Shown here: piece by piece, positions 1 to 64,000 of the stretch | Layout: each line of letters begins with the position of its first letter | Position numbering within the stretch: position 1 is the stretch's first letter | DNA from: Patescibacteria group bacterium | GTDB lineage: Bacteria > Patescibacteriota > Minisyncoccia > UBA6257 > Brennerbacteraceae | Direction: 5' to 3' | NCBI GenBank assembly: GCA_040753135.1 | Contig: JBFMGR010000001.1 | Span: forward strand, 59,252-123,251 | Length of the DNA stretch: 64,000 bases | Translations under genes and position numbers: made by a program | The notes under the pieces: model-generated | Databases searched by the model: none | Seen by the model: only the letters and a program-made list of their open reading frames with translations | Told to the model about the DNA's origin: nothing

Positions 1-821
1 AGGCAAGCGCTTTGGATAAAAAATTGTTTGACTATGATTCCTTGCAGGCGCGAGATGTAACTATGCGCAAGGTTGATATATTGACGAAAAAAGAGGAAGC
101 AAAAGAAGTGCTGGAATTTCCCTATGCTGACAATCCGCAGATGTATATTGCAAGCATTACTAACGCTGTTTTGAGATTTGCGAGAATCCCCGGGCATTTT
201 GACAAAGTCGCGCCGGAAGTCAAAGAATATATCGCGCAACATCTTTTCGGTAAAAAAGTTGACATTGCCAAACTTGAAACGCTGAAAAAACTTAATCACC
301 CCAAAGTGCGCGGCGCGATTGTTTCTGTTTTTGTTGACGCTATCAATAATTTGACGATTGTATCCGAGGAAGCGAAACTGGAAGAACGCAAAATGCGAGC
401 GTCCGAGATTAAACCGTTTCCGTGGACAAAAACAGCGGTGGCGGCGCAAAAATCCGTTTTGAACTTTACGCCCGTTGATAATGACTTTGAAGCAAAGTTT
501 GTGCGGTTTCTTGATGGCGCAACCGATGTTGACGCTTTTATCAAAAACGAAACAAGAACAATCAATCTAAAAATCTCCTATATCGCCAAGGACGGATTTT
601 TGCGTCGCTATATTCCGGACTTCATCGTCAAGATAAAAAGTGGTATGGTGATTGTAGAAACGAAAGGGCGGGAAGATGTGGACGTGGCGGCAAAGGATTT
701 ACAGGGCAAACGATGGGTTGACGAGGTAAGCAGGCGCACGAGAACAAAATGGACGTTTTTGCGCGTTAACCAAAGGGAATTTGAGAAAGCGAGGTATACT
801 AGGTTGATTGATTTAATATAG
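1..821 (+). CDS. C-terminal fragment of a restriction endonuclease subunit (type III Res-like; PD-(D/E)xK nuclease domain). The 5' end is truncated by the window start. The listed ORF begins at a TTG, but the frame is open back to position 3.
   Basis: Motif YIPDFIVKIK…VIVETKGRE matches a PD-(D/E)xK catalytic core. The reading frame stays open to the window edge. Confidence 0.4.
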   Translation, partial: ASALDKKLFDYDSLQARDVTMRKVDILTKKEEAKEVLEFPYADNPQMYIASITNAVLRFARIPGHFDKVAPEVKEYIAQHLFGKKVDIAKLETLKKLNHPKVRGAIVSVFVDAINNLTIVSEEAKLEERKMRASEIKPFPWTKTAVAAQKSVLNFTPVDNDFEAKFVRFLDGATDVDAFIKNETRTINLKISYIAKDGFLRRYIPDFIVKIKSGMVIVETKGREDVDVAAKDLQGKRWVDEVSRRTRTKWTFLRVNQREFEKARYTRLIDLI

Positions 822-838
822 AACCAATTTATATAATT

Positions 839-1339
839 ATGGATCCGGAAAATATCTTAAAAGGCAGAATGGCCGAGGCGCTGGTGAGCGAGATTTTGCG
901 CGAGGCAGGTAATCAGGTTTATCGTTTTGGCTATGAATCAATTTTACAGAACTTAACTCAAGTTGAAAAAGTTTTTGACAGAGAAACCGAGATTGGGGAG
1001 AAAATTCGTTCAATTCCGGATTTATTGGTGATTAACAAAGAAGGCAGGCCGTTCTTTATTGAGGTTAAATTTCGCTGGCAGCAAAAATGGCACGAAAATG
1101 ATTTCAAAATGTTGAAACGGCTGGAGAATTTTTGGGAGCCAATCATTGTTTTTGTAAATTGTTATGAAAAACCATATTTTCTTATTATCAAGGCGCCTTA
1201 TTATGATAAAAACAAAAAGCTGAAGGGTTTGCCGTTAGAAGAAACTAATTATTTTAATATCTCTAAAAGCGTTATTAAAAATTATAATGTTTTGGTGGAA
1301 AAATATTTGACCCCAACACTGAATAAAAATTCAGCATAA
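839..1339 (+). CDS. Hypothetical PD-(D/E)xK-type nuclease (Hjc/restriction-endonuclease-like fold).
   Basis: IPDLLVINKEGRPFFIEVKFR fits a D…E-x-K nuclease motif. The N-terminal GRMAEALVSEILREAGNQV helix resembles Hjc-like resolvases. Confidence 0.35.
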   Translation: MDPENILKGRMAEALVSEILREAGNQVYRFGYESILQNLTQVEKVFDRETEIGEKIRSIPDLLVINKEGRPFFIEVKFRWQQKWHENDFKMLKRLENFWEPIIVFVNCYEKPYFLIIKAPYYDKNKKLKGLPLEETNYFNISKSVIKNYNVLVEKYLTPTLNKNSA

Positions 1340-1343
1340 ATCT

Positions 1344-1709
1344 ATGGAGAGTTTTGAGGATTTTGAAACTAAGAATTTAAAATTTGACATTAAAAGCCTG
1401 AAAGGAACTAAGGCGAGTTTGCTGACGAGGATTTTGTTACGGTTTTGGCCAGAGAAGGGTATGATCTGGCTTGCCCGTGAACTTGGTTTGGCTACGGACT
1501 TGACTGAAAAAGCCAATGATTTATTTTCTAAAGTTAAAAGAGTTGAGATTGTGCCATCGGAGTCGTCTTTTGGTCGGGGTTTTAAAATTATTTTAGACAG
1601 GAATACCGCTTTGTATTTTGAGCAAGACGGCGATCATTTTGTTTATGATGGTCCAGAAATGGGAGAATACGAAAAAGGAGAGGTAACAATTTTTGATAAT
1701 CTAGAATAA
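1344..1709 (+). CDS. Hypothetical protein.
   Basis: 121-aa ORF with no recognisable motif; followed by a palindromic terminator. Confidence 0.3.
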   Translation: MESFEDFETKNLKFDIKSLKGTKASLLTRILLRFWPEKGMIWLARELGLATDLTEKANDLFSKVKRVEIVPSESSFGRGFKIILDRNTALYFEQDGDHFVYDGPEMGEYEKGEVTIFDNLE

Positions 1710-1727
1710 ATAAAATAAATATTAAAA

Positions 1728-1763
1728 TAACATTCCAACATTCTTAAGAATGTTGGAATGTTA
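1728..1763. terminator. Perfect palindrome taacattccaacattcttaagaatgttggaatgtta. It could act as a bidirectional terminator and/or an operator. This is copy 1 of 3.
   Basis: The perfect inverted repeat is read directly. It lies between the convergent ORF 1344–1709 (+) and the ArsR gene (−). Confidence 0.5.
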
Positions 1764-2028
1764 TTATGAATTTGACAAGCTCGTGGCCGTAAGGGGAAAG
1801 TGAATGTAATACGTTTCGCCCCTGATATTTTTTATTAACCAGCCCTGCTTGAACTAGTCTTCTGGTATGCTCGGAAATAGTTTTGATGTTGCAATTTAAT
1901 CTGTCTGCGATTTCTTCTACAGTTATCCCTTCAGTATTTTTGATCAATAATAGAATTTCAATCCGCCTGTGGTTCGCGATTCCTTTAAAATGCCGTTCTA
2001 ATTGTTTGCTTGTTTTAATTTTCTCCAT
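1744..2028 (-). CDS. ArsR/SmtB-family HTH transcriptional regulator. The listed ORF extends to a TTG at 2064, but the ATG at 2028 (MEKIK…) is the likelier start.
   Basis: HRRIEILLLI…ITVEEIADRLNCNIKTISEHTRRLVQAGLV is a typical ArsR winged-HTH signature. Confidence 0.7.
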   Translation of the reverse strand: MEKIKTSKQLERHFKGIANHRRIEILLLIKNTEGITVEEIADRLNCNIKTISEHTRRLVQAGLVNKKYQGRNVLHSLSPYGHELVKFIITFQHS

Positions 2029-2046
2029 AATTAAGATTATACAATG

Positions 2047-2080
2047 ATATTCCAATATTCTCAAGAATGTTGGAATGTTA
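2047..2080. promoter_or_regulatory. Copy 2 of the attccaa(c/t)attct(c/t)aagaatgttggaat palindrome, sitting in the promoter/5' region of the ArsR gene. It is a candidate autoregulatory operator.
   Basis: Near-perfect inverted repeat (1 mismatch) immediately upstream of the ArsR start codon. Confidence 0.4.
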
Positions 2081-2131
2081 AGGATGAGTCCGGATACTAT
2101 TTCAAGAACAGATCGAAAAAGTTAAAAATTT

Positions 2132-2195
2132 GTCGGGTCGGGGAGAATCGCTCCGTTAGGCAACGGGGCGCCCTGTCGCCTGACAGGGCGAACTC
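2132..2195 (-). other. Orphan 3' piece of tRNA-Pro: GAGTTCG, two hairpins, then ATTCTCCCCGACCCGACA (T-loop 3' half, T-stem and acceptor 3' strand).
   Basis: Identical, apart from one base, to the hairpin-containing segment at 2592–2640. It ends with the tRNA-Pro acceptor 3' strand. Confidence 0.6.
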
Positions 2196-2232
2196 GGATT
2201 GCGCTTTCAAAAAGGATCGGGAGGGTCAATTA

Positions 2233-2307
2233 TGGTCGGGTCGGGGAGAATCGAACTCCCATCGCAGGACCCCCAGCCCTGCATACTAACCATTGTACTA
2301 CGACCCG
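2233..2307 (-). tRNA. tRNA-Pro (anticodon GGG), intact, with CCA encoded.
   Basis: A manual cloverleaf gives acceptor CGGGTCG/CGACCCG, D-stem GTAC/GTAT, anticodon loop CTGGGGG, T-arm GGGAG-TTCGATT-CTCCC, discriminator A and CCA. Confidence 0.8.
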
Positions 2308-2570
2308 ATTGATTTTAATTTTTTAAGCGCTTCTCGATATTGTTTATTAAATAATCGTTTTCCTTCTGTTGTTTTCAAAAACCGTTCCCTTCTTCTGGCG
2401 TCGTTTTCATTTTGATAAGCTTCGTATCCGATAAAAGAAATTGGCCTTCTGTGTTTTGTTGATTTAACTTTGCCGCGTTTGTGTTCTTCAATTCTTTCCC
2501 GCAACCGCTTTGTTAAACCAGTGTAAACCTGATTATTTTTTAAAAGAAGAAAATAAACATAAGTAAACAT
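2298..2570 (-). CDS. GIY-YIG nuclease family protein (UPF0213/YhbQ-like, ~91 aa). Its last codons overlap the 5' end of tRNA-Pro.
   Basis: The N-terminus MFTYVYFLLLKNNQVYTGLTKRLRERIEEH…YEAYQNENDARRRERFLK carries GIY…YIG/R/E hallmarks. The ATG at 2570 follows the hairpin region. Confidence 0.75.
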   Translation of the reverse strand: MFTYVYFLLLKNNQVYTGLTKRLRERIEEHKRGKVKSTKHRRPISFIGYEAYQNENDARRRERFLKTTEGKRLFNKQYREALKKLKSIGS

Positions 2571-2591
2571 AGATGATACTTTATAAGGAAT

Positions 2592-2687
2592 CGCCCCGTT
2601 AGGCAACGGGGCGCCCTGTCGCCTGACAGGGCGAACTCCCATCGCAGGACCCCCAGCCCTGCATACTAACCATTGTACTACGACCCG
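2592..2687 (-). pseudogene. Second tRNA-Pro 5' portion (acceptor through the 5' T-stem plus TTCG), then two tandem hairpins (ccctgtcaggcgacaggg and cgccccgttgcctaacggggcg) in place of the rest of the T-loop. A split or interrupted tRNA-Pro copy.
   Basis: 2636–2687 is identical to the 5' 52 nt of the intact tRNA-Pro; 2592–2631 are two perfect stem-loops. Confidence 0.6.
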
Positions 2688-2777
2688 ATAGATTTTTTTG
2701 AATTATGAATTATAAATAATGAATGATGAGTAATGAATTGAGAATGTTCTTTTTATAATAATAGAATTTTTTAAACT

Positions 2778-2803
2778 AAAAAACCAGCAAGCGCTGGTTT
2801 TTT
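2778..2803. terminator. Hairpin aaaaaccagcaagcgctggttttt, the terminator for mgtC-like (−).
   Basis: GC stem flanked by A/T runs, immediately 3' of the minus-strand ORF 2871–3338. Confidence 0.5.
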
Positions 2804-2870
2804 AGTTTTTGTTATATTGAAAATTTGAATTTAAGATTTTATTTAGAAATTAGAAATTAGGAATTTTCCT

Positions 2871-3338
2871 TTAGTATTCATCTTCAGAGATTTTGAGCTG
2901 TTTTTCCAAACGCCACAAAATAATTAAAACAAATAAAACAATTAAGGTCGCGGTAATTGCCGAAATATAAGCGCCTAAACCAACCGCGGCGCCGATGGCT
3001 GAAGAAACCCAGACCGTGGCCGCGGTGGTCAAGCCGTGAAGTTTTTTCTCGTGGAAGATAATCAAGCCCGCGCCCAAAAAGCCCAAGCCGACAATCAGCT
3101 GGCTTAAGACCCGGGTTGGGTCAATTGAGGCGCCAACAAGATTAAACCAGTATTTAGGAATAATGTCATTGCCTAAAATCACAAACAAGGCGCTGCCCAA
3201 AGAAACTAAAGAAAAGGTCCGCAAGCCCGCTTCTTTGTGGGAAAGCCGCCTTTCCAAACCAATCAGCATTCCCAAAACCGTAGCTAAGATCAGTTTTAAA
3301 ACAATTTCTTTTTCAGTGATGAACAAAAAATTAGGCAT
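2871..3338 (-). CDS. mgtC: MgtC/SapB family membrane protein.
   Basis: GLRT…IDPTRV…LIVGLGFLGAG…GLTTAATVW…AIGAAVGLG are MgtC family signatures; multiple transmembrane segments. Confidence 0.65.
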   Translation of the reverse strand: MPNFLFITEKEIVLKLILATVLGMLIGLERRLSHKEAGLRTFSLVSLGSALFVILGNDIIPKYWFNLVGASIDPTRVLSQLIVGLGFLGAGLIIFHEKKLHGLTTAATVWVSSAIGAAVGLGAYISAITATLIVLFVLIILWRLEKQLKISEDEY

Positions 3339-3525
3339 TGAGTTTTTTCTTGTGAGTTCTAAAGCACTGGGCGCAAGCCTTGACCCGCTTGCCTGACGCC
3401 AAAGTCAGCCATTGAAGATTGGGATATTTTCTGGTTTTTACGGTTGGGTTGTAATTGCCGCGCAAAAGCTTTCTTTTGCCAACCATTTTTGAGCCTTTGC
3501 CGCAGATTTGACAGACGCGAGCCAT
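3331..3525 (-). CDS. rpmB: 50S ribosomal protein L28.
   Basis: MARVCQICGKG…LRGNYNPT…KYPNLQ…GKRVKACAQCFR. Confidence 0.8.
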   Translation of the reverse strand: MARVCQICGKGSKMVGKRKLLRGNYNPTVKTRKYPNLQWLTLASGKRVKACAQCFRTHKKKLNA

Positions 3526-3926
3526 AATGATAAATGATGAATGATGAATTATGAATTAAGAGTGATGAATTAGGGAGTTTTGAGAATTATTAATAATATA
3601 CTTTAAATTAGGGGAATAATCAAGGAGCAATCTCTAATATACCAATCTGGGCAAATATACAAATTTAGCAGCGCGTTGCTTTATTATTTATAAATCCATT
3701 AAGAATTTAAATTCGCAAATTGAAAACTGCAAATTAAATTAATTTTAATTTATGCCCCGTTGTTGGAAACTCATCTGTATGGCGGGATAGGGTTTTATTG
3801 CTTCATTGCTTCATTGCTCTGTCCTACCAATTTACTAATCAATACTAATTATACTAATAAATTCATTGGTAGATATTAGCAACAATTGGTAAATTAGTGG
3901 GGCTCTATTAAAAATAATCTCGCTTC

Positions 3927-3959
3927 GTCTCGTTATGCGAGATTTAGCGTAGCTACGAC
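3927..3959. repeat. 33-nt element gtctcgttatgcgagatttagcgtagctacgac. An inverted, near-identical copy lies at 46304–46336.
   Basis: Direct comparison: the reverse complement of 46304–46336 differs at 2 positions. It contains the nested palindromes tctcg…cgaga and gtagctac. Confidence 0.6.
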
Positions 3960-4038
3960 GAGATCCGATAAAGCCAGAAAAATTGAAAGCTGCTTAGAAA
4001 TTAGGAATTGGAAATTGGGAATTATGCTATAGTATTTT

Positions 4039-4668
4039 ATGCTGACCTTGTTTTACTTTATTGTTTTTATCTTTTCTGCAGTGATTCACGAGATTTCCCA
4101 TGGCTATGCGGCTAAAGCTTTGGGCGATGACACGGCCGAACGTTCCGGACGGCTGACTCTGAATCCGGTTTCCCATTTAGATTTATTCGGCTCGGTGATT
4201 TTGCCGCTGATGTTTTATTTAACCTCAAAATTAGCCGGCGGATTTGGGATTATTCTTGGTTGGGCCAAACCGGTGCCGTATAATCCGTTTAATTTAAAAA
4301 ACCCGAAAAAAGGCGCTTTGCTGATTGCTCTGGCCGGGCCGATGTCTAATTTTTCTTTGGCTTTGCTTTTAAGCAGTTTGTTTCGTTTGGGCTTGATTGG
4401 ATTTAACAGCGCTTTGGGCGAGTTGTTGGCGATTATCATTCTGATTAACTTAATGCTTGGTATTTTTAATCTGGTGCCGATCCCGCCATTGGACGGCTCA
4501 AAAGTTTTATTCGGGCTTTTGCCGGCGTCTTGGTATAAATTGGAAGAGTTTTTAAACCAGTATAGTTTGATTATTTTTTTGATGTTTTTGTTTTGGGGCA
4601 TTGGCATTGTCGGATTTTTGGTTGGCTGGCTGTTTCAGCTTTTGACCGGGATTGGTTTGGGGGTTTAG
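4039..4668 (+). CDS. Site-2 protease family (peptidase M50) membrane metalloprotease.
   Basis: HEISHG zinc motif and NLVPIPPLDG motif; multi-pass membrane protein. Confidence 0.65.
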   Translation: MLTLFYFIVFIFSAVIHEISHGYAAKALGDDTAERSGRLTLNPVSHLDLFGSVILPLMFYLTSKLAGGFGIILGWAKPVPYNPFNLKNPKKGALLIALAGPMSNFSLALLLSSLFRLGLIGFNSALGELLAIIILINLMLGIFNLVPIPPLDGSKVLFGLLPASWYKLEEFLNQYSLIIFLMFLFWGIGIVGFLVGWLFQLLTGIGLGV

Positions 4669-4890
4669 CCCCGCACTGAATTTTTGGCAGTGGCTCAGCG
4701 CTTTTTGTTGATTGCTTATAAGCATTGATGATGCTTGATAAAGGAGTTAAACCAATCCTGGATTATTTTATTAGGTTTCAGCTTCGCTACAAAAAGCTGC
4801 CAAAAATCTAGTCCGGGGTTGATTTCTGCTTTTATTTTTGATAATCTTTAAAAAGCCGTTTGGGTTGATTTTTTTTATCTTTATAAAAAG

Positions 4891-5313
4891 ATGCCAACAG
4901 TCAGACAATTAATTAAAAAAGGCAGAAAGCCGATTGTTAAAAAAACTAAAAGCGTGGCTCTGCGACGCTATTTTAACCCATTGAAAAATCGGTATAAAGC
5001 GGCGCCGTCGCCGTTCAAGCGCGGTGTCTGCACTAAGGTTTTTGCCACGACTCCGAAAAAACCAAACTCGGCTTTGAGAAAAGTGGCTCGGGTCAGGTTA
5101 ACCAATGGCATGGAAGTAACTGCTTATATTCCGGGCGAGGGCCATAATCTCCAAGAGCATTCAGTGGTGGTAATTCGGGGCGGCCGGGTTAAAGACTTGC
5201 CCGGAGTCCGCTACCATGTTGTCCGGGGCGTGCTTGACACCACTGGAGTCGGCAAGAGAAAACAGCAGCGTTCTAAATACGGCGCCAAGAAAGAGAAAGC
5301 CAAAACCGAGTAA
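4891..5313 (+). CDS. rpsL: 30S ribosomal protein S12.
   Basis: [12 protein letters not shown]…KRGVCTKV…[19 protein letters not shown]…. Confidence 0.9.
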
Positions 5314-5443
5314 GGTTACTAATATACTAATTTGTACCAATAACTACTTATTTATAAATTATAAATCTTTGTGGAAGAATTAATTAGTTCAGGCCTATTA
5401 GTATAATTAGTATTGATTAGTAAATTGGTAGGCGATTTATACT

Positions 5444-5911
5444 ATGAGGAGAAAAGTCGATTACAAAAGAAAATATCAGCCGGATCCAAAATACCAAAGC
5501 CAGTTGGTCGGCCGGTTTATTAATCAGATAATGAGAAAGGGCAAGAAAACTGTTGCCCAGAGGGTTGTTTATCAAACTTTTGATTTGGTTGAAAAGCAAG
5601 CCAAGCAAGAGCCGTTGGCTGTGTTTGAGCAGGCGATTAAAAATGTCTCGCCTTTTTTAGAAGTTAAATCAAAGAGAATTGGCGGGGCGAATTATCAGGT
5701 GCCGGTTGAAGTCCAGGGCGAGAGAAAAATTACTTTAGCAATGCGCTGGATTCTTCAGGCGAGCCGGTCAAGAAAAGGCAAGGCGATGGCAGAAAAATTG
5801 GCTGAAGAGCTGATTCAGGCGTCTCATAATGAAGGCGCGGCAATCAAGAAAAGAACTGACGTCCAGAAAATGGCTGAAGCCAACCGGGCCTTTGCGCACT
5901 TCGCTCGATAG
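5444..5911 (+). CDS. rpsG: 30S ribosomal protein S7.
   Basis: YQSQLVGRFINQIMRKGKKTVAQRVVY…EVKSKRIGGANYQVPVEV. Confidence 0.9.
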   Translation: MRRKVDYKRKYQPDPKYQSQLVGRFINQIMRKGKKTVAQRVVYQTFDLVEKQAKQEPLAVFEQAIKNVSPFLEVKSKRIGGANYQVPVEVQGERKITLAMRWILQASRSRKGKAMAEKLAEELIQASHNEGAAIKKRTDVQKMAEANRAFAHFAR

Positions 5912-5957
5912 ATAGCCTACTAATGTACTAATCTTTACCAATGGTACTAATTTTATA

Positions 5958-6356
5958 ATGGCAGACAGCAGTAAAAAGATAATTGATTTAGTTTATCCTG
6001 AATTAAGTTATAAAATAGTCGGAATTTTGTTTACAGTGTTTAATGAATTGGGTTATGGTTATCAAGAAAAATATTATCAGAAGGCAATTGCTAAAGTTTT
6101 GGGAGACAACAAAATTTATTTCAGGGAACAGGTTTATTTGCCCCTTGAGTTTAATGGGGAGGGAATTGGAAATTATTATTTAGATTTTTTAATAGAAAAT
6201 AAACTAATCTTGGAGATTAAGAGGGGTGATCGATTTTTAAAAAGAAATATTGAACAAGTTTATTCTTATCTGAAAAGATCTAATCTGCGGCTGGGCATTA
6301 TTGCCAATTTTACCAAACAAGGCCTAAGATTTAAACGAATCGTAAATATAAAATAG
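5958..6356 (+). CDS. GxxExxY family protein (PD-(D/E)xK-related), inserted between rpsG and fusA.
   Basis: Literal G-YQ-E-KY-Y motif (ELGYGYQEKYYQKAI); ~130 aa as is typical for this family. Confidence 0.7.
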   Translation: MADSSKKIIDLVYPELSYKIVGILFTVFNELGYGYQEKYYQKAIAKVLGDNKIYFREQVYLPLEFNGEGIGNYYLDFLIENKLILEIKRGDRFLKRNIEQVYSYLKRSNLRLGIIANFTKQGLRFKRIVNIK

Positions 6357-6400
6357 TTAATTAGTAAAATTAGTATTTATTAGTATATTAGTAGGGCTTT

Positions 6401-8509
6401 ATGAGGGAATACAGTTTAGAAAAAACCAGAGATATCGGGATTATCGCCCATATTGATGCCGGCAAAACTACGGTTACCGAGCGGGTTTTGTATTACACTG
6501 GGATTACCCATAAAATTGGCGAGGTTCATGAGGGCGAGGCGACTATGGATTGGATGGTTCAGGAACGGGAGCGGGGGATTACGATTACTGCCGCGGCAAC
6601 AACTTGTTTTTGGACCCAGACCTATAAAGAAAAAGGCGACAAACCGGAGTTTAGAATTAATATTATTGACACTCCCGGGCATATTGATTTTACGGTTGAG
6701 GTCCAACGGTCTTTAAGAGTCTTAGACGGCGCAGTGGTGGTTTTTGACGGAGTTCAGGGGGTTGAGCCCCAGTCGGAAACTGTCTGGCGCCAAGCAGATT
6801 TGTTCAAAGTGCCGCGAATCTGTTTTATTAATAAGCTTGACCGTTTGGGCGCTGATTTTGATGCCTCGCTGGCTTCGATTCGCGAACGTTTAACTCCGAA
6901 TGCAGTGCCGATTCAGCTTAATATTGGTTTGGAAAACGATTTTGCCGGCGTGATTGATTTGATCAGAATGAAAGCAGTCAAAACCGAAGGCGAGAGAGGG
7001 GAAAGTTTAGTGATTGAAGAGATACCGGAAAACTTAAAGGAAAAAGCGGTTCAGGCTCGGCAGAAGATGGTTGAAAAAGCCGCAGAACAGGACGATGCTT
7101 TATTGGAGAAATATTTATCCGGCGAAGAGCTGGCCGAAGACGAGATTAGATTGGGTTTGAGAAAGGGTTGTTTAGCTTATAAACTGGTGCCGGTGTTTTG
7201 CGGTTCGGCTTTGAAAAATAAGGGCGTCCAGCTTTTATTGGACGCAGTGGTTGATTTTCTGCCTTCACCAATTGATCTGAAGGAGATTAAGCCGATTAAA
7301 GGGATTGATCCGAAAACAGAACAAGAGATTATTCGCCAGCCCGCAGATGATGAGCCGTTGGCTGCTTTGGCGTTTAAAGTCGCTTCAGACCCGTTTGTCG
7401 GCAGTCTGGTTTATTTTCGGGTTTACTCTGGAGCTCTAAAGCGCGGCAGTTATGTTTATAATGCGACCAAACAAGAACAGGAAAGAATCGGCCGAATTTT
7501 GAGGATGCACGCCAACCATCGGGAAGAAGTTGACGAGGTTTATAGCGGCGACATTGCTGCGTTAGTTGGGATGAAGAACACTACGACCGGAGATACTCTT
7601 TGCGATGTTGACCACCAGATTCTTTTGGAACGGCCGACTTTTCCTGAACCGGTTATCTCAATGAAGATTGAGCCGAAAACCAAAGCGGACCAGGAAAAGA
7701 TGGGCATTGTTTTAAGAAAGCTGCAAGAAGAAGACCCGACTTTCAAAGTCAGGACCGATGAAGAAACTTTGGAAACCATTATTGCCGGTATGGGCGAGCT
7801 TCATTTAGATGTTTGGGTTGACCGGATGAAACGGGAGTTCGGCGTTGAGGTTAATGTTGGCAAACCTCAGGTGGCTTATCGGGAGACAGTCAAAAGTGAA
7901 GCCAAAGAAGAAGGCAAGTATATCCGCCAGTCAGGCGGTCGGGGTCAGTACGGCCATGTTTGGCTTGAAGTTAAGCCAATGGAGCGAGGCGAAGGATTTA
8001 AGTTTAATAATTTAATCAAGGGCGGAGCGATCCCGAATGAGTTTATTCCGGCAGTGGAAAAAGGCGTTAAAGAGGCAATGGACAAAGGCGTTTTAGCCGG
8101 CTATCCAATCACTGATATTGAGGTCAGTTTGTATGATGGCTCTTTTCATGAAGTTGATTCATCTGAAGCCGCGTTTAAGATTGCCGGCTCAATCGCTTTT
8201 CAAGGAGCAGTGAAAAAGGCTAATTTAGTTATGCTTGAGCCGATGATGAAGATTGAAGTCTTGGTGCCGGATAAATTTTTGGGCGATGTGACCGGAGATT
8301 TAAGTTCTAAACGGGCAAGAATAGAAAAAATGGGCGAGCGGGCTAACCTTAAGGTGGTTGACGCAATGGTGCCTTTGTCAGAGATGTTTGGTTATGCAAC
8401 GAAATTAAGATCAATGACTGAAGGCCGGGGAACTTTTACGATGGAGTTTGACCATTACGAAGAAGTGCCTAAAAACATCGAGGAGCAGATTGTTGCCGGC
8501 AGGAAGTGA
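6401..8509 (+). CDS. fusA: Elongation factor G.
   Basis: [22 protein letters not shown] GTPase motifs; 702 aa. Confidence 0.95.
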
Positions 8510-8618
8510 AGCTAAAAATCAGCAGCAATCTTAAGCAGGAATGATTGACTTTTACCTGTTTTTAAGCTAATATACATACAAAATTTATTAATTATTAAAA
8601 GCAAAGAACAAATTAAAT

Positions 8619-9812
8619 ATGGCAGCAGAAAAATTTGAAAGAACAAAACCTCATCTCAATGTTGGCACGATTGGCCACGTTGATCATGGGAAAACTACTT
8701 TAACCGCGGCGATTACCAATGTTTTGGCAATGAAAGGGTTTGCCAAGGCTCACAGTTATGAAGAGATTGACAAGGCGCCGGAAGAAAAAGCCCGCGGCTT
8801 GACTATTAACCTTCACCATAACGAATATGAGTCAGAAAGCCGGCATTATGCCCACATTGATGCGCCCGGACATGCTGATTACATTAAGAATATGATTACC
8901 GGCGCGGCCCAGATGGACGGCGCAATTCTGGTGGTTTCGGCCCCGGACGGGCCAATGCCCCAGACCCGGGAGCATATCTTGCTTGCCCGTCAAGTTGGTG
9001 TGCCGGCGATTATTGTTTTTATGAATAAAGTTGATATGGTTGATGACCCGGAGTTGCTGGATTTGGTTGAAGCTGATATCCGTGAATTGTTGAAAAAATA
9101 TGAGTTTCCCGGCGACGAGATTCCGGTGATTCGCGGCTCTGCTTTAAAAGCCTCTGAAGCAAAAAGCTTGGAGGATCAGGCAGTCCAGCCGATTCTTGAG
9201 TTGGTTAAAGCTTTGGATGAATATGTCCCGGAGCCGGTTCGGGAAGTGGATAAGCCGTTCTTGATGCCGATTGAAGACATCTTCTCAATTGAAGGCCGGG
9301 GTACCGTAGTAACCGGAAGAATAGAACGGGGAATAATTAAAGTCAACGAAGAGGTTGAGATTATTGGGATTAAACCAACCGCTAAAACCGTGGTAACTGG
9401 GATTGAGATGTTTAATAAATCTCTTGATCAGGGCCAGGCGGGTGATAATGCCGGGATTCTGCTCCGAGGGACTAAAAAAGAAGATGTCCAAAGAGGGCAG
9501 GTGATTGCTAAGCCCTGTTCAGTAACGCCCCATTCAGAGTTTGAATGTGAAGTTTATGTTTTGAAGAAAGAAGAAGGCGGCCGACACACTGCTTTTGTTG
9601 GCGGTTATAAGCCCCAGTTTTATATCCGAACCACTGATGTAACCGGAGAGGTGACTTTGCCCGAAGGCAGGGAAATGGTTATGCCTGGAGACACGGCTAA
9701 TTTCAGCGTTAAGCTGATTTACCCGGTGGCTTTGGAAGAAAAACAGAGATTTGCTTTCCGAGAAGGCGGCAAAACTGTTGGCGCCGGCGTGGTAACCAAG
9801 ATTATTAAATAA
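8619..9812 (+). CDS. tuf: Elongation factor Tu.
   Basis: [22 protein letters not shown]; 397 aa. Confidence 0.95.
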
Positions 9813-9824
9813 CTCTGTTAATTA

Positions 9825-10154
9825 ATGCCTCAGGCAGCTGAACCTAAACAAAAGATGAGAATCAAGATTAGATCTTATGACCATAAGGTCATAGATAGTT
9901 CTTGCCGGTTGATTATTGAAACCGCGACCCGCTATGGCGCTGAAGTGGTTGGCCCGGTGCCTTTGCCGACCGAAGTGAAAAAATATACGGTTAATCGCTC
10001 CACTTTCGTTCATAAGGATTCGCGAGAGCAATTTGAAATGAGAATCCACAAACGGCTGATTGATATTTTAAACCCTTCAGCGAAAACCATTGAGGCATTA
10101 ACTAATTTAAGCTTGCCCGCCGGGACAGAGATTGAAGTTAAAATGGCAGTTTAA
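9825..10154 (+). CDS. rpsJ: 30S ribosomal protein S10 (alternative start at 9855, MRIKIRSYD).
   Basis: [15 protein letters not shown]…GPVPLPTE…[16 protein letters not shown]. Confidence 0.9.
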
Positions 10155-10204
10155 CCAGAAAGGGTTTTCAGGAAATCAGGGTTCAGGTTTAAGCAAAAAT
10201 TAAT

Positions 10205-10235
10205 TGAAAAGCGTCCTGATCAGACGCTTTTCAAC
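10205..10235 (+). terminator. Perfect hairpin aaaagcgtc-tgatcag-gacgctttt between rpsJ and rplC; a terminator or attenuator candidate.
   Basis: 9-bp perfect stem flanked by A/T runs, in the 200-nt rpsJ–rplC spacer. Confidence 0.4.
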
Positions 10236-10357
10236 TTGCTATAAGGTTACTAATTCACGAATAATTACAAATTTACAAATGAATGCAAATTAATTTCTTA
10301 CCAATCATAGATTTATAGTATTCGTATATTGGTACAAATTCGTATTTTCGTAAAACT

Positions 10358-10978
10358 ATGAAGTTTATTTTAGGGAAAAAATTAGGCATGATGCAGATTT
10401 TTGAGCCGGAAACAAAAGCGGCTCTGCCGGTGACTTTGGTTGAAGCCGGTCCGGTTTTTATTACTCAGGTCAAAACCAAAGACAAAGACGGCTATTCGGC
10501 GGTCCAGGTTGGTTTTAGCAAGAAAAAAAAGTTGACCAAACCATTAAGAGGCCATTTAAAAAATTTAGGCAATCTGCATTATCTGCGCGAGTTTAGAATT
10601 AACCAAGGCGAAGAGGCTGAATTTGAAAAAGGGAAGGAGATTACGGTTGAGATTTTCGCTAAAGGAGAGAAAGTGGCTGTTTCCAGTTTTTCCAAAGGTC
10701 GGGGCTTTGCCGGTGTCGTTAAGCGGCACGGCTTTCACGGCGGGCCAAAAACCCATGGCCAAAAGCATAGCTTAAGGCGGCCGGGCTCAATCGGCGCGAC
10801 AACTCCCCAGCGAGTAATTAAAGGAACCAGAATGGCCGGCCATATGGGCGCAGAAAGAGTTACAGTTAAAGGATTGAAGGTTGTTGACCTGGATCCGGAA
10901 AAAAACATTCTATTTATTAAAGGCGCGATCCCGGGGCATTTTGGCAGTTTAGTCGAAATAAAGGGTTATAAAACATAG
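10358..10978 (+). CDS. rplC: 50S ribosomal protein L3.
   Basis: LGKKLGMMQIF…VTLVEAGP…FAGVVKRHGF. Confidence 0.9.
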   Translation: MKFILGKKLGMMQIFEPETKAALPVTLVEAGPVFITQVKTKDKDGYSAVQVGFSKKKKLTKPLRGHLKNLGNLHYLREFRINQGEEAEFEKGKEITVEIFAKGEKVAVSSFSKGRGFAGVVKRHGFHGGPKTHGQKHSLRRPGSIGATTPQRVIKGTRMAGHMGAERVTVKGLKVVDLDPEKNILFIKGAIPGHFGSLVEIKGYKT

Positions 10979-10981
10979 AAC

Positions 10982-11644
10982 ATGAAACGTGAAACTGGAA
11001 AAATAAAAGTCTCTGTCTGGAATTCTGAAGGGAAGATAGTTAAGGAAATAGAGTTGCCAGAAAATATTTTTGGCTTGGAACTGAACAATGATTTAATTCA
11101 TCAGGTTGTTTATGTTTTACGTTCAAATCAGCGCCAGCCGACTGCTCATGCCAAAACCAGGGCCGAAGTCAGCGGCGGCGGGAAAAAACCCTGGCGGCAG
11201 AAAGGCTTAGGCCGCGCCAGGCATGGCTCAATCCGGTCGCCGATCTGGGTTGGCGGCGGCGTTGCCCACGGGCCAACTAAAGAAAAATCTTATCAAAAGA
11301 AAATCAATAAAAAGATGAAGCAAAAAGCTTTGTTTCAGATTCTGTCTTCCAAGCTAAAGCAAAACCGATTTCTGATTTTAGAGGGAGAAATAAAACTCAA
11401 AGAGCCAAAAACTAAGCTGGCCGAAGCTTATTTGAAAAATATTTTAAAATCAGGAAGCAGGGCTAAAAAAACTTTGCTGGTTAATGATTTTGAATCTCCG
11501 ACCCAAGCCCGCGCTTTTTACAACCTCAATTATTTGAAAGTCATTCCGGTAAAGAATATTAATATTTTAGATTTGGTTAATTTTCCTTATTTATTAATGC
11601 CGGAGAGCGGTTTAGAAAATTTAATTAAGCATTTAACTAAATAA
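10982..11644 (+). CDS. rplD: 50S ribosomal protein L4.
   Basis: KPWRQKGLGRARHGSIRSPIWVGGGVAHGP. Confidence 0.9.
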   Translation: MKRETGKIKVSVWNSEGKIVKEIELPENIFGLELNNDLIHQVVYVLRSNQRQPTAHAKTRAEVSGGGKKPWRQKGLGRARHGSIRSPIWVGGGVAHGPTKEKSYQKKINKKMKQKALFQILSSKLKQNRFLILEGEIKLKEPKTKLAEAYLKNILKSGSRAKKTLLVNDFESPTQARAFYNLNYLKVIPVKNINILDLVNFPYLLMPESGLENLIKHLTK

Positions 11645-11645
11645 A

Positions 11646-12035
11646 ATGTCAGCTTTAGGAATTTTTAAAAAGACCAAAACAAAGAAAGCCAAAGCGAGCA
11701 AAAAAACAAATCTACCCAAGGCAGAAAAAAAAGCTTTGGCTCCGACTGGCGGCGGCAGCGGAACAAAAATTATTCTTGGGCATCCGCATCTGAGCGAAAA
11801 AGCCAGTTTGCTGAAAGAAAAGGATAATGCTTATGTTTTTGTGGTGAAGAATTCAGCTAATAAAAAATCAGTTGGACAAGAAGTAGAGAGATTTTACAAA
11901 GTTAAAGTCGAGAAAGTCAGAATTATTAATCTGCCGAAAAAACCAAAAAATCTCGGCCGGACCCAGGGTTATCGCCCGGGTTTTAAAAAAGCTTTAGTTT
12001 ATCTGGCTGCGGGGCAGAAGATTGATTTGTTTTAA
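11646..12035 (+). CDS. rplW: 50S ribosomal protein L23, with a Lys-rich N-terminal extension.
   Basis: The C-terminal half (YVFVV…VEKVRIIN…GYRPGFKKALVYL) matches L23; operon position agrees. Confidence 0.8.
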   Translation: MSALGIFKKTKTKKAKASKKTNLPKAEKKALAPTGGGSGTKIILGHPHLSEKASLLKEKDNAYVFVVKNSANKKSVGQEVERFYKVKVEKVRIINLPKKPKNLGRTQGYRPGFKKALVYLAAGQKIDLF

Positions 12036-12043
12036 AGTACACG

Positions 12044-12075
12044 AATAGCCTTAACGAATAGGCGCACACGAATTA
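12044..12075. repeat. 32-nt element cgaatagccttaacgaataggcgcacacgaat. An identical copy lies at 18388–18419.
   Basis: Exact 32-nt identity read directly; both copies sit just upstream of a ribosomal protein gene (rplB, rplR). Confidence 0.6.
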
Positions 12076-12114
12076 AGGCATTTGAGCTGAATATTAAAAT
12101 AAAATTGAATTATT

Positions 12115-12954
12115 ATGGCAATTAAAACCTCAAAACCAAAAACACCCGGAAGGCGGCACTATCAAGTGGTTGATTATTCTGGTTTGTCCAAGGTTAAACC
12201 GAAGAAATCTTTAGTTCAAGGCAAGAAAAAAACTGCCGGAAGAAACACTTTTGGCCGGATTACGGTTAGGCATCGGGGCGGCGGGGCGAAAAGGCGCTAT
12301 CGCTTAGTTGATTTTGGCGAGAAATTTCTCGGCTTGAGCGGAAAGATTGAGACTCTTGAGTATGACCCAAATCGGACTGCTTTTATCAGTTTGGTTTTGC
12401 TTAGCAATGGTAAAAGGGTTTATTTGCTGGCGCCGTCAGGCATTAAAGTTGGTGATACGATTGAGGTTGCTGAAAAAGCCGAGATTAAGATTGGCAACCG
12501 GATCCGTTTAGAAAATATCCCGGTTGGGACCCAGGTTTGCAATATTGAGCTTCATTCCGGCCAAAAAGGAAAATTAGCCCGTTCAGCCGGAGCTTATGCA
12601 ACAGTTATGGCTCATGAGGGGACATACACTCATCTTAAGCTGCCTTCAGGAGAGGTAAGAAAGGTTTCTTCTTCCGGGTTTGCGACGATTGGCCAGGTCT
12701 CTAATTTTGAGCATCGGTTGGTCAGTTTGGGACAGGCCGGCAGATCTAGATTAATGGGGCGGCGGCCAACAGTCAGAGGCAAAGCAATGAACCCAAGGGA
12801 CCATCCTTATGGGGGCGGCGAAGGCCGGACTACTCGGGGGACAAAAAGGCCAAAAGACAAGTGGGGTAATATTACCGGCGGAAGAAAAACCAGAAAAAAA
12901 AGAAAATGGTCAAATAAATTAATTCTTCAGCGCCGGCCGAAAAAGAAAAAATAA
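12115..12954 (+). CDS. rplB: 50S ribosomal protein L2.
   Basis: GRNTFGRITVRHRGGG…MNPRDHPYGGGEGR. Confidence 0.9.
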   Translation: MAIKTSKPKTPGRRHYQVVDYSGLSKVKPKKSLVQGKKKTAGRNTFGRITVRHRGGGAKRRYRLVDFGEKFLGLSGKIETLEYDPNRTAFISLVLLSNGKRVYLLAPSGIKVGDTIEVAEKAEIKIGNRIRLENIPVGTQVCNIELHSGQKGKLARSAGAYATVMAHEGTYTHLKLPSGEVRKVSSSGFATIGQVSNFEHRLVSLGQAGRSRLMGRRPTVRGKAMNPRDHPYGGGEGRTTRGTKRPKDKWGNITGGRKTRKKRKWSNKLILQRRPKKKK

Positions 12955-13043
12955 CCTGTTGGACTGGGGTTAAATAAACTGAAAAAATTTGCTATAATTA
13001 AACCTCAAATTTTGGGTTTTAAAGTTTTACAAAGCAAGAAAAT

Positions 13044-13343
13044 ATGTCAAGAAGTTTAAAAAAAGGACCATACGTTGACCAAAAATTGTTGAAAAAAGCA
13101 GCCAAACTGAAACCCGGAGACAAAACCGTGATTAAGACTTGGTCAAGAGACTGCACCATTGTCCCGGAAATGGTTGGTCTTACTTTTGGGGTTCATAATG
13201 GCAAAGACTTTATTCCCGTGGCAGTAATTGAGGAGATGGTTGGGCATAAATTAGGCGAATTTTCTCCAACCAGAAAGTTTATTAAACATGGCGGCAAAAA
13301 GCAAAAAGCTTTAGAGGCAGCCAAACAAAAACCGACTAAATAA
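13044..13343 (+). CDS. rpsS: 30S ribosomal protein S19.
   Basis: [12 protein letters not shown]…[10 protein letters not shown]. Confidence 0.9.
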
Positions 13344-13375
13344 TTTAATTATCATCAGTAAAAGCATTAGTAAAA

Positions 13376-13503
13376 TTTTATGGATCCCGTTAGAAATTCA
13401 ACCATGATTAAACGAATCAAATTTTTAACCAAAATAAAGTCAACTATTGTCTTTATTTTTTCGAATAATGAATTAACCTTCTTAAATTTCTAACAGGATG
13501 GAC
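13376..13503 (+). mobile_element. MITE-like element (~125 bp) with ~13-bp terminal inverted repeats (cc[c/t]gttagaaatt / aatttctaac[a/g]gg). A second copy lies at 41174–41301. It ends in the ATG of rplV.
   Basis: The two copies are ~75% identical over ~125 nt with conserved inverted termini. The downstream gene's start codon lies inside the 3' terminal repeat (ggATGg). Confidence 0.6.
13380..13493 (+). CDS. Conserved 37-aa small ORF inside the MITE (MDPVRNSTMIKRIKFLTKIKSTIVFIFSNNELTFLNF). Its stop lies 4 nt before the rplV ATG.
   Basis: Frame and length are preserved in the second copy, and many of the nucleotide differences are synonymous. Confidence 0.45.
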   Translation: MDPVRNSTMIKRIKFLTKIKSTIVFIFSNNELTFLNF

Positions 13504-14007
13504 AAAGTTGTTGCTAAATTAAAATATTTAAGAGTTGCCCCGAAAAAGGTCAGGCAAGTAGCCCGCCTGCTCAAGGGGATGAGTTTTGTTGAGGCTGAAT
13601 CCCAGTTAAAGTTTTTGCCCCAGAAAAGCGTTAAACCTTTGTATAAATTATTGATTTCTGCCGGAGCCAACGCAGAAAACAATTACAATCTTTCTCGGGC
13701 CGATCTTTTTGTTGAAAATATTTTGGTTGATCCGGGTCCGACTTTGAAAAGAATGAGAGCCCGGGCAAGAGGGATGGCGGCGCCGATTAGAAAAAGAAGC
13801 TCGCATATTACTTTATTTTTGTCTCCAATCCGGGGCAAACAACTCAAGCGAGTTGCTAAAAAACAAAGTTTAAAGATGAAAAAGCCAAAAAAATCAGCTA
13901 TTCGGTCAGAAAAAGCCGGTTCCCCTCCTAGGCGGCCGATGAAAAAAGAAAGGTTGGCTAAGGCAAGCGGAGTGAAACAGAAAGTTTTTCGGAGAAAGGC
14001 AATTTAA
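13498..14007 (+). CDS. rplV: 50S ribosomal protein L22 with a basic C-terminal extension.
   Basis: AKLKYLRVAPKKVRQVARLLKG…AESQLKFLP…MAAPIRKRSSHITL. Confidence 0.85.
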   Translation: MDKVVAKLKYLRVAPKKVRQVARLLKGMSFVEAESQLKFLPQKSVKPLYKLLISAGANAENNYNLSRADLFVENILVDPGPTLKRMRARARGMAAPIRKRSSHITLFLSPIRGKQLKRVAKKQSLKMKKPKKSAIRSEKAGSPPRRPMKKERLAKASGVKQKVFRRKAI

Positions 14008-14140
14008 AAGGCTGCTAATATACAAATTGATACTAATATACCAATATTAAAACTTGTAAATTGATTCAGTTATATTTATAGATAAATTAATGAGATTAAA
14101 TAATTTGTAGATTTGTAATTATTCGTAAATTTGTAACTTT

Positions 14141-14830
14141 ATGACGCATAAGACTAATCCAATTTCACATCGTTTAGGGATTTTTGAAAACTGGCGTTCC
14201 CGATATTTCAAACGGAAAGATTTGGGTTTTCTTTTAGAAGAAGACCATCTAATTCGAGATTTAATTGATAAAAAGTTCAAACGTTCCGGAATTGAGAGAA
14301 TTGAGATTGAGAGAAGCGGCCAAGAGGTAAAGCTGTTTATTTTTTCCGCCCGGCCCGGGTTTATTATCGGTCGAGGCGGCACCGGAATTAATGATCTTCG
14401 CCAGGAGCTGGAAAAAAATATCAGCAAGCTTCGACAGAAAAATAATTACAGCCAAGACTTTGTTCTTCAGATTAGCGTTGAAGAGGTGAAAAAACCCGAA
14501 ATCTCTGCCCGGATTGTTTCAGAAAACATTGCTTTGGCTTTGGAGAAAAGAGCCCCTTTCCGGCGGGTGATGAAAAGCACTTTGAGCAAAATTATGAGCT
14601 ATAAAGAGGTTAAAGGGGCAAAGATTTTAGTTTCCGGCCGCTTGGGCGGAGTTGAGATCTCCCGAACCGAATGGTTAAGCGACGGTAAAATTCCTTTGAT
14701 TACTTTAAGGTCAAAGATTGATTATACTGAAAATCGGGCTTATTGCAGTTATGGGGTTCTTGGGATTAAAGTCTGGATTTATAAAGGTGAGCAGACGGAT
14801 TTTGATGAAACTAAAAAATTAGAGATTTAG
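14141..14830 (+). CDS. rpsC: 30S ribosomal protein S3.
   Basis: KH domain GIERIEIERSG…RPGFIIGRGG; 229 aa. Confidence 0.9.
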   Translation: MTHKTNPISHRLGIFENWRSRYFKRKDLGFLLEEDHLIRDLIDKKFKRSGIERIEIERSGQEVKLFIFSARPGFIIGRGGTGINDLRQELEKNISKLRQKNNYSQDFVLQISVEEVKKPEISARIVSENIALALEKRAPFRRVMKSTLSKIMSYKEVKGAKILVSGRLGGVEISRTEWLSDGKIPLITLRSKIDYTENRAYCSYGVLGIKVWIYKGEQTDFDETKKLEI

Positions 14831-14834
14831 CAAT

Positions 14835-15248
14835 ATGCTGGCGCCGAAAAAAATAAAACACAGAAAATGGCACAAAGGCCGTTCAAGAAAAAGAGTTAAA
14901 GAAACCCGAGGCACAGAATTGGCTTTCGGCTCTTTTGGAATCCAGTCCTTAGAAGCAAAATGGCTAACCGCGAACCAAATTGAAGCAGCTAGAAAAGTGA
15001 TTTCCAAACGGGTGAAAAAAGGCGGCAAGATGTGGATTCGAGTCTTTCCGGACAAGCCGGTAACCAAAAAACCGCCTGAAGTAACTATGGGCAGCGGCAA
15101 GGGCGCGGTTGATCATTATGTTTTTCCGGTTCGGCCCGGGCGGATTATTTTTGAGGTTGACGGGGTGACAAGAGAAATCGCAGTTGAGTCTTTGAAACAG
15201 GCTGGTTATAAGCTTCCGTTTAAAACCAGAGTGGTTAGCCGAAATTAG
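14835..15248 (+). CDS. rplP: 50S ribosomal protein L16.
   Basis: MLAPKKIKHRKWHKGR…. Confidence 0.9.
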   Translation: MLAPKKIKHRKWHKGRSRKRVKETRGTELAFGSFGIQSLEAKWLTANQIEAARKVISKRVKKGGKMWIRVFPDKPVTKKPPEVTMGSGKGAVDHYVFPVRPGRIIFEVDGVTREIAVESLKQAGYKLPFKTRVVSRN

Positions 15249-15259
15249 CGTTTAAGTCA

Positions 15260-15466
15260 ATGGCAACGATGAAAAATAAAGATTTAGAGAATAAAACCGA
15301 GTTAGAATTAGTTAATTTAATTCAAGAACTGATAGTTAAGCAGCGGAACTTGAAATTTGACTTGAAAATGGGTAAATTACAAAACATCTCTTTGCTGTCG
15401 AAAACAAGGAAACAGCTTGCCCAAGCAAAGACAATTTTAAAGATGAAATATGGAAGAAAAATCTAA
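15260..15466 (+). CDS. rpmC: 50S ribosomal protein L29.
   Basis: 68 aa, helical, in the operon position between rplP and rpsQ. Confidence 0.8.
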   Translation: MATMKNKDLENKTELELVNLIQELIVKQRNLKFDLKMGKLQNISLLSKTRKQLAQAKTILKMKYGRKI

Positions 15467-15710
15467 ACCAGTAAAAAAAAGAAGATTAAAAGGAGAAGTG
15501 GTTTCAGCCAAAATGGAGCAGACCGCGGTGGTTTTGGTTAAGCGAGTAAAGCATCATAAGCTTTACAAAAAAAGAATTAAATTTTCCCAACGGTTTAAAG
15601 CTCATAATCTCGGAAACCGGTATCGCGAAGGGGATTTTGTTGAAATTCAGGAAACCCGGCCGCTTTCTAAAGAAAAACGCTGGGAGATTATCGGTAAAAC
15701 CAAGAAATAA
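15450..15710 (+). CDS. rpsQ: 30S ribosomal protein S17.
   Basis: GEVVSAKMEQTAVVLVKRVKHHKLYKKRIK…. Confidence 0.85.
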   Translation: MEEKSKPVKKRRLKGEVVSAKMEQTAVVLVKRVKHHKLYKKRIKFSQRFKAHNLGNRYREGDFVEIQETRPLSKEKRWEIIGKTKK

Positions 15711-15800
15711 TTATTAAAATTACGAAGATATAAATCAAGACAAAATATACAAATATCAAATTCGCAGATTCGTAATAATTTGTAAATTAGTAACCTTATT

Positions 15801-16169
15801 ATGATTCAGTTAAGAACAATGTTAAGAGTGGCGGATAATAGCGGAGCAAAATTAGTCCAATGCTTTCGGGTTTATGGCGGTTCAGCTAAGAAATACGGAG
15901 AGATCGGTGATATTGTGATGGTGGCGGTTAAAGAAGCAGAACCAAGAAAACCGGTGAAAAAACATGATAAAGTCAAGGCAGTGATTGTCCGCCAGCGAAA
16001 GTCCAAAAGAAGAAAGGACGGCTCTTATATCCGTTTTGATGACAATGCCGTGGTGATTTTGGATAAAGGCAAACTGCCTAAAGGCGGAAGGATTTTCGGC
16101 CCGATTGCCAGAGAGATAAAGGAAAAGGGTTTTGACAAAATTGTTTCTTTAGCCGGAGAAATTCTTTAA
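15801..16169 (+). CDS. rplN: 50S ribosomal protein L14.
   Basis: [17 protein letters not shown]…. Confidence 0.9.
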
Positions 16170-16207
16170 AGCCGTAAAAGTATAAAAATTTGTAGATTTG
16201 TAATTTT

Positions 16208-16528
16208 ATGACACAGCCAAAATTAAAAATTAAAAAAGGCGACCTGGTCCGGGCGATTTCCGGAAAAGACAAAGGCAAGCAAGGAAAAGTAATTCGAGTT
16301 ATCCCAAGCAAGCGCAAAGCAATAGTTGAAGGGCTGTTTTTAGTTAAGAAAATTAGGCGGCCAAAAAAAGCCGGAGAAAAAGGCGAAATTATTGATTTGC
16401 CCCAGCCGGTTGATTTAGCTAAATTGATGCTGGTTTGCTCTTCTTGTTCAAAGCCGGTTCGGATCGGCTATGTTGTTGAAGGTAAGAATAAATCCCGAAT
16501 TTGTAAAAAATGCCAAGCAAAAATATGA
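16208..16528 (+). CDS. rplX: 50S ribosomal protein L24 (KOW domain) with a C-terminal CxxC…CxxC zinc ribbon.
   Basis: KIKKGDLVRAISGKDKGKQGKV; C-terminus CSSCSKP…CKKC. Confidence 0.85.
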   Translation: MTQPKLKIKKGDLVRAISGKDKGKQGKVIRVIPSKRKAIVEGLFLVKKIRRPKKAGEKGEIIDLPQPVDLAKLMLVCSSCSKPVRIGYVVEGKNKSRICKKCQAKI

Positions 16529-17082
16529 GTTTGAAACAAAAATTTGAAAATGAGATTGCCGCCGAGTTGAAAAAAAAGCTTGGCTTAGGTAATATATACC
16601 AGATTCCCAAGATAGAAAAAGTCGTGGTTAACTGCGGGATCGGGCGGTTAGTTTCTGGCGAAGATAAAAAGAGCCAGAAGAATCAGGTGCTTGATGAAGT
16701 TTCCGAACTCCTAAGTTTGATTACCGGCCAAAAACCGCGCTTAAATCAAGCAAAGAAATCAATTGCCGGGTTTAAATTAAGGCAGGGAGAGACAATCGGC
16801 CTGTCAGTTACTTTAAGGGGCCAGAGAATGTATGATTTTTTAGAGCGGTTTTTGAATTTAGTTTTGCCTCAAGTTAGGGATTTTCGAGGGATTCCTCAAA
16901 AATCAGTTTCTCAAAACGGGATTTTAAATTTTGGGATTAAAGAGCATATTGTTTTTCCGGAAACAATGGAAAAAGATTTTAGCCGTCTTTACGGTTTGCA
17001 GATTACTGTTGTTCCCCAAGTAAGAGATCGGGACCAGGCCCTAGAGCTTTATCAATTAATGAGTTTTCCCTTTCAAAGGTAG
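16510..17082 (+). CDS. rplE: 50S ribosomal protein L5.
   Basis: 190 aa in operon position; contains motifs such as NIYQIPKIEKVVVN. Confidence 0.9.
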   Translation: MPSKNMSLKQKFENEIAAELKKKLGLGNIYQIPKIEKVVVNCGIGRLVSGEDKKSQKNQVLDEVSELLSLITGQKPRLNQAKKSIAGFKLRQGETIGLSVTLRGQRMYDFLERFLNLVLPQVRDFRGIPQKSVSQNGILNFGIKEHIVFPETMEKDFSRLYGLQITVVPQVRDRDQALELYQLMSFPFQR

Positions 17083-17102
17083 CTTTTATTTAACGATATT
17101 GT

Positions 17103-17288
17103 ATGGCGAAAAAATCAGTTATTGCCCGGGCAAAGAAAAAGCCCAAATACTCAACCAGAATAGTCAGGCGCTGTTTTCGTTGTGGCCGGAAAAGGGGTTA
17201 TTTAAGGGATTTTAATCTTTGCCGGATCTGCTTTCGGGAAATGGCTAGCCAAGGATTGATTCCGGGCGTAAAAAAATCCAGCTGGTAA
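17103..17288 (+). CDS. rpsZ: 30S ribosomal protein S14 type Z (zinc-binding).
   Basis: 61 aa with CFRCGR…CRIC. Confidence 0.9.
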
Positions 17289-17442
17289 GAAGGTAATCGC
17301 GAATATACGAATCAACACAAATATACAAATATCTATCATTTATTTATATCATTTATATGAGTCTCACAAAGTGTATAACATTGAGAGTTGTCTATAATGG
17401 TATTGGTATTATTAGTATTTATTAGTACATTAGTAGGATTAT

Positions 17443-17823
17443 ATGGATACGATTGCTAACATGCTCACCTCAATCAGAAATGCCCAGGCAGTTAAAAAAG
17501 AAACTGTTAAAGTTCCTTATTCTAAATTTAAGTCTGAATTAGCCGAAGTTCTTAATGGCTTGGGTTTTATTAGCGCTGTCGGCCGAGGCGGGAAAAAAGA
17601 AAAAAAATATTTAGAGATAACTTTAAAATATAATGATGGTCAAGGAGCAATCAGCCAACTGAAAAGGATTTCTAAACCGGGCCAAAGGCTGTATTCTGGG
17701 TTTGCCGATTTTCGCTGGCCCAGGGGAGCGATTTTAATCGTTTCAACTCCCAAGGGCTTAATGACAGGCGAGCAGGCAAAGAAAAACAAGCTTGGCGGAG
17801 AATTAATTTGCTTAATCAGTTAA
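17443..17823 (+). CDS. rpsH: 30S ribosomal protein S8.
   Basis: DTIANMLTSIRNAQ…. Confidence 0.9.
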   Translation: MDTIANMLTSIRNAQAVKKETVKVPYSKFKSELAEVLNGLGFISAVGRGGKKEKKYLEITLKYNDGQGAISQLKRISKPGQRLYSGFADFRWPRGAILIVSTPKGLMTGEQAKKNKLGGELICLIS

Positions 17824-17826
17824 TTT

Positions 17827-18375
17827 ATGTCCAAAATCGGGAAAAAAATTATTATTCTGCCTGAAGGGGTTGAGCTTAACTGGGAAGACAATTCTGTTAC
17901 TGCTAAGGGGCCAAAAGGAAGTCTGACTAAAAAACTGGCTTTGTCCGGATTCAAATTATCATTGGCAAATAACCAGTTAGAGATTATTCCTCCGGAGAAT
18001 CTGAATAAAAAATATCGCTCTCTCTGGGGCACGATAAGGGCAGTGATTAATAATATGGTGGTTGGCGTCTCCCAGCCGTTTGGGAAGGTTCTGCTTTTTG
18101 AAGGAGTTGGTTATCGGGCGGAAGTCAATGGTAAAGAACTGGTTTTAAACTTGGGCTATTCTCACCCGGTTAAACTGCAAATTCCTGAAGGTATTGAGAT
18201 TGAGGCGGGCAAAGGAGAGATTAAAGTTTCCGGAATAGATAAAGAATTGGTCGGACTTTTCGCCGCCAAGATTAGAAAAACAAGAAAAGTTGAGCCCTAC
18301 AAAGGCACCGGGATACGTTATCAAGACGAGATAATTAAAAGAAAAGCGGGCAAGAAGATGGCCGGCGCCGCTTAG
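17827..18375 (+). CDS. rplF: 50S ribosomal protein L6.
   Basis: SKIGKKIIILPEGVE…; 182 aa. Confidence 0.9.
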   Translation: MSKIGKKIIILPEGVELNWEDNSVTAKGPKGSLTKKLALSGFKLSLANNQLEIIPPENLNKKYRSLWGTIRAVINNMVVGVSQPFGKVLLFEGVGYRAEVNGKELVLNLGYSHPVKLQIPEGIEIEAGKGEIKVSGIDKELVGLFAAKIRKTRKVEPYKGTGIRYQDEIIKRKAGKKMAGAA

Positions 18376-18387
18376 TCAATATCTATG

Positions 18388-18419
18388 CGAATAGCCTTAA
18401 CGAATAGGCGCACACGAAT
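18388..18419. repeat. Second copy of the 32-nt element cgaatagccttaacgaataggcgcacacgaat.
   Basis: Exact match to 12044–12075. Confidence 0.6.
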
Positions 18420-18425
18420 AAAACT

Positions 18426-18794
18426 ATGTTAGAATCTAAAGCAAAGATAAGAAAGCAAAAAAAAGAAAGACGGCATGAGCGAATTCGGGCAAGAGTTTTT
18501 GGCACTGCCAAGCGGCCCCGCTTGTCTGTTTTCCGTTCTAACAAGCATATTTTTGCCCAATTAATTGATGACGAGAAGCAGATTACTTTGGCGTCAGTTT
18601 CTGACCAGCATTTGACTAAAGCAAAGAAAAATGAATCCGGATTGGACCGGGCTTTCAGTGCCGGTAAACTTTTAGCGGAAAAAGCAAAAAGCCAGGGAAT
18701 TAAAACAGTTGTTTTTGACCGAGGCGGGTATCTTTACCATGGCCAGATCAAAAAATTGGCTGAAGGCGCTAGAGAAGGCGGATTGGCCTTTTAA
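18426..18794 (+). CDS. rplR: 50S ribosomal protein L18.
   Basis: RPRLSVFRSNKHIFAQLIDDEKQITLASVS. Confidence 0.9.
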   Translation: MLESKAKIRKQKKERRHERIRARVFGTAKRPRLSVFRSNKHIFAQLIDDEKQITLASVSDQHLTKAKKNESGLDRAFSAGKLLAEKAKSQGIKTVVFDRGGYLYHGQIKKLAEGAREGGLAF

Positions 18795-18829
18795 TTTAGG
18801 ATATAAACAATTAGCAAATTCACAGGTTT

Positions 18830-19291
18830 ATGGCGAGAGTGACAGTTTCAAAAAGAAAAGAAGACCAATGGCAGCAAAAACTGCTTGAGATTAATCGGGT
18901 GACCCGAGTTGTTGGCGGAGGCAAACGCTTGAGTTTTCGTGTGGTGATGGTGATTGGCGATTTTCAGAGCAAGGTTGGAGTTGGAGTGGCCAAGGCCGGC
19001 GATGTTTCTAAAGCAATAGAGAAATCTATCTTTCAAGCCCAGAAAAATATTATTGAGGTTCCTATTGTTGACGGGGCAATAAGCCGCGAAGTTGAAGCCA
19101 AACACTCAAGCGCCAGGATTTTAATTAAGCCGGGTAAAAAGGGACGAGGGTTAATTGCCGGCGGCCCGGCCCGGATTATACTTTCTTTTGCCGGAGTAAA
19201 AGACGCGGTGGCAAAAAATCTTGGCCGGACAACCAATAAGCTGACTAATGCGACCGCGGCAATTAAAGCTCTGAAGAAATTAAGCCAATAA
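18830..19291 (+). CDS. rpsE: 30S ribosomal protein S5.
   Basis: INRVTRVVGGGKRLSFRVVMVIGD…. Confidence 0.9.
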   Translation: MARVTVSKRKEDQWQQKLLEINRVTRVVGGGKRLSFRVVMVIGDFQSKVGVGVAKAGDVSKAIEKSIFQAQKNIIEVPIVDGAISREVEAKHSSARILIKPGKKGRGLIAGGPARIILSFAGVKDAVAKNLGRTTNKLTNATAAIKALKKLSQ

Positions 19292-19386
19292 AGAATAATT
19301 TTGAATATATAAATATACAGATTATTTATTGTTTACAAATTTCACCGGACGCATATTAAATATTTATTAACAGATTAGTAAAATTT

Positions 19387-19821
19387 ATGGTTTTAATTAA
19401 TGAAATCCAGCCGAAAAATAAGCTGAAAAAGAAAAAAAGAATCGGCCGCGGCGGCAAGCGAGGAACTTATTCAGGCAAAGGGATGAAAGGACAGAAAGCT
19501 CGGGCTGGGGCAAAGATAAAATCTGAAAAAAAAGAAGCGATTTTAAGGATTCCGAAAAAACGGGGAATTAGGTTTGTCAATCGTCCGTCTAAAACCAGAG
19601 CCGCGGAATTCGGAGTTAATCTTAGCGAGATAAACAAAACGTTTAATCAAGGCGAGATTGTTAATTTAAAGACCCTGGTTCAGCGCGGCTTGGTGAAAAA
19701 ACAAACTCGGGTTAAGATTTTAGCCAAGGGCGGATTAAATAAAAAATTAAGTTTCTCGGGCTTGTTTTATTCAAAAACTGCCAAGCAATTAATTGAAAAA
19801 GCAGGCGGAACTGCTGATTAG
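19387..19821 (+). CDS. rplO: 50S ribosomal protein L15. No L30 gene lies between rpsE and rplO.
   Basis: KKRIGRGGKRGTYSGKGMKGQKAR…. Confidence 0.9.
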   Translation: MVLINEIQPKNKLKKKKRIGRGGKRGTYSGKGMKGQKARAGAKIKSEKKEAILRIPKKRGIRFVNRPSKTRAAEFGVNLSEINKTFNQGEIVNLKTLVQRGLVKKQTRVKILAKGGLNKKLSFSGLFYSKTAKQLIEKAGGTAD

Positions 19822-19823
19822 AT

Positions 19824-21095
19824 ATGTTTAAAGCTATTCTCTCGCTTTTTAAAGCCAAAGATTTAAGGAAGAAAATTCTGATTGTTACCGGACTTTTATT
19901 GGTAACCCGATTTTTTGCTGCGGTGCCGGTTCCGGGCGCAGACACGGAAAGGTTAAAAGCTTTTTTCTTGCAGAACCAATATCTTGGTTTGGTGAATATT
20001 TTTTCCGGCGGCGCTTTGGCTAATTTTTCCGTGGCAATGCTCGGAATCGGCCCGTATATTACTGCCTCAATTATTTTTCAGCTTCTGACGATGATCTTCC
20101 CGTCTTTGAAAGAAATGTATTATGAGCAAGGCGAAGCCGGCCGGGCAAAGTTTGTCCGCTATACCAGATTCTTGACCGTAGTTTTGGCTTTTATCCAGGG
20201 GTTTGCTTTTTTGAGCTATTTAAAAAACCAGGGAGTGATTTTAGAGCTTTCCGGATTTGAGCTTTTCCGCAACCTAAGCTTGATTACTGCCGGTTCGGTT
20301 ATTTTTATGTGGTTAGGCGAGCTGATTTCAGAACAGAAAATCGGCAATGGCAGTTCTTTGATTATTTTTGCCGGTATTGTCACCGATCTGCCGAATGCGA
20401 TTAGAACAAATATTATCACTTTTGATTATTCCCAGATTCCATCTTATCTGATTTTCCTTGTTCTTGGTTTGGTGACGATTGGCAGTGTGGTTTTAATTAA
20501 TGAGGCGGAAAGGAGGGTGCCGATTAGTTATGCCAAAAGGGTTCGGGGAATGAAGGTTTACGGCGGAGCTAACACTTATCTGCCGCTGAAGATTAACCAG
20601 GCCGGCGTGATTCCGATTATCTTTGCCATCTCAATTTTGCTTTTTCCGGGTTTATTAGCTCAGATTTTGAGCTTGAGCAAAAACGAAACTTTATTGAAAT
20701 TAGCTTTGAATCTGCAGTCATTTTTCAATAACCAGTTGATTTATGGATTTTCTTATTTTATTCTGGTTTTTGCTTTTACTTATTTTTATACTTTAATTAC
20801 TTTTGATCCGAACGAGATTTCAAAAAATCTTCAGCACCAAGGCGGATTTATCCCCGGAATCAGGCCGGGCCAAAACACGGCCGAGTTTTTAGGCAGAATT
20901 TTATACCGGATTACCTTTTTAGGAGCAATCTTTCTGGGGATTATTGCGATTCTGCCTTTGGCGGTTCAATCAATGACCGGCATCAGCACTTTAACCTTAG
21001 GAGGGACCTCGCTTTTAATTGTTGTTTCAGTGGCCTTAGAAACTGTTCGCCAGTTGCGGGCTCAGCTGTTAATGCGCGAATACGAAGCGTTTTAA
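19824..21095 (+). CDS. secY: Preprotein translocase subunit SecY.
   Basis: 423 aa, 10 transmembrane segments, operon position after rplO. Confidence 0.9.
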   Translation: MFKAILSLFKAKDLRKKILIVTGLLLVTRFFAAVPVPGADTERLKAFFLQNQYLGLVNIFSGGALANFSVAMLGIGPYITASIIFQLLTMIFPSLKEMYYEQGEAGRAKFVRYTRFLTVVLAFIQGFAFLSYLKNQGVILELSGFELFRNLSLITAGSVIFMWLGELISEQKIGNGSSLIIFAGIVTDLPNAIRTNIITFDYSQIPSYLIFLVLGLVTIGSVVLINEAERRVPISYAKRVRGMKVYGGANTYLPLKINQAGVIPIIFAISILLFPGLLAQILSLSKNETLLKLALNLQSFFNNQLIYGFSYFILVFAFTYFYTLITFDPNEISKNLQHQGGFIPGIRPGQNTAEFLGRILYRITFLGAIFLGIIAILPLAVQSMTGISTLTLGGTSLLIVVSVALETVRQLRAQLLMREYEAF

Positions 21096-21194
21096 ATTGC
21101 TGTTTTTAAAGATTTAAAATTTAAATAATCTCGCACTTAACCGTGCGGGTTTGTTTTTAATACATAAAACTTGTTATAATTTCAATTATTAACA

Positions 21195-21869
21195 TTGTTA
21201 TGTATGGCTAAATTTAGAATTTTTTGCGTTATCGGCAAGTCTGGGTCTGGCAAAGGCACCCAAATAGAGCTTTTAAAAAACAAGCTTAAGCCGGTTAAGC
21301 ATATTTATTCTGGTGATATGCTGCGGGCTTTTATTAAGCAAGATTCGGCTTTGGCAAAAAAAGTTAGTGCTAAGATAAATAAAGGTTATTTGGCGCCGGA
21401 TTGGCTGACTGATTATCTCTGGCAAACCGAGCTGTTAAATCTTCCGGCTTCAACTCCAAATATTATTTTTGAAGGCACGCCAAGAACTATTGCCCAAGCT
21501 TTGGTGATGGATGAGGTTTGCCAATGGATGTTTGGGATAAAGCCAATCGCAATTCATCTGGATATTTCTGACCAAGAAGCAAAAAAAAGATTGTTAAAAA
21601 GATTGGTCTGCAAAAAATGCGGCCAGCCAGTGCCGTATAAACTGTTGGATCAAAATCCTAAAATCTGTCCGGTTTGCGGCGGCCCAATTATAAAACGAAA
21701 AGATGACAATAATAAAGCAATTTTAAACCGGCTGAAGTTTTTTAAAAAAGAGGTTTTGCCGACAATTGATTATTATAAAACTAAAAAACGGTTGATCTAT
21801 GTTAACGGTAAGCAAGACGTGCCTGAGGTTTTTAAAGAACTGTGGAGTAAACTAAAGAAAATAATATAA
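21195..21869 (+). CDS. adk: Adenylate kinase (zinc-lid type).
   Basis: P-loop GKSGSGKGTQ; lid CKKCG…CPVCGG. Confidence 0.85.
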   Translation: MLCMAKFRIFCVIGKSGSGKGTQIELLKNKLKPVKHIYSGDMLRAFIKQDSALAKKVSAKINKGYLAPDWLTDYLWQTELLNLPASTPNIIFEGTPRTIAQALVMDEVCQWMFGIKPIAIHLDISDQEAKKRLLKRLVCKKCGQPVPYKLLDQNPKICPVCGGPIIKRKDDNNKAILNRLKFFKKEVLPTIDYYKTKKRLIYVNGKQDVPEVFKELWSKLKKII

Positions 21870-22054
21870 AATGATGCTAATCTGCAAATCTTATGCTAAT
21901 CTACGAATTGCGAATAACAATTTATTATACTAATCTACAAATTTTATCCGAATCTACAAATTTGCGAATAACAGAGATTATAAAATTAAATCTATAAACA
22001 ATTTATTCGCATATTAGCTGATTAGCATTAGATTCGTATATTATTGGTATCATA

Positions 22055-22831
22055 ATGATTACGATTAAATCTGATAAGGAAATTAAGCTGCTGCAAGCAG
22101 CTGGCAGGCGCTTGGCTTTAGTTTTGAGTGAATTGAAAAAGCTTTGCTATCCAGGCATCTCTGCGGCCGAATTAGACCGCCGGGCTGGTTATTTGATGAA
22201 AAAATATCATAGCCGGCCTTCGTTTTTTAAATACCGGCCGGCGCCGCATTTAAAACCCTATCCGGCTAATATCTGTGTTTCGGTTAATGAAACAATTGTC
22301 CACGGGATTCCTAAAGAAAAGATAGTTTTTAAAGAAGGAGATTTGGTTACAGTTGACGCTGGTTTGATTTATGCTGAGATGTATGTTGATTCAGCTTTTA
22401 CGGTTGGGATCGGTAAGATTCCTGCTAAAACAAAGAAACTAATCAAAGCAACAGAAAAAGCTTTGGAAGCAGGAATCAAACAATGCTTGGTTGGTAAAAC
22501 CATTGGCGATATTGGTTTTGCTATTGAAACAACCATAAAAAAGTCCGGTTTTTCGGTGGTTAAAGATCTGGTTGGCCATGGAGTTGGCTATGCGGTCCAT
22601 GAAGAGCCGGCAGTGCCCAATTTTGGCAAAAAAAACCAAGGAGTAAAGCTTGAACCCGGCATGATTTTAGCTTTGGAGCCAATGGCCTGCTTCGGTTCTG
22701 GCGAGATTTTAGAGTTAGAAGACGGCAGTTTTATTACTTTGGATAACTCTTTGTCCGCTCAGTCTGAACATACAGTAGTAATCACTCAAGATAAACCATT
22801 AGTGGTAACAGAATTGAAAAGTATCAAGTAG
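22055..22831 (+). CDS. map: Methionine aminopeptidase, type I.
   Basis: VHGIP…DLVTVD…GHGVG…EP…E metal-ligand pattern. Confidence 0.85.
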   Translation: MITIKSDKEIKLLQAAGRRLALVLSELKKLCYPGISAAELDRRAGYLMKKYHSRPSFFKYRPAPHLKPYPANICVSVNETIVHGIPKEKIVFKEGDLVTVDAGLIYAEMYVDSAFTVGIGKIPAKTKKLIKATEKALEAGIKQCLVGKTIGDIGFAIETTIKKSGFSVVKDLVGHGVGYAVHEEPAVPNFGKKNQGVKLEPGMILALEPMACFGSGEILELEDGSFITLDNSLSAQSEHTVVITQDKPLVVTELKSIK

Positions 22832-22853
22832 AAAGTATTAAGTATTAAACGGA

Positions 22854-23252
22854 ATGATTATTTTAGCAATTGATTTTGGAGAAAAGCGCTTTGGTTTAGC
22901 ATCAGCGGACTCAAAAACAGAGGTAGCGTTGCTGCTTGGAGAGATTAGCTTTTCTTCTTTAACTGAAGCAAAAAAAGAGTTGAGCAAGATTATTAAAGAA
23001 AAAGGCGCCTCAACTTTGGTTTTTGGTTTGCCCTTGAGTTTTAAATTTGAAGAAACTCCAATCTGCGGCAAAATTAGGCGCTTTGCTCTGGAAGCAGAAA
23101 AAGAATTCGGAGTTAAAATTGCTTTTGTCAACGAGGTTTTAACTACCGAGATGGCGAAAAAACTTAATCAATCAACTAAAAACAAAGATTCAACTAGTGC
23201 GATGATTATTTTACAGGATTATTTAACTCGTTTAAAAGAACATGGGAGATAA
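22854..23252 (+). CDS. ruvX: Putative pre-16S rRNA nuclease / Holliday junction resolvase-like YqgF (RuvX).
   Basis: MIILAIDFGEKRFGLA is an N-terminal RNase-H-like motif. Confidence 0.7.
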   Translation: MIILAIDFGEKRFGLASADSKTEVALLLGEISFSSLTEAKKELSKIIKEKGASTLVFGLPLSFKFEETPICGKIRRFALEAEKEFGVKIAFVNEVLTTEMAKKLNQSTKNKDSTSAMIILQDYLTRLKEHGR

Positions 23253-23958
23253 AGTCTTTGTTTCAGTAGTAATCCCAGCTTATAATGAACAGTTCAATAT
23301 TATTGAAACTTTAAACTCGGTTTTTTCTTATCTTAAGAAACAAAGTTATGATTTTGAGGTAATTGTAGTTAATGACGGTTCAACCGACAAAACCAAAGAT
23401 TTGATTCTGGAATACCAAAAGTCTTTTTCTAATCTAATTTTTATTGATAATGAAATTAACCGAGGCAAGGGCTTTGTCGTTAAACAAGGGATGTTGCGGG
23501 CTAAAGGAGAGCTGGGTTTATTTATGGACGCAGATAACTCAACCAAGATTCAAGAAATTGAAAAAGCCCTGCCTTTATTTAAACAGAGCGCTGATTTAGT
23601 GATTGGCTCGCGGCGGCTAAAAGAGTCCAGGATTGTTGAGTCCCAACCGGCTCATCGCCAGTTTTTAGGCGAGGTATTTAGATTAACTACCAAGTTTTTA
23701 TTTGGTTTGCCTTATGATGATACTCAAGCCGGCTTCAAGGTTTTTAATCGCAAAGCCAGGCAGGTCTTTGCCCGGCAAAGAATTTCTGGCTGGAGCTTTG
23801 ATGTTGAGCTTTTGGTGCGGGCAAAAAAACTTGGCTTAAACATTGTTGAGATTCCGATTGAATGGGAAAACCGCAAGCAGTCAAAAGTCAGGTTAAAAGG
23901 AATGATAAAAGCGTTGTTTGAGTTTGTTAGAATTTATTTTGGTAAATTTGGGGATTAG
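23242..23958 (+). CDS. Family 2 glycosyltransferase (dolichyl-phosphate mannosyltransferase-like).
   Basis: VVIPAYNE…VIVVNDGSTD…DAD motifs. Confidence 0.7.
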   Translation: MGDKVFVSVVIPAYNEQFNIIETLNSVFSYLKKQSYDFEVIVVNDGSTDKTKDLILEYQKSFSNLIFIDNEINRGKGFVVKQGMLRAKGELGLFMDADNSTKIQEIEKALPLFKQSADLVIGSRRLKESRIVESQPAHRQFLGEVFRLTTKFLFGLPYDDTQAGFKVFNRKARQVFARQRISGWSFDVELLVRAKKLGLNIVEIPIEWENRKQSKVRLKGMIKALFEFVRIYFGKFGD

Positions 23959-24013
23959 GACAACTCTTAAAAATCAATCAGATAAATTTGCTATACTAAA
24001 AATATTAAAGAAC

Positions 24014-24781
24014 ATGCTTTTGGTTTTTAATTGGAAACTTAATCCCCAGAACTTTAACCAGGCGGTAAAACTGTTTGAGGCAATGAAAACGGGCTCAAAA
24101 AAAGCCAAAAACTCTGTTATTGTTATTTGCCCGCCATTTGAGCATTTGTTTAGAATCTTAAATCTTGGGGCTAAAGTCAGCAATCTTTATTTCGGCGCCC
24201 AAGATTGTTTTTGGGAGAATTCCGGCTCTTATACTGGCGAGATTTCGCCTCTGGGCTTAAAAACCGCTGGGGTTGATTATGTTATTTTGGGGCACTCGGA
24301 AAGAAGGCAATACTTGGATGAAACTAATGAGATGATTAATAAAAAACTCATCTCGGCCTTAAGTTTTGGTTTAAAACCAATGCTCTGCCTTGGTGAAGAT
24401 GAAAAGACCCATTTTCAAGGAGAAAAAGCAGTTAATTCTTTTTTGAAGAGTCAGTTAGTTCAAAGTCTGCTGGGCGCGGAAAGGCTGTCTTTGTCCCAGA
24501 AAAGCAATTTGATTCTTGTTTATGAGCCAATCTGGGCAATCAGCGATAATTCCGGCAATCTGGCTGACAATCCGGCTGATGCTGCCGCGGCGATTAAATA
24601 TTTGAAAGAAATATTGGTTGCTGATTATCAATTGCCGATTCCGAAGGTGCTTTACGGCGGTTCGGTCAATAGTAAAAATATCGCTGATTTTTTGAAGTAC
24701 CCGGAGGTTGACGGTTTTTTGATTGGCCGAGCCTCTTTGAACCAGCAGCAAGCAAAGGAAATTATGGCAATTGCCGGTTGA
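24014..24781 (+). CDS. tpiA: Triosephosphate isomerase (start taken at MLLVFNWKLN).
   Basis: NWKLN, GHSERR, YGGSVN motifs. Confidence 0.85.
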   Translation: MLLVFNWKLNPQNFNQAVKLFEAMKTGSKKAKNSVIVICPPFEHLFRILNLGAKVSNLYFGAQDCFWENSGSYTGEISPLGLKTAGVDYVILGHSERRQYLDETNEMINKKLISALSFGLKPMLCLGEDEKTHFQGEKAVNSFLKSQLVQSLLGAERLSLSQKSNLILVYEPIWAISDNSGNLADNPADAAAAIKYLKEILVADYQLPIPKVLYGGSVNSKNIADFLKYPEVDGFLIGRASLNQQQAKEIMAIAG

Positions 24782-24822
24782 ACGTGCTATCTTTTATAGA
24801 GAATTAATTTAAAAAAGTTTCT

Positions 24823-25593
24823 ATGATAGAAAGCCGTTTTAAAAACATTTTGTTCATTGCTTTGTCGTTGTTTTTATTTACCCTGATGGCTTTGGGAACC
24901 GCTTTCTTTTTCCATTTAATTAATTATTCTTTTTCCGGCGCGCCGGCAGTAATCAATGTTTCTGGGCAAGGCAAAGTGATTTATCAGCCGGATTTGGCGG
25001 AAATAAATATCTCGGTGATTACTAAAGGCGGGGCGCCGGATCAAGTTCAGCGGGAAAATGACGGAAAAGTCCGGGCGATAGTTGATTATCTAAAAGAAAA
25101 AGGCGTTAAGGAAGAAGATATTAAAACCAGGTATTATAATCTTTATCCTGAATATGAGCAGCTGACTCCGGACAGCCCCTATGGCGGGGTTAACCCCTTG
25201 GAGATTATTGGCTATTCTTTAAATCAAGGGCTGGGCTTTAAAGTTAGAGAGATTGGTTTGGCAGGCGAGATCTTGGCCGGCCTGACTGACAAAGGGGCTA
25301 ATAACATTGAGAATATCTCTTTTGGTTTGAGCGATGAAAAGACTGAAGAATTAAGATCACAAGCTAAACAGCAAGCAATTGAAAAAGCCCAAGCAGAGTT
25401 TCAAAAAATGAAATCTCAATTTGGCTTTAAAAAGTTTCGCTTAACCGGCATTAATGATTTATCTTCTTATCCCGGGGCTTATTTAGAGAAATCCGCTTTG
25501 GGTCTGGGCGGGGATTCCCTGCCGGCTTCACCGATTCAACCCGGTACCGGCGAGGTCATTGTTAATGTAAACCTGACCTATAAAGTTAAGTGA
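24823..25593 (+). CDS. SIMPL-domain (DUF541) secreted or membrane-anchored protein.
   Basis: N-terminal transmembrane segment; INVSGQGKV…PDLAEINISV pattern. Confidence 0.5.
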   Translation: MIESRFKNILFIALSLFLFTLMALGTAFFFHLINYSFSGAPAVINVSGQGKVIYQPDLAEINISVITKGGAPDQVQRENDGKVRAIVDYLKEKGVKEEDIKTRYYNLYPEYEQLTPDSPYGGVNPLEIIGYSLNQGLGFKVREIGLAGEILAGLTDKGANNIENISFGLSDEKTEELRSQAKQQAIEKAQAEFQKMKSQFGFKKFRLTGINDLSSYPGAYLEKSALGLGGDSLPASPIQPGTGEVIVNVNLTYKVK

Positions 25594-26771
25594 GGAGATT
25601 GCCTAAAAAAACTTATTTTAAAAATAAGCGAGTTTTAATTCGGGCTGATTTTAACGTCGAGATTGAAAGCAATCGGGTGGTTGATGATTTCAAGATTGTC
25701 CGGGCTTTGAAAACAATCAAATATGTTAATTCTCAATCTCGGTATGTTTTGTTGGTCAGTCACTTGGGCAATCCTAAAGAAGGCGGCCGACTCGACTCTT
25801 TAGCGCCGGTAGCAAAGTATTTGTCAAAACTTTTGAATAAAAAAGTTTATTTTGTTTTTGACCGGCTTGAGCAGTTGGAACAAAGTTTGTCCGGCTTGCC
25901 CAAGGGGTCAGTGGTTTTATTGGAAAATATCCGATTTTATTCTGGCGAATATTCAGAATCCGGTTATGTTAATTCAGTTTCTTTTTCTAAAAAATTAGCT
26001 AGTTTGGCTGATTGTTATATTAACGAGGCATTTGGCGAGTCGCACCGAAAAGTTTCTTCTCTTGTTGGGATTACCAAATATCTGCCCAGTTTTGCCGGAT
26101 TTAATTTAGTTGAAGAGATAAAAAATCTGGACCGGATAAAAAAAGGCTTTAAAAAACCTTTGGTAATTATTTTAGGCGGCTCAAAGCTGAAAACAAAACT
26201 GCCATTGATAAAAAGTTTTATTAAGCAAGCTGACCAGATTCTTCTTGGCGGCGCCTTGGCAAATACCTTTCTAAGATCTTTGGGATTAGAAATTGGCCGG
26301 TCTGTTTTTGAAAAAGATTTTTTAAAACAGGCAAGCCGGTTAGCTGAATTAAAGCAGGTTTATCTGCCGATTGATTTTGCCATTGCTAAATCTAAGAACA
26401 GCAAAAAATTTCGCCTTACTGATAATCAATTACCGGCCACTGATTATCTTTTAGATCTCGGACCAGAAACAATCCGGCAATATCAAAAAATAATTAAAAG
26501 CGCCGGCATGATTCTTTGGAACGGACCAATGGGCTATTATGAGAACCCGGTTTTTTCTTTGGGGACAAAAGAGATAGCCAAAGCGATTTTTGCTAACAAA
26601 AAAGCTTTTAAGGTGATTGGCGGTGGTGATACTGCCGCTTTCTTAAGAAAAGCGGAATTTCCAATTTCTAATTCTCAATTCCTAAATACTTTTATTAGTA
26701 CTGGCGGGGGAGCGATGCTGGAGTATTTAGCCGGAAAGAAATTGCCTGGAATTGAAACGTTGAATTATTAA
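25590..26771 (+). CDS. pgk: Phosphoglycerate kinase.
   Basis: RADFNV…; GGGAML… C-terminal motif; 393 aa. Confidence 0.85.
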   Translation: MRRLPKKTYFKNKRVLIRADFNVEIESNRVVDDFKIVRALKTIKYVNSQSRYVLLVSHLGNPKEGGRLDSLAPVAKYLSKLLNKKVYFVFDRLEQLEQSLSGLPKGSVVLLENIRFYSGEYSESGYVNSVSFSKKLASLADCYINEAFGESHRKVSSLVGITKYLPSFAGFNLVEEIKNLDRIKKGFKKPLVIILGGSKLKTKLPLIKSFIKQADQILLGGALANTFLRSLGLEIGRSVFEKDFLKQASRLAELKQVYLPIDFAIAKSKNSKKFRLTDNQLPATDYLLDLGPETIRQYQKIIKSAGMILWNGPMGYYENPVFSLGTKEIAKAIFANKKAFKVIGGGDTAAFLRKAEFPISNSQFLNTFISTGGGAMLEYLAGKKLPGIETLNY

Positions 26772-26826
26772 TTTTTTATTTGGTTTTTTACCGCAAATAA
26801 AATTCATAATTCTTTATTTATAATTC

Positions 26827-27291
26827 ATGGGTCAAATAATTATTTATACAGACGGCGGGTCGCGGAATAACCCGGGGCCGGCAGGAATTGGCGTGGTAGC
26901 GGATTTGAGCGGGTTAACCGCGAACCTGCGCGGCAATAAAAACAAAGAATACCAGTGGAGCCAATATATTGGTAAAGCGACAAATAATCAGGCTGAATAC
27001 CAAGCGATTATCTTTGCTTTGAAGAAAACTAAGGCTTTGCTCGGCAAAACCAAAGCAAAAAAAGTCAAAATTTTACTGAAAACAGACAGCCAATTAATTG
27101 CCAGCCAGCTGGAAGGAAAATACAAATTAAAAGAAAAAGAGTTTTTCCCGTATTTTATTGAGATCTGGAACCTGAAACAAGATTTTGGCGAAGTGAAATT
27201 CGAAGCTGTGCCGCGGGAGAAAAACAAATTAGCCGATAAATTGGTTAATTTAGCTTTGGATAAAGAACTGAATCAGGAAAAATTGTTTTGA
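26827..27291 (+). CDS. rnhA: Ribonuclease HI.
   Basis: IYTDGGSRNNPGPAGIGVV…TNNQAEYQAI. Confidence 0.8.
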   Translation: MGQIIIYTDGGSRNNPGPAGIGVVADLSGLTANLRGNKNKEYQWSQYIGKATNNQAEYQAIIFALKKTKALLGKTKAKKVKILLKTDSQLIASQLEGKYKLKEKEFFPYFIEIWNLKQDFGEVKFEAVPREKNKLADKLVNLALDKELNQEKLF

Positions 27292-27455
27292 TCATTTTAT
27301 GCAAGATGGCCTTGCCGCGTCATCAGACACGGTTTTGCTATTGTTACCCGGCTCGCTTCGTCAGAGCATGCGATACGACTTTGACTTTTTGGAATTTTTG
27401 GCTTATACTTAGTCCTAATCCCGCTTAGCGGGATTTATAACTGATTTTTAAATTA

Positions 27456-28220
27456 ATGGAAAGAAACGATTTAATCAAAGAATTTGTTGCCAGGGGCCTG
27501 CATCTGGGCGGCCGGCGGTCTTTTATTCATCCAAAGATGAAAAAGTTCGTTTTTACTTTTAAAAATGATTTAGCTTTAATAGATTTAGAAAAAGCAGCTG
27601 AACTTTGGGAAAAGACTTTTGAAGAGTTAAAAAATCTAATTTTGCAAGGCAAAACGATTCTTTTTGTCGGCACTCAGCCGGCGGCTGGGCCGGTTTTGAA
27701 AAAATACGGAGAAGAGCTGAATCTGCCTTATATTACCGGCCGCTGGCTGGGCGGAACAATTACTAATTTTCAAACTCTTAAAAAAAGACTGGATTATTTG
27801 GCAGAGCTTGAAGCAAAATTAAACTCCCAGGAGGTTGATACTTATACAAAAAAAGAGCGGGGTTTAATGAAAAAAGAAAGTGAAGAGATAAGGGGAAAGT
27901 TTGAGGGATTGGTTAAGCTCAAGTTTCTTCCTGACGCCCTATTTGTTTTTTGCGGCAAAAAGCATCGGACTGCCTTAAAAGAAGCCCAAAGAAAAGGGGT
28001 GAAAATTTTTGGGCTTTTGGGTTTAGAAGATGACCCGGATCAGGCGAATCAATTTATCCCTTTAAATGATAACACTAGGATCGGGATTGAGTTTGTGATG
28101 GAGCAGATAAAGCAAATTTACCAGGAACAGCAAAAGGCAGCTAAAAAATCTTCTGAAGAGCCAAAGGAGAAAACAATTGAAACTGACGCGGGGGAAAAAC
28201 CAACAAAAACCGCAGAATGA
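27456..28220 (+). CDS. rpsB: 30S ribosomal protein S2.
   Basis: 254 aa, followed by tsf; GRWLGGTITNF motif. Confidence 0.85.
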   Translation: MERNDLIKEFVARGLHLGGRRSFIHPKMKKFVFTFKNDLALIDLEKAAELWEKTFEELKNLILQGKTILFVGTQPAAGPVLKKYGEELNLPYITGRWLGGTITNFQTLKKRLDYLAELEAKLNSQEVDTYTKKERGLMKKESEEIRGKFEGLVKLKFLPDALFVFCGKKHRTALKEAQRKGVKIFGLLGLEDDPDQANQFIPLNDNTRIGIEFVMEQIKQIYQEQQKAAKKSSEEPKEKTIETDAGEKPTKTAE

Positions 28221-28287
28221 ATTTGTCAAGAGTTCGCAATTTAACAATTAGGAATTAGAAATTGGAAATTAGGAATTATTTATTGGC

Positions 28288-28878
28288 ATGTATTCGCCTT
28301 CAATTGAACAGATAAAAGAATTAAGACAGGCGACTTTGGCGCCGATGATGAAGTGCAAAGAAGCTTTGGTTGCTTCAGCCGGAGATTTTGAAAAAGCAGT
28401 TGCTTGGCTGAATGAAAAGGGAGCGATTAAGGCCGCAGCTAAATCAGAGCGTTCTGTTGGCGCCGGATTGATCAATGCTTATATCCACAATGGCGGCCAA
28501 GTTGGCGTTCTTTTAGACTTGCGCTGTGAAACTGATTTTGTTGCCAGAAACCAGGAGTTTAAAGACCTGGCCCATGAAATTTGCCTTCAGATTGCCGCGG
28601 CTTCGCCCAGATGGGTTTCATCGGAAACCGTTCCCGAAGACGAGATTAAAGAGAAAAAGCAAGCTTGGCTAAAAGAGGCTGAAGCTTTGGGCAAGCCCAA
28701 AGAAGTAGCGGAGAAAATTGTCCAAGGAAAACTGGATAGTTTTTACAAAGAAACCTGCCTTTTAAACCAGCCCCATTTTAAAAACGAGGAAGAAACAATT
28801 AATGACTTGATTGTCAAAACAGTGGCCAAATTGGGCGAGAACATAAAGGTAGGGAAATTTGTCCGTTTTGAAATATGA
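28288..28878 (+). CDS. tsf: Elongation factor Ts.
   Basis: IKELRQATLAPMMKCKEAL…LRCETDFVARN. Confidence 0.85.
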   Translation: MYSPSIEQIKELRQATLAPMMKCKEALVASAGDFEKAVAWLNEKGAIKAAAKSERSVGAGLINAYIHNGGQVGVLLDLRCETDFVARNQEFKDLAHEICLQIAAASPRWVSSETVPEDEIKEKKQAWLKEAEALGKPKEVAEKIVQGKLDSFYKETCLLNQPHFKNEEETINDLIVKTVAKLGENIKVGKFVRFEI

Positions 28879-29573
28879 TCTGGGAACTAATCCCGTTGGG
28901 TTTAATCTTAATCGGCTTTGGCGGAGCGTTTGTTTTTTTAATTAAAAGAACCGAATCTGTTTCAGATCAAGAGATTGAAGCTTTGATTAAACAAAATTCA
29001 GCCGTAGAGAAAATCAGCAATTTTTACCAAAGCAAAATCAAACCCAGGCTTGAATCCCGAGAGTTAGAAAATAGATTTCTGATTTTGCTGGAAAAGTTTT
29101 TGCGCTGGTTAAGAATTTTGACTCTAAAAACAGAGAATTGGTTGACCGGGAAAATTGACCAAGTAAAAGAATTAAGAAACCGGCCGAAGTTTGACCCATA
29201 TTATTGGCTTTCGGTCAGGAGAAGCGCTTTGGAAAAAAAGATTGAGCAGACATTTTCGAAAAAATCGCTCTCCCGATCATTTGACCCGCTTAAAGAAGAG
29301 CTTAAATTAATCAAAAAAAGAGTCAACCAGCTTGATGAATGGGTTCATTTAGTCAGGTTTTATTTAGAAAAAGGCGAGCTGGAAGAGGCGAGGCGGCTTT
29401 TGGCTAAGATTTGGTTAAAAGGCGAAAAAAACTCGAGCTTGTCTTTACTGATTGAAGAATTCAGTTTAAAAGTCCAGGAAACAGAGATTAAACAAAAACA
29501 AGAACAAGAGATTGAAAAACAAGAGGAAGCGGATAATAATATAGGGAGTAAAGAGGGAGCAGATAGGCTTTAA
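28875..29573 (+). CDS. Hypothetical membrane-anchored coiled-coil protein.
   Basis: N-terminal transmembrane segment, K/E-rich helical remainder. Confidence 0.35.
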   Translation: MIWELIPLGLILIGFGGAFVFLIKRTESVSDQEIEALIKQNSAVEKISNFYQSKIKPRLESRELENRFLILLEKFLRWLRILTLKTENWLTGKIDQVKELRNRPKFDPYYWLSVRRSALEKKIEQTFSKKSLSRSFDPLKEELKLIKKRVNQLDEWVHLVRFYLEKGELEEARRLLAKIWLKGEKNSSLSLLIEEFSLKVQETEIKQKQEQEIEKQEEADNNIGSKEGADRL

Positions 29574-29720
29574 AGAGACAGTCGGAATAATTCAGGCGGG
29601 ATAGATGAAAAGACAATCCCCAATAGTCAATCGTAATTGTTCTATATAGCATTAAGGTATATTGATAAAAAATTATTATTAAGCATAAAAGATTCTATAT
29701 TTTTATAAAAGAAAATTTTT

Positions 29721-29808
29721 GCGCAGGTAGTCCCGTAGGGGCCGGGAGCGGTCTGTAAAACCGTTGGCCACGTTGCCCGCGTGAGTTCGACTCTCACTCT
29801 GCGCACCA
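29721..29808 (+). tRNA. tRNA-Tyr (anticodon GTA) with a long variable arm and encoded CCA.
   Basis: Acceptor GCGCAGG/TCTGCGC, anticodon loop CTGTAAA, T-arm GTGAG-TTCGACT-CTCAC. Confidence 0.8.
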
Positions 29809-29837
29809 TTCTGTTAAAATCTTGTAACAATATAGAT

Positions 29838-29912
29838 GGCCCTATCGTCTAGCCCGGCCTAGGACATCGCCCTCTCACGGCGAAAACACGGGTTCAAATC
29901 CCGTTGGGGCTG
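29838..29912 (+). tRNA. tRNA-Glu (anticodon CTC).
   Basis: Acceptor GGCCCTA/TGGGGCT (two G·U pairs), anticodon loop CTCTCAC, T-arm ACGGG-TTCAAAT-CCCGT. Confidence 0.7.
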
Positions 29913-29968
29913 CTAAACTATATGAAAACGAAGTTGTTAAAAACATGCGTTTCTTTCAATAAAAACAA

Positions 29969-29995
29969 CAAAATCCCGCTTTTAAAGCGGGATTT
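29969..29995 (+). terminator. Rho-independent terminator aaaatcccgc-tttta-agcgggatttt after the tRNA pair.
   Basis: Perfect 10-bp stem followed by a T-run. Confidence 0.6.
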
Positions 29996-30138
29996 TGTTA
30001 TGCCCAGCACCACTAAAAATTAAAGAGTTTTAGTAACACTGGGCACGGCAGTAAGGAGGAAACTGCCGCGCTTTTTAAAGAGCTAAATTATATTATAACA
30101 GATTTTTCAAAAAAATCAAAGTGTGTTAAGGTAATTTT

Positions 30139-30474
30139 ATGACCGATAAACAAAAAATCTTAATCTTATTTAGCTTGGGTTTAGCTTTGAATTTATTGGC
30201 CTGGGCTCTAATTTATTTTCAGGTGCCAGAGGAAAATTTCCCCTTTATTGTCAAATACAATATCTTTTTAGGTAAAGATCTGTTTGGGGATAAAACCGCC
30301 CTATTTTCTCTGCCAAGTTTAGGATTGATAATTTTAGCGATTAATGCTATATTGGCTTTAGCTTTATTAAGCAAAGAAAAAACCTTTGCTTTTTTAATTG
30401 GCTTAATAAATCTTTTCTGGCAGGTTTTTGTTCTCTTTTATGCTTTTGCTGCAATCTTCATCAATACTTATTAA
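30139..30474 (+). CDS. Hypothetical small membrane protein (3–4 transmembrane segments).
   Basis: Hydrophobic 111-aa ORF. Confidence 0.35.
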   Translation: MTDKQKILILFSLGLALNLLAWALIYFQVPEENFPFIVKYNIFLGKDLFGDKTALFSLPSLGLIILAINAILALALLSKEKTFAFLIGLINLFWQVFVLFYAFAAIFINTY

Positions 30475-30522
30475 TTTAGTTCCATAATTCATAATTCTTT
30501 ATTCATAATTCATTTAATAGAT

Positions 30523-30831
30523 ATGAAAGCAGTAGTGAAAATTAAAGGCCACCAGTATCTAGTTGCTAAAGGTGATAAGCTTAAGGTTCAGAAAATCAAA
30601 GCCGAGTCTAATGAGAAAATTTCTTTTGAAGATGTTTATTTAGTTTTTAATGATAAGGAATTTCATTTAGGCAAACCAAGAGTAGAAAAAGCAAAAGTTG
30701 AGGCTAAAATTCTCCGCCATTTAAAAGGCAGAAAAGTGATCGCTTTTAAATACGGGCCAAAAACCAGGCGCCGAGTTAAGCGGGGCTTTAGGCCGGAATA
30801 TACTGAAATAGAAATCACTAGCATTAGCTAG
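30523..30831 (+). CDS. rplU: 50S ribosomal protein L21.
   Basis: MKAVVKIKGHQYLVAKGDKL…FKYGPKTRRR…GFRPEYTEIEI. Confidence 0.8.
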   Translation: MKAVVKIKGHQYLVAKGDKLKVQKIKAESNEKISFEDVYLVFNDKEFHLGKPRVEKAKVEAKILRHLKGRKVIAFKYGPKTRRRVKRGFRPEYTEIEITSIS

Positions 30832-30840
30832 TGATTTCTA
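30810..30840 (+). terminator. Hairpin agaaatcactagc-atta-gctagtgatttct at the end of rplU.
   Basis: Perfect 13-bp stem followed by an A/T-rich tract. Confidence 0.55.
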
Positions 30841-31332
30841 TTTTAAATCCAAAATTCCAATAACCAAAATTTTTAGCTACGGGTTGATTCGCTTTTAGCA
30901 GACAATTTTCAGATAATTCTAAAAGCCCAAAATTTAAAAAATGTTTAAATGAAAACAGGGGCGCCATTGGCACCCCTGATGTTTTTTCGCCCGGGAGTGT
31001 AATTTCTGCCCCCGGGCATTAGACGCGTGGGCAACCCGAGACTATGTCTCGGGTTGCCCGATCAGTATATTTATTATAGCAAGAAAAAATACCGCTGTCA
31101 AACGCAGGAATAGTTCAATTTAGGATTTCTTAATTTATTGAAGTCTCACTTCAATAAATTGTTTTCCGCGTCTAAAGAAGTCGGGCTTCTAAAACTAGGT
31201 CTTTATGGAAACCAATATGTTTCTGAACTTATGCAGATTTTAAGATATCAATATCGCTGGTCTTTAAGAATATTTTAAGATTTGTGGATTTATTTAGAAA
31301 TTAGATATTAGGAATTAGATATTGCCAACGCT

Positions 31333-31944
31333 TTATCTTCTTGAAGTTAAGGCGTTGGTTAGGGTGTCTTCATCAGCAAACTCTATCTCCGCGCCCCTGG
31401 GCAGACCCAAACCCAAACGGGTGATTTTTAGATTAAATGGCGAGAGAAGTTTTTCCAGTTCCATCGCAGTCAGATCTCCTTCAGCAGTATGGCTTAATCC
31501 CAAAACCAGCTCTTTGATAGAAGAATCGTTTTTCAGCCGCTCCAACAGCTCTTTGATTCTTATCTCTTGGCCATTGCTCTTTTTTAAGGGTGAGAACAAG
31601 CCGCCTAAAATAAAATAAAGCCCTTGATATTTTTTAGTTTTTTCCAAACTAATTAAGTCAGTCTCTTTTTCAACCAGAGTTAAGATGGTTTTGTCCCGGC
31701 TTGGATTACGGCAAATCTGGCAGAAGTTAAGCCGGTTGGGGCCAGAGTTTGGTTCGAAAACAAAAAAACATTTAGGACAGATAGCGGTTTTATCGGCTAA
31801 ATCCTTTAAGGCAAAAGCATAAGAATAAATAAGGTTTTTGTTTTTCTTCAAAAACCAGAAAGCAATCCTCTGGGCCTGTCTTGGTCCAATACCCGGGATT
31901 TTGGAAAACGACTCAATGAATTTTTTTAATGAATCCGGGAGCAT
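31333..31944 (-). CDS. recR: Recombination protein RecR.
   Basis: FSKIPGIGPRQAQRIAFWFL; C4 zinc finger; Toprim. Confidence 0.85.
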   Translation of the reverse strand: MLPDSLKKFIESFSKIPGIGPRQAQRIAFWFLKKNKNLIYSYAFALKDLADKTAICPKCFFVFEPNSGPNRLNFCQICRNPSRDKTILTLVEKETDLISLEKTKKYQGLYFILGGLFSPLKKSNGQEIRIKELLERLKNDSSIKELVLGLSHTAEGDLTAMELEKLLSPFNLKITRLGLGLPRGAEIEFADEDTLTNALTSRR

Positions 31945-32089
31945 AAAAAATGAATTATGAATAATGAATAATGAATTATGGAATTAAGATAGATTTTAGA
32001 GCCAAAATCTAAAATCTACGTTTTATTGTTATGTCCTCCCGCCAATTTACTAATAATTGGTAAATCAACAGGGTTTTATTGGAAATTGT

Positions 32090-33490
32090 TTAAAATTCTT
32101 CTTCGCCAAGGCTGCGCTCTGAGATTTCTTCTTTGGTCAGTTCTCTAAAACTGGCAAAGTCCTGGTTAAAATACAATGTTGCTTTGCCAAGAGGCCCATT
32201 CCGGTGTTTGGCAATGATAATATCAGCCAAGTTTTGCCTTTCTGTTTCTTGTTTTACCCGGTCTTCCCGGTAGATAAACATCACCACATCAGCGTCTTGC
32301 TCAATTGAGCCGGATTCTCTTAAATCAGCCAATTTGGGCATTTGCTGGGGCCGATGCTCAACTGCCCGGCTAAGCTGGGAGATTGCCAAAATCGGAATGC
32401 TCAATTCTCTGGCCAAAGCTTTTAAGCCCCGGGAGATTTCGGTCATTTGCTGGACCAAGTTGTCAGAATTTGAGGGCGAGTGGATCAGCTGGAGATAATC
32501 AACAATTAACAGGCTTAAGCCGGTTTCTGCTTGTAAGCGTCGAGCCATGGCTCTCATCTGGATAATGGTCGGCATAGGCGCGTCATCAACATAAATCGGC
32601 GCTTCGTCTAATTTAGCCATTGCTTCTTGGATTAACTCAAAATCATTGGGTTCGCCTTTTTCGGAAAGATTGCCGGTTCTGATTTTCCAGAGGTCAACAT
32701 TGGCTTCAGCGGCAATTAATCGGTCAATAATCTGGTCCCGGGACATCTCCAAACTGAAAACTCCGACCGGAACGTTTTCTTTCAAAGCCGAATTCCGGGC
32801 AATATCAAGAGCTAAAGCGGTTTTCCCCAAAGAAGGCCGGGCGGCTAAAATCACTAAATCAGACCGCTGTAACCCGGAAAGCAGGTTGTCAAGCGGGGCA
32901 AATCCGGTTGGCACGCCTCTTAGTTTTCCCCGCTGGTGATGCAGTTCATCAATTCTTTCAAAAGCTTTTTTTAAATCATCGCCAATATGGACAAAGGCCG
33001 GGCCAGCGCTTTTTTGGGAGATTCGGAAAATTTCTTGTTCAGCCAGATCAAGGACTTCATTGACATCTTTTTTTTCTTCCCGAGCCAGTTCGCTGATATT
33101 ATAAGAGGCGCTGATTAAATCTCTTAAAACCCGTTTTTTATTGACGATCTTTGAGTAGTGTTCAATATGGCTTGAAGTTGGCACGGCGTTGACCAGTTCA
33201 GAAAGGTAGCCAATTCCGCCGATTTCTTCTAAGAGCTTTTTTTCTTTCAACCGGCTGGAAACAGTTAGAACATCAATTGGTTGGCTTTTAGAAAAAAGCT
33301 CCAGCATTACCTCAAAGATTTTTGCATGATTGGGCTGGTAGAAATCTTCCGGAACCAAAAGGTCAGCGACTTTAGTAATCGCATTTTTATCAATCATAAT
33401 TGCGCCCAAGACAGATTGTTCCGCTTCTAAATCTTGAGGCGGCAACTGTCCGGCCAGATTTTCTAAGTTTTGAACTTTCTTTTTAGGCAT
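32090..33490 (-). CDS. dnaB: Replicative DNA helicase DnaB.
   Basis: PPQDLEAEQSVLGAIM…; ARPSLGKTALALDIARN Walker A; 466 aa. Confidence 0.9.
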   Translation of the reverse strand: MPKKKVQNLENLAGQLPPQDLEAEQSVLGAIMIDKNAITKVADLLVPEDFYQPNHAKIFEVMLELFSKSQPIDVLTVSSRLKEKKLLEEIGGIGYLSELVNAVPTSSHIEHYSKIVNKKRVLRDLISASYNISELAREEKKDVNEVLDLAEQEIFRISQKSAGPAFVHIGDDLKKAFERIDELHHQRGKLRGVPTGFAPLDNLLSGLQRSDLVILAARPSLGKTALALDIARNSALKENVPVGVFSLEMSRDQIIDRLIAAEANVDLWKIRTGNLSEKGEPNDFELIQEAMAKLDEAPIYVDDAPMPTIIQMRAMARRLQAETGLSLLIVDYLQLIHSPSNSDNLVQQMTEISRGLKALARELSIPILAISQLSRAVEHRPQQMPKLADLRESGSIEQDADVVMFIYREDRVKQETERQNLADIIIAKHRNGPLGKATLYFNQDFASFRELTKEEISERSLGEEEF

Positions 33491-34898
33491 TTTTTATTTT
33501 TTTGGCAATTGGTTTTTTGGGAGAATCAATCACTTGCCAGCCGAGCCTTTCAATTTCCCGCCTGATTTTGTCTGCTTGCTCCCATTTTTTATTTTCCCTT
33601 AGTTTTTTTCGCTGGGCAAGCAAAACTGTGATTTTCCTGGGTATAACTTCAGATTTTTTTCTGATAAAAATCTTAAAGATTGAGTTGATTTTTTCAAGCA
33701 ACCGGATTATTTCTTCTTGGGTTTGACGGCTGATTTGAGTTAAAAACGGGTCATCTTGGTATATTTTTCTGATTAATTCAAATAATAAGCCAAGAGCTTT
33801 AGCGGTATTAAAATCATCAGCTAAGTTGGCAAGAAATTCTTTTTCTGTTTTTGAGATTAGTTTTTCAAGTTTAGGATTGGGTTTAACGGTTTTCCCTGGT
33901 TTTAATCCGATAATCTGGGAATAAAACTGATTTAATTTCTCCCAAGCTTGTTTAGACTGGTTAAAAGCTTTGAAGCTGAAGTTAATCGGAGTTCGGTAAT
34001 GGAAATTGGCGATAAAAAACCTGACGGTTTCTGGCCTTTCTTTTTCAAGTAATTGAGAGACGGTAATGAAGTTGCCCAAAGATTTGCTCATCTTCTTGCT
34101 GTTTACTAAAAGAAAACCAGTATGCATCCAGATCTGAACCAAGGGCTTTTTCCCGGAGATTGATTCCATTTGAGCAATCTCGGATTCATGATGGGGGAAA
34201 ATTAAATCAATGGCGCCGCCATGGATATTATACCGGGGCCCGAAAAAATGCTCGGAAATAGCCGTGTCTTCAATATGCCAACCAGGCCGGCCTTTGCCCC
34301 AAGGGCTGGGCCAGTTTGGTTCATTGGGCTTGGAAAATTTCCAAAGGCAAAAATCAGCTTTGTTTTTTTTATCAATTGAGTCATCAATCCGGGAAACCGA
34401 ATCTTGGGCTTGCAAGCCGGTTCTTTTGGCTAATTTGCCGTAATCTTTGAATTTATTGACGTTGAAGTAAATTCCGTCGCCGGTTTGGTAAGCAATCTTT
34501 TTATCAAACATTCTTTTGACCTGGCTGATAATTTGGGGAATAAATTCAGTTGCCCGAGCATGCCGAGTGACTGAATTAATTTTCAGTTTTTTCATCTGTT
34601 GATGATAGATTTTTTCATATTCCCGGGCGATTTTTTTAGACGTAGTTTGTTTTTCCCTGGCTTTGTTGATGATTTTGTCATCTATATCAGTGATGTTCTG
34701 GAGGTAAAAAACATCAAAACCGGCAAATTTTAAAAAATTAACAAAAAAATCATAAACTAAATAAGTCCGAGCATGGCCGAGATGGGGCTGGTCTTGAACT
34801 GTCGGGCCGCAGACAAAAAGATTAATCTTGTTTTTACTTAAAGGTTTTAAAGCCTGCTTTTTCCCGGTTAAAGTATTGTAAATTTTGATTGTCAACAT
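33483..34898 (-). CDS. cysS: Cysteine--tRNA ligase.
   Basis: CGPTVQDQPHLGHARTY (HIGH) and KMSKSLGN motifs. Confidence 0.9.
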   Translation of the reverse strand: MLTIKIYNTLTGKKQALKPLSKNKINLFVCGPTVQDQPHLGHARTYLVYDFFVNFLKFAGFDVFYLQNITDIDDKIINKAREKQTTSKKIAREYEKIYHQQMKKLKINSVTRHARATEFIPQIISQVKRMFDKKIAYQTGDGIYFNVNKFKDYGKLAKRTGLQAQDSVSRIDDSIDKKNKADFCLWKFSKPNEPNWPSPWGKGRPGWHIEDTAISEHFFGPRYNIHGGAIDLIFPHHESEIAQMESISGKKPLVQIWMHTGFLLVNSKKMSKSLGNFITVSQLLEKERPETVRFFIANFHYRTPINFSFKAFNQSKQAWEKLNQFYSQIIGLKPGKTVKPNPKLEKLISKTEKEFLANLADDFNTAKALGLLFELIRKIYQDDPFLTQISRQTQEEIIRLLEKINSIFKIFIRKKSEVIPRKITVLLAQRKKLRENKKWEQADKIRREIERLGWQVIDSPKKPIAKKIKNA

Positions 34899-34993
34899 AG
34901 TTTATTGTTAAATTGTGTCCCACTTCCTTAAATTATAATTTTAAACAGGGGTATAGCAGTGAAACAATGGAGCAATGAAGCAGTTTAATTTTC

Positions 34994-35902
34994 TTACAGC
35001 CAATTTTTCTTTTTCATAATAAGGTATAAGCCAAAGCTGCAGACAAGAGTGATGCCGGTAATGATATACCAATCAGCCGGTTTGCCAATAATTGGCGTAA
35101 ACTGGGTGTTAATCTGGAATAGCGTGCCGATAATTGTAAACGGCGCCAAAAGAAAAGCCAACCAGGAAAGAATTTTAGTCACCTCATCAAGTTTTGAAGA
35201 TAAAAGCGAAGAGTTGGTTGCCTCTAAGCTGTCAATGGTGTCTTTTTGGTTTTCGGCCAAGTCAATTGTGTCCAGATAAAGTCCGTAAATTTGATCAAAC
35301 AAAGAGGATTTATTTTCTTGGTAAAGCTCTTGGTTTAAGCCGGCTAAAGATTTTAACAATCCCTGGATTGGTTTCATAATTCTCCGGAAATCTAAAATGT
35401 CCCTTTTGGCAACCGAAAGCTGTTTAATCATTTCTTTTTCTTTGCCCTTAAAGATTTTGTCGGTGATTAAGTTGACCTCTTTGTCAATATGGGCCAGTTC
35501 CCGGTTGGCATAACTGAATAGATGGCCGAACAAACCATTTAAAAATTCAGCTGTGGTTTGGTCAAAATATTTTTTCTTAAAACCCTCTAATTCTTCCGCA
35601 TTTTTGAAGAATTCGTCAATTGGCTGGCAGTTTTCATATCTTATTGTGGCAACCTCTTTTTCTTTGATTAAAAAATTAATTTCCACCGGAGTGCAGGTCT
35701 TTTTGCTTTCATTGTAAATTGGAAAACGGATGACTAAAAAAATAAAGTCTTGGTGTTTTTCTATTTTTTGTCTCGGCGATTGGTTTTTAAGCTCTTCAAT
35801 TAAGCTGGAGTTGAGTTCAAAAGATTTCCCCAGAAAATCGATTTCCTCGTCTGTTGAGGGATAGAGGTCATACCAGACAATGTTTTCTTTGATTAAGCGC
35901 AT
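34994..35902 (-). CDS. CorA-family divalent cation transporter-like protein; the GMN-type motif is divergent.
   Basis: ~300 aa with two C-terminal transmembrane helices flanking GTLFQIN…, which is CorA-like topology. Confidence 0.45.
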   Translation of the reverse strand: MRLIKENIVWYDLYPSTDEEIDFLGKSFELNSSLIEELKNQSPRQKIEKHQDFIFLVIRFPIYNESKKTCTPVEINFLIKEKEVATIRYENCQPIDEFFKNAEELEGFKKKYFDQTTAEFLNGLFGHLFSYANRELAHIDKEVNLITDKIFKGKEKEMIKQLSVAKRDILDFRRIMKPIQGLLKSLAGLNQELYQENKSSLFDQIYGLYLDTIDLAENQKDTIDSLEATNSSLLSSKLDEVTKILSWLAFLLAPFTIIGTLFQINTQFTPIIGKPADWYIITGITLVCSFGLYLIMKKKNWL

Positions 35903-35933
35903 ATTTTTATTTTAGCATAAACACAAACTATTT

Positions 35934-35960
35934 TTAGCAGTCTTGACTTTAGATTGCTAA
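35934..35960 (+). promoter_or_regulatory. CIRCE-like operator TTAGCAGTC-N9-GATTGCTAA overlapping a ttgact…tataat promoter upstream of hrcA.
   Basis: Inverted repeat with a 9-nt spacer matches the CIRCE architecture; −35 ttgact at 35944 and −10 tataat at 35965. Confidence 0.6.
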
Positions 35961-35985
35961 AGAGTATAATACAGATAATTCTAAA

Positions 35986-36672
35986 ATGAATCCTCGGCAA
36001 AAGCAAATCCTTTCCGCTTTAATTGACGATTATGTCAAAGAAGTTAAGCCAATTAGCTCTAATTTTTTAGTTGAACAGCATCATCTGGATTTTAGTCCGG
36101 CAACAGTCAGGAACGAGCTGGCTCAGCTTTTGGCTGAAGGCTATTTGAGGAAAATCTATTTTTCCTCCGGCAATTTGCCAACCAACAAAGCTTATCGGTT
36201 TTTAGTTGAGCAGATTTTAGGAGAGGAGGTCTTGGCAGCAGAATTAGAATTTGGTTTGGAGCCGGAAATAGAGTCTTTGTCTGAATTAGTCAAACTTCTA
36301 AGCCGCCAGCTCGGTTTATTAACTGCTGGGATTGACCAGGATTTGAATTTGTTTGTTGATGGTTTGGAGGAGTTGTTTAATCAGCCGGATTTTGAGACCC
36401 GGGTCCAGTATCTGGCTTTGGGCCGGGTGGTAGATTTTTTGCGGGAAGCAAGGGAAGAGATTTTTAAAAAAGCGGAGAATCTCCCGGCGGCAATGTTTGT
36501 TGGCAGGAAAAATCCTTTTTATCAGGGCAGCGATGAGTTAAGCTGGCTGGTTAGCGGCCCCGGGGAAAATTGCTCCCCTGGAGTTTTAATCAGCATCGGA
36601 CCAACCAGAATGTTTTACAAAAAAAACTGGCAGACATTTTGTCGCCTGAAGGATTGTTTTTTTAAAGATTAA
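35986..36672 (+). CDS. hrcA: Heat-inducible transcription repressor HrcA (short form, 228 aa).
   Basis: The N-terminal winged HTH (RQKQILSALIDDYV…SPATVRNELAQLLAEGYL…GNLPTNKAYRF) matches HrcA; it is followed by grpE–dnaK. Confidence 0.6.
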   Translation: MNPRQKQILSALIDDYVKEVKPISSNFLVEQHHLDFSPATVRNELAQLLAEGYLRKIYFSSGNLPTNKAYRFLVEQILGEEVLAAELEFGLEPEIESLSELVKLLSRQLGLLTAGIDQDLNLFVDGLEELFNQPDFETRVQYLALGRVVDFLREAREEIFKKAENLPAAMFVGRKNPFYQGSDELSWLVSGPGENCSPGVLISIGPTRMFYKKNWQTFCRLKDCFFKD

Positions 36673-36694
36673 GAATTAATTATTTTAAATCACA

Positions 36695-37177
36695 ATGGCA
36701 GAAAGCAAAAAAACTAAAGATAAAGACCAGCGAGCTGGAGAAAAATTATCGGAGTGCGAAAAGCTTCGGAACGAGTATCTGGCTGGCTGGCAAAGAGCAA
36801 AAGCAGATTTTTTGAATTACAAAAGGCAAGAAGAGGAACGGTTAAGCGGTCTAATCAAGTTGGCAAACGAAGGATTAATTTCAGAACTGCTTTTTGTTTT
36901 AGACAGCTTTGCTTTGTTAAAAAACAATTTAAAGGATCAAGACAAAGAAAATTCAAAACCGCTTTTCTTGATTTACTCCCAGCTTGAGGGCATTTTAAAA
37001 AGGCATGGTTTGGAGAAGATTGGAGCAAGAAAGGGAGATAAGTTTGACCCGGAGAAACACGAAGCCGTTGAAGCGGAAGAAAACGGAGAATCAGGAATAA
37101 TTTTAGAAATTATTGCTGATGGTTACATTCTGAACGGGAAATTGATTCGGGCAACGAGAGTTAAAGTGGCGAAATAG
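36695..37177 (+). CDS. grpE: Nucleotide exchange factor GrpE.
   Basis: Coiled-coil N-terminus; KLRNEYLAGWQRAKADFLNYKRQ; C-terminal β domain. Confidence 0.8.
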   Translation: MAESKKTKDKDQRAGEKLSECEKLRNEYLAGWQRAKADFLNYKRQEEERLSGLIKLANEGLISELLFVLDSFALLKNNLKDQDKENSKPLFLIYSQLEGILKRHGLEKIGARKGDKFDPEKHEAVEAEENGESGIILEIIADGYILNGKLIRATRVKVAK

Positions 37178-37248
37178 CCGCGGCAGATCATGGATTATAT
37201 GAATTAAAGATTATAGATAATTAATTTTTTTAAAAAAATTAAAAACAT

Positions 37249-39126
37249 ATGGCAAAAATACTTGGAATTGATTTAGGAACAACTAATTCGGTGGTGGCAA
37301 TCACAGAAGGCGGCCAGCCCCGAGTTTTGGAGAATAAAGAAGGTTCAAGATTAACTCCTTCAGTGGTGGCGATTTCCAAAGCCGGCGAGCGTTTGATTGG
37401 AATCACGGCTAAAAGGCAAGCCGCGGTTAATCCCCAGAACACGATTTTTTCAGTGAAAAGATTAATCGGCCGGCATTTTTCTGATTCGGTGATTCAGAGT
37501 GATAAGAAAATGCTGCCTTATGAGATTACTGAAGCCAATAATGGCGGAGTTGAGGTTAAGATGGGAGAGAAAAACTATAAACCAGAAGAGATCTCAGCCA
37601 TGGTTTTAAGCAAACTTAAACAGGATGCTGAAGATAAGTTGGGAGAAAAAATTGAAGAAGCGATCATTACTTGCCCGGCTTATTTTGATGATTCCCAAAG
37701 GGCCGCGACCAAAGCCGCCGGAGAGATTGCCGGTTTCAAAGTCAAACGGGTTCTGCCCGAACCAACTGCTGCGGCTTTGGCTTATGGGTTTAACAAAAGA
37801 AAAAACGAGCAAATTTTGGTTTATGATTTTGGCGGCGGCACTTTTGACATTTCAGTATTGGAGATTGGCGACGACGTGATTGAGGTTAAGGGAATTGGCG
37901 GGGATTCTCACTTGGGCGGCGACGATTTTGACCAGAGAATTATTGATTTCATTGTCGCTGAATATAAAAAGCAAGAAGGAATTGATCTGTCAAAAGATAG
38001 CTTGGCTTTGCAGCGCTTGAAAGAAGTGGCAGAAAAAGCTAAACACGAGCTTTCAACCATGTTTGAGACCGAGATTAACCTGCCTTTTGTCACCTCTGAT
38101 GCTTCCGGCCCGAAACACCTTCTAATGAAGTTTTCCCGGTCCCAGTTAGAAGATCTGGTCAGGGATTATATAGAAAAGTCAATTCAGCTGGTTGACCAAA
38201 CTTTAAAAGAGATAAAATTAAAACCCGAAGAGATTGAAGAAGTCGTTTTGGTTGGCGGTCAGACCCGAATGCCGGCAATGCAAGAAGCAGTGAAGAAATA
38301 TTTTGGCAAAGAACCGCACAAAGATATCAATCCGGATGAAGTGGTAGCAATTGGTGCCGCAGTCCAAGCCGGGATTCTTCAGGGCGAAGTTAGAGATGTT
38401 TTGCTTCTGGATGCCGCGCCGCTGAGTTTGGGTATAGAAACATTGGGCGGAGTTTCCACCATAATGGTTCCCAAGAATACCACCGTGCCAACTGCCAGAA
38501 CCGAAGTTTTTTCCACTGCCGCAGATAACCAAACCTCGGTTGAGGTTCATGTTCTGCAGGGAGAAAGGCCAATGGCTCAAGACAATAAATCTTTGGGACG
38601 GTTTATTCTTGACGGGATTCCGCCGGCGCCCCGGGGCGTGCCCCAAGTAGAAGTCACTTTTGATATTGATGCTAACGGGATTCTTTCTGTGACCGCGGCA
38701 GATAAAGCCACCGGCAAAAAGCAGTCAATTAGAATTGAGGGGTCAACCAATCTGTCCCAAGAAGACATTGAAAAGATGAGAAAAGAAGCCGAGCTCCATC
38801 AGGAAGAAGACAAGAAAAAGAAAGAGTTAATTGAGGCAAGAAACTTGGCCGATAATTTGATTTATCAAACAGAAAAGTCTTTGCGCGACTGGGGGGACAA
38901 GATAGCCGAGGAGCTAAAAAAACAGTTAGAAGCAAAAACCGAAGAGCTGAAAAAAATAAAAGAAACCGATGATTTGCTTGCCATTAAAACCAAGACCGAA
39001 GAGCTGACTAAATTGCTTCAGGAAATTGGAGCAAAAATGTATCAGCAGACTCAAACAAGCCAAGAAAAACCAGAATCAGACCAAAGTTCAGAATCAGATA
39101 AAGACCAGAAAAAGAGCGAGGATTAA
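37249..39126 (+). CDS. dnaK: Chaperone DnaK (Hsp70).
   Basis: ILGIDLGTTNS, DFGGGTFD, VGGQTRMP motifs; 625 aa. Confidence 0.95.
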   Translation: MAKILGIDLGTTNSVVAITEGGQPRVLENKEGSRLTPSVVAISKAGERLIGITAKRQAAVNPQNTIFSVKRLIGRHFSDSVIQSDKKMLPYEITEANNGGVEVKMGEKNYKPEEISAMVLSKLKQDAEDKLGEKIEEAIITCPAYFDDSQRAATKAAGEIAGFKVKRVLPEPTAAALAYGFNKRKNEQILVYDFGGGTFDISVLEIGDDVIEVKGIGGDSHLGGDDFDQRIIDFIVAEYKKQEGIDLSKDSLALQRLKEVAEKAKHELSTMFETEINLPFVTSDASGPKHLLMKFSRSQLEDLVRDYIEKSIQLVDQTLKEIKLKPEEIEEVVLVGGQTRMPAMQEAVKKYFGKEPHKDINPDEVVAIGAAVQAGILQGEVRDVLLLDAAPLSLGIETLGGVSTIMVPKNTTVPTARTEVFSTAADNQTSVEVHVLQGERPMAQDNKSLGRFILDGIPPAPRGVPQVEVTFDIDANGILSVTAADKATGKKQSIRIEGSTNLSQEDIEKMRKEAELHQEEDKKKKELIEARNLADNLIYQTEKSLRDWGDKIAEELKKQLEAKTEELKKIKETDDLLAIKTKTEELTKLLQEIGAKMYQQTQTSQEKPESDQSSESDKDQKKSED

Positions 39127-39216
39127 TTTGTTTAGTAGCTTAATCTGATGTTTTTTGTTCGGCGTGGCACAATCGCGTTGAACATGATATAATCAGGACA
39201 AAAGATAGATACTGCT

Positions 39217-40218
39217 GTGTTTGAAAACAAATTAAAAACCAAATTAGTTTCAGTTTCTGACCCTCAAGCAAAAAGCTTATTTTTTAAAAAGGCGTTTTTA
39301 ATCGCTTTAAACTTGGGCTTGAGCGTTGCGGTGGCCGGGCTGATTCTGCGTTTAACCAATCCGGCTAACAGCTATACTCGGCTGGACCAGATTTTAATGT
39401 TAGCAACAGCTTCTGTCTGGCTTTGCGTTTATTTAATCTCTGGATTAGTTTTTTCTTTTGGCGCGGTTTTTGGCTTGAGTTTAGTTGGTTTTGGTTTGGT
39501 TTTTGCCCCGTTTTTTCGGTTTGTTGATTTAACGGTTTTCGGAATTTTGCTTGGTTTGAGCTTGGTTTTTGCCTGGTTATCCAGGCAAGCAGGAAAAAAG
39601 GTGATTAATAATTCATTAAAGTTAAGTCCGATTCAGATAATTGCGGTCAGCCGGGGCGGGTTAATCTTTGTTTTAAGCTTGCTGATTTCTTTGAGTTTAT
39701 GGTCAGTCAGGTTTGGCAGCTTATCAGCTCCGGACAAAATTGATTTTATTGGTCTGTTCGGCGGTTTTTATCCGAGTTTTGGCGAAGAGAAAACCGTTGA
39801 TGAGTTAACCGAGGGTTTGACGGAAAAACAATTAAGCAAGATTTTGGAGACAATGCTGCCTTCTGGCTTGCCTGGTCCCCAAGCCGAGATTATTAAACAG
39901 GGGGTTAAGCAAGAAACTAAAACCGGCATTTTAAAGGAAATCAGCAGTTTGGTTGGTCGGGAGATTTCGCCTCAAGAAACAATCTCTCAAGCGATTGAGT
40001 CTTCATTTAATTTTTATTACCAAAATTTGCCTGAATCAACCCGGAGAATAATTGATTTTGTGATTCTGGCCGCGCTTTTTGCTTTTTGGTTTGGCATTTT
40101 TCAGTTATTCAGCTTTGTTCTTTACGCGGTTTTTTGGCTAATTTTAGAAGTTTTACTGTTGTTAAAAGTGATTAAAGTGAGTATTATTACCGTAGAAAAA
40201 GAAGTTCTGACTATATGA
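39217..40218 (+). CDS. Hypothetical polytopic membrane protein.
   Basis: Multiple hydrophobic segments; no recognisable motif. Confidence 0.35.
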   Translation: MFENKLKTKLVSVSDPQAKSLFFKKAFLIALNLGLSVAVAGLILRLTNPANSYTRLDQILMLATASVWLCVYLISGLVFSFGAVFGLSLVGFGLVFAPFFRFVDLTVFGILLGLSLVFAWLSRQAGKKVINNSLKLSPIQIIAVSRGGLIFVLSLLISLSLWSVRFGSLSAPDKIDFIGLFGGFYPSFGEEKTVDELTEGLTEKQLSKILETMLPSGLPGPQAEIIKQGVKQETKTGILKEISSLVGREISPQETISQAIESSFNFYYQNLPESTRRIIDFVILAALFAFWFGIFQLFSFVLYAVFWLILEVLLLLKVIKVSIITVEKEVLTI

Positions 40219-40267
40219 TTTCCAGATGGTGCCAATTTACTATTTGATGCAGATAAACAAAAATTCT

Positions 40268-40407
40268 AAATCCTAAATCCTAAATAAATTAAAATGACCA
40301 AAATTGAAAATGTAAAACAGTTTAGAATTTGGATATTGGGATTTTGGAATTGTTTAGGGCTTAGATATTAGAATTTAGAATTTATAGACAAGATTTGTAA
40401 ATTAGCA
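40268..40407 (+). repeat. ~135-nt intergenic repeat, copy A; ~88% identical to 48614–48746.
   Basis: Direct alignment of the two regions; both lie immediately upstream of a + strand gene. Confidence 0.6.
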
Positions 40408-40449
40408 TTATATTATTATCTGTAATCTGTAGATTAGCATCGTATTTTT

Positions 40450-40962
40450 ATGAAGGATTATTACAAAATTTTAGGCGTTTCTGAAACTGCCTCAATCGAA
40501 GAAATTAAAAAAGCTTACCGTAAATTAGCCCATCAATATCATCCGGACCGGGCAGACGGGAATGAAACTAAGTTTAAGGAGATTAATGAAGCCTATCAAA
40601 CGCTTTCTAACCAAGAGAAAAGGCGGCAGTATGATGCCAGGCGGAATTTCGGCGCTGGCGGATTTGATTTTGGCTTTGGCCCGTTTGGGTTTTCCGGCCA
40701 AAGCAGTTATGGTTGGCAAAGCTTAGACGATCTGCTTTCCGAGTTTTTCGGCGGCATGGCCGGAGCCGGGTTTTCTGGCCAGTATCAAGGCGGATTTGGT
40801 TCAAGAACTAAAACCGCTCCCAAACAGATTGTTCGGTTAAGCTACCAGGGGCCTAAAGGAGTGGTTTTGACTGTCGAGTTGGCCGGAGTTTCCGGTTTGG
40901 AGCCAAAACTTAAACAGGTAATTGACGAGTTTTCCCAAAAAATATTCAAGGAGGTAGGATAA
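40450..40962 (+). CDS. J-domain protein (DnaJ-like with J domain and G/F region, no zinc-finger/CTD).
   Basis: DYYKILGV…[13 protein letters not shown] with the HPD motif; Gly/Phe-rich linker. Confidence 0.65.
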
Positions 40963-40997
40963 GATGAATAAATCCTAATTTTCAATTTACAATTTCT

Positions 40998-41036
40998 CTG
41001 CCAGAGGCAGATCCGCCTTTGGCGGACAATTTCCAG
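40998..41036. repeat. ggcggatccgcc-family double-hairpin element (variant gcagatccgcctttggcggacaatttccag), copy 1 of 5.
   Basis: Shares a core with 45584, 46859, 48588 and 49468. Confidence 0.5.
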
Positions 41037-41173
41037 TGAATTTCAATAATTTAATCTCAAATCACAAACACTAAAATTCAGATAAATTTTAATGATTATA
41101 ATTCAAATTTCTTGAAGTCTGAAAATTTAAAAACTGGAGCTTGATTGAGAATTGATAATTGAAAATTAAAGTT

Positions 41174-41301
41174 TGCCATGGATCCCGTTAGAAATTCAAC
41201 GATAATTAAACGAATTAAGTTTTTGATTAAGGCAAAACCGACAACTATCTTCGTATTATTGAATAAAGAATTAACTTGCTTAAATTTCTAACGGGATGGA
41301 T
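41174..41301 (+). mobile_element. Second copy of the MITE-like element; it ends in the ATG of rmuC.
   Basis: Aligns to 13376–13503 with conserved terminal inverted repeats. Confidence 0.6.
41178..41291 (+). CDS. Small ORF, copy 2 (MDPVRNSTIIKRIKFLIKAKPTTIFVLLNKELTCLNF).
   Basis: Same 37-codon length and frame as 13380–13493; its stop lies 4 nt before the rmuC ATG. Confidence 0.45.
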   Translation: MDPVRNSTIIKRIKFLIKAKPTTIFVLLNKELTCLNF

Positions 41302-42336
41302 ATTATTTTAGTGATTGTAATTTTGGGGTTTGTGGTTTTGGCGTTTATTTTTGGCTTTGTCATTTATCTGCTTTTAAAAAAACAGCAAGACGACCAGATT
41401 CAAAATCAGTCAATCAATTCTTTAGGCGAGTCAATCTCCAAGATGCAGGTTCAGCTGATGGAGCATTTGGCCAATCAATTAAGCGCGGTTAGGGGCAGTT
41501 TGGATAATACTGTGGGCAAAAACATTCAGCGGTTTTCCGAAGAGTTTGTTGGCGTTAAAGAAGATTTAAAAAGAGTCGGCGAGATTTACCAAAGCGTTGA
41601 CAATCTTCAAAAAATCTTTAAATCGCCAAAGCTACGGGGCAACTGGGGCGAGGCATCTCTTGAGCATCTGCTTTCCCAGCACTATCCCAAAGAGCTTTAC
41701 GACCTTCAGCATATGTTTTCTTCAGGCGAACGGGCCGATGCGGCGTTTAAACTGCCCGATGGCAAGATAATTGCGATTGATGCCAAATTCCCTTTGGAAA
41801 ACTTTTCCAAACTTCAAGTGGTGGAAACTGATCTGGAGAAAGAAGCAATAGAAAAAACCTTTATCCAGGATGTTAAAGCCCGGATTGACGAGATTGGCCA
41901 AAAATACATTTTGCCCTCAGAGGGGACTTTGGATTACGCGATTATGTATGTGCCGGCTGAAGCGGTTTATTATGAGATCGTTAATCCGGCGACCAAAGCA
42001 AGCAAGGACGACTTGATTTCTTATGCTTGGTCTAAGAAAGTGATTATTGCTTCGCCAAATCTGTTTTACCTGACTTTAAAAACAGTTGAGCATTGGTTTC
42101 GTGATGTTCAGATTTCTAAACAAACCCAAGGTATTTTAAAGAGATTTGAGAGAATCAGAAAAGACGGCGAAAAATTAGCTGAAGATTTCCGGCTTTTGGG
42201 CAAGCACCTGGGCAATGCCCAGTCAGCTTTTAACAACACTGAAAAACGGCTTGATTTAATGGTTGGCAAAGTTGACCAATTAACCTCAATTAAAGTTAAA
42301 GGCGAGCTAGAAGAACCGGAAGGGGAAAGTGAATGA
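41296..42336 (+). CDS. rmuC: DNA recombination protein RmuC.
   Basis: N-terminal transmembrane segment, long coiled coil, C-terminal nuclease-like region (…AIDAKFPLENF…). Confidence 0.6.
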   Translation: MDIILVIVILGFVVLAFIFGFVIYLLLKKQQDDQIQNQSINSLGESISKMQVQLMEHLANQLSAVRGSLDNTVGKNIQRFSEEFVGVKEDLKRVGEIYQSVDNLQKIFKSPKLRGNWGEASLEHLLSQHYPKELYDLQHMFSSGERADAAFKLPDGKIIAIDAKFPLENFSKLQVVETDLEKEAIEKTFIQDVKARIDEIGQKYILPSEGTLDYAIMYVPAEAVYYEIVNPATKASKDDLISYAWSKKVIIASPNLFYLTLKTVEHWFRDVQISKQTQGILKRFERIRKDGEKLAEDFRLLGKHLGNAQSAFNNTEKRLDLMVGKVDQLTSIKVKGELEEPEGESE

Positions 42337-42545
42337 TGAATCAGGAATGATGAATTAATCTCCTTAATATTTTATCAGCGAATAGCGGATTTATACGAAT
42401 AAATGAATGAAATAAATCAAAAGTCAAAATGACAGATTAAAATGTAAAAAAATCTCAAAATTTGAAAAAATTTAAACCTCTGAAAATTGAAATATTGAAA
42501 ATTCATTGAAAATTGAAAATTAGAAATTAGAAATTCTTTAGGTTT

Positions 42546-43283
42546 ATGCTAGACACCACCCATGTTTTAACTGGTTTGGTTATTGGCAAGTATCTGAAAA
42601 ATCCTATCTTGGCTTTTGGCGCTGGAGTTTTGTCCCATTTTGTTTTAGACGCCATTCCTCATTGGGATGGAACAAAGACGCTTAATGCGTCTTTGTTCCG
42701 AAGCGAAGCGAAGGTGGGAGAAAAGACTTTTTCAAAGTCTTTTCTCCGCAGTGAGGCGAGCGAAGAAACAAAGAGAGCTGGCGTAGCTTTGTTGCGAGCC
42801 GAACAAGGTGGAACAAAGACGCTTAATGCGTCTTTGTTCCGAAGCGAAGCGGAGGTGGAAGGAAAGACGCTTAATGCGTCTTTGTTCCGAGCGGAGCGAG
42901 ATGGAGAAGGGGGGCTAAATGATGCTGAATGCCGAATAAGATTCACCCGAGAGGGCAAGATTATTTTAGGCCTAGATATCTTAATCAGTTTGATTATTTT
43001 TTTATTTCTATCAATCAAAGGCCCGCTCTGGCCCGATTTTCCTAACCCTAATTCGTTATTCATCATTCTTCATTCTAATTTGTCCTGGGTTGCCGGAGTT
43101 TTTGGCGCTTTATTGCCGGACATTTTATTATTGGCTTATATTTTTTATCCTTCAGCCAAATTAAAAAAGCTTTCTGTTTTTGAATTCCATAAAAATATCC
43201 AAAGAAAAATTCCAATGATTCCGGGGTTGGTCTTTCAGTTAATCTGGATTAGTTTTTGCTTGTATTTTTTTGTTTTATCTTGA
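42546..43283 (+). CDS. YdjM/DUF457-like membrane-bound metal-dependent hydrolase, carrying an in-frame ~75-aa hairpin-repeat insertion.
   Basis: N-terminal HVLTGLVIGKYL…SHFVLDAIPHWD and C-terminal GALLPDILLLAY motifs; the middle is encoded by the tandem hairpin array. Confidence 0.5.
   Translation: MLDTTHVLTGLVIGKYLKNPILAFGAGVLSHFVLDAIPHWDGTKTLNASLFRSEAKVGEKTFSKSFLRSEASEETKRAGVALLRAEQGGTKTLNASLFRSEAEVEGKTLNASLFRAERDGEGGLNDAECRIRFTREGKIILGLDILISLIIFLFLSIKGPLWPDFPNPNSLFIILHSNLSWVAGVFGALLPDILLLAYIFYPSAKLKKLSVFEFHKNIQRKIPMIPGLVFQLIWISFCLYFFVLS
42669..42890. repeat. Array of five ~45-bp units, each holding a perfect hairpin (for example ggaacaaagacgc-ttaat-gcgtctttgttcc), embedded in-frame in the ydjM-like gene.
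   Basis: Units 1, 4 and 5 are near-identical. Units 2 and 3 differ in sequence but stay palindromic, i.e. the changes are compensatory. Confidence 0.7.
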
Positions 43284-43313
43284 CAAAAGGGGAAGATAGA
43301 TTATAATGACTTA

Positions 43314-43340
43314 TTAGCAATCTATATTGTAGATTGCTAA
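43314..43340 (+). promoter_or_regulatory. CIRCE operator TTAGCAATC-N9-GATTGCTAA upstream of groES.
   Basis: Perfect 9-bp inverted repeat with a 9-nt spacer, ~30 nt upstream of the groES start. Confidence 0.7.
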
Positions 43341-43367
43341 TTAAATAATTAACTGATTAAAAGAGTT

Positions 43368-43673
43368 ATGAAAATAAAACCATTATCAGATTATATTCTG
43401 ATTGAACCATTAAAAGAAGAAAAAACCACTTCTTCCGGGATTATCATTCCGGAGACCGCTTCAGAAGAGCGACCCCAAAAAGGTAAAGTTATTGCCGTTG
43501 GTCCGGGCAAATTAAATGATAAAGGCGAGCGGGTAGCGATGGAGATTAAGGTTAACCAAGAAGTGCTTTTCAAAAAGTACGGGCCAGACGAAATTAAGGT
43601 CAGAGACGAGTCCGGCAAAGAGGTTGAGTATTTAATTGCCAGAGAAGAAGACATTCTCGCCATTATAGAATAA
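43368..43673 (+). CDS. groES: Co-chaperonin GroES.
   Basis: MKIKPLSDYILIEP…; 101 aa. Confidence 0.9.
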   Translation: MKIKPLSDYILIEPLKEEKTTSSGIIIPETASEERPQKGKVIAVGPGKLNDKGERVAMEIKVNQEVLFKKYGPDEIKVRDESGKEVEYLIAREEDILAIIE

Positions 43674-43785
43674 TGGCAAAATTCCCAACTCCCAAATTTC
43701 AATTTCCAATTCTCATTGATTTATCAACCTTATATGTTTGGGAATTGTAAAATTGTAAATTTATTGAAAATTAAAAATTGTAAAA

Positions 43786-45441
43786 TTGAAAATTATGAGT
43801 AAGCAAATTTTATACAAAGATAAAGCTAGGGAGGCGTTAAAAAAAGGTGTTGATAAAGTCGCCAATGTGGTTAAAGTGACTTTAGGCCCAAAAGGCAGAA
43901 ATGTAATTTTAGACAAAAGCTATGGTTCGCCAATAATTACCAAAGACGGCGTTACCGTGGCAAAAGAGATTTCTTTGGAAAATAAACTGGAAAATATTGC
44001 GGCTGAATTGGTTAAGGAAGCAGCCCAGAAAACCGCTGATATTGCTGGAGATGGCACCACGACTGCGGCGCTTTTGGTTCAGGCAATTGTCAATGAAGGA
44101 TTTTCTCAAGTTGCTTCCGGATCTAACCCGGTGCTTTTGAAGAAAGGAATCGACAAAGCTTTGGCAAAAGTTTTAGAGATGTTGTCAGAGCAAAGCGTAA
44201 AAATAGAGGATAAGAAAAAAGTTGAAGAAGTTGCCTCAATCTCGGCGAATAACGATCCGGAAATCGGCAAGCTGATTGCCGAGGTGTTTAATGAGATTGG
44301 CAAAGAAGGCGTGGTTACGGTTGAGGAATCCCAAACCTTAGGTTTGTCTCGGGAAACCGTTGAGGGTCTTCAGTTTGACCGGGGCTATGTTTCTCCTTAT
44401 ATGATTACTGACGCAGAAAGAATGGAAGCGGTTTTGGAAGATCCCTATATTCTGATTACTGACCAGAAAATCTCGGCTATGAACGAGCTTTTGCCGGTTC
44501 TGGAAAAGATTATCCAATCGGGCAAAAAGAACATTGTTTTGATTGCTGAGGACATAGAGGGTGAAGCTTTGGCGACTCTGGTGGTCAATAAGCTTCGCGG
44601 CACTTTTAATGCTTTGGCAATTAAAGCGCCCGGGTTTGGCGACAGAAGAAAAGAGTTGCTGGAAGATATTGCCGCGATTACTGGGGGCAAGCTGATTTCT
44701 CCAGATCTTGGCTTAAAACTGGAAGGCGCAGATTTAAATATGCTTGGCCAGGCCCATCGAGTGGTGGCTAATAAAGACAACGCCACGATAGTTGGCGGCA
44801 AAGGCGAAAAAAACAAAATTGAAGAAAGAATCAAACAGATTCGTTCGCTTTTAGAAAAGTCAGAATCAGAGTTTGACAAAGAAAAATACGAAGAAAGGCT
44901 GGCCAAGCTCTCCGGCGGCGTGGCAGTGATTAAAGTCGGCGCCGTGACCGAAACCGAAATGAAAGAGAAAAAATTCAGGATTGAAGACGCGATTCATGCG
45001 ACTCGGGCAGCCCTGGAAAGTGGGATTGTTTCTGGCGGCGGCGTGGCTTTGTTTGATATCAGCCGCGAGTTGAGAAAGAACAAAGATAAGCTTTTTCCGG
45101 TTTTTGGCGACGAGAATCGGGGCGTGGAGATTGTTCTTCGAGCTTTGGAATATCCGATTAGAACGATTGCCGAGAATTCGGGCAAATCAGCAGAAGATGT
45201 GTTCAATACTTTGGTTAAAGAAGATAGAACCGGTTATGGCTTTAATGCTTTGACTGGCGAGTTTGTTGATATGATTGAAGCCGGGATTCTTGACCCAACC
45301 AAAGTGGTTAAATCAGCTATTTCCAATGCTGCTTCTGTGGCTGGGTTAATCTTAATCTCTGACGCGATCGTGGCAGACAAACCAGAAGAAAAAGACAAGC
45401 CAGAGATGCCCGGTGGCTATCCCGGCGGAGAAGATTATTAA
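43786..45441 (+). CDS. groEL: Chaperonin GroEL.
   Basis: AGDGTTTA motif; C-terminal GGM-like tail; 551 aa. Confidence 0.95.
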   Translation: MKIMSKQILYKDKAREALKKGVDKVANVVKVTLGPKGRNVILDKSYGSPIITKDGVTVAKEISLENKLENIAAELVKEAAQKTADIAGDGTTTAALLVQAIVNEGFSQVASGSNPVLLKKGIDKALAKVLEMLSEQSVKIEDKKKVEEVASISANNDPEIGKLIAEVFNEIGKEGVVTVEESQTLGLSRETVEGLQFDRGYVSPYMITDAERMEAVLEDPYILITDQKISAMNELLPVLEKIIQSGKKNIVLIAEDIEGEALATLVVNKLRGTFNALAIKAPGFGDRRKELLEDIAAITGGKLISPDLGLKLEGADLNMLGQAHRVVANKDNATIVGGKGEKNKIEERIKQIRSLLEKSESEFDKEKYEERLAKLSGGVAVIKVGAVTETEMKEKKFRIEDAIHATRAALESGIVSGGGVALFDISRELRKNKDKLFPVFGDENRGVEIVLRALEYPIRTIAENSGKSAEDVFNTLVKEDRTGYGFNALTGEFVDMIEAGILDPTKVVKSAISNAASVAGLILISDAIVADKPEEKDKPEMPGGYPGGEDY

Positions 45442-45480
45442 AAAGAGGGCAAAGCTTATAGATTTAAGATTTAAGAAAAC

Positions 45481-45520
45481 AATATTCCAACATTCTTGAG
45501 AATGTTGGAATATTGTTTTT
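45481..45520 (+). terminator. Copy 3 of the palindrome aatattccaacattcttgagaatgttggaatatt followed by ttttt; the groEL terminator.
   Basis: Perfect 15-bp stem plus T-run, 40 nt after the groEL stop. Confidence 0.6.
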
Positions 45521-45583
45521 AAGAGATGATCTTGTAAATTTGCTTCTTAAGTAATAAAATGGGCTTTATGCCAGAGTAGTTTC

Positions 45584-45617
45584 TGCCAGGGGCGGATCCG
45601 CCCTTGGCGGGCAGTGT
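45584..45617. repeat. ggcggatccgcc double-hairpin element, copy 2.
   Basis: ctgccaggggcggatccgcccttggcgggcagtg. Confidence 0.5.
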
Positions 45618-45644
45618 ATTTCTTGAAACAAAACATTATCTTTT

Positions 45645-45717
45645 GCCGAGATAGCTCAGTTGGCAGAGCACGCCCTTGGTAAGGGCGAGGTCCCGGGTTC
45701 AAGTCCCGGTCTCGGCT
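45645..45717 (+). tRNA. tRNA-Thr (anticodon GGT).
   Basis: Acceptor GCCGAGA/TCTCGGC, anticodon loop TTGGTAA, T-arm CCGGG-TTCAAGT-CCCGG. Confidence 0.8.
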
Positions 45718-45870
45718 CAAAATTTGCTAATCGCTAATAGCAAATGGCGAATAGCAAATAATTTTCCTGCCGAAGGTCTCTCCGAGAGAAATAAAATAAC
45801 TGTTGAAATATTGCTAATATTTAATAAATAGTTTAGAATCTGGAATTAATATTTAGAGTTTATAGAATTT

Positions 45871-46047
45871 ATGGAACCCCGCTCTTATTTTGCGGGAAGC
45901 AGAGTGTCGGTTCGCTGGGTTAAAAAGGTTTGTGGCTATCCGCCAGCCGCGAGCCGAGAAAATTAAACAAAATTGGTCATAAGTAATTAATTTTTATTGA
46001 GCGTTAACGGACGGCAAAATAAGAGCGGGGTGCTCATTTTTGTAGCC
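45871..46047 (+). ncRNA. Candidate structured RNA (~180 nt) closed by a 17-bp long-range helix (ccccgctcttattttgc … gcaaaataagagcgggg), upstream of rpmG. Identity unknown.
   Basis: Long-range perfect complementarity is read directly. The region is non-coding and sits between tRNA-Thr and rpmG. Confidence 0.3.
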
Positions 46048-46070
46048 AATCGCCGCGCTCTTGGACAAAA

Positions 46071-46259
46071 ATGGCAAAAAAAGGCGCAAAAAAATCAAAA
46101 TATTCAGAAAACTTGATTAAGTTCCAGTGCCAGGAATGTAAGATGTTTAATTATTATTCCCGGAAAAACAAAAAACTGGTAGAAAGGAAGCTGGAATACA
46201 AAAAGTTTTGTAAGCACTGCCGCAAGCACACTTTGCACAAAGAAACCAAGAAAAAGTAG
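46071..46259 (+). CDS. rpmG: 50S ribosomal protein L33.
   Basis: 62 aa; C…CxxC…CxxC; KFCKHCRKHTLHKE. Confidence 0.75.
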   Translation: MAKKGAKKSKYSENLIKFQCQECKMFNYYSRKNKKLVERKLEYKKFCKHCRKHTLHKETKKK

Positions 46260-46303
46260 GCCACTTGGCGGAATTTTCAATTGTTCTGACTTCACCAGAT
46301 TTT

Positions 46304-46336
46304 GTCGTAGCTACGCTAGATCTCGCATAGCGAGAC
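46304..46336. repeat. Inverted copy of the 33-nt element at 3927–3959.
   Basis: Reverse complement matches with 2 mismatches. Confidence 0.6.
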
Positions 46337-46452
46337 ATAGCGAGACAATTTTCAATTTTCAATGGAATTGGCTTGTTTTAAGTTTTGTTTTATAATACTG
46401 TTTAGAATTAAAAGTTAGTAATTACTAATTAGAAATTAGGAATTATTCCCTT

Positions 46453-46523
46453 GGGGGCTTGGTGTAGTGGTAACACAACGGTCTCCAAAACCGTTGACGA
46501 GGGTTCGATTCCTTCAGCCCCTG
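46453..46523 (+). tRNA. tRNA-Trp (anticodon CCA).
   Basis: Acceptor GGGGGCT/AGCCCCT, anticodon loop CTCCAAA, T-arm GAGGG-TTCGATT-CCTTC. Confidence 0.75.
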
Positions 46524-46528
46524 CTTTA

Positions 46529-47269
46529 ATGTTTAATAACTTCTCTACCAACCAAGAATTAGTTGGTCATTTGAAATCTATCGGGGTTTTGAAAACTCCT
46601 CTGATTATCTCTGCGTTTGAAAAGATTGACCGGAAAGATTTTGTCCCCAAACAGTTTGAAAATGAAGCTTATGGAGATTATCCTTTGTCAATTGGTCAAG
46701 GTCAGACGATTTCCCAACCCTACACCGTGGCATTTATGCTGGAGTTATTACAACCTCAGCCAGGAGAAAAAATCTTAGATATTGGTGCTGGGTCAGGATG
46801 GACTACCGCTCTTTTGGCTTATATAATAAGCCAACAAGGCAGCACCAATTACCAATTACTCCGCCGGGGGCGGATCCGCGCTTGGCGGACAATTTCCAAA
46901 GAAATCCCAATATCCAATAATCAAAATGAATTAGGCAAGGTTTATGCGATAGAAGTTATTCCAGAATTATGTGAATTTGGAGCGCAAAATTGCAACAAGT
47001 ATAAATTTGTCTCTGATGGGGTAGCTAAGTTTTTTTGCCAGGACGGGAATCTGGGTTTAAAAGATTACGCTCCTTTTGACAAAATTTTAGCCAGCGCCGC
47101 TTTAAGCAAAAAAGAGCTGCCCCAGGCTTGGAAAGACCAGCTGAAGGTTAGGGGCAGGATTGTCTGCCCAATAATGAATAGCATTTTTGTTTTTGATAAA
47201 ATAAAACAAGATAAATGGCAAGAAGAAGAGCATTACGGCTTTAATTTTGTACCGCTGGTGAAGAGGTAA
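46529..47269 (+). CDS. pcm: Protein-L-isoaspartate O-methyltransferase, with an in-frame insertion derived from the ggcggatccgcc repeat.
   Basis: GQTISQPYTVAFMLELL…ILDIGAGSGW methyltransferase motif I. The insertion LRRGRIRAWRTISKE is encoded by 46859–46900. Confidence 0.7.
   Translation: MFNNFSTNQELVGHLKSIGVLKTPLIISAFEKIDRKDFVPKQFENEAYGDYPLSIGQGQTISQPYTVAFMLELLQPQPGEKILDIGAGSGWTTALLAYIISQQGSTNYQLLRRGRIRAWRTISKEIPISNNQNELGKVYAIEVIPELCEFGAQNCNKYKFVSDGVAKFFCQDGNLGLKDYAPFDKILASAALSKKELPQAWKDQLKVRGRIVCPIMNSIFVFDKIKQDKWQEEEHYGFNFVPLVKR
46859..46900. repeat. ggcggatccgcc double-hairpin element, copy 3, lying inside pcm.
   Basis: ctccgccgggggcggatccgcgcttggcggacaatttccaaag. Confidence 0.55.
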
Positions 47270-47371
47270 GAAGTTAAATGGTTTCGCGACCAGTATCGGT
47301 TTAGTCAGACGTTAACATAAAACCATACTGGCAGGGGAAACCAAAACGATTAAGATTAACATTTTAGTCAG

Positions 47372-48475
47372 ATGGAATTATCGTTAACCAAAGAAAGATT
47401 GCAGAGTTTAAGACAGCGTTTAAATAAATGGCAGGAGTGGTTGGATATTGAGAATAAAAAAGCGAGAATTATTGAAATTGAAACCCAATTTTTAGACCCG
47501 AATTTTTGGCAAGACAGAGAAAAAGCCGAAATTTTTTCAAAAGAGTTAGGCAAGCTTAAAACTTTGCTTAAAGAGCTTGAGGATAAACAGAAAGAACTGG
47601 ATGAGCTGGAGATGTTTTTATTTATTGCTGATAAGGAAAATAAAGAAGCCGAGGCTTTGGCAGAGATTCAGCCTCCTTTGGAAAAATTAGAAAAAGAAAT
47701 GGATAAAGAGGAGCTGAAAATGTTTTTGTCCGGCAGATACGATGCCGGTAAAGCCAGCTTAGCAGTTTATGCCGGCGCTGGCGGAGAAGACGCTCAGGAT
47801 TGGGCAAGAATGCTTTGGGAGATGTACCAAAACTACGCTCGGGCGCGAGGTTGGGAATTTATTATTTTAGATGAACACAAAAACGAGCAAGGCGGGATAA
47901 AAAGCGCGGTGGCCGAGATAGTTGGCGATTATGCTTATGGTTATTTAAAAGGTGAAAATGGAGTCCACCGTTTAGTTAGAATTTCGCCGTTTGACGCTGA
48001 TAATCAGAGGCATACTTCTTTTGCTTTAGTTGAGGTCTTGCCGGAGATAGAAGAAAAAGAATATCAGTTGAAAGAAGACGATTTAGAAATAGATTTATTC
48101 CGCTCTTCCGGGCCAGGCGGCCAGAATGTCAATAAAGTAGAAACTGCAGTTAGGATTAAGCATAAACCAACCGGCATTATTGTTTCTTGCCAAAGCGAGC
48201 GAAGCCAGGACAGGAATAAGCAAAAAGCCTTGGGCCTTTTGCGGGCCAAGCTTTATCAATTAGCTGAAACTGAAGCCCGCACAGAAAAAGCCGAGATTAA
48301 AGGCGAGAAAAAGCAGATTGCTTGGGCGAATCAGATCCGGTCTTATGTGCTTCATCCTTATCAGTTGGTTAAAGACCATCGGACCGAAGCAGAAACAACT
48401 CAAGTGGAAAAAGTTTTAGCCGGCGACCTGGATAGATTCATTGAAGCCGAACTAAAAATGAAGTATAATAAATAA
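47372..48475 (+). CDS. prfB: Peptide chain release factor 2; a single uninterrupted ORF with no programmed frameshift.
   Basis: SPF and GGQ motifs; 367 aa. Confidence 0.9.
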
Positions 48476-48587
48476 ATGATGCTAATCGGCGAATTTAATG
48501 CTAATCAACGAATATATTAATAAAAGAATTAAGTACTATGATGCTAATATGTGAATGAACACAAATTCTGAATCCTAAGCGCTTAAG

Positions 48588-48620
48588 CCGGGGGCTGTTC
48601 GCCTCTGGCGGAAAATCCTA
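48588..48620. repeat. Degenerate copy 4 of the ggcgg…ggcgg element (gccgggggctgttcgcctctggcggaaaatcc).
   Basis: Partial match to the family consensus. Confidence 0.35.
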
Positions 48621-48746
48621 AATAAATTCAAATGACCAAAATTAAAAATCCAGAACTGTTTAGAATTTAGGCATTGGGATTTTGGAATTATTTAGGGCTT
48701 AGATATTAGAATTTAGAATTTATAGATAAGATTCGTAGATTAGTGT
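48614..48746 (+). repeat. ~135-nt intergenic repeat, copy B, upstream of ftsE.
   Basis: ~88% identity to 40268–40407. Confidence 0.6.
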
Positions 48747-48753
48747 CGCGTTT

Positions 48754-49443
48754 ATGTCGATTATTTCTTTTCAAAACGTTTCCAAAATTTACAACTCCCA
48801 TTCAATTGCGCTGGATAATGTCAGCTTTAGCATTGAAAAAGGCGAGTTTGTTTCTTTGGCGGGCAAATCAGGCGCAGGCAAATCCACTGCGCTTAAGCTT
48901 TTAATTGCCGAAGAAAGCCCGTCCAAAGGAAAGGTTTCATTCAACGAGCAAGATGTTCAAAAACTTTCTTCTAAAGAGCTACCGTTGTTAAGAAGGAGGA
49001 TCGGAATGATTTTTCAGGACTATCGGCTTTTGGCACACAAGACAGCTTATGAGAACATTGCTTATGCGATGGAGGTTGCCGGGATGAGCGATGAAGATAT
49101 CAACCGGGATGTTGAACAAGTGCTGGAGCTGGTGGCTTTGCCCGACCGGGCAAATAACTTTCCTAAAGCTTTGTCCGGCGGCGAAAAACAGCGAATTGCA
49201 ATTGCTCGGGCTTTGGTCCAGCGGCCAGAGTTGATTATTGCTGACGAACCAACCGGGAATTTAGATCCGATCAACACCTGGGAAATTATCAAGCTTTTGG
49301 TTAAAATTAACGAACTGGGAACAACCGTGATTTTAGCCACTCACGATAAAGAAATCGTTGACTCCTTGGAAAAAAGGGTGATTATTTTAGACCGCGGCAA
49401 AATTATTAAAGACGAGCAAAAAGGAAAGTATATTATTACCTAA
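48754..49443 (+). CDS. ftsE: Cell-division ABC transporter ATP-binding protein FtsE.
   Basis: Walker A GKSGAGKST, signature LSGGEKQR, Walker B LIIADEPT. Confidence 0.85.
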   Translation: MSIISFQNVSKIYNSHSIALDNVSFSIEKGEFVSLAGKSGAGKSTALKLLIAEESPSKGKVSFNEQDVQKLSSKELPLLRRRIGMIFQDYRLLAHKTAYENIAYAMEVAGMSDEDINRDVEQVLELVALPDRANNFPKALSGGEKQRIAIARALVQRPELIIADEPTGNLDPINTWEIIKLLVKINELGTTVILATHDKEIVDSLEKRVIILDRGKIIKDEQKGKYIIT

Positions 49444-49467
49444 TTTTCAATTTTCATTGAATTTTCC

Positions 49468-49505
49468 CGTCAGGGGCGGATCCGCCTCTGGCGGGCAATG
49501 ATTCA
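49468..49505. repeat. ggcggatccgcc double-hairpin element, copy 5.
   Basis: ccgtcaggggcggatccgcctctggcgggcaatgattc. Confidence 0.5.
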
Positions 49506-49572
49506 ATCTTTGAAAATTAGGGGATTGATAGCTGATTGGGAATTGTGAATTGGTAATTAGCAATTTTAAACC

Positions 49573-50490
49573 ATGATTTTAGTTTCATTAAAAAGAATAT
49601 TTAAAGCTGGTTGGCAGAGTTTTTCCCGGAATCTTTGGTTGTCAGCCGCGACCATCGGCATTATGGCAGTGACTTTGTTTGTTTTTTCCAATCTGATTTT
49701 ATTTGATTTTTTTACTGACGAGGTGGTCAGAATGATTAGAGATAAAATTGACTTGTCAATCTATTTCAGCGCTAATGTTGACGAAAGCGAGATTTTTAAA
49801 GTTCGGGATATTTTAAAACAGCTGCCCGAAGTGGAGCGGGTTGAGTATATCTCCCGGGAAAAAGCTTTGGAGATATTTTCAGAAAAACACCAAAGTAACG
49901 AAGTGGTCAGGCGGGCATTAGAAGAATTAGGCACCAATCCCTTGCAAGCATCGTTAAATATCAAAGCCAAACAGGGTCAGTCTTATGAACCGATAGTGGC
50001 TTTTGTTGAGGGCGCGCCCTTTAAAGATTCAATCAGTAAGATTAACTTTACTGAAAACAAATTGATTATTGAGCGGCTGAATAAAATCGCCAGCGGTATC
50101 CAAAAGTTTGGCCTGGGAGCGATTATTGTTTTTTCCGGTTTGGCGGTTTTGATTGCTTTTAACTCAATTAGAATGGCGATTTATTCTTTCCGTGAAGAGA
50201 TTAATGTGATGCGTTTGGTTGGCGCTTCGCATTGGTTTATTCGGGGCCCGTTTTTGATTATGGGCTTGGTGATTAGCTTGATTGCTTCTTTGGCGACATT
50301 TTTTGTTATCTGGCTGGCGGTTTTGCTGTTAGCGCCCAAAGTCAATGCTTTTATTCCGGACATCAATTTTCAGGTGTTTTTCAACCAAAATTTTCTAAAG
50401 CTGTTTTTCTGGCAGACTTTTGCCGGCATTGCGATTATGTTTTTGTCAATCTATCTGGCGTTTAACAAATATTTAAAAGAAGAAAAATAA
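49573..50490 (+). CDS. ftsX: Cell-division permease FtsX.
   Basis: N-terminal transmembrane segment, periplasmic domain, three C-terminal transmembrane segments; follows ftsE. Confidence 0.7.
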   Translation: MILVSLKRIFKAGWQSFSRNLWLSAATIGIMAVTLFVFSNLILFDFFTDEVVRMIRDKIDLSIYFSANVDESEIFKVRDILKQLPEVERVEYISREKALEIFSEKHQSNEVVRRALEELGTNPLQASLNIKAKQGQSYEPIVAFVEGAPFKDSISKINFTENKLIIERLNKIASGIQKFGLGAIIVFSGLAVLIAFNSIRMAIYSFREEINVMRLVGASHWFIRGPFLIMGLVISLIASLATFFVIWLAVLLLAPKVNAFIPDINFQVFFNQNFLKLFFWQTFAGIAIMFLSIYLAFNKYLKEEK

Positions 50491-50510
50491 ATTAAAAATA
50501 TTAAAATAAT

Positions 50511-50909
50511 ATGGCATTTTATTCAGCAGAAAAAGATAACGAACTTTTCATAATAGGAGAAGTTAATTGGGGGAATTTTCAACGAATGAGGGCTGAAGCC
50601 GGCTATCTATTAGATGAGCTCCAAAACTTGATAGAAACTTTAAATTTAGAGCCAGAAAGAAAATCGGCTTTGACTTTTCAAGCCGGACAGATCTCTGGCA
50701 TTCTTTTAGTTTTGGGCGCTGAAGATTTGGATATAAAAGAAAATGAGCTTAAAAAATCGATGTTAAAGTCTGCCCGGTTGCTTAAAGATCAGTTTAGAAT
50801 AGCAAAAACAAATCTGCCGGAATCAGAAGCTGTTTTGTCCTGGCTAGACAAAGTGGTTAATTTTGTCAGTCGGCTTGATGACTTTATTGCGGAAAATTCC
50901 GGCGGTTAA
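50511..50909 (+). CDS. Hypothetical protein.
   Basis: 132-aa ORF, no motif. Confidence 0.3.
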   Translation: MAFYSAEKDNELFIIGEVNWGNFQRMRAEAGYLLDELQNLIETLNLEPERKSALTFQAGQISGILLVLGAEDLDIKENELKKSMLKSARLLKDQFRIAKTNLPESEAVLSWLDKVVNFVSRLDDFIAENSGG

Positions 50910-50938
50910 GAAAAATAAATTTTCTTTTTAAAATACTT

Positions 50939-51304
50939 TTAGTCTTGTTTAAGGGCTTCAGCTTTTGTGTCGTGGATTGTCCCCCGAGGATGTTCTGGCG
51001 GGGCATAGATTGAGATAATTTTCATTTCTTCTGAACCGGTGTTGATAATATTGTGTTCGGTGCTATGGGGGATGTATAAAACATCATCTTCTTTGATTTC
51101 AAATTCGCTTTGATTCAAAATTGCTTTACCTCTGCCGTCAGCAAAGATTAAGATCTGGTCAACATCGGCGTGGATTTCTTCGCCGATGTCTTCATTGGGC
51201 AAAAGCGACATCAGAACTATTTGGGCCTTGTTGCTGGTATAAACCTCTTTGCGAAAATAATTATTGTTTTTCGCCTCGTTTAAATTGATTTTAAAGTAAG
51301 CCAT
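50939..51304 (-). CDS. Cupin-domain protein.
   Basis: G(X)5HXH…E…H-type cupin pattern (EIHADVDQILIF…IPHSTEHNIIN). Confidence 0.5.
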   Translation of the reverse strand: MAYFKINLNEAKNNNYFRKEVYTSNKAQIVLMSLLPNEDIGEEIHADVDQILIFADGRGKAILNQSEFEIKEDDVLYIPHSTEHNIINTGSEEMKIISIYAPPEHPRGTIHDTKAEALKQD

Positions 51305-51433
51305 ATTTTTTTAATAATTAATTTTTTGTTATTATAACAGACTTTGATTTTCTATTTTTATCAGTTAAAATAAACTTTGCCTTGTTATTCTTTGGTTGTT
51401 CGTTGTCAGTTGATGGTTGTTAGTTAATTTCAT

Positions 51434-51504
51434 TGCGGGGTCGTCTAAAGGTAGGACGTTTGGTTCTGGCCCAAAAAATTGGGGTTCGAATCCCTGCCCC
51501 GCAG
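51434..51504 (+). tRNA. tRNA-Gln (anticodon CTG), with the U1:A72 pair typical of tRNA-Gln.
   Basis: Acceptor TGCGGGG/CCCCGCA, anticodon loop TTCTGGC, T-loop TTCGAAT. Confidence 0.65.
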
Positions 51505-51595
51505 CACTTCGGCAAGCTTAGCGTAGGTCTCTTCGATTCGCCCAGCGCAAGTGTCATAACTCGCCAGGAGATAATCTTGAATCAAGGATTAAATT

Positions 51596-51630
51596 GACTA
51601 AATTTTTTGAATGTGCTATTCTAATAAATA
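51596..51630 (+). promoter_or_regulatory. Sigma-70-like promoter ttgact-N17-tattct upstream of the HTH gene.
   Basis: −35 and −10 hexamers with a 17-nt spacing, read directly. Confidence 0.4.
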
Positions 51631-51652
51631 GAATTTTAGTTACTTATTATTT

Positions 51653-52738
51653 ATGATTGACCGATTAGTTGAGCAAATTCTTCAGCCGCTGCCGAAAAGA
51701 ACTCAAGAGATTATTTCTAGACGTTTGGGTTTGGAGACTGGCTTTGCTGAAACCCTAGAGGCGATTGGTCAAGATCTAACCATTACTCGGGAAAGAGTCA
51801 GGCAGTTAGAATCAGTCGGGTTTAAGCAAATAAATAATACTTTGGCTCAATCGTCAATTCTTGATGATTTTTTTCAGGCAGTTGAAAATCACTTATCCCA
51901 TTTTCAGGGCCTTCGGGAAGAAAAACGGCTGTTAAAAGAGCTGTCTTATATTTTCAATGACGAAGAGGCCCAGCCATTAAAAATCCGCTTTCTTCTTTTT
52001 TTAGACAAGCGGCTGTTTCATTTTGCCGAAGCGGAAGACCATTCTGCTTTTTGGGTAACAGACAAAAAATTAGCCCAAAAAGTAATCTCTCTTGTTAAAA
52101 AACTCAATCGGGCAATCAGGAGCAAAAGCGCCCCCTTGCCAGCAGAAACCTTTGAGGGTTTTGTCAAGGGAATGGCTAAGGGTTTGGGCTTAGACAAGGT
52201 TCCGGTTGGCATTTTAATGTCTTATGTCAGCTTAAGCCCAAAGATTGCTTTCAGTCCGTTTGGTTATATTGGCACAGAACAGCATCTGGAGATTGCTCCG
52301 CAAAATGTCGGCGAAAAAGCTTATTTGATTTTGAAGTCTGCCGGCCGGCCGATGCATTTCCGCGACTTAACTGAAGCAATGAATCAGCATGCCCAGAATG
52401 CCAGCGGTTTTCACCCGGTTTGGCAAAAGCAGGTTGAAGCCCAGACGGTCCATAATCAGCTGATTAAAGCGGGGAACTTTGTTTTGATTGGTCGGGGGAC
52501 TTATGCATTGAGCGAATGGGGATACAAACCCGGAACAGTCAAACAAGTTTTAGTTGGGATTTTAAGAAAAGCCAAACAGCCGATTTCTTTTGATTTAATT
52601 GTCAAAGAAGTAAAAAAAATCCGTTTGGTTAAAGAATCAACCGTTTTCATTAATCTTCAGGATAAAAAATTATTTAAAAAATTCCCGGGCAAGAAATATG
52701 CCCTTAAGCAGGCAAAACTTAAAGCGGAAGAGGCCTGA
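51653..52738 (+). CDS. DNA-binding protein with an N-terminal sigma-70 region-4-like HTH and a C-terminal HARE-HTH-like domain.
   Basis: N-terminus LPKRTQEIISRRLGLETGFAETLEAIGQDLTITRERVRQLE is sigma region 4. C-terminus NFVLIGRGTYALSEWGY matches the HARE-HTH motif. Confidence 0.5.
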   Translation: MIDRLVEQILQPLPKRTQEIISRRLGLETGFAETLEAIGQDLTITRERVRQLESVGFKQINNTLAQSSILDDFFQAVENHLSHFQGLREEKRLLKELSYIFNDEEAQPLKIRFLLFLDKRLFHFAEAEDHSAFWVTDKKLAQKVISLVKKLNRAIRSKSAPLPAETFEGFVKGMAKGLGLDKVPVGILMSYVSLSPKIAFSPFGYIGTEQHLEIAPQNVGEKAYLILKSAGRPMHFRDLTEAMNQHAQNASGFHPVWQKQVEAQTVHNQLIKAGNFVLIGRGTYALSEWGYKPGTVKQVLVGILRKAKQPISFDLIVKEVKKIRLVKESTVFINLQDKKLFKKFPGKKYALKQAKLKAEEA

Positions 52739-52815
52739 GTCGACAAAGCTTTGTTCAGCCAGACAAAAAACAGGGATTTGCTTAGAAACTTTTTTCGTTT
52801 TAAAATAAAGCAAGT

Positions 52816-54186
52816 ATGGATTCTTTGCTGAATTTTTTGTTTCCCAATGAGTTCTTGCGCGGCTTGGCCGAAGATTTAATTTTGGTTTTATGGGGCGCTT
52901 GGGTTGATTGGTGGTGGCTGGTCTTGCCTCCGGTTTTGTTTTTTGTTGCCCTGGATTACTGGAAGAATTATAAGAAGGAGCAGTTTGTCAGCAAAATTGA
53001 ATGGGTGGTTTTGGAGCTTCGGGTCCCCCAAGATATTGAGGCAACGCCGAAAACAATGGAGCAGGTTTTTAGTTCTTTGGCCGCCACTGCCAGCTCGCCC
53101 GGCTGGAAAGATGAAGCCAAAGAAGGCAAAGTGCCTTTGTGGCTTTCTTTTGAGATGCTCGGGCAGCATAAGCAGGGCGTGTCTTTTTTTGTCAGAATAC
53201 CAAAAGAGTTCCAGCGCTTGGTTGAAACCCAGATTTATTCCCAGTATCCCCAGGCAGAGATTAGCCTGGCAGAAGATTATATTAAGAGATTCAGTTCTTT
53301 GCCGGATAATTATTATGATATCTGGGGGGCCGAGCTGGCTTTAGCCGAAGAAGCAGTTTATCCGATTAAAACTTACCCCTTTTTTGAGGAAGTAAAAGAA
53401 GAGAAACGGTTAGACCCATTAGCGCCATTTCTGGAGATCTTGAGCCATTTAAAAGAGGGAGAAGAGATCTGGCTTCAGATTGTTTTGCGCGGCTTGACCA
53501 AAGACCAGTCAAAGGCTTTAAAAGAAGAGTCTAAAAAATCAATCAATAAACTGATTGGTAAAAAAGAAGAAGAAAAAAAGCCGGGGACTTTTGGTTTTGC
53601 TAAAGGATTGGTTGATGAAACCAAGAATGTGGCGAAAAAATTTGTTGCTGATATTGGCCCAGCTTTGGGCGCTCCGGCTGGCGGCGAAGAAAAAAAAGAG
53701 GAGAAAAAAGAAGACCGGCCGTCCTTAATTCAGTTTTTGACTCCGGGTGAAAAGGAAAAAGTGGAAAAAGCAGAAGAAAAGCTTTCTAAAACAGTTTTTG
53801 AAACAGAGATCAGGGTTGTTTATGTGGCGCCAAAATCTATTTTTGATAAAAAATCCCATAGCAGCGCGGTTAAATCTTATTTCCGAACCTTTAACTTAGC
53901 TCATTTGAACGGCTTTAAAGAAAAAGACGGACCAAAGCATCCATTTTATTTAAAATGGTTTTTTGGCAAAAATCTTGAGTTTCAAGATATTAATAAATTT
54001 TTTAAAGCTTGCGCCGGAAGGGAGATTGGCGGTCCGGAAACAAAAGATATTTTGAAAAAATTAATTCTCAATTCAGAAGAATTAGCTACTCTTTATCATT
54101 TTCCTTTAACTAAAGTTGAGGCGCCGCGGCTCTACCGATTGCAGACGAAAAAATACGAACCGCCGCCAAATCTGCCGGTGATTTAA
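52816..54186 (+). CDS. Hypothetical membrane-anchored protein (456 aa) with a K/E-rich central linker.
   Basis: Trp-rich N-terminal transmembrane region; low-complexity KEEKK tract; no known motif. Confidence 0.35.
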   Translation: MDSLLNFLFPNEFLRGLAEDLILVLWGAWVDWWWLVLPPVLFFVALDYWKNYKKEQFVSKIEWVVLELRVPQDIEATPKTMEQVFSSLAATASSPGWKDEAKEGKVPLWLSFEMLGQHKQGVSFFVRIPKEFQRLVETQIYSQYPQAEISLAEDYIKRFSSLPDNYYDIWGAELALAEEAVYPIKTYPFFEEVKEEKRLDPLAPFLEILSHLKEGEEIWLQIVLRGLTKDQSKALKEESKKSINKLIGKKEEEKKPGTFGFAKGLVDETKNVAKKFVADIGPALGAPAGGEEKKEEKKEDRPSLIQFLTPGEKEKVEKAEEKLSKTVFETEIRVVYVAPKSIFDKKSHSSAVKSYFRTFNLAHLNGFKEKDGPKHPFYLKWFFGKNLEFQDINKFFKACAGREIGGPETKDILKKLILNSEELATLYHFPLTKVEAPRLYRLQTKKYEPPPNLPVI

Positions 54187-54228
54187 GTGAATTATGAATT
54201 ATGAATAGTGAATCTAAAATAATGAATT

Positions 54229-55857
54229 ATGGATAATGGGACAGACAGAATTTTAATTGGCGAGGCCGAGTTCCGGAATAAGCGGACGCCGTTTGGAATT
54301 AAGATTGACGACTTAAGGCGGCATATTTATGCGGTTGGCCTGACCGGCGTGGGCAAGACGACTTTTTTGGAAACAATGGCGCTTTACCATATTCAGCACA
54401 ATAAGGGCGTGGGGATTATTGACCCACACGGAGAGTTTTCTGATCGGCTGATGGATTATATTCCCAAAGAAAGAATTGATGATGTGGTTTATATCAATCC
54501 ATCAGACACCAATTATCCACTGGCTTTTAATGTAATGGAGAGCGTTGATTTTGAGCAGAGGCACTTAGTTGCTTCGAGTTTGTTGTCAGTGTTTAAAAAA
54601 ATCTGGCCTGATGTTTGGTCAGCCCGGATGGAGTATATCTTAAACAATACTTTTTTAGCGCTTTTAGAGTATCCGGACTCAACCCTTTTGGGCATCAGCC
54701 GGATGCTGGCAGATAAGGATTATCGGAAGATGATTGTTTCCAGGCTGATGGATCCGGTGGTCAAAGCCTTCTGGACCCAGGAATTTGCCCGCTACCATGA
54801 CCGGTTTCAAGTTGAAGCAATTGCGCCTTTACAGAATAAAGTTGGCCAATTCACTGCTAATCCTTTAGTGAGAAATATTATCGGCCAGAAAAAGACTAAG
54901 CTTAATTTAAGAGAGATAATTGATACCAGAAAAATTTTGATTGTCCGTCTGCCGGTAGGTTTGGTCGGCGAATCCAATGCCTCGCTTTTAGGCGGTTTGT
55001 TGGTGACCAAACTTCAGCAAGCCGCGATGTCCAGGATTGATATTCCGGAGAACCAGCGGGAAGATTTTTGTTTAGTAATTGACGAGTTTCAGAACTTTGC
55101 CACCGAATCATTTATTAAGATTTTGTCAGAGGCAAGAAAATACCATCTGAATTTGGTGATTGGCCATCAGTATTTAGACCAGATTCCTGAAGAAATCTTG
55201 GCCGCAATTTTGGGCAATGTCGGCACTTATGTTGCTTTTCGGATCGGCCCGGTTGACGCGGAAAAATTAGAACCGCAGTTTTTGCCCCAGATCAACGTTC
55301 ACGAGTTAGTTAATCTGCCGAACCATTATTTTTACATCAAGATGATGATTGACGGCGTGACTTCGCCGCCGTTTTTAGGCACAACTTTACTGCCGCCGCC
55401 TTTGCCGGTTCAAAGTTATAAAGAAGAGATTATCAAGCTCTCTCAATTAAAATACTCTACCCAGAAAGGCTTTATTGAGCAGGAGATTCAAAAATGGCTT
55501 GAGCCGGTTGAGCCGGGAAAAGAAGAAAAATTAGAGCAAGAGCCGGAAGTTTGGGAGCCGGTAATGCTCCATGAAGCAGTTTGTTCCTCCTGCGGCAAAG
55601 ATATTCGCTTGCCTTTTGAGCCGGATCCGAATCGGCCGGTTTATTGCAAAAAATGCCTGAAAAAAGTTAAAAAGCCAGAAGCAGAAAAAAAGCCAGCTAA
55701 AGCCAAAGCGAAAAAGCCGGTTTCGGCAAAGCCAAAAACAGAACCAAAAGCAGAAGAAAAAAAGTCCGGTTTAGGCGAGATGCTGAAAAAAATTATCAGT
55801 TCGCAGAAACCAGAAAAAGAAACAGATTCTCTTGAATCCCAAGAACAAGAATCTTAA
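54229..55857 (+). CDS. VirD4/TraD/TrwB-like P-loop ATPase (type IV secretion system DNA-binding-domain-like) with a C-terminal CxxC…CxxC zinc ribbon and a Lys-rich tail. It has no N-terminal transmembrane segment.
   Basis: Walker A GLTGVGKTT, Walker B LVIDEFQNF, HQYLDQI; C-terminus CSSCGK…RPVYCKKC followed by a KPAKAKAKKP tail. Confidence 0.55.
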   Translation: MDNGTDRILIGEAEFRNKRTPFGIKIDDLRRHIYAVGLTGVGKTTFLETMALYHIQHNKGVGIIDPHGEFSDRLMDYIPKERIDDVVYINPSDTNYPLAFNVMESVDFEQRHLVASSLLSVFKKIWPDVWSARMEYILNNTFLALLEYPDSTLLGISRMLADKDYRKMIVSRLMDPVVKAFWTQEFARYHDRFQVEAIAPLQNKVGQFTANPLVRNIIGQKKTKLNLREIIDTRKILIVRLPVGLVGESNASLLGGLLVTKLQQAAMSRIDIPENQREDFCLVIDEFQNFATESFIKILSEARKYHLNLVIGHQYLDQIPEEILAAILGNVGTYVAFRIGPVDAEKLEPQFLPQINVHELVNLPNHYFYIKMMIDGVTSPPFLGTTLLPPPLPVQSYKEEIIKLSQLKYSTQKGFIEQEIQKWLEPVEPGKEEKLEQEPEVWEPVMLHEAVCSSCGKDIRLPFEPDPNRPVYCKKCLKKVKKPEAEKKPAKAKAKKPVSAKPKTEPKAEEKKSGLGEMLKKIISSQKPEKETDSLESQEQES

Positions 55858-55910
55858 AGTTTGATTATATCTGTTGTTAGCAAAATAAAATTAGTTGTTT
55901 TGCTTTTGCT

Positions 55911-57059
55911 GTGAAAAATAAAAATCAAAATAAAATCGTATTCGTCGCGATGAGCGGCGGGGTTGATAGTTCTGTTGCCGCCTTGCTTTTGAAGCGCCAA
56001 GGGCTCAATGTTGTTGGCGTGTTTATGAGGAACTGGACGGTTAAGGTCCCGGGTTTGATTCATTGCCCCTGGGAAGAAGACCAACGTTTTGCCCGCCAAG
56101 CGGCAGCCCAGATCGGAATTCCTTTATATACCTGGGATTTTGAAAAAGAATATCAGGAGGAGGTGTTTAAATATTTTTTGGAGAGCTATAAAAAGGGCGA
56201 GACTCCGAATCCGGATGTGGTTTGCAATAAAAAGATTAAGTTTGGCTTGTTTTTGAAAAAAGCTAAAAAGCTGGGCGCGGATTTTATTGCCACTGGCCAC
56301 TATGCCCGTTTGAAACGGGCAAGAATTAAGAATAAAGAATTAAGAATAAAGAAAAATAAACCATCATTCATAATTCGTAATTCATTATTCATGGCTCATG
56401 ATGTCAACAAAGACCAATCTTATTTTCTCTGGACTTTGACTCAAAAGCAATTAAAACACTGCCTTTTTCCTTTGGGCGATTTGACTAAGCCAGAGGTAAG
56501 AAAAATCGCTAAAAGAGCCGGTTTAGTCACAGCGGCTAGAAAAGATTCCCAAGGGCTTTGCTTTGTCGGGCCAATCAGTTTAAAAGAGTTTTTAAGGCCA
56601 TATCTTGAGGAAAAATCAGGCAGGATTGTTTTAGTTGAGTTTAATAAAAATGGCATTAAAAAAGAAAGATTAATTGGCGGGCATCGGGGCGTCCATCTGT
56701 TTACTTTGGGCCAGCGGCAGGGGATTAGGGTTGGCGGCGGCACGCCTTATTACGTTGCCAAAAAAGAGATTAAAAAAAACATCTTGTATGTTTGCGCCAA
56801 AAAAGATCTGCCTAAGTTTTTTCCAACCAAGATAAAGATCAAGCAAGCTAACTGGATTAATTCAGGATCGGTTAGGTTTCCTTTAAAATGCCGGGCGCGG
56901 TATCGCTATCGCCAGCCGCTTCAATCAGTTAAGGTGATTAAAAACAAAACCAATAAGTTTGAGGTTGTGTTTACTAAGCCGGCAGTGGCGATCACTCCGG
57001 GCCAGTCAATCGTGTTTTATAAGAATAAAACCTTGTTAGGCGGAGGAGTGATTGAATAA
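55911..57059 (+). CDS. mnmA: tRNA-specific 2-thiouridylase MnmA, with an in-frame low-complexity insertion (…RIKNKELRIKKNKPSFIIRNSLF…).
   Basis: PP-loop VAMSGGVDSSVAA, catalytic Cys motifs, DQSYFL. Confidence 0.85.
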   Translation: MKNKNQNKIVFVAMSGGVDSSVAALLLKRQGLNVVGVFMRNWTVKVPGLIHCPWEEDQRFARQAAAQIGIPLYTWDFEKEYQEEVFKYFLESYKKGETPNPDVVCNKKIKFGLFLKKAKKLGADFIATGHYARLKRARIKNKELRIKKNKPSFIIRNSLFMAHDVNKDQSYFLWTLTQKQLKHCLFPLGDLTKPEVRKIAKRAGLVTAARKDSQGLCFVGPISLKEFLRPYLEEKSGRIVLVEFNKNGIKKERLIGGHRGVHLFTLGQRQGIRVGGGTPYYVAKKEIKKNILYVCAKKDLPKFFPTKIKIKQANWINSGSVRFPLKCRARYRYRQPLQSVKVIKNKTNKFEVVFTKPAVAITPGQSIVFYKNKTLLGGGVIE

Positions 57060-57116
57060 TGAAATAAAAAAAGAAGTAAAGATTTAAAATTTTGAAAAAT
57101 AAACCCCACACATAGA

Positions 57117-57425
57117 TTATGCGTGGGGTTGGGGAAGGGGCTTGTTGTTATGAAAAGCCGTTTGAGCGGCTTCTTCAAAAAGTTCACCAATCCCTTTTAT
57201 ACCATTAAGCGACGTTGTCTGGCCGATTATTATCACTGCGTTTCCAGCGATAATAATTGAGCCAGTTACGTTTTTGTATTGAAAATCCGCAGTGTCGGTT
57301 TTCCATTGAATCTTTAAATTTTTGACACCGAGTTTTATGTATAAAAGGTTAGTGAAGAGGCCGCGGCGGAACAGAGCCTCTTCCCATGGCAGGTTGTGTT
57401 TGATTAAGATATTAAACCTTGCCAT
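57117..57425 (-). CDS. Hypothetical protein.
   Basis: 102-aa ORF between convergent/divergent neighbours; no motif. Confidence 0.25.
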   Translation of the reverse strand: MARFNILIKHNLPWEEALFRRGLFTNLLYIKLGVKNLKIQWKTDTADFQYKNVTGSIIIAGNAVIIIGQTTSLNGIKGIGELFEEAAQTAFHNNKPLPQPHA

Positions 57426-57538
57426 GGCAACCTCCTTTCTTAATTTAATCTTAACTGATAATTAACAACTTACAACTGGGTTTTTAACAGCCGTTGAAGT
57501 GATTTTCTAAGAGAAAATTGCTATACTTATTTTTTAAG

Positions 57539-59437
57539 ATGATTATTGCTCAAGAGTTAAGGCAAAAATATTTAGAATTTTTTAAGCAAAAAGGGCATCA
57601 GATTATTCCGAGCGCTTCTTTGATTCCGGAAAATGACCCGACCGTGCTTTTCACTACCGCGGGGATGCATCCTTTAGTGCCTTATTTATTAGGTGAAAAA
57701 CATCCGGCCGGTAAACGTTTGGTTGATGTTCAGAAATGTCTCCGGACCGTTGATATTGAAGAAGTTGGCGACCAAGTCCATCAGACTTTTTTTGAGATGC
57801 TGGGCAACTGGTCTTTGGGGGATTATTTTAAAAAAGAGGCAATTGAGTGGAGTTATGAGTTTTTGATTTCTAAAGATTGGCTGGGACTTGATAAAAATAG
57901 ATTAGCGGTTTCAGTATTTGAAGGCGACCAGGACGCGCCGTTTGACCAAGAAGCTTATAGTGTTTGGCTGAATTTGGGCATTCCTGAAAAAAGAATCGCC
58001 AAACTGCCGAAAAAAAACAACTGGTGGGGACCGGCCGGTCAAACCGGACCTTGCGGCCCAGATACCGAGATGTTTTATTGGGTTAGCAATGAACCAGCGC
58101 CGGAAAAGTTTGACCCCGATGATTCTCGCTGGGTTGAGGTCTGGAACGATGTGTTTATGGAGTATAATAAAAAAGTCAAAAGTCAAAAGTCAAAAGTCAA
58201 AAATGAAATTCGAGATTCAAAAATAGAAAAATCTAAAAATTTAAATAAGGAAGCATACGAATACGAATCTTTAAAACAAAAAAATATTGATACTGGCATG
58301 GGTTTAGAAAGGGTTTTGGCGGTTTTGAACGGACTTGATGATAATTACAGAACCGAGCTGTTTTGGCCAATTATTGAAAAAGTTGAGGAGCTGTCGGGCA
58401 AAAAATACGGCGACTCTGAAGAGATAACCAAAGCAATGCGGATTATTGCTGACCATCTTAAGGCGGCAATTTTTATCTTAGCTGAACGAATTGAACCGTC
58501 AAATGTTGAGCGAGGTTATGTTTTAAGGAGACTAATCAGGCGGGCGATTCGTTACGCCAAGCAATTAGAGATTAATCAAGCTTTTTGTTTTAAGTTGGTT
58601 GAGCCGGCAATTAAAATTTATCAAGATGTTTACCCGGAGCTTTTCCAAAATAAAGATTTTATTGAAGAGCAGTTAGTCAGAGAAGAAGAGAGGTTTAGCA
58701 CAACTTTAACTAAGGGTTTAAATGTTTTAAAGAAAGAGGTCCAAAAAATGAAGCAGACAGGTAAGAAAAGCTTGTCCGGAGATATTGGCAAGATAGCTTT
58801 TAATTTCTTCCAGAATTATGGTTTTCCGCCCGAATTATTCTTAGAAGAGATCGCCAAAGAAATTCCCCATAGCAAAGAGGGTGTTTTGGCGTCTTTTAAT
58901 CAGGCTTTTAAAAAACACCAAGAATTATCCCGCCAGAAAGCGGAGCAAAAATTCAAGGGCGGTTTGGCTGACCACTCTGAAATCAGCAAAAAATACCATA
59001 CTGCCACCCATTTATTGCAAGCGGCCTTGCGCCAAATTTTAAGCGACCAGATTTATCAAAAAGGCTCAAACATCACTGCCGAGCGTTTGCGATTTGATTT
59101 TAATTATTCTGAACCGATCAGTTCGGAACAATTAAAAGAGATAGAAGGCTTGGTTAATCAGAAAATTCAAGAACATCTGCCGGTTCATTTTGAAGAAATG
59201 GCAGTTGATAAAGCGAAGAAAATCGGCGCTTTGGGCGTGTTTGGGAGCAAGTATAGCGAGAAAGTTAAAGTTTATTTTATTGGTCCTTCGATGAACTCAG
59301 GGCAAATTCCTTTTTCTATAGAGATCTGCGGCGGCCCGCATGTAGAAAATACAAAAGAGATTGGTAAAATTAAAATTGCCAAACTGGAATCAATCGGCCA
59401 AGGAATAAAAAGAATTCGAGCAGTGGTTGAAGTTTAA
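57539..59437 (+). CDS. alaS: Alanine--tRNA ligase, short form (~632 aa; catalytic, tRNA-binding and editing-core domains). It carries an in-frame low-complexity insertion at 58170–58290.
   Basis: IPSASLIP…DPTVLFTTAGM…; editing-domain HTATHLL…CGGPHV. Confidence 0.8.
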   Translation: MIIAQELRQKYLEFFKQKGHQIIPSASLIPENDPTVLFTTAGMHPLVPYLLGEKHPAGKRLVDVQKCLRTVDIEEVGDQVHQTFFEMLGNWSLGDYFKKEAIEWSYEFLISKDWLGLDKNRLAVSVFEGDQDAPFDQEAYSVWLNLGIPEKRIAKLPKKNNWWGPAGQTGPCGPDTEMFYWVSNEPAPEKFDPDDSRWVEVWNDVFMEYNKKVKSQKSKVKNEIRDSKIEKSKNLNKEAYEYESLKQKNIDTGMGLERVLAVLNGLDDNYRTELFWPIIEKVEELSGKKYGDSEEITKAMRIIADHLKAAIFILAERIEPSNVERGYVLRRLIRRAIRYAKQLEINQAFCFKLVEPAIKIYQDVYPELFQNKDFIEEQLVREEERFSTTLTKGLNVLKKEVQKMKQTGKKSLSGDIGKIAFNFFQNYGFPPELFLEEIAKEIPHSKEGVLASFNQAFKKHQELSRQKAEQKFKGGLADHSEISKKYHTATHLLQAALRQILSDQIYQKGSNITAERLRFDFNYSEPISSEQLKEIEGLVNQKIQEHLPVHFEEMAVDKAKKIGALGVFGSKYSEKVKVYFIGPSMNSGQIPFSIEICGGPHVENTKEIGKIKIAKLESIGQGIKRIRAVVEV

Positions 59438-59489
59438 ATAACCCAAGCGTGATATAATTAATTGAATTAAAATAAAAATTTGACCAAAA

Positions 59490-60863
59490 ATGGCGAAAAA
59501 GTTTTTTGATATTAAAAAAAGCAAAAAATCAAAGGATTTAAGAGTAAAAGAAGTAAAGCCAAAGCGCGGCAAGGAAGTTGAGATAGAGCCTTCAGGAGAT
59601 AAAACCGGGCCGGAGATGAAATTAGAAGAAAGATATAATGAGTTTTTAAAAAGCTTATCTTCTAAAACCGAACCGGAAACAGAGATCCAGCCGGAGAAGA
59701 AGAAAAAAAGAGCAAAACCAAAAGATCGGAGCCGGGTTTTAAAATCAGTTTCTTGGCTGATCGGCTTAATCGGCTTGGGACTTTTGATTTATTTTGGCAG
59801 CGGTTTTATCAGCCAGGTTGAGATTGTTTTGGAGATCCAAAAGGAAACTCAAGAAAAAACCTTTTCCGCTTTGTTTGAAAAAGAGCCTGAGCAAACCGGA
59901 TTTTTAAATGGCCAGTTTGTTTTACCGCTCCATACTTTTGAAAAGTCTTTTTCTTACTCTAAAGATTATCCGGCCACGGGCGAAGGGGAAGTTAGCGGCT
60001 ATAGCCGGGGCAAAATTATAATTTATAATGAAGCTACCCAATCAGCCCAGATTTTAGTTGCTCGAACTAGGTTTGAATCTCCTGACGGCAAGATTTTCCG
60101 GATTCAGGAAAGAGTTTCTGTTCCCGGATATGACCGGGTTGGGCCGGGCATACTAGAGGTTGAGGTGGTCGCAGACCAGCCGGGGCCGGAATATAATCTT
60201 GAGTCAACTCGGTTTACCATTCCCGGGTTTGCCGGCAGTTCCAAGTTTGAAAAAATTTATGCGATTTCAAAAGAAAAGTTTTATGGCGGCGCTTCCGGGT
60301 TAGCCAAGGTGGTTACTGAAGAAGATGTCAAAACTGCAAAAGAAAAAATTACCCAGTTTGCTTATGATACCGCCAGAGAAGAGGTAATTAAAGAAATCCC
60401 GGAAAACTTAAAGCTTTTGGACAAAGCAGTCCAGTTTAAATTGGGTGAAATCGCTGTTTCTTCTGCTGGTGAAGCAGAAATAACCCGAGCAACAATTGAA
60501 GGCAGGCTGTCAATCTTGGTTTTTGATGAAACCGAACTTAAGGAGTTAATTGCTGAAAAAATGGTTGAGGACCAACAGATAAAATCTGATCTGACTTTGG
60601 CCAATTATCAGATTTTTTATGAAAATCCTGAAATAGATTTAGAAACCCAAACAATGAAGCTGGCAGTCAGGGTCAGGCGGGATATCCAGGCATTAGTCGA
60701 TGCTTTAGAGTTTAAGCAAAAAATAGCCGGCAAGAGCATTGAGGAGCTGAAAAAGGAGCTCTTAAAGCTTGAGGGAGTTCAGAAAATTCAGGTTTCGGTC
60801 TGGCCGTTCTGGATGAAAAAAGCGCCGGAGAATATTGACGCAATTAAAATCCGTGTAGAATAA
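59490..60863 (+). CDS. Hypothetical membrane-anchored protein (457 aa).
   Basis: Basic N-terminus, one transmembrane segment, large extracytoplasmic domain; no motif. Confidence 0.35.
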   Translation: MAKKFFDIKKSKKSKDLRVKEVKPKRGKEVEIEPSGDKTGPEMKLEERYNEFLKSLSSKTEPETEIQPEKKKKRAKPKDRSRVLKSVSWLIGLIGLGLLIYFGSGFISQVEIVLEIQKETQEKTFSALFEKEPEQTGFLNGQFVLPLHTFEKSFSYSKDYPATGEGEVSGYSRGKIIIYNEATQSAQILVARTRFESPDGKIFRIQERVSVPGYDRVGPGILEVEVVADQPGPEYNLESTRFTIPGFAGSSKFEKIYAISKEKFYGGASGLAKVVTEEDVKTAKEKITQFAYDTAREEVIKEIPENLKLLDKAVQFKLGEIAVSSAGEAEITRATIEGRLSILVFDETELKELIAEKMVEDQQIKSDLTLANYQIFYENPEIDLETQTMKLAVRVRRDIQALVDALEFKQKIAGKSIEELKKELLKLEGVQKIQVSVWPFWMKKAPENIDAIKIRVE

Positions 60864-60871
60864 TTTTAGGA

Positions 60872-60905
60872 AGTCTCACTTCAATATATTGAAGTGAGAC
60901 TTCAA
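60872..60905. terminator. Perfect 34-nt palindrome gaagtctcacttcaatatattgaagtgagacttc. A related half-site occurs at 31127–31143.
   Basis: 14-bp perfect stem immediately after the stop of 59490–60863. Confidence 0.55.
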
Positions 60906-60977
60906 TAATATAGCTGTCGACTCCAACGGGGTTGATTTTCAGTTGGTTTTTTATTATAATGATAAAGCCTTTTATTT

Positions 60978-61193
60978 ATGGCGAACAAGAAAAATAACCG
61001 AGTTGAAGGTTTAGTTACCGAGGCTTTGCCTAATGGGTTTTTCAGGGTAAGATTGGCTGATGATAGAGAGATTTTGGCCCATTTGGCTGGTAAAATGAGG
61101 ATTAACTTTATTAAGGTAATGGTTAATGACTTGGTTACAGTTGAGCTTTCCCAGTATGATGAAACCAAGGGCAGAATCGTTTATCGTAAATAA
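60978..61193 (+). CDS. infA: Translation initiation factor IF-1.
   Basis: [33 protein letters not shown]…. Confidence 0.9.
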
Positions 61194-61306
61194 TTTTAAT
61201 TTCTTGACCAAGCTGCCAGAATTAACTCTGGCAAGAGTTTTTTAGCTTAATTCGGGTTGGCTGGGTAATTAAGTTAAACCGGACCAAATTGATAAAAATT
61301 AGAAAA

Positions 61307-61420
61307 ATGAAAGTTAAAGCTTCAGTAAAAAAACGATGCGCTAAGTGCAAAGTGGTTCGGCGTAAAGGTCGAGTTTTTATTATTTGTGAGAACAAAAGAC
61401 ACAAACAGAGACAGGGATGA
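61307..61420 (+). CDS. rpmJ: 50S ribosomal protein L36. It is absent from the ORF track because it is shorter than 60 aa.
   Basis: Translating 61307–61420 gives [37 protein letters not shown]. Confidence 0.85.
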
Positions 61421-61584
61421 AACAGCGCCTGCGCGCTGTTTCATCCGGTTCTGCGGAGCAGAAATTGCGGTTATTTCGCAAAGCTGAATCCGCAATGGCT
61501 GGATGAAACAAATTAAAAACCATTTGAGTTTAGAGATTAGAATTTTGAATTTATTTGGGAATTAGAAATTAGGAATTTTGTGGT

Positions 61585-61971
61585 ATGCGTTTAGCCGGAG
61601 TCAATATTCCAGACGAGAAAAAAATTTCAGTGGCCCTGACTTATATTTTTGGTATTGGCCCATCTTCAGCAGAAAAGATTTTAAATCAAGCTAAAGTTGG
61701 TTTGGGCAAAAAGACTAAAGACTTGACCACTGAAGAATTTAACCGAATGAGAGAAGTAATTGAAAGCGAATATCGGATTGAGGGCGATCTGCGCCGTGAA
61801 GTTTTCGCCAATATTAAAAGATTAAAAGATATAAAAACTTATCGCGGCATCAGGCATATCAAGCGCTTGCCGGTTCGGGGCCAGAAAACCAAGCATAATT
61901 CAAGAACCGTCAGGGGCAATGTCAGAAAGACAATTACTTCAGGGAAAAAGGCGCCAGCCCAGAAAACATAA
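61585..61971 (+). CDS. rpsM: 30S ribosomal protein S13.
   Basis: MRLAGVNIPDEKKISVALTYIFGIG…. Confidence 0.9.
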   Translation: MRLAGVNIPDEKKISVALTYIFGIGPSSAEKILNQAKVGLGKKTKDLTTEEFNRMREVIESEYRIEGDLRREVFANIKRLKDIKTYRGIRHIKRLPVRGQKTKHNSRTVRGNVRKTITSGKKAPAQKT

Positions 61972-62058
61972 ATTAGAATTATGAATTATGAATAAGGAAT
62001 TAAGGGGTTTGGCTTAAAACGTTTAATTAATCTATTTATTCTAGACTCCGAATATACT

Positions 62059-62511
62059 ATGGGGAAGAAAACAATCAAAACTGAAGACACCGCCGAAGCT
62101 TTAAAGGCCCAGGAAAAGGTTGAAGCCAAGATTAAAAAAGCCGGGCCGGTTTCCGCATCAAAGAAACTTGAATCCAGCCGGATTTATATCAGCTCTTCTT
62201 ATAACAACACTTTGATTACCATTACTGATTCTAAAGGCGGGGTGATTGCCTGGTCTTCGGCCGGCAGTCTTGGATTTAAGGGCCCGAGAAAAGCTACTGC
62301 TTATGCGGCGACCAGCACAGTTAATACCTTGTTGCAAAAAGTTAAAAAATTTGATTTGGGTAAAGTATCAATTTATGTTAGGGGAATTGGCGGCGGCAGA
62401 GAAGCGGCGATCAGAGCTTTAATCAACAATAACCAGGATATTCAGCTGATTAAAGACGTTACTCCGGTTCCTCATAACGGACCTCGGCCGAAAAAAACGC
62501 GGCGAGTGTAA
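62059..62511 (+). CDS. rpsK: 30S ribosomal protein S11.
   Basis: IYISSSYNNTLITITD…. Confidence 0.9.
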   Translation: MGKKTIKTEDTAEALKAQEKVEAKIKKAGPVSASKKLESSRIYISSSYNNTLITITDSKGGVIAWSSAGSLGFKGPRKATAYAATSTVNTLLQKVKKFDLGKVSIYVRGIGGGREAAIRALINNNQDIQLIKDVTPVPHNGPRPKKTRRV

Positions 62512-62572
62512 ATGAGGGGTGAATAATGAATAATGAATTAAAACGGATTTGTGAATTGAAAATTGTTTTGAT

Positions 62573-63202
62573 ATGGCATTTATTTTAGGACCAAAAGAAA
62601 AAAAGAGTCGGGCGCTGGGAGAAAACCTTTTTCTTAAGCCGGAACGCTCAATTTCCCAAAAATCAGCAATGGTTAGGCGGCCTTATCGTCCGGGAATGCA
62701 TGGTAAAAGAAGAAGAAATTTATCCGAGTACGCTTTGCAGCTGATAGAAAAGCAAAAAGTCAAGTTTAGTTACGGCCTGTCTGAAAAGCAGCTGAAAAAA
62801 TACGCTCAGAAAGCAATTGGCTCTCAAAAAGTTTCTGCGCCGGAATCCCTTTTCAGATTCTTAGAAACAAGAATTGATAATGTGGTTTTTCGGGCCGGGA
62901 TTGCCCCATCACGGAGCGTTGCCAGATTAATGGTAACCCATGGCCATATTAATTTAAACGGCAAGAGGCACGATGTCCCCTCGGCAGAGCTTAAATCCGG
63001 CGACGAGATTTCAGTTCGGGAAAATTCATTAAAAACTAAATTGTTTGAGGACACCCAAAAAAGGCTAAAAGAAACAGATCTGCCCGCCTGGCTTGAGCTT
63101 GACCCGGAAAAATTAACTGTTAAAATTATTGGCTACCCTTCTTTAGAGCAAACTAAGCTTTCTTTTAACTTAGCTTTGGTGCTTGAATTCTACTCTCGCT
63201 AA
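62573..63202 (+). CDS. rpsD: 30S ribosomal protein S4.
   Basis: 209 aa; S4 domain VVFRAGIAPSRSVARLMVTHGHINLNGKR. Confidence 0.9.
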   Translation: MAFILGPKEKKSRALGENLFLKPERSISQKSAMVRRPYRPGMHGKRRRNLSEYALQLIEKQKVKFSYGLSEKQLKKYAQKAIGSQKVSAPESLFRFLETRIDNVVFRAGIAPSRSVARLMVTHGHINLNGKRHDVPSAELKSGDEISVRENSLKTKLFEDTQKRLKETDLPAWLELDPEKLTVKIIGYPSLEQTKLSFNLALVLEFYSR

Positions 63203-63236
63203 TTTTTATTAAGTTAAATAATTATAAATAATCAAT

Positions 63237-64000
63237 ATGATTTCTTTACCAAAACAGCCAAAAATAATTAAATCAGACAGTCGAGAAGCGGTGATTGAGA
63301 TAGAAGAGCTTTATCCCGGTTATGGTTTGACTCTGGGCAACGCTCTGCGTCGGGTTTTGCTTTCTTCGTGCGAAGGAGCGGCAATTACTTCTTTTAAAAT
63401 TGACGGCGCGCCCCATGAATTTTCCACTTTGCCCGGAGTGGCTGAAGATTTGATCGAGATCTCCCTTAACTTAAAAAAAATCAGGCTTAAGATTTTTAGC
63501 GAAGAACCCCAAGTATTAAGTTTATCCGCTAAAGGCGAGGGAGCGATTGCCGCCAAAGATTTTGGCAAAAATCCCTTGGTTGAGATAGTTAATCCTGAAA
63601 CCGGAATTGCTACCTTGACTGATAAAAAATCTAATTTTAATCTTGAGGTCAGAATCGAAAGGGGGATCGGTTATTCTGCGGCTGAAGACAGGCGAAGAAA
63701 GGAAAAATTGCCGGTTGGCACGGTTGAGCTTGACGCCAATTTTTCACCGGTAATTTTAGTTAATGCCATTGTTGAAAATATGCGGGTTGGCGAAAAAACT
63801 AATTATAACCGATTAAGGTTGGAGATTAAGACCGATGGTTCAATTGATCCGATTTTCGCGTTTAATTATGCTCTGGGCATTTTAATTGATCACTTTAGCG
63901 CTTTGAGAACAGAGGAGCTTGCTCCTGAAGGCGAGGTGGCTTCTTTTGCCAGCTTGCGCAATTCAGAAGCAATTGAAAAGATTGTTTTGGAAAACACGGG
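63237..64000 (+). CDS. rpoA: DNA-directed RNA polymerase subunit alpha (N-terminal part; runs off the window).
   Basis: Translation from the ATG at 63237 gives …GYGLTLGNALRRVLLSS…; follows rpsD as in the alpha operon. Confidence 0.85.
   Translation, partial: MISLPKQPKIIKSDSREAVIEIEELYPGYGLTLGNALRRVLLSSCEGAAITSFKIDGAPHEFSTLPGVAEDLIEISLNLKKIRLKIFSEEPQVLSLSAKGEGAIAAKDFGKNPLVEIVNPETGIATLTDKKSNFNLEVRIERGIGYSAAEDRRRKEKLPVGTVELDANFSPVILVNAIVENMRVGEKTNYNRLRLEIKTDGSIDPIFAFNYALGILIDHFSALRTEELAPEGEVASFASLRNSEAIEKIVLENT

What the first reader, a model, noticed from the sequence alone, without database searches (positions are those of the whole stretch)
56330..56400. Intergenic-style low-complexity words inserted in-frame into essential genes (mnmA, alaS)
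Most intergenic spacers in this window are built from short AT-rich words: tactaat/tacgaat/tacaaat/tgctaat and gaattat/gaaatta/ggaatta.
The same material appears inside coding sequence, in-frame. In mnmA the stretch aagaattaagaataaagaattaagaataaagaaaaataaaccatcattcataattcgtaattcattattcatg encodes …RIKNKELRIKKNKPSFIIRNSLFM….
In alaS (58170–58290) the stretch aaagtcaaaagtcaaaagtcaaaagtcaaaaatgaaattcgagattc…gcatacgaatacgaatc encodes …KVKSQKSKVKNEIRDSKIEK….
This suggests that the process generating the spacer composition (replication slippage, or a small insertion element) also expands within genes, and that the insertions are tolerated as surface loops.
Basis: seen in the sequence. Interest (0 to 1): 0.5.

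Follow-up and report, generated by a model that had tools for sequence, protein, structure and literature searches.

The report
Repeat elements translated inside essential genes
In this ultra-small (Patescibacteria) bacterium, the short repeat modules that fill about half of the gaps between genes also sit in-frame inside at least four conserved genes, where they are read as extra floppy surface loops; this resembles the palindromic elements of Rickettsia but has a different build and occurs in a different phylum.

Summary
The window comes from a Patescibacteria MAG. It holds 28 period-7 tandem arrays against 0.65 expected, and no other period is enriched. Almost all of them lie in spacers. 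TACNAAT words occur 81 times against 31 expected.

The mnmA stretch (56321-56393) is a palindromic pair of four plus four heptamer units. It adds about 15 residues at a beta-hairpin tip. The alaS stretch (58178-58261) adds about 25 residues and starts with a perfect (AAAAGTC)x4.6. Both are AT-rich and in-frame. Both are low-confidence loops in otherwise confident models.

I found two further in-frame cases. The pcm gene carries a composite element, heptamer arrays plus a GC palindrome, that recurs in three spacers of the window and inside mnmA of a relative. A membrane-protein gene carries a 48-nt palindromic unit amplified in place.

The TACNAAT arrays are the inverted ends of a small cassette encoding a GxxExxY PD-(D/E)XK nuclease (5912-6400). 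The same layout was seen in 50 of 61 metagenome loci.

The same protein loops are insertion hot spots across the phylum.

Best reading: dispersed palindromic repeat modules become fixed in-frame in permissive loops and are then remodelled by slippage. Pure slippage remains possible for alaS. I found no published description.

The parts
55911..57059 (+). mnmA (tRNA 2-thiouridine synthase), host gene
   Evidence: 100% identical to an NCBI Patescibacteria MAG protein. Matches PDB MnmA structures at E 1e-91.
56305..56319 (+). small palindrome CCCGTTTGAAACGGG just 5' of the insert; encodes part of ARLKRA
   Evidence: Predicted as a hairpin in the DNA fold. Relatives have a ccgccNNNggcgg palindrome at the same place.
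56321..56354 (+). mnmA insert, left arm: TAAGAAT AAAGAAT TAAGAAT AAAGAAA (period 7/14)
   Evidence: TRF reports period 14 at 100% match. The (GAATNNN)x4 pattern matches with 0 mismatches.
56366..56393 (+). mnmA insert, right arm: ATTCATA ATTCGTA ATTCATT ATTCATG. It is the inverted copy of the left arm. Its last two units overlap the native SLFM codons.
   Evidence: Inverted repeat. Pattern matches. The unit whose junction would put TAA in frame is the one that deviates.
57539..59437 (+). alaS (short Patescibacteria alanyl-tRNA synthetase), host gene
58178..58261 (+). alaS insert (residues 214-241). It comprises (AAAAGTC)x4.6 at 58171-58202, decayed ATTCGAG ATTCAAA at 58208-58221, and TACGAATACGAAT at 58256-58268.
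   Evidence: Alignment A2. TRF reports 100% match. TACNAAT hits. pLDDT below 50 at residues 217-236.
46529..47269 (+). pcm (protein-L-isoaspartate O-methyltransferase), host gene of a further in-frame insert
46841..46930 (+). pcm insert (residues 105-134): (CAATTAC)x2, then the GC palindrome ccgccgggggcggatccgcgcttggcgg, then acaatttcc and a further array
   Evidence: No counterpart in solved PCMT structures or in the relatives P0394 and P0398. The same element occurs in spacers and in mnmA of L031.
40975..41065 (+). spacer copy of the composite element (arrays plus GC palindrome), 3' of a dnaJ-like gene
   Evidence: Hairpin z = -3.2.
45560..45650 (+). spacer copy of the GC palindrome element, 3' of groEL
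   Evidence: Flagged as terminator-like.
49446..49536 (+). spacer copy of the composite element
   Evidence: Hairpin z = -5.2.
42705..42905 (+). in-frame amplified 48-nt palindromic unit (about 67 residues) in membrane-protein ORF 42546..43283
   Evidence: TRF. Inverted repeats. Homologues match only query residues 1-45 and 123-243.
5912..6400 (+). cassette between rpsG and fusA: TACNAAT x4 (5918-5951), GxxExxY PD-(D/E)XK nuclease gene (5958-6356), ATTNGTA x4 (6360-6393)
   Evidence: Pfam PF13366 at E 1e-28. TIGR04256. Word positions. The same layout occurs in 50 of 61 metagenome loci.
5314..5443 (+). nuclease-less pair of the same four plus four words in the rpsL-rpsG spacer. Similar pairs lie at 3825-3891, 10248-10344, 14013-14135, 15748-15792, 17306-17435 and 21875-22049.
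   Evidence: Alignments A6 and A7 show shared unit spacing of 8/10/9 mirrored in the other arm.
54188..54231 (+). example of a solo (GAATNNN)n spacer array. Others lie at 2700-2745, 3532-3570, 26802-26826, 30487-30511, 31952-31976, 42331-42355 and 61976-62000.

Best explanation
**What it is.** This genome, and many other Patescibacteria, carry a family of small palindromic repeat modules. Each module has arms built from three to five heptamer words. Most words fit T-R-N-N-A-A-T: TACNAAT, TATGAAT/GAATTAT, TAGGAAT. Some modules also have a GC-rich palindrome at the centre.

**Shown.**
- These modules fill about half of the spacers.
- The TACNAAT type forms the inverted ends of a cassette that encodes a GxxExxY PD-(D/E)XK nuclease. 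That cassette occurs in many genomic contexts.
- Nuclease-less pairs with the same four plus four architecture lie in neighbouring spacers.
- The same kinds of module lie in-frame and stop-free inside mnmA, pcm and, in part, alaS. They sit at loop positions that carry other such modules in other lineages.

**Inferred.**
- Modules are copied or moved into new sites, with the nuclease cassette as the likely autonomous partner.
- Only copies survive that land in a permissive surface loop, have a length divisible by three and have an open frame.
- Afterwards, point mutation removes in-frame stops. Slippage expands, contracts and homogenises the units.
- The encoded peptide is incidental. It is a disordered extension of a beta-hairpin tip.

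**alaS.** The insert looks like an older lineage-specific loop insertion of this kind. Its 5' part has recently expanded by slippage of a 7-nt unit.
For: **Same element in spacer and in gene.** The GC-palindrome composite in pcm (46841-46930) aligns with spacer copies at 40975, 45560 and 49446. It also aligns with the mnmA insert of relative L031 at 90% over 41 nt, E 1e-9. This sequence is too complex to arise by slippage. It is read in different frames in pcm (LLRRGRIRAWRT) and in L031 mnmA (GGGSAVGGQF).

**Word family and architecture.**
- The mnmA arms match (GAATNNN)x4, as do nine spacer sites.
- One unit is the exact word ATTCGTA.
- The four plus four inverted layout equals that of the cassette ends.

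**Cassette.** Of 61 non-redundant metagenome loci encoding the nuclease, 50 have at least two words on both sides. In 38 of those, the dominant word is the same in both arms although it differs between elements. The cassettes lie in many contexts.

**DNA-level signatures.**
- Codon-aligned nucleotide identity of the mnmA insert to L115 and L116 is 0.81-0.83, against 0.58-0.59 for the rest of the gene.
- Identical codons at identical residues are 14 of 16 in the insert, against 89 of 183 and 69 of 178 elsewhere.
- The same trend holds for alaS against L002: 0.78 against 0.63.
- A period of 7 is not a multiple of 3. Only the used frame of the + strand is open, and the units that would give an in-frame TAA are the ones that deviate.

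**Hot spots and turnover.**
- The MnmA loop ranges from 14 to 118 residues, and many of the longer loops read as translated heptamer arrays (for example ISNFQFP).
- The PCMT loop ranges from 8 to 64 residues.
- Two Brennerbacteria mnmA genes with flanks about 97% or more identical carry unrelated arrays in this loop.
- The nearest syntenic relative, L001, has neither spacer arrays nor inserts.

**Tolerated loops.** pLDDT is below 50 only at the inserts.
Against: - No target-site duplication was identified; cassette ends were inspected by eye in one locus only (L043). No filled-site versus empty-site pair at short evolutionary distance is available for the window's own inserts, because the nearest relative is only 68% identical.
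- The exact (GAATNNN)3...(ATTCNNN)3 palindrome occurs only in mnmA of the window, L115 and L116. It occurs in no spacer of the 116 fetched loci. One old insertion kept by some constraint is therefore not excluded for this particular insert.
- The alaS insert has no inverted repeat and no significant fold. Its unit AAAAGTC is outside the word family.
- Local amplification without any element does occur. The 48-nt unit is present once in the closest homologue.
- The period-7 array at 43047-43078 encodes a conserved peptide and is not an insertion.
- Mobility of the cassette and recognition of the words by the nuclease are inferred from distribution only.
- L032 has the palindrome in mnmA but no word clusters in 21 kb of flanks.
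Confidence: 0.6

Rival explanations
1. **Purely local origin.** The arrays arise where they are. Replication slippage of AT-rich seeds makes tandem copies. Template switching or fold-back copying makes the inverted arm. No element moves. Spacers and loops simply share the same mutational bias.
For: - (AAAAGTC)x4.6 in alaS is 100% perfect.
- The 14-nt units in mnmA are identical within each genome but differ between genomes. This is concerted evolution.
- The last units of the mnmA right arm are native SLFM codons that could have seeded expansion.
- The 48-nt unit in ORF 42546 was amplified in place from a single copy seen in homologue P0242.
- The mnmA palindrome type is found in no spacer.
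Against: - Slippage should not favour a single unit length, yet only period 7 is enriched.
- Most units share the word T-R-N-N-A-A-T.
- The GC-palindrome composite in pcm and in L031 mnmA is complex sequence shared with spacer copies in another genome.
- The four plus four architecture with mirrored 8/10/9 spacing is shared by the cassette and by nuclease-less pairs.
- L032 and L034 carry unrelated arrays between near-identical flanks.
Confidence: 0.25
2. **Adaptive loop extensions.** The inserts are selected at the protein level. For example, basic Lys/Arg-rich arms could help the two tRNA-binding enzymes grip tRNA. The DNA periodicity would then be a by-product of AT-rich codon use.
For: - The inserts are K/R-rich, and mnmA and alaS both encode tRNA-binding enzymes.
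- Similar inserts persist in proteins only 51-59% identical.
- The same loops are extended in many lineages.
Against: - The same element is read in different frames in different genes.
- Synonymous positions are more conserved than in the rest of the gene.
- The DNA is palindromic with period 7.
- The inserts are predicted to be disordered.
- Close relatives lack them or carry unrelated sequences.
- Identical material lies in non-coding spacers and in a non-tRNA enzyme (pcm) and a membrane protein.
Confidence: 0.1
3. **Artefact or not translated.** The inserts could be assembly or gene-calling errors. They could also be removed before the protein is made, by an intron, an intein or ribosomal bypass.
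For: There is no direct evidence for this. No expression or peptide data exist for this organism.
Against: - The same phenomenon appears in many independent assemblies from NCBI, JGI, ENA and Logan.
- All inserts have lengths divisible by three and are stop-free only in the host frame. Units that would give stops are altered. That constraint would be pointless if the inserts were removed.
- Rfam finds only tRNAs in the window.
Confidence: 0.03

Closest known systems
Rickettsia palindromic elements (RPEs; Ogata et al. 2000, as summarised in PMC10969869)
   Same: Both are palindromic repeats present in spacers and inserted in-frame in unrelated housekeeping genes. Both are compatible with the protein fold. 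Both occur in a small, host-dependent bacterium.
   Different: RPEs are families of about 100-150 bp, each with a conserved consensus and a conserved encoded peptide. Here the arms are arrays of 7-nt words whose sequence varies. Inserts are 45-100 nt. The same element is read in different frames. A candidate autonomous partner, the nuclease cassette, exists. The phylum is unrelated.
Bacterial MITEs that make in-frame fusions (ERIC, BOX, Coxiella QMITE; PMC10969869, PMC5896051)
   Same: Both are small, non-coding, multi-copy elements with inverted ends. Both are mostly intergenic and sometimes intragenic.
   Different: No target-site duplication was identified. The ends are iterated heptamers rather than a unique inverted repeat. 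The related gene-bearing element encodes a PD-(D/E)XK nuclease of unknown function, not a known transposase (PMC3424549).
Free-standing homing-endonuclease genes, and transposon ends with several binding sites per end (Tn7 and Mu ends, foldback elements). This comparison rests on my own knowledge.
   Same: A small nuclease gene is wedged exactly between two conserved genes (rpsG stop, fusA start). Each end carries four oriented copies of a short word with fixed spacing.
   Different: Neither homing nor transposition has been shown. The PDDEXK_3 (GxxExxY) family has no assigned function.
Slippage of simple sequence repeats, and low-complexity inserts in proteins of AT-rich genomes (for example Plasmodium; 7-bp repeats in Haemophilus hmw promoters). 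This comparison rests on my own knowledge.
   Same: The alaS array is a perfect short tandem repeat. The inserts are low-complexity, K/N-rich and located in loops.
   Different: Only one unit length (7) is enriched. The arrays come as inverted pairs. They share words with a gene-bearing cassette and occur with a complex GC palindrome.

Membership tests
Rickettsia palindromic elements (RPE) | Copies both in spacers and in-frame within ORFs of unrelated genes | tested here: met
   Spacer arrays are documented. In-frame copies lie in mnmA, alaS and pcm.
Rickettsia palindromic elements (RPE) | Palindromic (hairpin-forming) sequence | tested here: inconclusive
   mnmA: z = -4.2. pcm: z = -1.9. alaS: z = 0.0 and no inverted repeat.
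Rickettsia palindromic elements (RPE) | Element of about 100-150 bp with a family consensus and a conserved encoded peptide | tested here: not met
   Inserts are 45-100 nt. Unit sequence varies between copies. The same element is read in different frames.
Rickettsia palindromic elements (RPE) | Sequence similarity to RPE consensus sequences | not tested
   No RPE consensus sequences were available in the tools used.
MITE | Terminal inverted repeats, small size, many copies | tested here: met
   Four plus four inverted words at at least eight spacer sites.
MITE | Target-site duplication | not tested
   None was noticed when the cassette ends were inspected by eye (one locus, L043, compared in detail). 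No systematic TSD search was run, no comparison was made at the in-gene inserts, and no empty sites were available.
MITE | A related autonomous element encoding the transposase | tested here: inconclusive
   A gene-bearing cassette with the same ends exists. Its protein is a PD-(D/E)XK nuclease of unknown function, not a known transposase.
Simple-sequence (slippage) repeat | Head-to-tail, near-perfect copies of a short unit | tested here: met
   alaS (AAAAGTC)x4.6 at 100% match. mnmA 14-mer x2.4 at 100% match.
Simple-sequence (slippage) repeat | Copy-number variation between close strains | not testable with these tools
   The nearest relative is 68% identical. No read data were available.
GxxExxY / PDDEXK_3 protein family (nuclease gene 5958-6356) | Match above the curated cut-off of PF13366 and TIGR04256 | tested here: met
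   100.3 bits against a cut-off of 22. 100 bits against a cut-off of 35.

The most novel reading that the evidence does not exclude
Patescibacteria harbour an undescribed family of mobile elements. The autonomous form would be a small cassette encoding a GxxExxY PD-(D/E)XK nuclease, flanked by four plus four heptamer words. Its nuclease-less derivatives, sometimes with a GC palindrome at the centre, would colonise spacers. Across the phylum they would also enter the same permissive loops of essential enzymes (MnmA, AlaRS, PCMT and others). This would make them a standing source of new protein loops. The strict 7-nt unit would reflect the way the nuclease, or a partner, reads DNA.
Probability: 0.35. 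Interest if true: 0.8.

Novelty: new variant of a known kind. Interest (0 to 1): 0.62.

Why it matters
Selfish repeats translated inside essential genes have been known mainly from Rickettsia. The same outcome appears here with a different element architecture, and across a phylum that makes up a large share of bacterial diversity. That suggests a general route by which reduced genomes gain new protein loops.

- **Practical consequence.** The odd low-complexity segments in many Patescibacteria protein predictions (ISNFQFP, KNQKSK, GGSAxGG and similar) are explained. Alignments, phylogenies and structure predictions should mask them.
- **Testable role for an uncharacterised family.** The PDDEXK_3 (GxxExxY) family has no assigned function. 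This work suggests it is the nuclease of a small mobile cassette, which can be tested.
- **Open question.** It is not clear why only 7-nt units are made.

Tried and rejected
- **Uninformative scan.** I scanned genome contigs for the 21-mer shared by the alaS inserts of the window and P0201. It gave 25 hits in unrelated AT-rich taxa and none in Patescibacteria.
- **A candidate case withdrawn.** I first counted the heptamer array at 43047-43078 (NPNSLFIILHSN) as a further insertion. Alignment with homologues shows it is a conserved segment.
- **Similarity judged not to prove homology.** I considered that the alaS insert is homologous to the spacer at 42398-42476 (76% over 62 nt). Both are A-rich period-7 arrays, so the similarity may reflect shared periodicity.
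- **Intron, intein or bypass rejected.** Rfam finds only tRNAs. The frame and stop pattern argues for translation.
- **Terminator role not established.** Only one of the three spacer copies of the GC palindrome is flagged as terminator-like by the simple scan. The total count of such sites is near the shuffle expectation.
- **TIGR-Tas arrays set aside.** A paper on these arrays surfaced. Their unit size and build do not fit, from my own knowledge of them.
- **Literature.** Searches found no description of these arrays, of in-frame repeats in Patescibacteria, or of a mobile role for PDDEXK_3.
- **Not possible with these tools.** I could not measure the distance of the MnmA loop from bound tRNA.
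Full report
**Source and observation**

The window is about 40% G+C. Its MnmA, AlaS and PCMT are 100% identical to proteins of an NCBI 'Patescibacteria group bacterium' MAG on a contig of 130,869 bp.

The quoted sequences are present and translate as stated. mnmA is 55911..57059, with the insert stretch at 56321-56393. alaS is 57539..59437, with the stretch at 58171-58270.

The spacers do hold conspicuous words.
- Tandem Repeats Finder lists dozens of period-7 arrays.
- With a fixed criterion (at least 76% self-match over four units), period 7 gives 28 arrays. Dinucleotide-preserving shuffles give 0.65. Periods 5, 6 and 8-14 give 0-2, which is background.
- 23 of the 28 lie in non-coding DNA. 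Of the five flagged as coding, one is really the groES-groEL spacer and one spans the rplC/rplD junction.
- (GAATNNN)x4 occurs 17 times against 0.03 expected.
- TACNAAT occurs 81 times against 30.8 expected, typically as three or four forward words followed by three or four reverse words.
- 27 of 59 spacers of 30 nt or more carry such arrays. The accurate description is therefore 'about half', not 'most'.

**Anatomy of the two inserts**

*mnmA*
- The left arm is TAAGAAT AAAGAAT TAAGAAT AAAGAAA. An 11-nt spacer separates the last unit of the left arm from the first unit of the right arm (18 nt between the arms as the repeat finder defines them). The right arm is ATTCATA ATTCGTA ATTCATT ATTCATG.
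- This is an imperfect inverted repeat. It folds far better than shuffles, with z = -4.2.
- It is the only place in the window where four forward and four reverse units of this type are adjacent.
- G+C is 19%, against 41% for the gene.
- Only the used frame is open on the + strand.
- (ATTCGTA)n would give TAA at every junction. The one junction that falls in frame reads TCA TTA instead. The third 14-mer of the left arm, which would give an in-frame TAA, is also altered.

*alaS*
- The insert begins with a perfect (AAAAGTC)x4.6.
- It also contains decayed ATTCGAG ATTCAAA units and ends with TACGAATACGAAT.
- It has no inverted repeat and no significant fold.

**Delimiting the insertions**

*MnmA*
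- Against S. pneumoniae MnmA (2hma), 15 residues have no counterpart. They fall between the two strands of a beta-hairpin.
- In the AlphaFold model (mean pLDDT 89.8), only residues 140-152 and the N-terminus fall below 50. The native strands are 133-135 and 158-160.

*AlaS*
- The loop between WNDVFM and DTGMG is 18 residues in 103 of 120 relatives and 43 here.
- In the model it is a low-confidence loop (residues 217-236) between two long strands.

This is not met.

**The loops are hot spots across the phylum**
- Among 120 Patescibacteria MnmA sequences, this loop ranges from 14 to 118 residues.
- Many of the longer loops read as translated heptamer arrays. Examples are FPISNFQFPNKFQISNSK, IKNQKSKIK and RISNFEIDSKLKIQNSK. 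Others read as translated GC-rich palindromes, such as GGGSAVGGQF.
- The DNA confirms this. L029 has (gaatttc)x3 followed by (aaaattc)x3. L030 has (aatttcc)x4. L031 has arrays plus GC palindromes.
- The PCMT loop behaves the same way. Its baseline is 8 residues and it reaches 64.
- Two Brennerbacteria mnmA genes are 89% identical overall and about 97-100% identical next to the loop. In the loop they carry unrelated sequences. One has a 100-nt TACGAAT...ATTCGTA palindrome (hairpin z = -2.7). The other has (acctacaactaaca)x2.5.
- The nearest syntenic relative of the window is L001, at 68% protein identity. It has short ordinary spacers, no arrays and no inserts in either gene.

**More in-frame cases in the window**

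*pcm (46529..47269)*
- Residues 105-134 have no counterpart in solved PCMT structures or in the relatives P0394 and P0398.
- The DNA (46841-46930) is (caattac)x2, then ccgccgggggcggatccgcgcttggcgg, then acaatttcc and further array units.
- The same composite occurs in spacers at 40975, 45560 and 49446. It also occurs inside mnmA of L031, at 90% over 41 nt with E 1e-9.
- It is read in different frames in the two genes.
- PCMT relatives show nested states: no insert, arrays only, and arrays plus a central palindrome.

*ORF 42546..43283*
- Homologues are 140-195 residues long. They match only residues 1-45 and 123-243 of the query.
- The extra 67 or so residues are a 48-nt palindromic unit amplified four to five times. 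The closest homologue has a single copy of the unit.

*A caution*
- The heptamer array at 43047-43078 in the same ORF encodes a conserved segment and is not an insertion.

**What the spacer words belong to**
- The 132-residue gene at 5958-6356 lies exactly between rpsG and fusA. It is flanked by TACNAAT x4 and ATTNGTA x4.
- It encodes a PD-(D/E)XK nuclease of family PDDEXK_3 / GxxExxY.
- A metagenome scan returned 80 loci encoding relatives.
- Of 61 non-redundant loci with full flanks, 50 have at least two such words on both sides, most often four plus four. In 38 of those the dominant word is the same in both arms.
- The word differs between elements: TACTAAT, TACGAAT, TACGAAA, TACGGAT/TACAGAT.
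- The cassettes sit in many contexts as well as the rpsG-fusA site. Their right end regularly stops 3-10 nt before the next start codon.
- Nuclease-less pairs in the window share the four plus four layout and the mirrored 8/10/9 spacing.
- The only published comment I found on this family gives its function as unknown and notes multiple transfers between divisions (PMC3424549).

**Relation of the focal inserts to this family**
- All eight mnmA units are NNNGAAT or ATTCNNN. One is the exact word ATTCGTA.
- MnmA of L115 and L116 is 53-54% identical to the window's MnmA overall. At the same site they carry the same module with canonical TGCGAAT and TATGAAT units.
- Codon-aligned nucleotide identity is 0.81-0.83 in the insert and 0.58-0.59 elsewhere. 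Identical codons at identical residues are 14 of 16 in the insert, against about 45% elsewhere.
- The alaS insert is shared with P0201, which is 59% identical overall. The shared part includes an identical 25-mer. It is likewise the most DNA-conserved stretch of the gene, at 0.78 against 0.63.
- This pattern fits inserts younger than the host-gene divergence, or a nucleotide-level constraint. It does not fit peptide-level selection alone.
- Against a recent dispersed origin of the mnmA module: this exact palindrome type was found only in mnmA, in no spacer of 116 loci.

**Mechanism**
- The best-supported account is that dispersed palindromic modules become fixed in-frame in permissive loops and are then remodelled by slippage. 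The TACNAAT type is tied to a probably mobile nuclease cassette.
- Shown: the shared sequences, the architecture, the loop positions, the stop-avoidance pattern and the hot spots.
- Inferred: movement of the modules, the role of the nuclease, and the order of events.
- Pure local slippage plus template switching remains a serious rival for alaS and cannot be excluded for mnmA.
- Protein-level adaptation is unlikely as the origin. A later benefit of basic loops in tRNA enzymes is not excluded.

**Comparison with what is known**
- The closest analogue is the Rickettsia palindromic elements, which insert in-frame into many housekeeping genes (PMC10969869).
- The present system differs in several ways. 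The arms are iterated 7-nt words rather than a long consensus. The size is smaller. The same element is used in different frames. A nuclease cassette with the same ends is present. The phylum is different.
- I therefore do not file it as an RPE or as a proven MITE. No target-site duplication was identified (cassette ends inspected by eye only) and the partner protein is not a known transposase.
- Seven literature searches found no description of it.

**Unexplained**
- Why only 7-nt units are enriched.
- Whether the hot-spot loops are targeted or merely permissive.
- What the solo arrays next to start codons do.

Noticed in passing
window 5912-6400: A GxxExxY PD-(D/E)XK nuclease gene lies exactly between rpsG and fusA. 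It is flanked by four TACNAAT and four ATTNGTA words. The same layout occurs in 50 of 61 metagenome loci and in many contexts, so it is probably a mobile cassette.
   Followed up: yes
window 46841-46930 (in pcm): A 30-residue in-frame insert is made of heptamer arrays plus a GC palindrome. The same element occurs in three spacers of the window and in mnmA of relative L031.
   Followed up: yes
window 42671-42910 (in ORF 42546..43283): A 48-nt palindromic unit (hairpin ggaacaaagacgcttaatgcgtctttgttcc plus linker gaagcgaagcgaaggtg) is amplified about five times in-frame in a membrane-protein gene. The closest homologue has one unit.
   Followed up: yes
window 43047-43078: A perfect (ATTCNNN)x4 array encodes NPNSLFIILHSN, a segment conserved in homologues. 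A period-7 pattern alone is therefore not proof of insertion. Alternatively, the segment is an ancient fixed array.
   Followed up: partly
window 13380-13497 and 41190-41295: Two copies of an element of about 110 nt with inverted ends cccgttagaaatt...aatttctaacggg. Both lie in spacers.
   Followed up: no
window 40219-40449 and 48476-48753: Two spacers share a repeat of about 230 nt. It is built from reverse and forward TTAGAAT-type arrays around a core ...aaatgaccaaaatt.... Each ends in TACNAAT-type words.
   Followed up: no
window 21877-21982: A 53-nt unit made of TGCTAAT, TACGAAT and TACAAAT words is itself duplicated in tandem in the spacer before the gene at 22055.
   Followed up: no
window 26802-26826, 30487-30511, 31952-31976, 3532-3570: Solo (ATTCNNN)n arrays, read on the gene's strand, lie directly upstream of start codons (of 26827, rplU, recR and a minus-strand gene). 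The right end of the nuclease cassette likewise ends ..GTAGG.. 3-10 nt before the next ATG. A possible role in translation initiation is untested.
   Followed up: no
window 57117-57425 (-): A 102-residue minus-strand ORF lies between mnmA and alaS, with a weak PHA_gran_rgn match. It is present at the same place in L031 but absent from the closest relative L001.
   Followed up: partly
L029 11017-11055; L030 8718-8760 and 9048-9085; L115 4229-4263; L116 1815-1844: Further period-7 arrays lie inside genes of other Patescibacteria: the C-terminal part of mnmA, and an Aminotran_5 (PF00266) aminotransferase-family gene. Their unit sequences differ again (GTTTCAT, CTTCCGT, CTATAAA, GAATNAT).
   Followed up: partly
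A1 columns 101-190 and 613-640; A2 columns 165-190, 245-255, 830-880: Other loops of MnmA and AlaS in relatives carry GC-rich repeat-like inserts, such as PSTSSGQAPSTSSGQA, SGQAVPKD and DVASRSPDSGRRGRK. These point to further families of translated repeats.
   Followed up: no
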